A stretch of 10,598 bases of DNA from an uncultured Anaerolineales bacterium (GTDB taxonomy: Bacteria; Chloroflexota; Anaerolineae; Anaerolineales; CAYZNA01): contig CAYZNA010000013.1 of the NCBI GenBank assembly GCA_964478665.1, positions 5,923 through 16,520 of the forward strand. Reading direction: 5' to 3'. Positions within the stretch are counted from its first letter, which is position 1. Every line of letters starts with the position of its first letter. A program made the position numbers and the translations under genes. Under the pieces are notes generated by a model. The model was not told the origin of the DNA and did not search any database. It saw nothing but the letters and a program-made list of their open reading frames with translations. Below are positions 1 through 10,598 of the stretch, piece after piece.

Positions 1-807
1 GAATACGCCGAGAATTACCTGAAAAATCCGCACGACTATTGGAAATACATGGGGTTGTTCAGCGGCTACATCGAAAGCATCGTCAATGCCGGCAAGCCGG
101 TGATCGCCCGGCTGAACGGGATGGCGGTCGGCGGCGGGAACGAGTCGCAACTGGCCTGCGATCTGTCCATCATCGCCGAGCATGCCTATATCAAGCAGGT
201 GGGCACCAGCGTGGGCAGCGTGGCCGCCGGAGGTTCCACCCAGTGGCTGCCACTTTTCGTGGGAGACCGGCGGGCGCGCTACATCCTGATGACCAACCGC
301 CCCATCCTGCCCTACCAGGCGCTGGAATGGGGACTGGTCAACCAGGTTGCGCCCTCGGTAACAAAAGACGGCGAGTTCATCACCCACGCCACGCCGGAGC
401 AGATCAAGAAAGCGCAAAAGGGCGATGAAGGCTACGCCATCAGCCTGGCGAAGCTGGACGAGGCCGTGCAGGCCCTGGCCGGCGAACTGATTGACAAGTT
501 CCCGGAGTGTATGCGCTACACCAAGCAGCAGGTTAACTTTTTCAAGGACCTCGCCTGGCACAGCACCATCGGCCACGCCCGCGACTGGCTTTCGATCCAC
601 TTCGCCACGTGGGAGCCGCTGGAGGGCATGAGCGCCTTCGTGGAGAAGCGGCGGGCCAACCCCACCCGCCTGCGCGAGCTGGCCGCTGCCGGCAAGTCAT
701 CGGAGTTTCCGTGGGGGCCGTACAGCCAGGAGTGCCCGAGTTGCGGTGCGAAGAGCCTGCCCGGTGAGTTCCAGTTCTGCGGCCAGTGCGGAGCAAAGTT
801 GGGATGA
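1..807 (+). CDS. Crotonase-fold (enoyl-CoA hydratase/isomerase superfamily) C-C bond hydrolase, MenB/BadI/Oah(BamA)-like. 5'-truncated at the window edge. Carries a C-terminal zinc-ribbon extension.
   Basis: Frame 1 is open from nt 1 (EYAENYLKNPHDYWKYMGLF...), so the ATG at 49 is internal. The crotonase oxyanion-hole motif is present (ARLNGMAVGGGNESQLACDLSIIAE). The segment MSAFVEKRRANP matches the canonical C-terminal end of MenB-type enzymes (cf. ...EGRNAFNQKRQPDF in MenB, from memory). The GLVNQV motif resembles the MenB GLVNTV. About 45 further residues follow, ending ECPSCGAKSLPGEFQFCGQCGAKLG. Stop is TGA at 805-807. GC3 is high. Confidence 0.85.
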   Translation, partial: EYAENYLKNPHDYWKYMGLFSGYIESIVNAGKPVIARLNGMAVGGGNESQLACDLSIIAEHAYIKQVGTSVGSVAAGGSTQWLPLFVGDRRARYILMTNRPILPYQALEWGLVNQVAPSVTKDGEFITHATPEQIKKAQKGDEGYAISLAKLDEAVQALAGELIDKFPECMRYTKQQVNFFKDLAWHSTIGHARDWLSIHFATWEPLEGMSAFVEKRRANPTRLRELAAAGKSSEFPWGPYSQECPSCGAKSLPGEFQFCGQCGAKLG

Positions 808-873
808 TTCGTGGGGTGCGAGGCGCGCGCTTTTGCGGCGCACGCCTCGCACCCCACGCCAGAGGAGGAAACA

Positions 874-2040
874 ATGAGCGTGGAAACATTCCCCGAATGG
901 CGCGACCAGCCGCTGGATGAGATGCTCTACCAGGTGCGGGAAATGCTGGAAGACACCACCTTCCCCACCGTGCAGCGCTGGCGAGCGGCCGGCGGCAAGG
1001 TGGTCGGGCACTTCCAGGTTTACTTCCCGGAAGAGATCGTGCATGCGGCCGGCCTGTTGCCCTTCAAAGTGCGTGGTGCGCAGGTTGAAGCCATGCGGGC
1101 CGACTCGCGCTTCGGCTCGTACCTGTGCTCCATTCTCAAAACCTCGCTGGAGTTGGCGCTGAGCGACCGGGTAAAGATGGAGATGTTTGTCACCCACCCG
1201 ATCTGCGACGCCGCCCGCAATCTGGGCGCGGTGTGGGGCCGCAACTTCCCCTATCCCTGCCAGATCCTGTACCTGCCGCAAAACGCCAATTCCAGCCACG
1301 CCGTCACCTACCTGCGCGGCGAATATGACCGGCTGCGGCGGGGCGTGGAAACCATCGTCGGGCGGCCGGTCTCCGATGATGACCTGCGTTCTTCGTTGGG
1401 GGTGTACAACCAGAACCGGGCGCTGCTGCGCGAGCTGTACGACATCAAACGCGCCGAGCCGTGGCTGGTCACGGCCGATGAAGCCTACGTGCTGACCGCC
1501 ATCGGCGGCGTGCTCCCACGCGAGGAGCACAACCAGCTGCTGCAGGCGGCGCTGCCCGGGTTGCGCGCCCGCGACACCAGGCCGCAGGACAAGGTGCGGG
1601 TGGTGTTCGAGGGCGGCTTCTGCGAGCAGCCGCCGCTGGACCTGATCCGCGCGGTGGGGCGCTCGTGCTACGTGGTGGACGACGACCTGATGATCGGCCT
1701 GCGCTGGATTCTGGAGGACGTGGCGCTGGACGGCGACCCGCTCCACAACCTGGCCCACGCCTATCTGGAACAATCCAGCTATAGCCCGGTGCAGCACGAC
1801 CTGCGCAAGCCCAAGGAGAAGATGCTGCTCGAGCGCATCGAGTCGTCCGGGGCGCAGGCGGCCATCATCACCGCGGCCAAGTTGTGCGAGCCGGGGCTGG
1901 AAGAGCAGGTGGCCTACACGCGCGCGCTGGACGAAGAGGGCGTGCCCTACTTCGTCAGCGAGTTCGAGGAGAACATGACCAGCTTCGACCACCTCGAGAT
2001 CCAGTTGGAGACGTTTGTGGAGAACATCTTGTTTGTCTAG
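874..2040 (+). CDS. Class I benzoyl-CoA reductase / 2-hydroxyacyl-CoA dehydratase family, HgdAB-like Fe-S subunit. The smaller of the two; BcrC/BzdN/BadD-like by size and order.
   Basis: ATG at 874 is preceded by AGGAGG (863-868) with a 5-nt spacer. The ORF-track start at 811 is a GTG upstream of the Shine-Dalgarno site. The 388-aa product has conserved Cys-containing segments (HPICDAARNLG, YPCQILY, FEGGFCEQPP, RSCYVVDDD, AAKLCEPG) typical of HGD-D/BcrB-BcrC family subunits. It sits immediately upstream of a paralogous subunit and two activase-type ATPases. Confidence 0.85.
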   Translation: MSVETFPEWRDQPLDEMLYQVREMLEDTTFPTVQRWRAAGGKVVGHFQVYFPEEIVHAAGLLPFKVRGAQVEAMRADSRFGSYLCSILKTSLELALSDRVKMEMFVTHPICDAARNLGAVWGRNFPYPCQILYLPQNANSSHAVTYLRGEYDRLRRGVETIVGRPVSDDDLRSSLGVYNQNRALLRELYDIKRAEPWLVTADEAYVLTAIGGVLPREEHNQLLQAALPGLRARDTRPQDKVRVVFEGGFCEQPPLDLIRAVGRSCYVVDDDLMIGLRWILEDVALDGDPLHNLAHAYLEQSSYSPVQHDLRKPKEKMLLERIESSGAQAAIITAAKLCEPGLEEQVAYTRALDEEGVPYFVSEFEENMTSFDHLEIQLETFVENILFV

Positions 2041-2103
2041 GGAACCGGGCTATCCCCCGCTGGCCAGCAAACGTCGGCGAGGGATAAGGAAAGGGAGCGT
2101 ACA

Positions 2104-3402
2104 ATGACACAAACACAACTTACCGACGGGATCGTTGGGCGCGGCAACCGCGACGGGGCGCAACTGTTCCGCGACTGGTTCAGCGAGTTGACCCGGGTGG
2201 CGGAAGCCGGCGGCCAGGCGGCCTATGTTTTCGTGATGGGCAGCATGAACGAGGTGCTGAAGACCTTTGATATGCCGGTGGTCTTCCCCGAGATCAACTC
2301 GCTGCAAACCGCCGTTCGCCGCGTGGCCCACGAATACTTGAACGAGGCTGAGGACTACGGCTACTCCCCCGACATCTGCGGCTACGTGAAGGCAGATGTG
2401 GCCGTGCAGCTCCGCCAGGGCAAGCACCCGATGGGCCGCATCCCGAAGCCCAGCCTGGCCGTGCTGACCAACGCCTGCAATACCTACATCAAGTGGGCGG
2501 AGATCTGGGAGCGGATGTACCACATCCCCATCTTTACCCTGGACGTGCCCGGCACCCGCATGGCCGGCGGTCAGACCTGGGCCGGCAACGCGGACTTTGA
2601 GAACGACCGCGCCTACGTGGCCGCACAGCTCAAGGAATTGATCGGGGTGTGCGAGCAGGTCACCGGCAAGAAGTTTGACATTGATAAGTTGCGCGAAGTG
2701 CTGGGGCACGCCAACACCATGAGCCGGGGCTGGAAGCGCGCGCTGGATCTGAACCAGAGCCGGCCCTCGCTATTCAACGCCCTGACCGATGGCACAATTT
2801 ACCTGGGCGTAGCCAACGGCTTCCGCGGCACGCCGGCGGGCGCCAGGTACTTCGACGAACTTGTACAAGAGATGGAATACAAGGCGGCCCACGCCATCGG
2901 CACGCTGACCGACGAAAAGTACCGCCTGATCTTTGTGGGCGTGCCCTGCTACCCCATTTTTCGGCGCTTCAACGAACTGTTCACCGAATGGGGCGGCACG
3001 TTCGTCAACTCCACTTACCTCTGGTTCGCCGCTGGCGGCACCAACCTCGGTTTTGAATACGACGTGAATCGCCCCATGGGTAGTCTGGCGAAGGGCGTGC
3101 TGAGCAGTGTGCGCGATGCAATGGACAGCATGTTTTACCAGGACAGCATCCTGACGAAAATGGTGGACGATTACCACGTGTACGGGGTGGTATATCACCC
3201 GATCAAGAGCTGCCGCACGGTCTCAACCGGCCTGGCCGACAACCGGCGCGCCCTGATGGCCGCCCGCGACGTTCCCAGCCTGTTCATCGAGTCCGACATG
3301 ATGGATCGGCGGGTGGTCTCCGAGGCACAGCTCAAGAACCGGGCGGACGCGTTCTTTGAGGGGTTAGCCACGCGCAAGATGCTGGAGAAGCGCGGGGCGT
3401 GA
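2104..3402 (+). CDS. Class I benzoyl-CoA reductase / 2-hydroxyacyl-CoA dehydratase family, HgdAB-like subunit. The larger of the two; BcrB/BzdO/BadE-like by size and order.
   Basis: ATG at 2104 is preceded by aaGGAaaGGGAGcg. The 432-aa product has Cys-containing segments (DICGYVKAD, TNACNTYIKW, GVPCYPIF, IKSCRTVSTG) and overall resembles the HgdA/BcrB-type component. It follows the previous gene after a 63-nt gap and precedes the two ATPase genes. Confidence 0.85.
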   Translation: MTQTQLTDGIVGRGNRDGAQLFRDWFSELTRVAEAGGQAAYVFVMGSMNEVLKTFDMPVVFPEINSLQTAVRRVAHEYLNEAEDYGYSPDICGYVKADVAVQLRQGKHPMGRIPKPSLAVLTNACNTYIKWAEIWERMYHIPIFTLDVPGTRMAGGQTWAGNADFENDRAYVAAQLKELIGVCEQVTGKKFDIDKLREVLGHANTMSRGWKRALDLNQSRPSLFNALTDGTIYLGVANGFRGTPAGARYFDELVQEMEYKAAHAIGTLTDEKYRLIFVGVPCYPIFRRFNELFTEWGGTFVNSTYLWFAAGGTNLGFEYDVNRPMGSLAKGVLSSVRDAMDSMFYQDSILTKMVDDYHVYGVVYHPIKSCRTVSTGLADNRRALMAARDVPSLFIESDMMDRRVVSEAQLKNRADAFFEGLATRKMLEKRGA

Positions 3403-3461
3403 GGTGAGCGGGTCGCGCATCGCAGGGCCAGTCACGTGTTGTTTGACAAAGGAGGGATACC

Positions 3462-4277
3462 ATGGCATACGCAGCCGGAGTAGACGTAGGGTCCACCCAG
3501 ACCAAAGCGATTATCATCAACGAAAAGCAGCACATCGTGGGCCGGTCGCTGACCGACACCGGCGCCAACGTGGTCGCCGCTGCCCAAAAGGCCTACGAGC
3601 TGGCGCTGGCCGACGCCGGCCTGGAGGAGCGAGAGGTGGAATACGTGGTCGGCACCGGCTATGGCCGCTACCGCGTCACCTTTGGCAACACCCAGGTCAC
3701 CGAGATCAGTTGCCACGGGCGGGGGTCGGTACACATGTTCCCCGATACGCGCACGGTGGTGGACATGGGCGGGCAAGATACCAAAGCGATTCGGGTGAAC
3801 GCCCGCGGCGAAATCCTGGATGTCTGCATGAATGACAAGTGCGCCGCCGGGACCGGCCGCTTCCTGGGGGCGGCCTCGGACGCGCTGGACATCCCGCTCG
3901 GGGAGCTGGGAGCGGTGGCCCTGCGGGCCGAGCGCCCGGTGAGGATCAGCACCACCTGCACGGTGTTCGCCGAGTCGGAGGTGCTCTCCTGGCTGGGCAA
4001 GGGCAAGAAAATCGAAGACATCTTGCAGGGCGTGCACCAGTCCATCGCGCAGCGCTCTATCGGCCTGTTGCGCCGGGTGGGGATCGAGTCCCAGGTTACG
4101 TTTACCGGCGGCGTCGCCAGAAACATCGGCATGATCGCCGCGCTGAATCACGGCATGGGGTTGCAGGTGAACGTCAGCGAGGAATCGCACTATATGGGCG
4201 CGTTGGGGGCCGCCCTGTTTGCCCTCGATCACATCCTGGCCCGTCGCAGCCCGGCCGGCGCGCCTGCAGCAGCCTGA
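3462..4277 (+). CDS. BadF/BadG/BcrA/BcrD-family ATPase (HgdC-like electron-activating ATPase subunit), copy 1
   Basis: ATG at 3462 is preceded by AGGAGGG (3450-3456). The N-terminal ASKHA phosphate-1 motif is [11 protein letters not shown]. Two conserved Cys sit in [13 protein letters not shown] and [12 protein letters not shown], the positions that ligate the inter-subunit [4Fe-4S] cluster in HgdC-type ATPases. Length is 271 aa. Confidence 0.9.
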
Positions 4278-4319
4278 CCGTGCGGCGCCATCACCCCAGG
4301 CGGAGAGGGAAACACTACG

Positions 4320-5162
4320 ATGTATACCACGGGAATTGACGTTGGATCAACCTACACCAAAGCGCTCGTCTTGAGTGAGGACAATCAAATCGTTGGCCGG
4401 GCGATCTCCAGCACCGGCTTCAAGCTGGCGGAGGTCGCCCGGCGGGTGTACGAGCAGGCGCTGGCGCAGGCTGGGTTAGATGCCAGCGACGTGGGCTATG
4501 TGGTCTCGACCGGCTTTGGCCGGCACATGGTCCCCTTCAGCGACGTGTCCGTGACCGACCTGACCGCCAGCGCGCGCGGCGCAGCCTTCCTCTTTCCCGA
4601 GACGCGCACCATTCTGGACGTGGGCGGGCAGACCATGAAGGCCAGCCGGCTGGATGGCCGGGCAAAGGTAAAATCGTTCCGGCTCAACGACAAGTGCGCC
4701 GCCGGCACCGGGGCTTTTCTGGAGAAGACCGCGCGCTATATGGGCTATTCGACCGAGGAGATCGGCCCGCTGGTAGCCACCTCCAAAGAAGTGGTGCCCA
4801 TCTCGGGCGTGTGCGCCGTGTTCGCCGAGTCGGAAGTGATCAACCACCTCTCGATGGGCAGCTCCCCCGCCGACATCATGCACGGGGCCATTGCCTCGCT
4901 GGTGGACCGCTCGGTGCAACTGATGAGGCGCGTGCAAATGGAGCCGGAGTTCACCCTGATCGGCGGCATTTTGCGCTTTGAGACCATGGCCCGCGTGGTG
5001 AGGCAGAACCTGAAGACCGAGGTAAACGTGCCGCAGGGCGACATGGTGCAGTTCACCTCCGCCCTGGGCGCAGCGATCCTGGGCCACCAGCGCCTGCGCA
5101 GGCTGGCCCCGTCGGGGGAGGGCAGCAAGACCGAAGGCGAGATGGCGGCGGTTGAGGCCTGA
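4320..5162 (+). CDS. BadF/BadG/BcrA/BcrD-family ATPase (HgdC-like), copy 2, a distinct paralog of copy 1
   Basis: ATG at 4320 is preceded by GGAGAGGGA (4302-4310). It has [24 protein letters not shown] and SGVCAVFAESEV, the same motif set as the upstream ATPase but clearly diverged. Length is 280 aa. Two different small ATPases in tandem fit the alpha/delta heterodimer of Bzd/Bad-type reductases. Confidence 0.9.
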   Translation: MYTTGIDVGSTYTKALVLSEDNQIVGRAISSTGFKLAEVARRVYEQALAQAGLDASDVGYVVSTGFGRHMVPFSDVSVTDLTASARGAAFLFPETRTILDVGGQTMKASRLDGRAKVKSFRLNDKCAAGTGAFLEKTARYMGYSTEEIGPLVATSKEVVPISGVCAVFAESEVINHLSMGSSPADIMHGAIASLVDRSVQLMRRVQMEPEFTLIGGILRFETMARVVRQNLKTEVNVPQGDMVQFTSALGAAILGHQRLRRLAPSGEGSKTEGEMAAVEA

Positions 5163-5176
5163 GCCGGATCGGGGAG

Positions 5177-5210
5177 CGCGCCGGGGCCACAAAGCAAGAA
5201 GAACCCGGCG
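5177..5210 (+). other. Intergenic imperfect hairpin downstream of the second ATPase gene
   Basis: GCGCCGGG (5177-5184) and CCCGGCGC (5203-5210) form an 8-bp stem around an 18-nt A-rich loop. It starts 15 nt after the stop at 5162 and is followed by a C10 tract, not a T-tract. Confidence 0.3.
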
Positions 5211-5220
5211 CCCCCCCCCC
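5211..5220. repeat. Homopolymeric C10 tract (G10 on the minus strand) in an intergenic region
   Basis: cccccccccc at 5211-5220, directly read. It lies 20 nt upstream of the ATG of the small ORF at 5241. Confidence 0.9.
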
Positions 5221-5240
5221 ACGATCCCCGGCGAGGAATA

Positions 5241-5543
5241 ATGACTGAAAGTGACGCCCGCCCAACTCCCGCTCTCGATTGGCTGGAAGCCTCCGCCCGC
5301 CGCGTGCTGACGGAGGACCAGCTTGCTCCCGATCCGGCCTTGCTGGCCGAGGGCTGGGAGCGCCGCTTTGTGGCCGACGCCCGGCGGGCGAAGGAAGCCA
5401 TTGAGCTGTACCAGCAACTGGGCTTTGAGGTACGGGCCGAGCCGCTGCGCCCTACCGATCTGGGCGACGATTGCGAAGACTGCAAGCTGGTCGTGGTCTT
5501 TCAGTTCCAGACCATCTATACCCGCCGGAAGCGCGAAGCGTGA
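5241..5543 (+). CDS. Small hypothetical protein (100 aa), no recognisable domain
   Basis: ATG at 5241 with GAGGA three nt upstream, which is a short spacer. Third-position GC is strongly biased as in neighbouring genes and there are no internal stops. It sits between the reductase and VOC genes on the same strand. The sequence (…EAIELYQQLGFEVRAEPLRP…DDCEDCKLVVVFQFQ…) is not recognised. Confidence 0.5.
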   Translation: MTESDARPTPALDWLEASARRVLTEDQLAPDPALLAEGWERRFVADARRAKEAIELYQQLGFEVRAEPLRPTDLGDDCEDCKLVVVFQFQTIYTRRKREA

Positions 5544-5570
5544 GCACCGGACCACACAGGAACAGAATCT

Positions 5571-6026
5571 ATGGACTACATTCGCCGCATCCAGCGCGTC
5601 GCCCTCGCGGTAGAGGACCTTGACCAGGCGCAGGCTTTCTTTGAGAACTGGTTCGGGGCGCAGTTCCTGCCGGAGGAAAACATCAGCGATATGGGCATTC
5701 GCTACCGGCCGTTTAACGTGGGCGAGAGCATGATGGAACTGTTGCAGGCCACCCGCGAGGATAGCCCGGTAGCGCGATTCCTGCGGCAACGCGGCGGGCC
5801 GGGGGTGCACCACATCACCTTTGAGGTAGAAGACCTGGACGCCGCCATCGCCGAACTGGAGCGGCGCGGCGGGCGCATCGCATACCGTCATACTTACGCC
5901 CCCGGCGTCACGTTCGAGGGCAAGTACTGGCGGGAAGCCTTCATTCACCCGAGGGACGCCTTTGGCGTGCTGATCCACCTGGCGGAGACCAGGCCGGTAG
6001 ACCCCCGGCCGGACCCCAATCACTGA
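5571..6026 (+). CDS. VOC (glyoxalase/bleomycin-resistance/dioxygenase) superfamily protein, methylmalonyl-CoA-epimerase-like
   Basis: ATG at 5571 with AGGAA nine nt upstream. The 151-aa product has RVALAVEDLDQAQAFF near the N-terminus and GVHHITFEVEDLDAAIAELERRGG in the second half, the paired beta-alpha-beta-beta-beta module signature typical of methylmalonyl-CoA epimerase/glyoxalase-I-like proteins. Confidence 0.75.
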   Translation: MDYIRRIQRVALAVEDLDQAQAFFENWFGAQFLPEENISDMGIRYRPFNVGESMMELLQATREDSPVARFLRQRGGPGVHHITFEVEDLDAAIAELERRGGRIAYRHTYAPGVTFEGKYWREAFIHPRDAFGVLIHLAETRPVDPRPDPNH

Positions 6027-6052
6027 CCACTTGCCCCCGCGAGGCCAATCCT

Positions 6053-6601
6053 ATGAACACTACCGATCCCGTTGCCTTCTTGCTGTCCGAGCACCGCCGC
6101 ATCATGGCAGCGGTAGATGCAGTCCGGCGCGCCCTGCCCGATCTGCGCTCCCCGGAAGATTTCCGGCGCCACCTGCCGGCTTTGTTGGCCTTCGGCGATG
6201 CGCTGACCTACGACATTCCGGCCCACGCTGGCAAGGAAGACGACATCTTCTTCCCGCCCATCGAGGCCATCATTGGCCGTGAGGGCGGGCCGACCGGCGT
6301 GATGCGCGCAGAGCACAAAGAAATCCACGCCGCCGCGCTCAAGCTGAGTGAAGTGATCCGCGAGTTGAACACGGTGGAACACCCGGCCATCCTGGCCGGC
6401 ACGCAGGCCTACGAGGCGCAGATCCGGGCGGTGCAGGCCGGCGCGGGAGACCTGGCGGCCTTCGTGGCCCACACCCACGAACTGATAGACCTGCTGGACC
6501 GCCACTTTGGCAAGGAAGAGCAGGTGCTGTTTCCCATGTACAACCAACTGGTGGAACCATCGGTTCGCGCGGAGGTGGCCCGGCGCATGGCCGGGCGATA
6601 G
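6053..6601 (+). CDS. Hemerythrin (HHE cation-binding) domain protein
   Basis: It starts with LLSEHRRIMAAVDAV and has two HHE-type motifs: HAGKEDDIFFPPIE and HFGKEEQVLFPMY (H-x2-KEE-x2-LFP). Length is 182 aa. TAG stop at 6599-6601 is followed immediately by a GC hairpin. Confidence 0.75.
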   Translation: MNTTDPVAFLLSEHRRIMAAVDAVRRALPDLRSPEDFRRHLPALLAFGDALTYDIPAHAGKEDDIFFPPIEAIIGREGGPTGVMRAEHKEIHAAALKLSEVIRELNTVEHPAILAGTQAYEAQIRAVQAGAGDLAAFVAHTHELIDLLDRHFGKEEQVLFPMYNQLVEPSVRAEVARRMAGR

Positions 6602-6603
6602 CC

Positions 6604-6623
6604 GGGGAGGGAACGCCCTCCCC
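6604..6623. terminator. Putative bidirectional stem-loop in the 29-nt gap between convergent genes
   Basis: GGGGAGGG (6604-6611), loop AACG, CCCTCCCC (6616-6623): a perfect 8-bp G/C stem. It lies exactly between the hemerythrin stop (6601) and the stop of the minus-strand membrane-protein gene (6631). No U-tract, so this is not a canonical intrinsic terminator. Confidence 0.45.
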
Positions 6624-6630
6624 CCGCCGC

Positions 6631-7644
6631 TTACGTCTTCTTCTCCTCTTTCAAGGACAGCACGCGCGCCCAGCGATCCAGGGCAATGGCATAGGTCTTG
6701 TTGATGGGCAGGTGCGTGGCGCGCATCTCGTCCAGCAGATCCAGCTTCTTGTTGCCCACCGTCACCATGGCGCGCAGGTCCAGCCCGCCGTCGGCGCGGC
6801 GCGCCATGCTCAGCCAGGTCACTTTTGCCTCGCCGCCGTTCAGCAGTGCGTGCTTTGCCTCCTGCTTGCACAGGTCGTAAAACTGCGTCTGGCGGGTGAA
6901 GATGTAGGGCGGCGCGTGGTCATCTGCTGCGACGAAGTAAAAGCGAAGCCCCTGGCGCGCCGCGGCCTGCGCGGCGAGGACGTACCCCATCCAGTAGGCC
7001 ACGCCCAGGTAGACCTCCAGCACTTCTCTCATCCCGATCTCGACGACCGGCGCCGTGAATGGCAGGCCTAGCTGGGACGCCAGCTCGCGCAGCAGGCTCG
7101 GATAGCCCACCAGCGCCAGCGGGGCCAGCAGCCCGGCCACCACGCTGAAACTGATCGGGCTCCACGCGCGGCCGATCGCGCGCATTAGCCCGATGAGCGC
7201 GCGCGGCACGTCAGGCCCGTCCAGCCCGCGCGCAATGGCGCGCACGGCTTGCTGCACGCGTCGCGTCGCGCGCGCGCTCCACTCGTCAAACGCCGCCAGG
7301 AAGGCGAATATCAGCCCCAGGAAGGCAATCGCCAACCCGCCGCTTATCCCCCAGACCCCATCGGCCCGGACGAAGAACAGCAACCCCACGAACCAGCCGA
7401 GCAGCAGGGTCAGCGCGCCCGGCAGCAACCCGCGCAACTCGCCCATCAGCACCTCCGGGGTCAGCCGGTTCAGCACGCCCCTGTGCCACTCCTGCCACTG
7501 CCGGTTCTGCGAGTGACAGCGCACGCAGACGGTCTCGTTCTCCGGCAGCGGTTCGCGGCAGGCAATGCAGGCCACGCTGCGCGGCACGACCGGCGGCGTC
7601 TCAGGGGCAGCGGCCCCGGCGGTCTCAGCGGGCATCGTGGACAT
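6631..7644 (-). CDS. Polytopic membrane protein with N-terminal zinc ribbon (CxxC-x11-CxxC) and a ~100-aa C-terminal soluble domain. Function unknown.
   Basis: ATG at 7644 (MSTMPAET…) is preceded on the minus strand by GAGGAG with a 6-nt spacer. The ORF-track start at 7797 would overlap the upstream gene by about 170 nt. Zinc ribbon is CIACREPLPENETVCVRCHS. At least four hydrophobic helices follow (LLPGALTLLLGWFVGLLFFV, GISGGLAIAFLGLIFAFLAAF, VVAGLLAPLALVGY, VYLGVAYWMGYVLAA). The hydrophilic C-terminus ends KEEKKT. Confidence 0.65.
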   Translation of the reverse strand: MSTMPAETAGAAAPETPPVVPRSVACIACREPLPENETVCVRCHSQNRQWQEWHRGVLNRLTPEVLMGELRGLLPGALTLLLGWFVGLLFFVRADGVWGISGGLAIAFLGLIFAFLAAFDEWSARATRRVQQAVRAIARGLDGPDVPRALIGLMRAIGRAWSPISFSVVAGLLAPLALVGYPSLLRELASQLGLPFTAPVVEIGMREVLEVYLGVAYWMGYVLAAQAAARQGLRFYFVAADDHAPPYIFTRQTQFYDLCKQEAKHALLNGGEAKVTWLSMARRADGGLDLRAMVTVGNKKLDLLDEMRATHLPINKTYAIALDRWARVLSLKEEKKT

Positions 7645-8353
7645 CGGCAGGCTCCTCAACTCTAGTCCTGAAAAGTCGCAGCGCGTCGCCCGCGGCAGGC
7701 GCGTTGCCCGATCCGGGGGCCGGGGCCGCTGGCCGGGCGCCGGTTGCCAGTCCGGGCGCGGGAGCGCCTGTCGCGCCCGGCGCCCCGTGCTGGCCATCGG
7801 CCCAGTCGCGCAGCAGGGCGAGGCGACGCCACAGCCGGCTCAGGGTCGGGCTTCCGTCCAGATTGTGCAACAAGTCCAGCCCGGAGGTGCACACTCGAGA
7901 GACGCACAGCCAGTGGCTGGTCTGAGCGTAAGCAACCGCCAGCCCGCACAGGCTGGCGGCCTGCAGCGGGTCAGCGTGGAAAGAAGCGCGAAAGCTGCTG
8001 GCGCTCCGCTCGTAGGCGCGCACGGCCAGGTCTGACTTCTGCTCCACGCAATGGCAACCTCCGGCATACCCGTGGAGCATGCCCTGCACAACGGTCGGCA
8101 CCAGATGATCCACGCGGTTGCTGCGGACCGTCTCCATCGCCTGCAGCCCGTGCGTCACCCGAACAAGCGCGCCGGCCCAATCGCGCCGATTCCAATCCGT
8201 GCGGGTCTGCTCGACGTAGCGCACGAGCGCCGGCTCACCCTGCAACGCCCGCCGCACTTGCTCGCTGCAGTCCCACAGCAGCAGTTGGAGCGTGTCCACG
8301 ACCTCCACAGCGATGTCCGAGAGCACGAGCGGTTCACGCAGATCAGCAAGCAT
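7625..8353 (-). CDS. Hypothetical, predicted alpha-helical soluble protein with a Pro/Ala/Gly-rich low-complexity C-terminal tail
   Basis: ATG at 8353 (MLADLREPLVL…) is preceded on the minus strand by GGAGGA with an 8-nt spacer. The longer ORF-track start at 8473 would overlap the upstream gene's 3' end. The tail reads GAPGATGAPAPGLATGARPAAPAPGSGNAPAAG. It overlaps the downstream gene start by 20 nt (7625-7644). No recognisable domain. Confidence 0.55.
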   Translation of the reverse strand: MLADLREPLVLSDIAVEVVDTLQLLLWDCSEQVRRALQGEPALVRYVEQTRTDWNRRDWAGALVRVTHGLQAMETVRSNRVDHLVPTVVQGMLHGYAGGCHCVEQKSDLAVRAYERSASSFRASFHADPLQAASLCGLAVAYAQTSHWLCVSRVCTSGLDLLHNLDGSPTLSRLWRRLALLRDWADGQHGAPGATGAPAPGLATGARPAAPAPGSGNAPAAGDALRLFRTRVEEPADVHDAR

Positions 8354-8408
8354 GTCAGGTATCCTCCATAGATTCAGAGCGCCGTCAACCGAGCCTGGCT
8401 TTCCGGCC

Positions 8409-10598
8409 TCATGTCGTCTGCCCGGCGCCGGCGTCCTCGCCGGCCGGCGGCGGTTCGGCCGCCATCTCCCCACGCGCAGGCGCAGCGGGGAGGATCTGCT
8501 CTCTGGCGAGGAAGGCCGCCAGGGCCTCGATCTTTGAAAGGTCGCTGAAAGCGGCCAGGCGCACGAGCATCTCCATCAGCCCCTTGTCCTCAAGGATCTG
8601 CGGATCCGCCTGGCCCAGCACCGCAAGCAACTGCCGCAGGTACTCCACGCGCGCCAGCGCCTCGCCGCGGCCGGTGATAGCCTTCGCTTCGGCCTTGCCA
8701 CGCGCACGATCCACGTCCGCGTGAGCCATCAATTGGGCCAGTTCGGCCTGCATCCCCGCGCGGATGCGCTCTGCCTCCATTTCGGCCTCCACCTCCGCAC
8801 CTCTTGCTTGTTTGAGCAAGCCGGCGACATCGCGGGCAGCTTCGAGCTCGCGCTTGCGGTCGGCCAGTCTGACCGCTTCCTTCGCCGACTCTTTCCAGGC
8901 GTCGGTCCTGGCGTGTTCCACTTCCGCCCAGCGGCGCCATTGAATATCCCAGATTTGCAGCAGCCGCTCACTCACATCGCGGGGCATGCGCAGTTCGTCG
9001 AGCGTGACGCGCACTACCTCCACCCCCCAGCGCTGCGCCAGCCGGTCCAGCCGGCGTTGAAGTTCGAACTGCAGCGGTGCGCGCGGGGAAAGCTGCCCGT
9101 CCATCACCGTGCTGCGCGGGTCGAAGATCAGCTCCAGATAGCGGGCGGAGATCGCCTCGCGCAGGGCGGCGCGGGCCGCCTGCTCGGTCTGCTGGCGCCA
9201 GTCGGCCGCGTTCAACGCGGCCCGGCGCAGCACGTCATCCTCCAATACGTAGCGGCCCTCGGTTACCAGTGCGGCCTCGTCCTGCATGATGCGGTATTGG
9301 ATGGAGAACTTCACCTTCAGCGGCACGCCCTCGCGGGAGTAGACCGTTTCCTCGCTCTGGTCAATGGCCTGCGTTTGCAGGCGCAGATCGAACACTGCCC
9401 GCAGCGCCTCACCGAACTGGGTGACCACCATGCCCGGCCCGGATACCCGCGAGACTTGCCCAAAGCGCTCGAACACGCCGGCGCTGGCTCCGGTAAGCAG
9501 CACCAGCCCCGGTCCCGGCAGGCGCAGCGGCCCGCTGCCCTGCAAGGCGCCGTCCACCACCTGCTGAAAGGCGCTAAACCACGGGTTGCGTGGCCACACT
9601 GCGGCCATCATGGCGCCAAACAGGCGGCGCCGGCCCTCCGCCCGATCCACCGCGTGCCAGTCGGCCAGCACGCCGGCGGCCAGCCACCACGCGGCCAGGG
9701 CGGAGCCGGCCAGCGCGGTCAGCGCCAGCAGCGCCGCCAGCACAGCGCGGCGGGTGCGCGCGGGGCGCGCCGTTTGCGGGAGCGGAATCGCGCCCACTTC
9801 CGCCACGTAGGCCCCCTCCTTCGTGGCCACCAGCAGGCGGCCGCGCGCCGCGTCCACAATCAGCAGCCTGCCATCCAGGCCCAGCGCCAGAGAAGTGGGG
9901 GTAAACGGCCCGCGCAGATCGCTGATCTGACGCAGATACCTGCCGTCGGCGCCGAACACTGCCACCCGGCGGTGTCCGCTGTCGGCCACAAAGGCCGTCC
10001 CCTGCCAGTCCACCGCCACATCCGTGGGATACGATAGCTGGGCCTCCGGCGGGGCATCTTTGAGCGGCAGCGTGGTGGTGAGGGTGCGCGTGACCGGCTC
10101 GAACACCCAGATGACATTGCTGAGTGGGTCAGCCAGATGGAGTTGGCCGCTTTCGGGGTAAATGCCCAGCCCGCCGGGGGAAACGAAGACGTGGGGGGTG
10201 TCGTCGCCCCTGTCACCCAGGCCGGTCACAGCCCCATCGGGCTTGATGATCTGCACCCGCCGGTTCTCGGCGTCGGCGACGTAAAGGTTGCCTTGCCTGT
10301 CTTCCAGCGCGTCAGTGGGTGAGCGGAACTGCTTCAGGGCGGCGCCAACCTCACCCAGCGGCTCAATTGTGGCGCCGTCGTCGAACAGACGAAACAGGCG
10401 GTGCTGTCCCGGGTCGGTGACAATCAGGTGCTCGTGTGCCTGCCAGTCGTCGCCGTCGCGCTTCGGGGCAAGGAACAGGCCGTCCGGCTGCACCAGCTCA
10501 CCCCGCATCCACTCGTTCACTGGTTGCAGTGTCCTGTCGAGCACCACTACCCGATGCGCCAGCAGGTCCCCCACGTACACCTTCTCATCGGAGGCGGC
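8409..10598 (-). CDS. Fusion protein: NHL-repeat beta-propeller + single TM helix + SPFH/band-7 (flotillin/stomatin/prohibitin-like) domain with E/A-rich coiled coil. 5' end outside the window.
   Basis: The frame stays open beyond 10598 (…AASDEK VYVGDLLAHR), so the gene is 5'-partial. NHL blades: GNLYVADAENRRVQIIKPDG, TAFVADSGHRRVAVFGADGRYL, LLIVDAARGRLLVATKEG, LHLADPLSNVIWVF. TM is RRAVLAALLALTALAGSALAAWWLAAGVLA (about 9665-9752). SPFH core is VFERFGQVSRVSGPGMVV…LKVKFSIQYRI. A flotillin-like E/A/R-rich coiled coil follows (RKRELEAARDVAGLLKQARGAEVEAEMEAERIRAGMQAELAQL). Stop TGA (revcomp) at 8409-8411. Confidence 0.85.
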   Translation of the reverse strand, partial: AASDEKVYVGDLLAHRVVVLDRTLQPVNEWMRGELVQPDGLFLAPKRDGDDWQAHEHLIVTDPGQHRLFRLFDDGATIEPLGEVGAALKQFRSPTDALEDRQGNLYVADAENRRVQIIKPDGAVTGLGDRGDDTPHVFVSPGGLGIYPESGQLHLADPLSNVIWVFEPVTRTLTTTLPLKDAPPEAQLSYPTDVAVDWQGTAFVADSGHRRVAVFGADGRYLRQISDLRGPFTPTSLALGLDGRLLIVDAARGRLLVATKEGAYVAEVGAIPLPQTARPARTRRAVLAALLALTALAGSALAAWWLAAGVLADWHAVDRAEGRRRLFGAMMAAVWPRNPWFSAFQQVVDGALQGSGPLRLPGPGLVLLTGASAGVFERFGQVSRVSGPGMVVTQFGEALRAVFDLRLQTQAIDQSEETVYSREGVPLKVKFSIQYRIMQDEAALVTEGRYVLEDDVLRRAALNAADWRQQTEQAARAALREAISARYLELIFDPRSTVMDGQLSPRAPLQFELQRRLDRLAQRWGVEVVRVTLDELRMPRDVSERLLQIWDIQWRRWAEVEHARTDAWKESAKEAVRLADRKRELEAARDVAGLLKQARGAEVEAEMEAERIRAGMQAELAQLMAHADVDRARGKAEAKAITGRGEALARVEYLRQLLAVLGQADPQILEDKGLMEMLVRLAAFSDLSKIEALAAFLAREQILPAAPARGEMAAEPPPAGEDAGAGQTT

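What the first reader, a model, noticed from the sequence alone, without database searches (positions are those of the whole stretch)
670..807. MenB/BadI/Oah-like crotonase ends in an extra ~45-residue tail with a CPxCG…CGxCG zinc ribbon
The crotonase fold appears to end at MSAFVEKRRANP, which aligns by eye to the extreme C-terminus of MenB-type enzymes. The reading frame continues for about 45 residues and closes with ECPSCGAKSLPGEFQFCGQCGAKLG, a textbook four-Cys zinc ribbon. In MenB/BadI-type enzymes the C-terminal helices swap between subunits to complete the neighbouring active site, so an appended metal-binding knuckle is structurally unusual there. It could mediate docking to the adjacent reductase or a nucleic-acid/protein partner, or add redox/metal sensing. 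Relative to MenB there is also a ~30-aa insertion (SVTKDGEFITHATPEQIKKAQKGDEGYAISLAKLDEA), which makes the enzyme Oah-sized rather than BadI-sized. Gene context suggests it is the ring-opening beta-ketoacyl-CoA hydrolase of the pathway fed by the downstream reductase.
Basis: partly seen in the sequence, partly recalled or inferred. Interest (0 to 1): 0.55.

Follow-up and report, generated by a model that had tools for sequence, protein, structure and literature searches.

The report
Zinc-ribbon tail on Oah-like ring hydrolase
The four-cysteine tail is real and is the invariant hallmark of a large, uncharacterised family of Oah-like ring-opening crotonases that sit in benzoyl-CoA-type gene clusters of uncultivated Chloroflexota, Actinomycetota, other bacteria and some archaea; what the tail does is untested.

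Summary
Window 1-807 (+) encodes the last 268 residues of a crotonase. It ends in a 47-residue tail whose last 24 residues form C-x2-C-G-x9-F-C-G-x-C-G.

The tail is not a frameshift. All 120 best homologues and all 78 complete genomic copies, down to 55% identity, carry it. The four Cys are invariant and the knuckle spacing is fixed at 11 residues.

A bona fide Oah (630 bits on TIGR03200), four Oah-like representatives and MenB lack the ribbon. Oah does share the first roughly 15 tail residues and a longer version of the internal insertion. Full-length family members score only 208-235 bits on TIGR03200 (cut-off 464), so this is a distinct Oah-like family.

In 30 of 40 well-flanked genomes the gene lies with BcrCBAD-like genes. 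Dch-like, Had-like and indolepyruvate:ferredoxin oxidoreductase genes are often nearby. This supports the ring-hydrolase role.

More distant ribbon-bearing crotonases sit in clusters with no class I reductase. The ribbon is also not electropositive. I therefore favour an intrinsic structural Zn(Cys)4 cap on the subunit-crossing C-terminal arm over docking to the reductase or nucleic-acid binding. That mechanism is inferred, not shown.

Verdict: a new variant of a known kind, of moderate interest.

The parts
1..804 (+). 3' part (268 codons) of a crotonase-superfamily gene cut by the window start. It belongs to an Oah-like family with a C-terminal zinc ribbon.
   Evidence: Translation. PF00378 ECH_1 E=5.5e-26. 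Best NCBIfam hit is TIGR03200 dearomat_oah at 143.7 bits, below the cut-off. Full-length homologues of 345-367 aa are 72-82% identical.
355..465 (+). Internal insertion (SVTKDGEFITH...AKLDEA) relative to MenB/BadI-type crotonases. It is a shorter version of the Oah-specific insertion.
   Evidence: There is a gap against MenB in the alignment. The segment aligns with the longer P0162/P0180/P0230 Oah insertion, and is absent from the 317-320 aa archaeal and other members that still carry the ribbon.
664..732 (+). C-terminal arm/linker: LR-x2-AA-x-G followed by the conserved SSEF-x-WG-x-Y motif.
   Evidence: The LR..AA.G part aligns with Oah 'IDF..LR..LA.G'. S233, S234, E235, F236, W238, G239 and Y241 are 96-100% conserved in 120 sequences.
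733..804 (+). Four-Cys zinc ribbon: C-P-S-C-G-x9-F-C-G-Q-C-G-A-K-L-G.
   Evidence: The Cys are 100% conserved, and P254, F257, G261, G264 and L267 are at least 96% conserved. The spacer is 11 residues in 192/193 sequences. The AF2 model of homologue P0004 gives two beta-hairpins with pLDDT about 90. Sub-threshold hits to DUF7577, DZR and Zn_ribbon_3.
811..857 (+). Intergenic GC-rich hairpin between the crotonase stop codon and the RBS of the bcrC-like gene.
   Evidence: dG -47.8 kcal/mol, z-score -5.8, 0 of 200 shuffles fold as well. No T-run follows. A hairpin of different sequence lies at the same place in L005.
874..2040 (+). [quoted passage not shown]
   Evidence: PF06050 E=4.7e-60. TIGR02263 benz_CoA_red_C scores 274.9 bits, below the 421 cut-off.
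2104..3402 (+). BcrB-like subunit (HGD-D family).
   Evidence: PF06050 E=1.9e-59. TIGR02260 scores 207.4 bits against a 486 cut-off.
3462..4277 (+). BcrA/BzdQ-like ATPase subunit.
   Evidence: PF01869 E=2.8e-62. TIGR00241 scores 247 bits, above its cut-off.
4320..5162 (+). BcrD-like ATPase subunit.
   Evidence: PF01869 E=2.1e-54. TIGR00241 scores 213 bits, above its cut-off.
5241..5543 (+). Conserved small ORF of unknown function that follows the bcrD-like gene in this reductase clade.
   Evidence: No Pfam or NCBIfam hit. Homologues found in 31 related loci; in the loci checked in the table they lie just downstream of the bcrD-like gene. Shared motif: GW.RRF...Y...G.EV...C..C...YV..YTR.

Best explanation
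The gene encodes the ring-opening beta-oxoacyl-CoA hydrolase (Oah-type: hydration plus C-C hydrolysis of 6-oxocyclohex-1-ene-1-carbonyl-CoA or a close analogue). It belongs to a divergent benzoyl-CoA-type pathway whose ATP-dependent BcrCBAD-like reductase is encoded immediately downstream.

The protein is a member of a distinct, widespread and uncharacterised sister family of Oah. In that family the C-terminal arm is lengthened by a conserved SSEF-x-WG-x-Y linker and closed by a 24-residue Cys4 ribbon.

I propose that the ribbon binds one structural Zn2+ and forms a rigid knob. In MenB/BadI-type hexamers the C-terminal arm crosses to a neighbouring subunit and helps close that subunit's active site. 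The knob would pin this arm onto the neighbour, stabilising the oligomer and the active-site lid. On this view it is an intrinsic part of the enzyme, not an adaptor for the reductase.

Shown: the motif, its conservation, its absence from Oah and MenB, the gene context, and a confidently predicted ribbon fold.

Inferred: metal identity, substrate, and the latch mechanism.
For: Identity of the enzyme:
- The best family hit is TIGR03200 Oah, ahead of BadI and MenB.
- Like Oah, it has the GGG-x-E glutamate and GS-[AV]-[AP]-x-GG where MenB has GGGH-V and GSFDGG. The catalytic roles of these residues come from my knowledge of the ECH/MenB literature, not from a test here.
- It shares the Oah insertion and the Oah C-terminal LR..A.G extension.
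- BcrCBAD-like genes lie in 30 of 40 genome loci with at least 6.5 kb on both sides. They lie directly downstream in 19 loci and upstream on the same strand in 19.
- Neighbours best hit Dch (TIGR03189), Had (TIGR03201) and indolepyruvate:ferredoxin oxidoreductase alpha/beta. No second Oah-like gene is seen in those clusters.
- A PaaX-type regulator lies directly upstream in L004 and L005.

Ribbon as an intrinsic structural module:
- The four Cys are invariant, the spacing is fixed, and the linker is highly conserved across bacterial phyla and Thermoplasmata archaea.
- AF2 gives pLDDT about 90 for the ribbon.
- The ribbon is retained in crotonases whose clusters lack any class I reductase.
- Net charge is about -0.5.
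- The tail starts about 7 residues before the point where MenB chains end.
Against: - No multimer model or coordinates were available. The contact between the ribbon and a neighbouring subunit is pure inference.
- The monomer AF2 model folds the C-terminal helices back on their own subunit (rmsd about 16 A to MenB but about 3.3 A to self-associating crotonases). The arm's path is therefore unknown.
- Canonical Oah, MenB and BadI function without any ribbon, so a latch is not required by the fold.
- All pathway proteins score below their NCBIfam equivalog cut-offs, so the true substrate may not be the benzoyl-CoA-derived intermediate.
- In this window Dch-like and Had-like genes are not present downstream; upstream is unseen.
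- The window protein has Phe at the position where 71% of the family and MenB have Tyr.
Confidence: 0.5

Rival explanations
1. The ribbon is a protein-protein 'staple' that docks the hydrolase to another pathway enzyme to channel labile alicyclic CoA intermediates. Candidate partners are the Had-like dehydrogenase that makes its substrate, the Dch-like hydratase, a thiolase, or the BcrCBAD-like reductase. This would be analogous to the zinc-ribbon-containing DUF35 domain at the C-terminus of the hydratase ChsH2, which recruits Ltp2.
For: - The linker and ribbon surface residues (LP..F, SSEF.WG.Y) are more conserved than a mere stabiliser might need.
- ZR-crotonase genes are followed at once by a Zn-ADH (Had-like) gene in the distant families P0130 and P0127, with overlapping stop and start in L087.
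- Had-like genes occur in 18 of 40 well-flanked loci.
- The DUF35 'molecular staple' precedent in acyl-CoA metabolism is described in PMC10398937.
Against: - No single partner gene co-occurs in all contexts. P0135, P0141 and P0174 have no Zn-ADH and no class I reductase nearby.
- 10 of 40 well-flanked loci have no BCR-like gene.
- There is no OB-fold as in DUF35. Canonical Oah works with Had and BCR without a ribbon.
Confidence: 0.25
2. The four Cys bind iron (rubredoxin-like) or form a redox- or O2-sensitive metal site that switches the hydrolase off when the oxygen-labile reductase cannot work.
For: - CxxCG...CxxCG knuckles are also the rubredoxin signature (my own knowledge).
- The pathway is anaerobic and oxygen-sensitive.
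- A hemerythrin gene follows the cluster in the window and in L005 and L055.
Against: - The 11-residue spacing and the FCxxCG..L pattern match the DZR/zinc-ribbon Pfam models, not rubredoxin models.
- The reaction needs no electrons.
- The ribbon also occurs in a P450-containing, presumably aerobic, actinobacterial cluster.
Confidence: 0.08
3. The ribbon binds nucleic acid and lets the enzyme autoregulate its own operon or mRNA, as the N-terminal Cys4 ribbon of the crotonase-fold carboxyltransferase beta subunit (AccD) does.
For: - AccD is the only crotonase-fold zinc-ribbon precedent I found. Its ribbon binds mRNA/DNA and is needed for catalysis (PMC2831308).
- A strong hairpin lies just 3' of the stop codon.
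Against: - The ribbon is neutral to acidic (mean net charge -0.5, mode -1), whereas the AccD zinc domain is electropositive.
- Dedicated PaaX-type regulators lie next to the gene in relatives.
- The intergenic hairpin sequence is not conserved between the window and L005.
Confidence: 0.05
4. The tail is an artefact: a frameshift, sequencing error or read-through of a lost stop codon.
For: None found. The only oddity is that the database copy of this protein (P0001, 252 aa) starts at an internal Met.
Against: - The same tail occurs in frame in 120/120 homologues and in every complete copy in 80 genomes from several phyla.
- GC3 is maintained through the tail.
Confidence: 0.01

Closest known systems
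[quoted passage not shown]
   Same: It is the best-scoring family. The two share a crotonase core with the GGG-x-E glutamate and GS-x-x-x-GG, and an internal insertion beginning P-[SA]-[VL]-K-x-DG-x-F. They share a C-terminal extension LR..A.G beyond the MenB end. Both are encoded next to class I reductase, Dch-like and Had-like genes.
   Different: Identity is only 33-39%, and scores are 208-235 bits against the 464 cut-off. The insertion is about 20 residues shorter, or absent in some members. Oah ends without any Cys, whereas this family adds SSEF.WG.Y plus a Cys4 ribbon.
MenB (1,4-dihydroxy-2-naphthoyl-CoA synthase) and BadI (2-ketocyclohexanecarboxyl-CoA hydrolase)
   Same: MenB is the closest solved structure (2iex E=1e-34 by sequence; Foldseek E about 5e-16). 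The EG-x-x-AF-x-EKR C-terminal helix motif is the same.
   Different: MenB and BadI have no insertion, no tail and no ribbon. The MenB GSFD aspartate and GGGH-V are replaced by GSVA and GGGNE. Scores of 141-168 bits are below the cut-offs of 343-468.
AccD, acetyl-CoA carboxylase carboxyltransferase beta subunit
   Same: A crotonase-fold CoA-thioester enzyme carrying a Cys4 zinc ribbon that is needed for full activity (PMC2831308).
   Different: The AccD ribbon is N-terminal, electropositive and binds mRNA/DNA. Here the ribbon is C-terminal and neutral to acidic. There is no sequence relationship beyond the superfamily fold.
DUF35 (PF01796) zinc-ribbon/OB-fold scaffolds, e.g. the C-terminus of the hydratase ChsH2 binding Ltp2
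   Same: A zinc-ribbon-containing module appended to the C-terminus of an enoyl-CoA hydratase in a ring/side-chain degradation pathway, acting as a 'molecular staple' (PMC10398937).
   Different: The ChsH2 hydratase is MaoC/hot-dog type, not a crotonase. DUF35 has an OB-fold domain that is absent here. No DUF35 Pfam hit was found.
Pfam short zinc ribbons: DUF7577 (PF24463), DZR (PF12773), Zn_ribbon_3 (PF13248)
   Same: The CPxCG-x(9)-FCxxCG-x-L pattern and length are the same. Weak hits fall exactly on residues 242-267.
   Different: All scores are below the gathering thresholds. Those families are defined on other proteins and carry no functional assignment.

Membership tests
Crotonase / enoyl-CoA hydratase superfamily (Pfam PF00378 ECH_1) | Score at or above the gathering threshold (27 bits) on the ECH_1 model | tested here: met
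   91.9 bits, E=5.5e-26 for the window fragment. Foldseek and phmmer hit MenB and ECH structures.
Oah / BamA equivalog (NCBIfam TIGR03200 dearomat_oah) | Whole-protein score at or above the curated cut-off of 464.45 bits | tested here: not met
   The window fragment scores 143.7 bits. Full-length homologues P0004, P0002, P0009 and P0038 score 208-235 bits. The control P0162 scores 630 bits.
Oah / BamA equivalog (NCBIfam TIGR03200 dearomat_oah) | Oah-specific internal insertion and C-terminal extension relative to BadI/MenB | tested here: inconclusive
   A homologous but roughly 20-residue shorter insertion and the LR..A.G extension are present in the window protein. The insertion is missing in the 317-320 aa family members.
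Oah / BamA equivalog (NCBIfam TIGR03200 dearomat_oah) | Encoded with dienoyl-CoA hydratase (Dch), Had dehydrogenase and a dearomatising benzoyl-CoA reductase | tested here: met
   BcrCBAD-like genes lie directly downstream in the window. Among 40 well-flanked relatives, 30 have BCR-like, 18 Had-like and 16 Dch-like genes. The partners are themselves below their equivalog cut-offs.
Oah / BamA equivalog (NCBIfam TIGR03200 dearomat_oah) | Catalyses hydration and hydrolytic ring cleavage of 6-oxocyclohex-1-ene-1-carbonyl-CoA to 3-hydroxypimelyl-CoA | not testable with these tools
   Needs an enzyme assay.
BadI (TIGR03210) / MenB (TIGR01929, NF005637) | Score at or above the curated cut-off (467.6 / 342.7 / 380 bits) | tested here: not met
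   141-168 bits for full-length homologues.
BadI (TIGR03210) / MenB (TIGR01929, NF005637) | Active-site Asp in the G-S-F/V-D motif (role known from the MenB literature; my own knowledge) | tested here: not met
   The family has GSVAAGG where MenB 2iex and 2uzf have GSFDGG/GSFDAG.
Zinc ribbon (Pfam DUF7577 PF24463, DZR PF12773, Zn_ribbon_3 PF13248, Zn_Ribbon_1 PF13240) | Score at or above the gathering threshold (25-28 bits) | tested here: not met
   22.2, 20.6, 17.0 and 17.3 bits on residues 242-267. Some homologues carry precomputed PF24463 or PF13240 hits.
Zinc ribbon (generic Cys4 two-knuckle fold) | Two CxxC knuckles on two beta-hairpins, with conserved Cys | tested here: met
   C-x2-C-x11-C-x2-C, with the Cys 100% conserved. 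AF2 predicts strands at 318-321 and 328-331 with pLDDT about 90.
Zinc ribbon (generic Cys4 two-knuckle fold) | Binds one Zn2+ | not testable with these tools
   Needs ICP-MS or X-ray fluorescence on purified protein.
Class I benzoyl-CoA reductase BcrCBAD (TIGR02263/02260/02259/02261), for the downstream genes | Scores at or above the curated cut-offs | tested here: not met
   274.9/421, 207.4/487, 217.1/578 and 141.3/313 bits. The gene order C-B-A-D and two distinct ATPase subunits are as in Thauera (gene order read from the sequence; the Thauera comparison is from my own knowledge).

The most novel reading that the evidence does not exclude
The Cys4 ribbon plus the SSEF-x-WG-x-Y linker is a dedicated docking or switch module. 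It may assemble a Had-Oah (or Oah-thiolase/reductase) channelling complex, or make the ring-cleaving step metal- or redox-gated. Either would be a previously unrecognised way of organising anaerobic and aerobic alicyclic CoA-ester degradation in several crotonase subfamilies, across bacteria and archaea.
Probability: 0.2. Interest if true: 0.6.

Novelty: new variant of a known kind. Interest (0 to 1): 0.42.

Why it matters
bamA/oah is widely used as a marker gene for anaerobic aromatic degradation. This ribbon-bearing sister family fails the curated Oah model (208-235 against 464 bits). NCBI and JGI annotations mostly call its members 'enoyl-CoA hydratase' or 'hypothetical protein'.

The family appears to fill the Oah slot in BcrCBAD-type clusters of abundant uncultivated Anaerolineae and Ardenticatenales, Acidimicrobiia-like Actinomycetota, Gemmatimonadota, and Thermoplasmata archaea. 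Recognising it, and its easily scored C-x2-C-G-x9-F-C-G-x-C-G signature, would improve estimates of who degrades aromatics anoxically.

Structurally, a metal-binding knob on the subunit-swapping C-terminus of a MenB-type crotonase has not been described in the literature I could search. It offers a clean test case (Cys-to-Ser variants, tail deletion, hexamer structure) of how crotonase C-terminal arms control active-site closure or complex formation.

Tried and rejected
- Recovering the missing 5' end. The look-up of encoding contigs with the exact database copy (P0001) found nothing on record. The genome-contig scan found no identical locus; the best was 79% (L005). The N-terminus was therefore inferred from homologues only.
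- AFDB50 fold search. This library was not available.
The latch and docking hypotheses could not be tested structurally.
- Rfam scan of the window found no family.
- Literature searches on Oah with zinc, on crotonase or enoyl-CoA hydratase with zinc ribbon, and on Chloroflexi BCR with oah found no description of this tail. They returned only the AccD and DUF35 analogies and genome-based reports of a benzoyl-CoA pathway in Chloroflexi.
- Frameshift or artefact: rejected.
- 'Normal part of Oah': rejected for the ribbon, accepted for the first roughly 15 tail residues.
- 'Reductase-specific docking': down-weighted by the contexts of distant ribbon-bearing crotonases.
- A rough NJ tree puts the window's family in one clade, separate from the Oah clade. 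Other ribbon-bearing lineages are scattered among ribbon-less and truncated sequences. I did not draw conclusions on single versus multiple origin.
- I ran no further search on the tail alone, because the top hits would simply be the same family.
Full report
**1. What is in the sequence**

Frame 1 of window 1-807 (+) is open from the first base. It encodes 268 residues that end ...EGMSAFVEKRRANPTRLRELAAAGKSSEFPWGPYSQECPSCGAKSLPGEFQFCGQCGAKLG*.
- The gene is cut by the window start. Aligned to full-length homologues of 345-367 aa, about 77 N-terminal residues are missing.
- The four cysteines are residues 245, 248, 260 and 263 (nt 733-789). The stop codon is at 805-807.
- GC3 is 0.85 in the core and 0.81 in the tail, so the same coding frame runs through.
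- Pfam finds ECH_1 (E=5.5e-26). Four short zinc-ribbon models (DUF7577, DZR, Zn_ribbon_3, Zn_Ribbon_1) hit exactly residues 242-267, all below their gathering scores.
- Against solved structures the best matches are MenB enzymes. The family motif EG-M-x-AF-VEKR-x-x-x-Y aligns to the MenB C-terminal helix and stops about 7 residues before the end of the MenB chain. There is an internal gap in MenB where the window has SVTKDGEFITH...AKLDEA.

**2. It is not an accident of this gene**

- A search of 5.8 billion proteins gave 5314 hits. The 120 best (72-82% identical, covering 100% of the query) all carry the tail.
- In an alignment of these sequences the four Cys are 100% conserved. So are E235, G239, P254 and G264. 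S233, S234, F236, W238, Y241, F257, G261 and L267 are 96-99% conserved.
- A scan of one genome per species found 80 loci. They come from Chloroflexota (Anaerolineales, Ardenticatenaceae, Promineifilaceae), Actinomycetota, Gemmatimonadales, Acidobacteriota, Planctomycetota, Eisenbacteria, Neomarinimicrobiota, and Thermoplasmata/Methanomassiliicoccales archaea.
- Every copy not truncated by a contig end has the ribbon, down to 55% identity.
- The knuckle spacing is 11 residues in 192 of 193 distinct sequences.
- A frameshift or read-through artefact is excluded.

**3. Relation to Oah, BadI and MenB**

- NCBIfam ranks TIGR03200 (Oah) first, then BadI and MenB. Full-length family members reach only 208-235 bits against a cut-off of 464.
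- In an exhaustive search of 50%-identity representatives, P0162 is a bona fide Oah (630 bits). P0164, P0180, P0230 and P0152 are Oah-like (281-444 bits). None of them has a C-terminal Cys motif.
- The alignment gives three results:
  - (a) The window's insertion is homologous to the Oah-specific insertion but shorter (P-S-V-x-K-DG-E-F versus P-A-L-K-I-DG-Q-F). It is absent from the 317-320 aa members that still carry the ribbon.
  - (b) The first part of the 'extra' tail (x-LR-x2-AA-x-G) corresponds to Oah's own extension (IDF-x2-LR-x2-LA-x-G).
  - (c) Only SSEF-x-WG-x-Y plus the ribbon, about 30 residues, is new.
- The family and Oah share GGG-x-E and GS-[AV]-[AP]-x-GG, where MenB has GGGH-V and GSFDGG.
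- From my knowledge of the crotonase literature, that Glu corresponds to the first catalytic Glu of enoyl-CoA hydratase, and the MenB Asp is catalytic in MenB/BadI. If so, the family looks Oah-like (hydratase plus hydrolase) rather than BadI-like. This residue assignment was not tested here.
- The window protein has Phe201 where 71% of the family and MenB have Tyr.

**4. Gene context**

- In the window the crotonase gene is followed, after a 66-nt spacer, by bcrC-, bcrB-, bcrA- and bcrD-like genes. These are two HGD-D and two BcrAD_BadFG proteins. The catalytic subunits best hit the Thauera-type benzoyl-CoA reductase subunits C and B, and the ATPases best hit the generic acyl-CoA dehydratase activase model, with BcrA and BcrD next. 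All BCR equivalog scores are below their cut-offs.
- Among the 40 genome loci with at least 6.5 kb on both sides:
  - 30 have BCR-like genes;
  - 18 have a Had-like Zn-dependent alcohol dehydrogenase;
  - 16 have a Dch-like crotonase;
  - 15 have an indolepyruvate:ferredoxin oxidoreductase;
  - 15 have an amidohydrolase_2.
- bcrC is directly downstream in 19 loci (the window's arrangement), and bcrCBAD is upstream on the same strand in 19.
- The Dch-like and Had-like neighbours have TIGR03189 and TIGR03201 as their best or second-best NCBIfam hit, again sub-threshold.
- No other Oah-like gene is seen in these clusters, so the ribbon-bearing crotonase occupies the Oah slot.
- A PaaX-type regulator lies directly upstream in L004 and in L005, the closest relative at 79%. 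L005 also has a molybdopterin oxidoreductase with an Fe-S subunit and an IOR-family 2-oxoacid oxidoreductase upstream. These resemble the anaerobic phenylacetate-to-benzoyl-CoA feeder enzymes; this is an inference.
- A class I benzoyl-CoA pathway has been reported from Chloroflexi single-cell genomes without mention of this feature (PMC5736913).

**5. What the ribbon is for**

- An AlphaFold2 model of the 347-aa homologue P0004 (119-sequence alignment, mean pLDDT 79) predicts two short beta-hairpins for the ribbon with pLDDT about 90. The preceding C-terminal helices are less confident (61-76), as expected for elements that swap between subunits.
- Foldseek finds MenB and other crotonases. No solved structure covers the ribbon, and no Oah structure exists in the PDB copy.
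- The ribbon also occurs on more distant MenB/BadI/DpgD-like crotonases at 32-50% identity (P0122, P0127-P0130, P0132, P0135, P0141, P0174). Their neighbourhoods differ:
  - P0135: an ADP-forming CoA ligase;
  - P0141: ECH, BKACE, CoA-transferase and ferredoxin;
  - P0130: Zn-ADH, ECH, a metallo-beta-lactamase-fold protein (MBL) and a short-chain dehydrogenase (SDR), with an AMP-ligase;
  - P0127: an AFOR-family oxidoreductase gene (the Pfam family of class II BamB; not tested further) plus Zn-ADH, SDR, ECH and thiolase;
  - P0174: a P450, ferredoxin, thiolase and acyl-CoA dehydrogenase cluster from a deposited genome.
- The ribbon therefore follows this branch of ring- or beta-keto-cleaving crotonases, not the class I reductase. 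This weakens 'docking to the adjacent reductase'.
- Its net charge averages -0.5. The electropositive, RNA-binding N-terminal ribbon of the crotonase-fold AccD subunit is different (PMC2831308), so nucleic-acid binding is unlikely.
- The most economical reading is a structural Zn(Cys)4 knob. It would terminate and pin the extended C-terminal arm, which in MenB-type hexamers crosses to another subunit (established knowledge), and so stabilise the oligomer and the active-site lid.
- The strong conservation of the linker and ribbon surface, and the tight coupling to a Had-like gene in two distant families, keep a 'molecular staple' role alive. That role would be analogous to DUF35 in ChsH2-Ltp2 (PMC10398937).
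- None of these mechanisms is demonstrated.

**6. Verdict**

- The assignment as the ring-opening hydrolase of a BcrCBAD-fed pathway is well supported by context, but it fails formal Oah equivalog membership.
- The ribbon is a conserved, undescribed hallmark of a large Oah-like sister family and of some neighbouring crotonase lineages.
- I rate it a new variant of a known kind, of moderate interest. It is useful for annotation of anaerobic aromatic degraders and gives a tractable structure-function question.

**7. Other things seen**

- A very stable hairpin lies right after the stop codon (dG -47.8 kcal/mol, z-score -5.8), with a positional counterpart in L005.
- A conserved 100-aa ORF with a C-x2-C motif follows bcrD in 31 loci and has no family assignment.
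- A hemerythrin and a VOC/methylmalonyl-CoA-epimerase-like gene lie downstream.
- On the minus strand there is a membrane-looking protein with its own N-terminal CxxC-x11-CxxC ribbon, and an NHL-repeat/SPFH protein.

Noticed in passing
window 811-857 (+), between the crotonase stop (805-807) and the bcrC-like start (874): A near-perfect GC-rich stem-loop (15 bp plus 5 bp; dG -47.8 kcal/mol, z -5.8, 0 of 200 shuffles as stable). It has no T-run and is followed by AGGAGG and ATG. The closest relative L005 has a hairpin of different sequence at the same position (10817-10845). It may be an intra-operon mRNA stability or processing element, or an attenuator. There is no Rfam match.
   Followed up: partly
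window 5241-5543 (+): A 100-aa ORF directly after the bcrD-like gene with no Pfam or NCBIfam hit. Homologues are found in 31 related loci; in the loci checked they lie just downstream of the bcrD-like gene. The conserved motif is GW.RRF..D..R..E...Y...G.EV...C..C.....C..YV..YTR. The window copy lacks the third Cys. It may be an unrecognised small subunit or partner of this reductase clade.
   Followed up: partly
window 6053-6601 (+); also L005 15387-15929 and L055 from about 13534: A hemerythrin-domain protein lies downstream of the oxygen-sensitive reductase genes in the window and in two related loci. It may act in O2 sensing or protection.
   Followed up: no
window 5571-6026 (+): A VOC/glyoxalase-fold protein. 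Its best hit is methylmalonyl-CoA epimerase (TIGR03081, 100 bits against a 115 cut-off). It is not conserved at this position in most related loci.
   Followed up: no
window 6631-7797 (-): A 388-aa ORF with its own N-terminal CIAC-x11-CVRC ribbon (weak DZR hits) followed by hydrophobic stretches. It is a second, unrelated short zinc ribbon in the same window.
   Followed up: no
window 8409-10580 (-): A 723-aa protein combining NHL repeats/beta-propeller with an SPFH/Band 7 domain. The overlapping ORF 7625-8473 (-) has only a weak TPR hit and may or may not be real.
   Followed up: no
L005 736-9697 and L004 9112-10020: A PaaX-family regulator lies directly upstream of the ribbon-bearing crotonase in two relatives. 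L005 additionally has a molybdopterin oxidoreductase, a 4Fe-4S protein and an IOR-family (TPP plus POR/DUF6537) oxidoreductase. This is reminiscent of the anaerobic phenylacetate to phenylglyoxylate to benzoyl-CoA route.
   Followed up: partly
window 601-603 (residue F201): The window protein has Phe where 71% of the family and MenB have Tyr (the MenB tyrosine in LLFYTTEE). Either this Tyr is not catalytic in this family, or the window enzyme differs subtly.
   Followed up: no
database entry P0001 (252 aa) versus window 49-807: The public copy of this protein starts at an internal Met (window nt 49) although the frame is open to nt 1. The source contig probably begins near the window start, or the gene was mis-started. 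The exact-sequence look-up found no contig on record.
   Followed up: partly

Follow-up and report, generated by a model that had tools for sequence, protein, structure and literature searches.

In facultative anaerobes, the key dearomatising enzymes are the class I benzoyl-CoA reductases, work on which has been confined almost entirely to Proteobacteria. Four adjacent genes in the DNA of an uncultured Anaerolineales bacterium (contig CAYZNA010000013.1, positions 5,923 to 16,520; the whole stretch of 10,598 nucleotides is referred to here as the window) raise the question of whether such an enzyme is encoded in the Chloroflexota, to which known type it belongs and which substrate it would reduce. 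Judged from sequence comparison, the four products probably form a heterotetramer, a class I (ATP-dependent) benzoyl-CoA reductase that belongs to the MBR lineage and comes from an uncultured member of the Chloroflexota; we assign this reading a probability of about 0.8.

Gene organisation of the cassette

The open reading frame list places the four genes on one strand, from 874 to 5162, with spacers of 42–66 nt (Table 1). Two large HGD-D subunits are followed by two BcrAD/BadFG ATPases, and the Pfam matches of all four products are far above chance, bearing out the complete four-gene cassette recognised in the preliminary description. The gene order is N-O-Q-P (gamma-beta-alpha-delta), and it was the same in all 80 related loci. 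The length of gamma is counted from the ATG at 874; MbdN is likewise of 388 aa.

Table 1. Annotated features of the window in order of position.
Feature	Position	Strand	Match
Crotonase-fold ring hydrolase candidate (Oah/BadI/MenB-like), 3' part	49..807	+	ECH_1 E 9e-26; runs off left window end
Gamma subunit, MbdN/BcrC-like, 388 aa	874..2040	+	HGD-D PF06050 E 5e-60
Beta subunit, MbdO/BcrB-like, 432 aa	2104..3402	+	HGD-D PF06050 E 2e-59
Alpha ATPase, MbdQ-like, 271 aa	3462..4277	+	BcrAD_BadFG PF01869 E 3e-62
Delta ATPase, MbdP-like, 280 aa	4320..5162	+	BcrAD_BadFG PF01869 E 2e-54
Conserved small CxxC protein 'orf100'	5241..5543	+	
VOC/glyoxalase-fold protein, methylmalonyl-CoA epimerase-like	5571..6026	+	Glyoxalase_4 E 9e-16; TIGR03081 100 bits vs cut-off 115
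Hemerythrin-domain protein, last gene of co-directional array	6053..6601	+	PF01814 E 2e-19

Relationship to characterised enzymes

The best PDB matches of the four products were all Mbd subunits: gamma matched MbdN (9g87_B; 535 bits, 57.6% identity), beta matched MbdO (9g87_A; 531 bits, 54.3%), alpha matched MbdQ (9gai_D; 420 bits, 72.2%) and delta matched MbdP (9gai_C; 323 bits, 57.6%). On these alignments, the closest characterised relative is MbdONQP, the 3-methylbenzoyl-CoA reductase of Thauera chlorobenzoica (54–72% identity per subunit). The Mbd system (T. chlorobenzoica 3CB-1/Azoarcus sp. CIB; PDB 9g87, 9gai, 9gal, 9gba) resembles the window in having four subunits of near-equal lengths (N/O/Q/P of 388/445/269/273 aa in Mbd and 388/432/271/280 aa in the window), a short alpha ATPase, the same cysteine pattern with gamma Cys250 included, a homologue of the small CxxC ORF after the delta gene and no adjoining ferredoxin gene. 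The Mbd operon also carries Had-, Oah- and Dch-type genes, like the window's lineage. The two differ in gene order, O-N-Q-P being found in Thauera and Magnetospirillum (a point counted against our best explanation), and in the hemerythrin gene that often neighbours the cassette in the window's clade, unlike Mbd.

A neighbour-joining tree of the beta subunit, built without reference sequences of BcrB, BadE and MbrB, joined the window and 80 genome loci in one clade (75–83% identity), with HadB distant and MbdO (54% identity) as a sister outside the clade, not nested in it. This clade takes in more than 580 loci in MAGs of Chloroflexota, Acidobacteriota, Gemmatimonadota and Planctomycetota, whereas the hosts of Mbd are denitrifying Proteobacteria. 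The MBR-like lineage is thus tightly conserved and common in uncultured members of these four phyla, and it is often mis-annotated as '2-hydroxyacyl-CoA dehydratase'; a wider set of organisms would be expected to break down aromatics without oxygen.

That annotation corresponds to a different and very improbable reading, namely a 2-hydroxyacyl-CoA dehydratase (HgdAB/HadBC/FldBC/LcdAB-like) with a heterodimeric activator. It draws on the name of the Pfam family, on the label that NCBI gives to P0002 and other close homologues, and on HadB and HadC being the second-best PDB matches of the large subunits. The (R)-2-hydroxyisocaproyl-CoA dehydratase HadBC and its activator HadI (PDB 3o3m, 4eht) do share with the window the superfamily fold, the three cysteines of the catalytic subunit and the pair of bridging cysteines in the ATPase. 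However, HadB and HadC reached only 104–126 bits against 531–535 bits for Mbd, the identity is 25–29%, the HadC and HadB models scored 154 and 140 bits (cut-offs 700 and 750), and HadB is an outgroup in the tree. HadBC has a single homodimeric activator, catalytic (not stoichiometric) use of ATP and a role in amino-acid fermentation, whereas the window's lineage has two distinct ATPases, and neighbours that are crotonases and a dehydrogenase of a dearomatisation pathway. The large subunits therefore do not fall inside the dehydratase clade, in agreement with the earlier proposal of a class I aryl-CoA reductase, and the dehydratase reading is effectively refuted.

Within class I, the preliminary description had favoured a Bzd/Bad-type layout and had named Mbd, here the true nearest relative, only as a tree reference. 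The BZD type was rejected on the equivalog models for BzdN, BzdO and BzdQ (104, 98 and 184 bits against cut-offs of 454, 449 and 380). BzdNOPQ (Aromatoleum/Azoarcus sp. CIB; PDB 8s02) has the family and the two ~30-kDa ATPases in common with the window, but the identity to BzdNO is ~25% and the ATPases lie in the order delta-alpha (gamma-beta-delta-alpha). The BCR type, represented by BcrCBAD (Thauera aromatica) and BadDEFG (Rhodopseudomonas palustris), shares with the window the family and the gamma-beta-alpha-delta order, and BcrC and BcrB are the best NCBIfam matches of N and O. It was rejected as well, the BcrC, BcrB, BcrA and BcrD models giving 275, 207, 217 and 141 bits (cut-offs 421, 487, 578 and 313) and the ~220-aa N-terminal extension of alpha being missing; unlike in BcrCBAD/BadDEFG, no fdx gene follows the cassette. 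MbdN and MbdO obtained similar scores with the BcrC and BcrB models (230 and 221 bits), so the window is as far from the BCR type as MBR is.

Conserved cluster ligands and predicted mechanism

Both cysteines that bridge the inter-subunit cluster are present in each ATPase, as had been noted earlier: Cys127 and Cys166 of alpha align with the two bridging cysteines of HgdC (1hux), Cys126 and Cys165 of delta align with the corresponding cysteines of MbdP, and all four are 100% conserved in 74–77 relatives. With only 41% identity between them, the two ATPases are not recent duplicates. Alpha covers positions 224–432 only of the BcrA model and hence lacks the N-terminal half of BcrA (~220 residues). 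The earlier picture of two distinct ~30-kDa ATPases therefore stands in these respects; the likeness to Bad that was drawn from it does not, because BadF, like BcrA, is large (~430 aa) and covered by the BcrA model, leaving Bad without two 30-kDa ATPases.

The two large subunits showed no significant similarity to each other in a pairwise BLASTP comparison. By homology, the catalytic dimer consists of gamma, an Fe-S subunit for electron transfer, and beta, which binds the substrate and holds the active site. Cys85, Cys111 and Cys338 of gamma are common to HadC and BzdN, and Cys250 is common to MbdN only, being absent from Had and Bzd; all four are invariant in 75 relatives. In beta, Cys92, Cys125 and Cys370 align with the BzdO ligands Cys95, Cys128 and Cys380 and are invariant in 80 relatives. 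The BzdO active site combines these ligands with a conserved proton donor, Glu65 (PMC11971306), and both the three-cysteine cluster and the catalytic glutamate are kept in the window's beta subunit. Glu63 of beta, invariant in the clade and present also in MbdO and HadB, can be equated with BzdO Glu65 only if residues are counted backwards from where the alignment begins (PMC11971306). The tyrosine at position 128 of beta, which is specific to the clade, adjoins the active-site cluster.

A double-cubane-cluster (DCCP/YjiM-like) small-molecule reductase with its ATPase would be a further reading, and the most remote that we considered. Weak matches to NF040772 double_cubane (101 and 49 bits) and to PDB 7yyl/6eno point in this direction, but the scores lie far below the cut-off of 350. 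In BzdN six cysteines hold an [8Fe-9S] double cubane, whereas gamma keeps cysteines at only three of these BzdN/DCCP positions; moreover, the catalytic pair is a heterodimer and the neighbourhood is one of CoA-ester metabolism.

For the MBR-type reductase, the gene content, homology, conserved ligands and operon context are seen directly in the sequences, whereas the mechanism, proposed by homology to Mbd, Bzd and Hgd, includes a predicted substrate, ATP stoichiometry and electron donor. A low-potential donor would reduce the [4Fe-4S] cluster bridged by alpha Cys127/166 and delta Cys126/165, and the electron would then reach the three-cysteine [4Fe-4S]-OH2 cluster of beta. There, benzoyl-CoA would be converted to cyclohexa-1,5-diene-1-carbonyl-CoA with Glu63 as the putative proton donor; methyl- or halo-substituted analogues would probably be reduced too. 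Hydration, oxidation and ring opening would follow through the flanking Dch-like hydratase, Had-like dehydrogenase and Oah-like hydrolase.

Pathway context and substrate

The surroundings of the cassette had been described as not the canonical benzoyl-CoA pathway set, but Dch-, Had- and Oah-like genes precede it. The gene at the left end of the window, overlooked previously, encodes an Oah/BadI-like crotonase, an enzyme type of the benzoyl-CoA pathway. Its top NCBIfam match is Oah (TIGR03200), and it ends in a C-terminal CxxC...CxxC zinc ribbon with sub-threshold matches to zinc-ribbon Pfam families; a full-length homologue in locus L011 scored 214 bits for Oah (cut-off 464), with BadI and MenB next. 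A contig of 99.7% DNA identity (L086) extends the operon upstream, where an ECH with Dch as best match (156 bits, cut-off 292) and a Zn-ADH with Had as best match (234 bits, cut-off 339) precede the Oah-like ECH. In Terriglobia of the same clade, Had (447 bits, cut-off 339) and Oah (547 bits, cut-off 464) pass their equivalog models and lie directly upstream of N, and a Bacteroidota-like locus (L082) reads ADH-ECH-ECH-SDR-N-O-Q-P.

All three proteins of the window's lineage thus score below their equivalog cut-offs, which we count against the best explanation; because of these scores, the ring substrate could be a substituted or different alicyclic or aryl-CoA. The same enzyme family would then act on a methyl-, hydroxy-, halo- or amino-substituted benzoyl-CoA or another aryl/alicyclic-CoA, served by a modified Dch/Had/Oah set. 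Consistent with this are the unusual zinc ribbon, the nearest characterised enzyme being itself a methyl/halobenzoyl-CoA reductase, the PaaX-like regulators (typically aryl-acyl-CoA sensors) that adjoin the cassette in 11 loci, and position 128 of beta (His131 in BzdO), which is Tyr throughout the clade and Phe in MbdO, a difference also counted against the best explanation. On the other hand, the subunits are 75–83% identical to those of the Terriglobia loci whose Had and Oah pass strict cut-offs, conservation as tight as this between phyla speaks for a single substrate that is common and central, and MBR reportedly reduces benzoyl-CoA too. The non-benzoate substrate suggested previously is not favoured, and we consider it rather unlikely.

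As stated before, there is no ferredoxin gene in the window, where no ORF carries a CxxCxxCxxxCP motif. Among the 80 related loci, the only such ORF of small-ferredoxin size is one of 80 aa at the cut end of L021, and no Fer4 gene was found in the flanks L085/L086. The lack of a ferredoxin or 2-oxoacid:ferredoxin oxidoreductase gene in the window and its ~4-kb flanks is counted against the benzoyl-CoA reductase assignment; since a ferredoxin gene is also absent beside mbd in T. chlorobenzoica, its presence nearby is not strictly defining for class I.

Genes downstream of the cassette

The ORF after the delta gene, previously listed as small, unknown and non-canonical, is a conserved fifth gene, accessory to MBR-type reductase operons. 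Its product, orf100, has an invariant CxxC, and of the 80 related loci 56 carry the gene immediately after that of the delta ATPase. It occurs in Thauera, Chloroflexota, Acidobacteriota, Gemmatimonadota and Planctomycetota, including a copy after mbdP that the genome annotation of the model organism T. chlorobenzoica omits. The adjacent VOC gene is co-transcribed by position, yet it is no conserved companion of the cassette: only one of the 80 related loci has it.

The CxxC mini-protein attached to these operons, and more loosely the hemerythrin, offer a practical new lead. Tentatively, orf100 might belong to MBR-type class I reductase systems as a fifth component that has gone unrecognised, either an electron adaptor or a factor in assembly, repair or oxygen protection. 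As an adaptor, it could be dimeric and Fe- or Fe-S-binding, replacing the missing ferredoxin; alternatively, orf100 and the recurrent hemerythrin could act together in cluster assembly, repair or oxygen protection, in which case highly oxygen-labile reductases could function in facultative or soil organisms. The hemerythrin protein is weakly similar to the Fe-S repair proteins YtfE/RIC, and 10 of the 80 related loci have a hemerythrin gene beside the cassette, with 2 more having one further away. In L011 hemerythrin and orf100 form a fusion, and in L082 the hemerythrin gene is located between P and orf100.

A four-gene reductase cassette related to 3-methylbenzoyl-CoA reductase

The ORF list gave eight co-directional genes on the plus strand of the window, followed by convergent genes. 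Four of the eight encode the reductase subunits N, O, Q and P (named after MbdN, MbdO, MbdQ and MbdP), with spacings of 42–66 nt, and lie exactly where the preliminary description had placed a four-gene cassette. Pfam profile searches, carried out as it had proposed, identified the two large products as HGD-D proteins and the two small ones as BcrAD_BadFG proteins. Pairwise BLASTP of N against O detected no significant similarity. Q and P are only 41% identical and are therefore old paralogues, so that the two ATPases are indeed distinct rather than near-identical recent duplicates. A scan for promoters and terminators returned nothing exceeding shuffle expectation.

Features of the window, with the best match of each reductase subunit among solved structures (bit score, global identity)
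Feature	Position	Strand	Product	Best PDB match
Crotonase, cut by the left edge	49–807	+	best family Oah (ring hydrolase), then BadI, MenB	
N (gamma)	874–2040	+	388 aa; Pfam HGD-D, E 5e-60	MbdN, 535 bits, 57.6%
O (beta)	2104–3402	+	432 aa; Pfam HGD-D, E 2e-59	MbdO, 531 bits, 54.3%
Q (alpha ATPase)	3462–4277	+	271 aa; Pfam BcrAD_BadFG, E 3e-62	MbdQ, 420 bits, 72.2%
P (delta ATPase)	4320–5162	+	280 aa; Pfam BcrAD_BadFG, E 2e-54	MbdP, 323 bits, 57.6%
orf100	5241–5543	+	small CxxC protein	
VOC-fold protein, between orf100 and hemerythrin	5571–6026	+	methylmalonyl-CoA epimerase model, 100 bits (cut-off 115)	
Hemerythrin-domain protein, recurrent cassette neighbour	6053–6601	+		
Convergent gene	6631–7797	-		
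Convergent gene	7625–8473	-		
Convergent gene	8409–10580	-		

Class I benzoyl-CoA reductases comprise three types, BCR, MBR and BZD (Fuchs et al., 2025, PMC11971306). The top solved-structure match of all four subunits was the 3-methylbenzoyl-CoA reductase (Mbd, MBR type) of Thauera chlorobenzoica, with far weaker matches to HadB/HadC and BzdO/BzdN (90–126 bits, 25–29% identity). The highest-scoring NCBIfam models were BcrC for N (275 bits) and BcrB for O (207 bits), under their equivalog cut-offs of 421 and 487, while the Bzd-type models reached only 104 and 98 bits. Since MbdN and MbdO themselves score 230 and 221 bits against the BcrC and BcrB models of the same library, the window proteins are as distant from the BCR type of T. 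aromatica as is the MBR enzyme. Furthermore, Q covers only positions 224–432 of the BcrA model, so that, like MbdQ (269 aa), it has no counterpart of the N-terminal half of BcrA. These sequence comparisons place the cassette with the MBR type; the earlier reading of a Bzd/Bad-type class I cassette holds for the class but not for the type. Readings as a 2-hydroxyacyl-CoA dehydratase or a double-cubane (DCCP) protein were rejected on scores and context.

Distribution and phylogeny

Subunit O has thousands of homologues. One, on a 24.5-kb NCBI contig, matches it at 100%, and another, at 99%, carries the annotation 'MAG: 2-hydroxyacyl-CoA dehydratase [Chloroflexi bacterium]'. When one genome was scanned for each GTDB species, at least 586 loci were confirmed; the best 80 of them (75–83% identity) are without exception from MAGs, belonging to Chloroflexota, Acidobacteriota (Blastocatellia, Terriglobia), Gemmatimonadota and Planctomycetota, with a few from other groups. 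In a neighbour-joining tree, built without BCR-type references (BcrB/BadE), for which NCBIfam equivalog scores served as a proxy, these 80 loci and the window formed one tight clade; its sister was MbdO, and HadB branched far away. The large subunit O thus stands apart from the dehydratase, as the preliminary description had favoured. The BCR-type references were left out because tblastn of plasmids for named BcrB/BadE sequences gave matches of only 21–28%. The gene order is N-O-Q-P in all 80 best loci, whereas in T. chlorobenzoica and Magnetospirillum sp. XM-1 the gene for O precedes that for N (O-N-Q-P).

A second cassette (HGD-D/HGD-D/ATPase/ATPase), very divergent in sequence (23–28% and 36–42% identity), lies some 5 kb upstream of the MBR-like genes in Gemmatimonadota loci (L040 1549–5643, L041 1560–5651 and L069 367–4459). 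Planctomycetota loci (e.g. L016 778–2696) have an HGD-D and ATPase pair about 8 kb upstream.

Iron–sulfur ligands and catalytic residues

Cys127 and Cys166 of Q align with Cys127 and Cys166 of HgdC (1hux), the ligands of its cluster, and Cys126 and Cys165 of P align with the corresponding cysteines of MbdP. All four are invariant among 74–77 relatives, which upholds the earlier observation that each ATPase keeps both cysteines of the bridging cluster.

In O, Cys92, Cys125 and Cys370 align with the BzdO ligands Cys95, Cys128 and Cys380. Glu63, common to MbdO and HadB, may be equated with Glu65 of BzdO, the proposed proton donor (PMC11971306), which lies outside the alignment and was placed by counting back from its start. 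These three cysteines and Glu63 are invariant in 80 relatives. Residue 128 of O (window 2485–2487), aligned to the acid/base His131 of BzdO, is occupied by Tyr throughout the 80 clade members, by Phe in MbdO and by Val in HadB. Only three Cys positions of N are common to BzdN and HadC, and Cys250 is common to MbdN only, from which we infer that N would hold a single cubane rather than a BzdN-like [8Fe-9S] double cubane.

Ring-degradation context

The crotonase at the left edge of the window bears a C-terminal zinc ribbon (CxxC-x14-CxxC). Loci of Chloroflexota and Gemmatimonadota (L011, L026 and L077; 64–78% identity) encode this fusion too, and Terriglobia loci have a canonical Oah without the zinc ribbon instead. 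Two contigs from a different assembly of essentially the same organism (L085 and L086, GCA_016208285.1), with 99.7–100% DNA identity to the window, extend it on both sides. Directly upstream, L086 carries an ECH with the dienoyl-CoA hydratase Dch as top match (156 bits, cut-off 292) and a Zn-ADH with Had as top match (234 bits, cut-off 339), both under their equivalog cut-offs; downstream, on the opposite strand, L085 carries cupin, Rrf2, NifU, response-regulator and GAF-kinase genes. Window and L086 together therefore give an operon of dch-like, had-like, oah-like, N, O, Q, P, orf100, VOC and hemerythrin genes. Terriglobia loci from this reductase clade have, immediately upstream of N, Had (447 bits) and Oah (547 bits) genes whose products exceed the equivalog cut-offs, and the mbd locus of T. 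chlorobenzoica likewise holds ADH, long-ECH and short-ECH genes.

Because Dch-, Had- and Oah-like genes flank the cassette, the earlier view that its surroundings are non-canonical is contradicted. This context, together with the sequence relationships, makes the assignment of N-O-Q-P as a predicted class I benzoyl-CoA reductase secure. The preliminary description spotted the cassette correctly, but it is an ordinary one in a canonical pathway operon.

Apart from a clean 238-bp deletion within the alpha ATPase gene (window 3585–3822), L086 matches the window; L085 differs only by a clean 53-bp deletion at the 3' end of the hemerythrin gene (window 6472–6524), resulting in a 321-aa call. As the window versions look intact, the probable cause of these deletions is misassembly or variation within the population. 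In 11 loci, most of them from Chloroflexota (e.g. L001 13288–14220, L074 7591–8460), the cassette has a PaaX-family regulator (228 bits, cut-off 265) as neighbour, and TetR-family regulators occupy its place in other phyla.

Electron donor, mechanism and substrate

The window contains no ferredoxin gene, as first noted, and none was found in the flanks either. Across the 80 related loci, CxxCxxCxxxCP occurred only in large proteins of at least 360 aa (e.g. IorA), with the single exception of an ORF of 80 aa where L021 is cut off. A Fer4 gene is also missing beside the Thauera mbd genes, so its absence is normal for this type.

By homology, a low-potential donor would reduce the cluster bridging alpha and delta, and ATP hydrolysis, at one ATP per electron, would push the electron to the gamma cluster and on to the [4Fe-4S]-OH2 cluster of beta. 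Hydrogen-atom transfer followed by electron/proton transfer would then yield the 1,5-dienoyl-CoA (PMC11971306), whose ring would be opened by the Dch-like, Had-like and Oah-like enzymes. The least certain part of this reading is the substrate, which may be a substituted benzoyl-CoA in view of the sub-threshold Dch, Had and Oah scores in this lineage and the kinship to a methyl/halobenzoyl-CoA reductase.

A conserved small CxxC protein and neighbouring genes

The only element of the cassette region worth follow-up is orf100. An HMM found it in 56 of the 80 related loci, in every case immediately downstream of the delta ATPase gene and on that gene's strand; six of the 24 loci without it end before its position, and most of the others belong to one Blastocatellia/Pyrinomonadaceae subclade. 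Searched against 1.84 billion representatives, its profile retrieved 901 clusters (E<=0.001), the best 150 of which are all stand-alone proteins of 71–132 aa, and four out of four divergent members checked lie after a BcrAD gene. A homologue also directly follows mbdP in T. chlorobenzoica (CP018839.1; L087 10791–11117, E 9e-12), where that genome has no gene call, and keeps GWE-R, LGFEVR-EP and CxxC; Magnetospirillum XM-1 has none. Invariant residues include G38, W39, R42, F43, L56, Y57, G61, E63, C78, C81, Y93, T94 and R95. AlphaFold predicts a small alpha/beta fold (mean pLDDT 72), and no known relatives of the family were found. Candidate roles are an electron adaptor, as a dimer with a metal or Fe-S site of two Cys per monomer, and a maturation or protection factor.

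In 10 of the 80 loci a hemerythrin gene adjoins the cassette, and in two others it is found farther off; it is fused to orf100 in one ORF of L011 (13047–13889) and sits between P and orf100 in L082 (7415–8240). In Magnetospirillum XM-1 its place is taken by a rubrerythrin, encoded two genes after P. Since it occurs in only one of the 80 related loci (L034), the VOC gene was excluded from the reductase system.

Among the convergent genes, one encodes a 723-aa product with NHL repeats and an SPFH/Band 7 domain, and two ORFs without family matches overlap each other by 173 nt. The 388-aa one of these two shows a weak motif resembling a zinc ribbon; its call in L085 is only 242 aa long.

Follow-up and report, generated by a model that had tools for sequence, protein, structure and literature searches.

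Three adjacent genes on the minus strand of the window (the whole 10,598-nt stretch of DNA analyzed) encode an NHL–SPFH fusion protein (g1), a soluble helical protein (g2), and a zinc-ribbon membrane protein (g3). The questions raised by this locus are whether the three genes form a functional module and, if so, whether g3 is an NfeD-type partner of the SPFH protein or a partner of another kind. The features on which the analysis draws are as follows.

8409..10598, minus strand: g1, truncated at its 5′ end by the end of the window
9666..9749, minus strand: transmembrane (TM) helix of g1 between the NHL propeller and the SPFH domain (aa 284-311; hydropathy)
8976..9500, minus strand: SPFH (Band_7) domain of g1 (aa 367-541 of the 729-aa fragment; PF01145)
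8354..8408, minus strand: 55-nt spacer between g1 and g2, containing the Shine-Dalgarno site GGAGGA (8362-8367), as read from the sequence
7625..8353, minus strand: g2, a 242-aa soluble helical protein
7799-8353, minus strand: conserved core of g2, about 185 aa, its second half TPR-like
7625-7798, minus strand: lineage-specific Pro/Ala/Gly tail of g2
7652..7657, minus strand: Shine-Dalgarno site GAGGAG within the coding tail of g2, 7 nt 5′ of the g3 ATG
6631..7644, minus strand: g3, a 337-aa membrane protein
7516..7569, minus strand: predicted zinc ribbon of g3, C26-x2-C29...C40-x2-C43, followed by a conserved N-x2-W-x2-W motif
6955..7431, minus strand: four TM helices of g3 (about aa 72-92, 100-120, 160-182, and 207-230; hydropathy and model helices)
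6634..6945, minus strand: C-terminal domain of g3 (aa 234-337), one helix and four long antiparallel strands
6594..6628, minus strand: GC-rich hairpin GGGGAGGG-CGUU-CCCUCCCC at the 29-nt spacer that separates g3 from the convergent hemerythrin gene

Inspection of the sequence bore out the layout given by the first-pass annotation, i.e., three same-strand reading frames, of which g1 and g2 are 55 nt apart and g2 and g3 overlap by 20 nt, with strong Shine-Dalgarno sites. Gene g1 stops at TGA (8409-8411); g2 starts at ATG 8353, 8 nt from its Shine-Dalgarno site, and stops at TGA (7625-7627), whereas g3 starts in a different frame at ATG 7644, giving the overlap (7625-7644), and stops at TAA (6631-6633). 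An alternative g3 start at ATG 7797, which would yield 388 aa, has no Shine-Dalgarno site and does not match the N-terminal lengths of the homologs. The convergent hemerythrin gene ends at 6601. A scan of the module found no promoter-like or terminator-like sites inside it, and a terminator and a promoter-like site are present upstream of g1 in the sister assembly L001. The RNA of the g1–g2 spacer has no special structure (z = -0.25). The hairpin beyond g3 folds at -23.1 kcal/mol (z = -0.15 versus shuffles), has no U-run, and was missed by the terminator scan; it is a possible terminator candidate. The sequence thus makes an operon structure plausible.

The three genes are real and linked. In the window, the codon-position GC pattern of g2 and g3 is that of real genes (GC3 of 0.79 and 0.89, respectively, versus 0.61-0.76 in opposite-strand reading frames). 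A full HMMER search retrieved distant protein homologs of both (25-50% identity), the best E-values being 1e-26 (g3) and 5e-11 (g2), and therefore they are more than chance reading frames in GC-rich DNA. Co-occurrence of the homologs in other genomes, on which the first-pass annotation had staked its proposal, was found. The order g1-g2-g3 is present in L007 (41, 28, and 29% identity, respectively) and in the L002 fragment, in both of which the g2/g3 overlap is of the 4-nt ATGA type, and g2 is followed by g3 in L013. In L004 and L005, a g3 homolog begins 53 nt after the gene for a 591-aa Band_7 protein that lacks NHL (31% identity to the SPFH part of g1 over 462 aa), and g2 is absent. Finally, the g2 homolog P0084 lies directly downstream of the NHL–SPFH homolog P0004, and the third place there is taken by a 950-aa CHAT protease instead of g3, a replacement that could also hint at the logic of conflict systems. 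All g3 homologs with at least one visible upstream gene follow either g2 or an SPFH gene, and the flanking genes differ at every locus. This conserved linkage amid unrelated flanks agrees with the earlier view of an uncharacterized SPFH-centered membrane module that is neither an HflKC nor a YqiK/YqiJ pair. The family is tiny (13 matches among 1.84 billion representatives), several of the loci come as short contigs, and L002 is closely related to L007; only about 4-5 independent lineages are therefore represented. Since g2 is missing from the SPFH–g3 loci and g3 from the P0004 locus, the three proteins do not constitute an obligatory single complex.

The g1 protein consists of an NHL β-propeller, a TM helix, the SPFH/Band_7 domain, an E/A/R-rich coiled-coil-like region, and a proline-rich tail. 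Its frame is open to base 10598, with no start in the window; in L001, the corresponding position is exactly where a stretch of 55 N starts, and two N-terminal TM helices are encoded upstream of it. Approximately 56 N-terminal residues, including these two helices, fall outside the window. The identification of g1 as an NHL–SPFH fusion held up against Pfam, both for NHL (PF01436, 45.9 bits versus a cut-off of 20, E 4e-12, two stretches) and for Band_7 (PF01145, 61.3 bits versus 23.6, E 1.6e-16), and the SGL model also scored above its cut-off (28.1 versus 26.3 bits). The L007 homolog has a stronger NHL match (85.6 bits, three stretches). The protein is an SPFH protein, as is also evident from the best PDB matches of its SPFH profile A5, which are stomatin chains (E about 4e-4), and from the similarity to E. 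coli QmcA (hhalign E 6e-5 over 157 columns). The fusion was observed in only 2 of the 76 database matches; full-length homologs are P0004 (39% identity) and L007 4266-7100 (41%). P0004, L007, and L004 all retain the E/A/R-rich region (about aa 545-660), whose composition suggests a coiled coil. Hydropathy and a positive-inside comparison of homologs point to an NHL propeller outside the cell and an SPFH domain in the cytoplasm; the flank preceding the third TM helix in the window itself (RPARTRR) is not a clean fit to the positive-inside rule.

The middle gene, previously called unrecognizable, is so insofar as neither it nor g3 matches any Pfam, NCBIfam, or PADLOC model at the cut-off. It nevertheless belongs to a small TPR-like family that includes P0084 (E 5e-11), P0086, L002 381-971, and L007 about 7183-7761. 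The TPR_12 model gave a subthreshold score (17.4 bits, below the cut-off of 30.1), and almost all PDB matches of the family profile A4, about 30 of the top ones, were TPR proteins, aligned at profile positions ~114-181, the best E-value being only 0.01. The PAPG tail is unique to the source genome and is not conserved in the homologs.

The architecture described earlier for g3, namely a Cys4 ribbon, four TM helices, and a C-terminal domain of about 100 aa, was confirmed by hydropathy and a structure model. All four cysteines (C26, C29, C40, and C43) are retained in every full-length homolog and in L013, and these two family-wide CxxC knuckles identify the N-terminus as a predicted metal-binding zinc ribbon; the Pfam models DZR and DZR_2 matched only below threshold, in 4 of the 10 family members. 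The Arg-rich loop between the second and third TM helices is probably cytoplasmic, and some homologs have a Pro/Thr-rich insert between the third and fourth. The C-terminal domain has an α+β fold, which in the AlphaFold model (medium confidence, mean pLDDT 69.9, from a 10-sequence alignment) is of the cystatin/NTF2-like type and not an OB barrel. The family comprises approximately nine representative clusters. In its alignment, the frequency of the top residue is 0.50-0.57 for the ribbon and for the C-terminal domain versus 0.42-0.45 for the TM helices, and this somewhat higher conservation modestly favors a docking or anchor role over that of a transporter.

Instead, the locus might equip filamentous Chloroflexi with a new, membrane-based kind of conflict or programmed-death system built from sensor, adaptor, and effector, a possibility that we regard as unlikely. 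The extracellular NHL propeller would detect an envelope or phage cue, and the SPFH assembly would release or activate an effector via TPR-like g2, the effector being swappable between the membrane-perturbing zinc-ribbon four-TM g3 and a CHAT caspase-like protease. Effector swapping is typical of defense systems, and TPR modules often accompany CHAT proteases. The CHAT gene that occupies the third place at P0004, the only other NHL–SPFH homolog in the database, would fit such a scheme, but this association is confined to a single locus, and SPFH–g3 pairs occur without g2 or NHL. The rare, patchy distribution and fast-diverging sequences also suit a conflict system; nonetheless, none of the three proteins has a PADLOC match at E≤1, plasmid or phage matches are lacking, and the flanks contain metabolic and housekeeping genes and no defense genes. 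Moreover, conservation in the TM helices of g3 does not exceed that in its soluble domains, and no pore or holin signature is recognizable in them. Conflict systems have been described in multicellular bacteria, including Chloroflexi (PMC7159879). The TPR/CHAT systems among them (Kaur et al., 2020, PMC7159879) share with our module the filamentous Chloroflexi host lineage, the modular third gene, and, at the P0004 locus, the CHAT protease after g1-g2, but the g1-g2-g3 locus has no NTPase core (STAND, MoxR, or GTPase), no detected effector-associated domains, no PADLOC matches, and no CHAT gene in the window.

A second alternative, raised by the first-pass annotation, is that g3 is an NfeD-type partner that has diverged in sequence, its C-terminal domain forming the small SPFH-binding OB-fold barrel. 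The known SPFH–NfeD operons (E. coli qmcA-ybbJ and yqiK-yqiJ, P. horikoshii PH1511-PH1510, and B. subtilis floT-yuaF) likewise combine a stomatin-like SPFH gene with an adjacent, probably co-translated gene for a small polytopic membrane protein with a soluble C-terminal domain; in qmcA-ybbJ the SPFH gene also precedes its partner, and the SPFH domain of g1 is nearest to stomatin and QmcA. Such an arrangement is necessary but insufficient for membership. NfeD2 proteins are highly divergent in sequence (PMC2636767), yet the NfeD model PF01957 matched neither whole g3 nor its C-terminal domain alone at E≤10, nor any of the 10 family members at E≤1; the hhalign probability for E. coli YbbJ was 0.1-0.3%; and no five-stranded OB-fold β-barrel was found in the C-terminal domain, which is predicted to be cystatin/NTF2-like. 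These comparisons and the structure model revealed no NfeD features, and we consider the NfeD assignment very improbable. In contrast to the SPFH–NfeD operons, the locus also has a zinc ribbon added at the N-terminus of g3, an extra TPR-like gene between the SPFH gene and the partner, and an NHL propeller on the SPFH protein.

The weakest alternative, that the genes are merely adjacent, with g2, g3, or both being spurious or unrelated reading frames, might draw on the many long frames arising in high-GC DNA, on word-indexed searches of 5.8 billion proteins that returned only self-hits for both, and on the lack of a g3 call in L001 (caused by a 53-bp deletion that stretches the opposite-strand hemerythrin frame over g3), but deserves almost no weight, being ruled out by the HMMER homologs of both genes and the adjacency kept across lineages, in line with the in-frame GC3 values.

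On balance, the evidence tilts toward an operon for an SPFH scaffold with non-NfeD partners, restricted to one lineage (Anaerolineales/Chloroflexota). This reading builds on the domain content, on the conserved gene order, on the class of fold to which the C-terminal domain of g3 belongs, and on the lack of NfeD features in that protein. The operon pspA-ydjGHI (samGHI) of B. subtilis offers a precedent, in which the membrane function of the SPFH protein YdjI is controlled by two operon-encoded non-NfeD partners, YdjG and YdjH (PMC8581546; bioRxiv 10.64898/2026.02.06.704340). Our locus likewise combines an SPFH protein with two operon-encoded non-NfeD partners, and an N-terminal CxxC of YdjG, known from a primer sequence, resembles the zinc ribbon of g3. 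However, YdjI belongs to the Band_7_1 type and is a soluble protein that its partners recruit, whereas g1 is membrane-anchored and of the Band_7 type; the B. subtilis operon includes a PspA gene, which is absent here; and g2 is soluble and TPR-like, unlike the membrane-protein partner in that operon. In HflK/HflC–FtsH, too, a scaffold of SPFH and coiled-coil parts surrounds a membrane client and regulates it. The HflK model matched g1 weakly (E 3e-4, 20 bits versus a cut-off of 159), and, unlike the HflK/HflC pair of paralogs, with a periplasmic SPFH domain, the locus has a single SPFH gene, a domain that is probably cytoplasmic, and no FtsH nearby.

In the proposed scaffold, the topology, contacts, and oligomeric state would be as follows. 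The stomatin-like g1, anchored by three TM helices, would have its six-bladed-type NHL propeller on the extracellular side and its SPFH/coiled-coil part on the cytoplasmic face, and may oligomerize into a membrane-attached assembly, as other SPFH proteins do. The g3 protein would be a dedicated membrane partner or client of g1, with its zinc ribbon and its C-terminal domain both facing the cytoplasm, and would fill, with a different fold, the positional role of NfeD in stomatin/flotillin operons or that of YdjG/YdjH in B. subtilis. As a small cytoplasmic TPR-like adaptor accompanying NHL-bearing SPFH proteins, g2 may link them to the downstream protein, g3 here and the CHAT protease in one relative. 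The physiological role of the system is probably to organize or restrain g3 upon an envelope cue sensed by the NHL domain.

The studied module, in a window from an uncultured Chloroflexi bacterium, consists of three minus-strand genes, encoding an NHL-SPFH protein (g1), a TPR-like protein (g2) and a zinc-ribbon membrane protein (g3). A hemerythrin gene that is convergent with g3 ends at 6601, and the plus strand at 49-6026 carries a benzoyl-CoA-reductase/2-hydroxyacyl-CoA-dehydratase-type cluster.

Genes of the module and its neighbors in the window (coordinates, strand, description)
49-807, plus: short enoyl-CoA hydratase fragment-like protein with a C-terminal double zinc ribbon
811-2040, plus: HGD-D subunit
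2104-3402, plus: HGD-D subunit
3462-4277, plus: BcrAD_BadFG ATPase
4320-5162, plus: BcrAD_BadFG ATPase
5241-5543, plus: 100-aa ORF, no family
5571-6026, plus: VOC/glyoxalase
6053-6601, convergent with g3: hemerythrin
6631-7644, minus: g3, ORF of 337 aa
7625-8353, minus: g2, ORF of 242 aa
8409-10598, minus: g1, ORF without a start inside the window

The gene junctions claimed in the first-pass annotation, a 55-nt gap between g1 and g2 and a 20-nt out-of-frame overlap of g2 with g3, were confirmed. Shine-Dalgarno sequences are located in the gap, 8 nt before the ATG of g2 (GGAGGA), and 7 nt before the ATG of g3 (GAGGAG). No promoter-like or terminator-like sites were found inside 6400-10598, and the hairpin after g3 was no better than shuffled sequence. 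The g1 frame stays open up to base 10598. The sister assembly L001 (contig JACQYH010000142 of GCA_016208285.1), which differs from the window by 4 mismatches over the aligned bases and a 53-bp indel, extends further upstream; the g2 protein is identical to NCBI protein HY784_03935. A run of 55 Ns in L001 (3544-3598), which falls where the NHL region begins, starts exactly at the point where the g1 frame leaves the window; just upstream of this run, L001 encodes a fragment containing two TM helices. Comparison with the homologue from L007 (a metagenome contig) suggests that approximately 3 residues of g1 are hidden in this gap. Upstream of g1 in L001 (3077-3207), outside the window, a strong intrinsic terminator with an 18-bp stem and a T-run ends an Rrf2-cupin gene pair, and a promoter-like TTTGCA-17-TACAAT site with an extended -10 element follows it ahead of g1; shuffled sequence gave no such site.

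Several differences between assemblies were observed in this region. Window positions 6472-6524, inside the hemerythrin gene, are missing from L001 (near 7672). Without these 53 bp the hemerythrin reading frame shifts and is called as a 321-aa protein antisense to g3, which probably explains the lack of a g3 annotation in that assembly. Either an assembly error or variation between strains could account for the difference. At window position 7517, in codon 43 of g3, the coding strand of the public MAG contig carries A for G (TGT to TAT), which changes C43, the fourth cysteine of the zinc ribbon and conserved in all homologues, to Tyr. This may be a sequencing error, a variant present in the population, or an allele that has been inactivated. 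Assembly breaks recur in the module, as the N-gap of L001 and as contig ends within the g3 homologues of four related loci (L008, L011, L013, and L015); repeats or strain heterogeneity in the module genes may be the cause.

The window has a GC content of 61-74% and many long spurious ORFs. Both g2 and g3 resemble the bona fide genes of the window in their codon-position signature, since their GC3 is high (0.79 and 0.89, respectively; 0.61-0.76 in opposite-strand ORFs) and GC2 is the lowest in both. Neither protein reached the cut-off of any Pfam, NCBIfam, PADLOC or PHROGs model. None of the three proteins matched PADLOC; with PHROGs, g2 and g3 had no match and g1 a weak, uninformative one (phrog_200, E 3e-4); NCBIfam gave none for g3 and a single below-threshold match for g2 (TIGR04509, 14.4 bits vs. 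a cut-off of 34). A word-indexed search of 5.8 billion proteins returned self-matches alone for g2 and g3. When 1.84 billion representatives were scanned by full HMMER with a concatenated g2 and g3 query, the scan detected nine relatives of g3 (E 1e-26 to 2e-4, 20-50% identity) and two of g2, P0084 (E 5e-11) and P0086 (E 9e-5). These distant relatives indicate that the g2 and g3 families are real, small and fast-evolving.

The conserved core of g2 comprises approximately 185 aa. Its second half shows consistent subthreshold TPR matches (TPR_12, 17.4 bits vs. a cut-off of 30.1), and nearly all top matches of the family profile in PDB are TPR proteins (E >= 0.01). The Pro/Ala/Gly tail of g2 (7625-7798) is missing from every homologue. 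The homologues end near the position of ATG 7797, so that the tail resembles a read-through extension gained recently, when the ancestral stop was lost. Within 7645-7797 the tail overlaps an in-frame upstream extension of g3 that would start at this ATG; GC3 here is 0.84 in the g3 frame vs. 0.72 in the g2 frame and gives no clean discrimination over the long-start stretch. The resulting 388-aa version of g3 was rejected, as its start is without a Shine-Dalgarno sequence, requires a 173-nt overlap with g2 and misfits the N-termini of homologues.

The g1 protein contains, in order, NHL repeats with an SGL-type propeller, a TM helix (aa 284-311), a Band_7/SPFH domain (61 bits vs. a cut-off of 23.6), an E/A/R-rich region and a proline-rich tail. 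Among solved structures, its SPFH part is weakly nearest to stomatins (E ~4e-4), and it matches E. coli QmcA with an E-value of 6e-5. The fusion of NHL and Band_7 is very rare: the two occur together in 2/76 database matches, namely g1 itself and P0004 (844 aa, 39% identity). A profile search with the g1 SPFH alignment yielded no related loci in GTDB genomes or JGI metagenomes.

Related loci were collected by other routes. L007 was found via a narrower g3 alignment, and a hand-made degenerate DNA pattern matched two true g3 loci in genome contigs, L008 and L011 (Anaerolineales MAGs), both cut at contig ends and hence without upstream context; its three other matches were false.

Gene order at the related loci
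L007 (8.8-kb metagenome contig): NHL-SPFH (41% identity), g2 homologue (28%), g3 homologue (29%)
L002 (short contig, close relative of L007): NHL-SPFH, g2 and g3 as in L007, with an ATGA overlap of g2 and g3
L013: g2 homologue, then the N-terminal half of a g3 homologue
L004 and L005: 591-aa Band_7 protein, then a g3 homologue after 53 nt; without g2
P0004 contig (JGI 3300075153): NHL-SPFH homologue, P0084 (g2 family) after 43 nt, 950-aa CHAT-domain protein; without g3

The matching C-terminal half of the g3 homologue in L013 is found in L015, from the same sample. The 591-aa protein of L004 and L005 has four TM helices and no NHL, and matches the SPFH part of g1 (31% over 462 aa). Wherever upstream sequence is visible, the g3 homologue is preceded by a g2 or SPFH gene. 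Across all loci, the sole shared component is the SPFH protein, and g2 goes together with its NHL-bearing form. Neighbors outside the module are unrelated in all loci.

Three further observations concern individual loci. A conserved 111-aa ORF of no family that precedes the NHL-less SPFH gene by ~85 nt (L004 7751-8086, L005 465-800) has no similarity to g2 and could be a further accessory component. In L004, a same-strand PfkB kinase and an indigoidine-synthase-A-like gene (11084-13046) begin 3 nt after the g3 homologue; the pair resembles pseudouridine kinase and glycosidase genes and is probably an unrelated downstream operon, though tightly spaced. The P0004 locus, with its CHAT-domain protein in the g3 position, adjoins an hrcA-grpE-dnaK-dnaJ-prmA heat-shock cluster.

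Applied to the set of homologues, the positive-inside rule predicts that a cytoplasmic loop connects the two N-terminal helices of g1, with the propeller outside and the post-TM3 segment and SPFH domain inside. For g3, four TM helices and an Arg-rich TM2-TM3 loop would place both the zinc ribbon and the C-terminal domain in the cytoplasm. We propose that g1 would form an SPFH/coiled-coil assembly at the inner membrane face with its propellers outside; g3 would be a dedicated membrane partner or client of g1, docking via conserved soluble domains; and g2 would be a TPR-like adaptor of NHL-type scaffolds, engaging the downstream protein, i.e., g3 here and the CHAT protein in the P0004 locus. The proposed g1-g3 arrangement would parallel SPFH-NfeD pairs, e.g., E. 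coli qmcA-ybbJ, where YbbJ follows qmcA in the same operon position as g3. Another parallel to g1 with non-NfeD partners is B. subtilis, where the SPFH protein YdjI and the non-NfeD membrane partners YdjG/YdjH regulate each other (PMC8581546; bioRxiv 10.64898/2026.02.06.704340).

Alternatively, the module might be a conflict system whose effector, either g3 or CHAT, is swappable. This explanation, based on the CHAT protein in third position at one locus (the P0004 contig), is considered unlikely; no PADLOC matches, defense-island context or mobile-element matches were found.

Far less probable is that g3 is a divergent NfeD-type partner, as the first-pass annotation had suggested. The Cys4 zinc ribbon of g3 (C26, C29, C40, and C43) is kept in every full-length relative, and its C-terminal domain is conserved, with invariant Y236, P245, F249, W277, R282, G287, P313, D323, and W325. 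The NfeD family PF01957 matched neither g3 nor its C-terminal domain (E<=10), nor any of 10 g3 family members (E<=1), and hhalign of the g3 family profiles against E. coli NfeD YbbJ gave 0.1-0.3% probability. The single-sequence AlphaFold model was unusable (pLDDT 47.7), whereas the 10-sequence family alignment gave a medium-confidence model (mean pLDDT 69.9; 78-88 in the C-terminal domain), in which this domain has a single helix at 252-268 and, after it, four long strands in antiparallel arrangement. In NfeD proteins, the C-terminal domain is an OB barrel of five strands (PMC4208085). The lack of PF01957 matches, the low hhalign probability and the non-OB model therefore argue that g3 is not NfeD. 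Foldseek returned weak NTF2/SnoaL-like matches for the g3 model and no significant match of the full-length model in PDB or BFVD, since the signal of the domain is diluted in the helical full-length model; the C-terminal domain profile gave noise alone against PDB sequences. A ZAS-type anti-sigma factor was also rejected for g3, which has CxxC...CxxC rather than HxxxCxxC, four TM helices and no adjacent sigma-factor gene.

Chance adjacency of the three genes is effectively refuted; the conserved co-occurrence on which the first-pass annotation had itself made its proposal depend is borne out by the L007, L002, L013, L004/L005, and P0004 loci.

SPFH proteins (stomatin, flotillin, prohibitin, and HflK/C) are universal membrane organizers, and the role of each appears to depend largely on its clients or partners. 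To our knowledge, the understood partner types are few (NfeD, FtsH, and YdjG/H). An SPFH scaffold with operon-encoded partners is an already known kind of system, and for several SPFH subfamilies no operon partner was found in earlier surveys (PMC2636767). No description of the g2 and g3 families or of the NHL fusion was found in the family libraries or literature searched. The module family is tiny and confined to uncultured Anaerolineales-type bacteria; it nonetheless offers a clean set of new candidate partners for scaffold proteins that have been much studied. The locus defines two candidate partner families, a Zn-ribbon/4-TM/cystatin-like membrane protein and a putative TPR-like adaptor, and joins an SPFH scaffold to a predicted extracellular NHL propeller, a fusion that is very rare. 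The CHAT protease in the P0004 locus hints that SPFH scaffolds may be linked to regulated proteolysis or to cell death. Should the proposed interactions hold, the module would provide a compact system for studying how SPFH proteins couple an outside signal to a membrane client.

Follow-up and report, generated by a model that had tools for sequence, protein, structure and literature searches.

The locus raises the question of whether an NHL beta-propeller, a transmembrane (TM) helix and an SPFH (Band_7) domain truly belong to one protein and, if so, how such a chain is placed in the membrane and what it might do. On the minus strand, positions 8409 to 10598 of the window (the whole 10,598-nucleotide stretch of DNA that was analysed) hold a single uninterrupted open reading frame (ORF) of 729 sense codons, closed by a TGA at 8409 to 8411 and cut at its 5' end; no upstream in-frame stop occurs inside the window. 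The NCBI record MBI4769570.1 (P0001/P0225) has exactly the same 729 residues, 100% identical, under the title [quoted passage not shown] Since that record is itself partial and covers the same residues, the window edge is most likely the contig edge, and the N terminus had to be inferred from homologues only. A two-sequence alignment scanned against genome and metagenome contigs found no relative, and an exact look-up of P0001 matched no contig. The database name, that of a lactonase family, misses half of the protein: Pfam detects NHL, SGL and Band_7 matches in the translation. An ORF on the opposite strand (8721 to 10037, plus) was considered as the real gene and rejected: it is the shadow usually seen in high-GC DNA opposite a strongly conserved frame, here on the minus strand.

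Residues 1 to 270 (9789 to 10598, minus strand) form a complete, six-bladed NHL beta-propeller that is predicted to be extracytoplasmic. The Pfam NHL model (PF01436) matched with an E value of 6.4e-13 and 48.5 bits against a cut-off of 20, and six "hhxD" blade motifs have D11, D62, D109, D157, D206, and D249 as their last residues. In the AlphaFold2 (AF2) model, residues 1 to 268 comprise 22 beta-strands, with pLDDT values mostly between 80 and 95. Foldseek aligned the propeller with six-bladed NHL domains over 260 to 273 columns. Those of TRIM71 and TRIM2 gave E values of about 1e-16 and target-normalised TM-scores (TMt) of 0.77 to 0.78, and the PknD ectodomain structure 1rwl gave a TMt of 0.78 (0.74 to 0.78 over about 260 columns for 1rwl and 1rwi together); across about 270 columns, the matches to the NHL domains of TRIM71, TRIM2, Pizza6, and PknD reached TMt values of 0.77 to 0.84. 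The ScyF model (NCBIfam NF035926) scored 71.6 bits, below its curated cut-off of 350.

The propeller is joined to the SPFH part by a TM helix at residues 285 to 311 (9666 to 9746, minus strand). This is the sole strong hydrophobic segment in the 729 residues (about 285 to 303/311, Kyte-Doolittle peak 2.17); the AF2 model places a helix at residues 279 to 314 over it, and all five aligned homologues have a hydrophobic segment at the matching position. A W/F-rich juxtamembrane helix follows at residues 319 to 333 (LFGAMMAAVWPRNPW; 9600 to 9644, minus strand) and possibly lies on the membrane surface. It has low pLDDT and moderate hydrophobicity; the region is alignable across all five homologues, and few of its positions are invariant. 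The SPFH/Band_7 core extends over residues of about 344 to 547 (8958 to 9569, minus strand), as delimited by Pfam, the AF2 model and the family profile. Pfam Band_7 (PF01145) matched residues 373 to 547 with an E value of 1.7e-16 and 61.2 bits against a cut-off of 23.6, and the alpha/beta core is modelled at 344 to 537. Behind it stand two long A/R/E-rich helices of roughly 60 residues each, 540 to 598 and 605 to 664 (8607 to 8981, minus strand), into which the QmcA profile match reaches. The position of these helices corresponds to that of CC1 and CC2 of SPFH cage proteins. The C-terminal tail, residues 665 to 729 (8412 to 8606, minus strand), consists of short helices and then a disordered A/P/E/G-rich end with pLDDT below 50 from residue 703; its conservation in the homologue alignment is weak. 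The AF2 monomer model was built from a five-sequence alignment and has a mean pLDDT of 68.7, with values of 50 to 80 in the SPFH and helical regions.

These results bear out the central claims of the initial annotation, which had been made from the sequence alone: the chain is one continuous polypeptide, with both domains above their Pfam cut-offs in an uninterrupted frame, the NHL assignment and the six-bladed fold are supported by profile, motifs and structural matches, and the SPFH assignment is equally sound. Its description of the helical region as E/A-rich was roughly right (A, 21%; R, 14%; E, 13%). The further label "flotillin-like" did not hold. The flotillin FloT model (NCBIfam NF058507) gave 11 bits against a cut-off of 700 (E = 0.16, residues 577 to 650 only), so that flotillin identity was rejected, and the family profile lies nearest to stomatin and QmcA.

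The SPFH part belongs to a divergent, unnamed subfamily with 446 representatives at 50% identity, which was collected by exhaustive HMMER search. The subfamily profile scored best against the PH stomatin (4.4e-17) and QmcA (7.3e-15), and its matches to HflK/C (1e-8 to 1e-5) were far weaker than those to stomatin/QmcA (1e-17 to 1e-15); it also matches solved HflC/K, prohibitin, and erlin. A typical member has 3 to 4 TM helices, with the SPFH domain starting about 30 residues later, and most members have this anchor only. The NHL version was seen in 5 of the 150 listed representatives. Other additions occur as well: in P0161, the loop that elsewhere holds the NHL propeller is occupied by an NBR1-type Ig-like domain, and P0186 carries an EAD7 effector-associated domain at its N terminus. 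The SPFH core and the TM-proximal region are common to the window protein and to P0083, P0085, P0161, and P0186 of the same subfamily (E values of 1e-55 to 1e-10).

A search for the same domain order in other genomes, which the initial annotation had proposed, was successful. Among the representatives listed, the order NHL-TM-SPFH is also present in P0002, P0077, P0078, and P0094, which stand for four further clusters at 25 to 44% identity and bring the fusion to five 50%-identity clusters with that of the window protein. In all four, conservation is continuous through the junction and the TM helix. The propellers of the fusion proteins are 277 to 318 amino acids long, the encoding assemblies are independent (JGI, Logan, ENA, and NCBI), and of the nine members of the P0078 cluster alone, which come from several samples, seven are full length (877 amino acids). 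One might suppose that a frameshift, a missed stop or a chimeric metagenome assembly had fused separate NHL and SPFH genes, given that the source is a metagenome-assembled genome and that the gene is truncated by a contig end. Against recurrence in independent assemblies with an alignable junction, such an artefact is exceedingly improbable and is effectively refuted already. The domain order recurs in four other clusters, and thus sequence comparison confirms the fusion as a genuine conserved architecture, free of frameshift or chimera. A literature search found no characterised protein or paper that combines an NHL propeller with an SPFH domain, in keeping with the earlier remark that the architecture was not a recognised one. 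The fusion is rare and comes from uncultured Chloroflexota and related metagenomes.

Full-length homologues have 2 to 3 additional TM helices N-terminal of the propeller, which is therefore an insertion in a loop between TM helices rather than a signal-peptide domain. The intact protein is probably polytopic, not single-pass, and the contig would lack its first 2 to 3 TM helices. The single TM helix described at the outset is thus correct for the 729 residues at hand and not for the full-length relatives. Likewise, the contrast drawn with SPFH proteins that have a short N-terminal anchor directly preceding the SPFH domain was incomplete, because the anchor of this subfamily normally has 3 to 4 TM helices. 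With the propeller inserted in the last external loop of such an anchor, the signal peptide that had been suggested as a guide to topology is not to be expected.

Among known systems, the nearest by profile is stomatin/QmcA (YbbK), the SPFH1 group of Hinderhofer et al. 2009, for example Pyrococcus PH1511 and the E. coli QmcA-YbbJ cage. The likeness lies in a membrane anchor, a cytoplasm-facing SPFH domain (predicted for the window protein), long helices and an operon with a membrane partner. However, stomatin/QmcA proteins have a single N-terminal anchor, lack an ectodomain and are partnered by NfeD, whereas the window protein would have a polytopic anchor, with a 270-amino-acid propeller in an external loop, and has no NfeD; it also reaches no curated NCBIfam SPFH cut-off. 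Mycobacterium tuberculosis PknD offers a parallel in its order of an outside six-bladed NHL propeller, a TM helix and a cytoplasmic output domain. In PknD the output is a Ser/Thr kinase and the propeller is C-terminal, while in the window protein the output domain is Band_7/SPFH, no kinase domain was found by Pfam, and TM helices are predicted on both sides of the propeller. HflK/HflC (SPFH3), which work with FtsH, share the SPFH core, the CC helices and the concept of a cage around a membrane-protein client but differ from the window protein in their periplasmic orientation and their single TM helix. Identity with HflK/HflC (TIGR01933/TIGR01932) was rejected at 20.2 to 21.8 bits against a cut-off of 159.4 (HflK), and no second SPFH gene, hflC-like paralogue or ftsH is present within the window. 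In the flotillins FloT, FloA, and YqiK (SPFH2), too, an A/E-rich helical region comes after the SPFH domain; that of the window protein is much shorter, and it has no hairpin anchor.

Two genes follow on the minus strand. Gene 2 (7625 to 8353, with an ATG at 8353 preceded by GGAGGA) encodes a helical, weakly TPR-like protein of 242 amino acids; Pfam TPR_12 was below threshold (E = 0.005), and nothing significant was found against PDB, Pfam or PADLOC. Gene 3 (6631 to 7644; ATG at 7644, with GAGGAG ahead of it) shares 20 nucleotides with the end of gene 2 and encodes a conserved partner of 337 amino acids, identical to an NCBI protein (P0235). Its N terminus carries a CxxC...CxxC zinc ribbon, its C terminus a conserved domain of about 100 amino acids, and it has about 4 TM helices; no Pfam, PADLOC or PDB match was obtained, and its AF2 model has a pLDDT of 47.8. 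The three genes are tightly spaced or overlapping, each has a ribosome-binding site, and no promoter or terminator match lies between them; together they constitute a putative operon.

Whether the two downstream genes co-occur with the fusion has a divided answer. Gene 3 has downstream homologues at P0077 (E = 6e-37), at P0078 (E = 8e-33), where the protein has 318 amino acids, and at the non-NHL member P0083 (E = 1e-12). In L003 and L004, a homologue of gene 2 (E = 7e-10) lies behind the P0078 gene, and no counterpart is present in L001 or L006. HMMs for the two proteins found nothing in L005 or L007, the partner is not detectable at the P0094 locus, and at the P0002 locus other genes lie downstream, for a 185-amino-acid protein and a CHAT protease. 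An NfeD-type operon was rejected: the window has no NfeD gene, neither downstream protein has an NfeD Pfam match, and the zinc-ribbon polytopic protein is conserved there instead. Thus defined, the subfamily combines a polytopic anchor with swappable loop domains and a partner other than NfeD.

By the positive-inside rule, applied by hand, the membrane very probably separates the two domains, as had been proposed, with the propeller loop outside the cell and a cytoplasmic SPFH domain. In the N termini of the homologues, the last TM helix before the propeller comes after a loop rich in K/R (RARR, RSQRLER, KEHRWQR, RVERLRR), and three of four have no K/R after that helix. Around the propeller-to-SPFH helix, K/R residues come after, not before, in four of five proteins; its propeller-side flank has 0 to 1 K/R in the same proportion, and the roughly 35 residues after it contain 2 to 6 R/K (counted by eye). 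QmcA/YbbK, too, faces the cytoplasm (PMC2636767, PMC13086221). An inverted, HflK/C-like topology, with the SPFH dome outside and a cytoplasmic propeller binding an intracellular protein or RNA in the manner of eukaryotic TRIM-NHL proteins, seems unlikely to us. It would account for the four Arg (RPARTRR) directly before the TM helix of the window protein, on the propeller side, a feature that alone favours a cytoplasmic propeller. The only NCBIfam SPFH matches are sub-threshold ones to HflK and HflC, which face the periplasm (PMC2636767), and in structure the propeller best matches cytoplasmic TRIM-NHL domains. However, the window protein also has RAEGRRR after the helix, the four full-length homologues place their K/R clusters before the last N-terminal TM helix and after the final one, with 0 to 1 K/R on the propeller flanks, and the cytoplasm-facing stomatin/QmcA proteins are much closer by profile than HflK/C.

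The same propeller might instead be an extracytoplasmic enzyme, an SMP-30/gluconolactonase-like or arylesterase-like lactonase or a lyase, that the SPFH part only localises or stabilises. The NCBI name points that way, as does a marginal Pfam SGL match (PF08450, residues 54 to 242) that overlaps the NHL matches and lies just above its cut-off (28.4 against 26.3 bits); P0094 matches SGL at 44.6 bits, plus Lactonase and Arylesterase. Nevertheless, six-bladed propeller families routinely cross-match one another, the NHL repeat model outscores SGL, and the structures ranked highest by Foldseek belong to binding modules (TRIM-NHL and PknD). The columns invariant over five homologues are the repeated structural positions of NHL (hhxD, N-x-R, P, G) and do not look like a metal-ligand set in the central tunnel, so that we regard an enzymatic propeller as improbable. 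Lower still is the probability that we would give to a conflict, defence or programmed-death system, in which the SPFH part would be a superstructure-forming effector or a membrane-perturbing element triggered by the external propeller. Band7-like domains are listed among scaffolding "effector-position" domains by Kaur et al. 2020, where EAD7 recruits effectors (PMC7159879), and the EAD7 of P0186, a 950-amino-acid CHAT protease two genes downstream at the P0002 locus and a pentapeptide-repeat protein at the P0161 locus would fit such a role. Yet the three operon proteins have no PADLOC-DB 2.0 match at E ≤ 0.1, and no NTPase, vWA, MoxR, STAND or EAD was found beside the window gene or in L001, L003 or L005, whose neighbours are housekeeping genes (MgsA/RarA, an ABC transporter, and an HAD hydrolase). 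The conserved synteny looks chromosomal, unlike that of a variable island.

The reading toward which we lean, at somewhat better than even confidence, is that of a receptor-like, polytopic inner-membrane SPFH scaffold of a stomatin/QmcA-like subfamily, with a cytoplasmic ring or dome, propellers outside and a zinc-ribbon partner. The chain would run from 2 to 3 TM helices to the outside six-bladed propeller, back through TM helix 285 to 311 and into the cytoplasmic SPFH domain with its two long helices. Most probably the propeller would bind a protein or glycan of the cell envelope or from outside, in the manner of the sensor domain of PknD, and it would position or gate the microdomain. Coupling of ligand binding to microdomain organisation, as suggested in the initial annotation, is a plausible but wholly inferred idea. 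The zinc-ribbon polytopic protein would be the likely client or co-scaffold, replacing the NfeD or FtsH of other SPFH systems. A bolder version, which we hold to be doubtful, would make the whole subfamily transmembrane "receptor cages," cytoplasmic domes with exchangeable ectodomains (NHL propeller, Ig-like and others), where binding of an envelope or external ligand to a ring of about 20 of these controls assembly or opening around the partner. If it were true, SPFH microdomains would transduce signals instead of serving as passive scaffolds. What most bacterial SPFH proteins do physiologically is still unclear, even though the structures of their cages have been determined (PMC12005517, PMC12624060). 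An experimental handle is offered by a natural SPFH protein whose recognisable binding module lies across the membrane, and the identities of the propeller ligand and the partner could reveal what the cage organises and whether its assembly responds to outside cues.

SPFH proteins generally form rings or domes (PMC12624060), and by analogy with all solved SPFH assemblies the cytoplasmic part of the window protein would assemble on the inner membrane face as a ring or dome. The length of CC1 has been reported to predict subunit number by the relation y = 0.1782x + 10.22 (PMC12624060). For the modelled CC1 of 59 residues, this relation gives about 21 subunits, and a ring of roughly 20 subunits would be mirrored by a ring of propellers on the outer face.

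The minus-strand reading frame at 8409 to 10598 comprises 729 sense codons followed by a TGA at 8409 to 8411, and it stays open up to the edge of the window. In profile searches of the translated protein, both Pfam domains scored above their cutoffs, the NHL repeats with an E value of 6.4e-13 (48.5 bits, cutoff of 20) and the Band_7/SPFH domain, at residues 373 to 547, with an E value of 1.7e-16 (61.2 bits, cutoff of 23.6). A single strong hydrophobic segment lies at residues 285 to 311 (Kyte-Doolittle, 2.17). An AF2 model built from a five-sequence alignment had a mean pLDDT of 68.7, with the propeller mostly at 80 to 95, and contained 22 β-strands (residues 1 to 268), a 36-residue helix (residues 279 to 314), a short helix (residues 319 to 333), an alpha/beta SPFH core (residues 344 to 537), and two long helices (residues 540 to 598 and 605 to 664). 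When compared with the PDB using Foldseek, the propeller aligned over ∼270 columns with six-bladed NHL domains. Matches included TRIM71 and TRIM2 (E of ∼1e-16; target-normalized TM-score, TMt, of 0.77 to 0.78), the extracellular PknD sensor domain 1rwl (TMt of 0.78), and designed Pizza6 proteins (TMt up to 0.84). Six "hhxD" blade motifs end at D11, D62, D109, D157, D206, and D249, and together with the 22 strands and the six-bladed matches they indicate that an essentially complete propeller is encoded within the window. Pfam, hydrophobicity, AF2, and Foldseek thus agree with the initial annotation, which had described an NHL propeller, a transmembrane (TM) helix, and an SPFH domain in one chain here.

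The protein was present twice in the protein collection, as a 721-amino-acid entry called from an internal GTG (P0001) and as a 729-amino-acid entry (P0225). The latter is NCBI MBI4769570.1, [quoted passage not shown] Since this partial protein is exactly the 729 visible residues, the window edge almost certainly coincides with the contig edge, and the true N terminus lies beyond this record. Searches of the genome and metagenome contig collections found neither the locus itself nor relatives. In P0002, the closest full-length homolog, just 76 residues precede the point matching the window start, from which we estimate that ∼60 to 100 residues are absent; judged by the homologs, these would comprise the N-terminal anchor and probably one β-strand.

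An exhaustive HMMER search with the TM and SPFH part (residues 276 to 729) against 1.84 billion representatives at 50% identity yielded 446 relatives at an E value of ≤1e-3 and 18 at ≤1e-30. Of the top-scoring matches, P0002 (844 amino acids), P0077 (933 amino acids), P0078 (877 amino acids), and the more distant P0094 (775 amino acids) had both NHL and Band_7 according to Pfam. These four homologs are 25 to 44% identical to the window protein, in alignments that run from the propeller through the junction and TM helix into the SPFH core. Their sources are independent assemblies (JGI, Logan, ENA, and NCBI), and P0078 by itself represents a cluster of nine sequences from several samples, of which seven are full length. 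This recurrence of the same domain order effectively excludes a frameshift or chimeric assembly as the origin of the fusion, and the frame stands unsplit as first described. The protein is an authentic, if rare, SPFH scaffold in which a polytopic anchor has received an inserted propeller, predicted to be extracytoplasmic.

The single-pass anchor initially described does not hold for the family, because all four full-length homologs carry two or three hydrophobic helices ahead of the propeller, which thus has TM helices on both sides. The propeller is therefore best read from these sequences as a predicted insertion into a loop and not as an N-terminal domain led by a signal peptide. Across 150 listed members of the subfamily, the usual design is a protein of 400 to 530 amino acids, with three or four TM helices within the first 100 to 140 residues and an SPFH core that begins ∼30 residues past the last of them. 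In the NHL versions, the loop between the last TM helices spans 277 to 318 residues, and at that same position three other members (P0079, P0098, and P0161) have loops of 130 to 140 residues. The loop of P0161 is an NBR1-type Ig-like domain (PF16158; E = 1.3e-10), and another member, P0186, has an EAD7 domain at the N terminus instead. These variants indicate that in this unnamed subfamily the TM-SPFH core stays constant while the accessory domains around it are exchanged.

Basic residues mark the cytoplasmic side of membrane proteins, according to the positive-inside rule. In the homologs, a basic loop (RARR, RSQRLER, KEHRWQR, or RVERLRR) directly precedes the last N-terminal TM helix, and the segment entering the propeller lacks K/R in three of the four. 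The flank preceding the TM helix between the propeller and the SPFH domain has zero or one K/R in four of five proteins, and the ∼35 residues following it have two to six R/K (counted by eye). A profile of 42 subfamily members was closest to PH stomatin (4.4e-17) and QmcA (7.3e-15), with HflC (1e-8) and HflK (1e-5) far behind; QmcA/YbbK lies on the cytoplasmic side and HflK/C is periplasmic (PMC2636767; PMC13086221). On both grounds, it is quite probable that the propeller is outside the cell and the SPFH domain is cytoplasmic. The placement of the two domains on opposite sides, as initially claimed, is upheld by the homologs, but the flanks of the window protein itself are ambiguous (RPARTRR before the TM helix and RAEGRRR after it), which keeps the assignment below certainty. 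That arginine cluster before the helix, and weak HflK matches, would fit an inverted, HflK-like topology, which we consider unlikely because the charge pattern of the homologs and the stomatin/QmcA affinity both contradict it.

Two minus-strand genes lie downstream. Gene 2 (7625 to 8353; 242 amino acids) starts with an ATG after GGAGGA and has only a subthreshold TPR_12 match. Gene 3 (6631 to 7644; 337 amino acids), identical to the NCBI call P0235, starts with an ATG after GAGGAG and overlaps gene 2 by 20 nucleotides. No promoter-like or terminator-like sites were found between the three genes, a hint that they may form one operon. The gene 3 product has ∼4 TM helices, a CxxC...CxxC zinc ribbon, and, at the C terminus, a conserved domain of ∼100 residues; it has no relative in Pfam, PADLOC, or the PDB, and its AF2 model (pLDDT of 47.8) was too poor for use. 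Homologs of gene 3 directly follow the genes for P0077 (E = 6e-37) and P0078 (E = 8e-33), and one is also downstream of P0083, a 526-amino-acid member without a propeller (C-terminal region, E = 1e-12; zinc ribbon, 6e-6). This points to the zinc ribbon membrane protein as a probable conserved partner of the SPFH subfamily generally, not specific to the NHL fusion. Cooccurrence of the downstream genes, raised in the initial annotation, is thus borne out for gene 3; for gene 2, a homolog was found solely in the P0078 loci (E = 7e-10). The downstream genes of P0094 differ, with no detectable similarity to those of the window, and P0002 is followed by a 185-amino-acid unannotated gene and a 950-amino-acid CHAT (caspase-like) protease and not by the partner.

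The protein belongs to both the SPFH/Band_7 superfamily and the NHL propeller class. The flotillin-like label first given to it was dropped, with the FloT model at 11 bits against a cutoff of 700; HflK (∼21 bits, cutoff of 159) and ScyF (72 bits, cutoff of 350) were also rejected, as was an SPFH-NfeD operon, since NfeD, the classical partner, is absent among the neighbors. Its design recalls QmcA and stomatin, in which an anchor leads into an SPFH cage in the cytoplasm, the cage here being by analogy, and also PknD, in which an NHL sensor outside the cell is connected across the membrane with a module in the cytoplasm. Of the 12 prokaryotic SPFH subfamilies described by Hinderhofer et al. 2009, numbers 6 to 12 are small and undocumented (PMC2636767). 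A full-text literature search found no paper pairing SPFH or Band_7 with NHL, in keeping with the unfamiliarity of the architecture among characterized proteins.

The solved SPFH complexes, HflK/C, QmcA-YbbJ, flotillin, stomatin, prohibitin, and erlin, are all rings or domes against the membrane, and subunit number follows CC1 helix length as y = 0.1782x + 10.22 (PMC12624060). With the first long helix modeled at 59 residues, this relation would give ∼21 subunits, a rough extrapolation from a moderate-confidence model. If the subfamily acts like the solved proteins, a dome would form in the cytoplasm, mirrored by a ring of ∼20 propellers on the external face of that membrane, and the zinc ribbon partner may be a client enclosed by the dome or a coscaffold. 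Because the propeller resembles NHL modules of the binding type, the PknD sensor among them, we favor a role in which it would bind an envelope component or ligand multivalently, positioning or regulating the microdomain. We infer every step past the architecture and synteny; the receptor-like layout is notable to specialists and useful experimentally, and a new mechanism is so far only proposed.

An enzymatic propeller would account for matches to SGL (28.4 bits, cutoff of 26.3), arylesterase, and lactonase models, but all are marginal, and the columns conserved in five homologs are structural NHL repeat positions, which makes catalysis improbable. Still more doubtful is a conflict or defense effector, despite the EAD7-SPFH protein in the subfamily, the CHAT gene near P0002, and the counting of Band7-like domains among scaffolding effector-position domains by Kaur et al. 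2020 (PMC7159879), given that PADLOC matches and NTPase or vWA partners are absent and the flanking genes are housekeeping and syntenic.

Several features of the surrounding loci were also observed. A hemerythrin HHE-domain gene (6053 to 6601, plus strand; E = 1.6e-19) converges with the end of the putative SPFH operon, 30 nucleotides away. On the plus strand at 49 to 6026, a gene cluster similar to systems for ATP-dependent benzoyl-CoA reductase or 2-hydroxyacyl-CoA dehydratase has domain matches to two HGD-D subunits (811 to 2040 and 2104 to 3402), two BcrAD_BadFG ATPases (3462 to 4277 and 4320 to 5162), an enoyl-CoA hydratase-like protein (49 to 807), and a glyoxalase/epimerase-like protein (5571 to 6026), a gene set suggestive of anaerobic metabolism of acyl-CoA or aromatic compounds in this Chloroflexota genome. 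The window start may truncate the hydratase-like frame, because only positions 83 to 178 of the 251-position ECH_1 model were matched; its C-terminal tail has a CxxC...CxxC zinc ribbon (subthreshold DZR, Zn_ribbon, and DUF7577), unusual for the crotonase family. The P0161 locus (NCBI GCA_040961345.1, 200 to 6619) is a different operon design inside the same subfamily, with a second SPFH gene (436 amino acids) upstream of and overlapping P0161 and, downstream, a 431-amino-acid protein with a Pfam GrpE match and a 665-amino-acid protein of largely pentapeptide-like repeats (by eye). The P0186 gene, flanked by unannotated genes of 483 and 354 amino acids, is from JGI 3300075153, as is the P0002 contig; through the EAD7 domain of P0186, the subfamily connects with the terms that Kaur et al. 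2020 use for conflict systems. At the P0077 locus L001 (6159 to 7565), at the P0078 locus L003 (6411 to 7817), and on the P0002 contig, the NHL-SPFH gene has a divergent MgsA/RarA-type AAA ATPase gene upstream, the corresponding side of the window being beyond the contig end. DUF4397, His_Phos_1, DUF3090, and ABC transporter genes are also shared neighbors, and all probably reflect synteny within the lineage, not a functional link.
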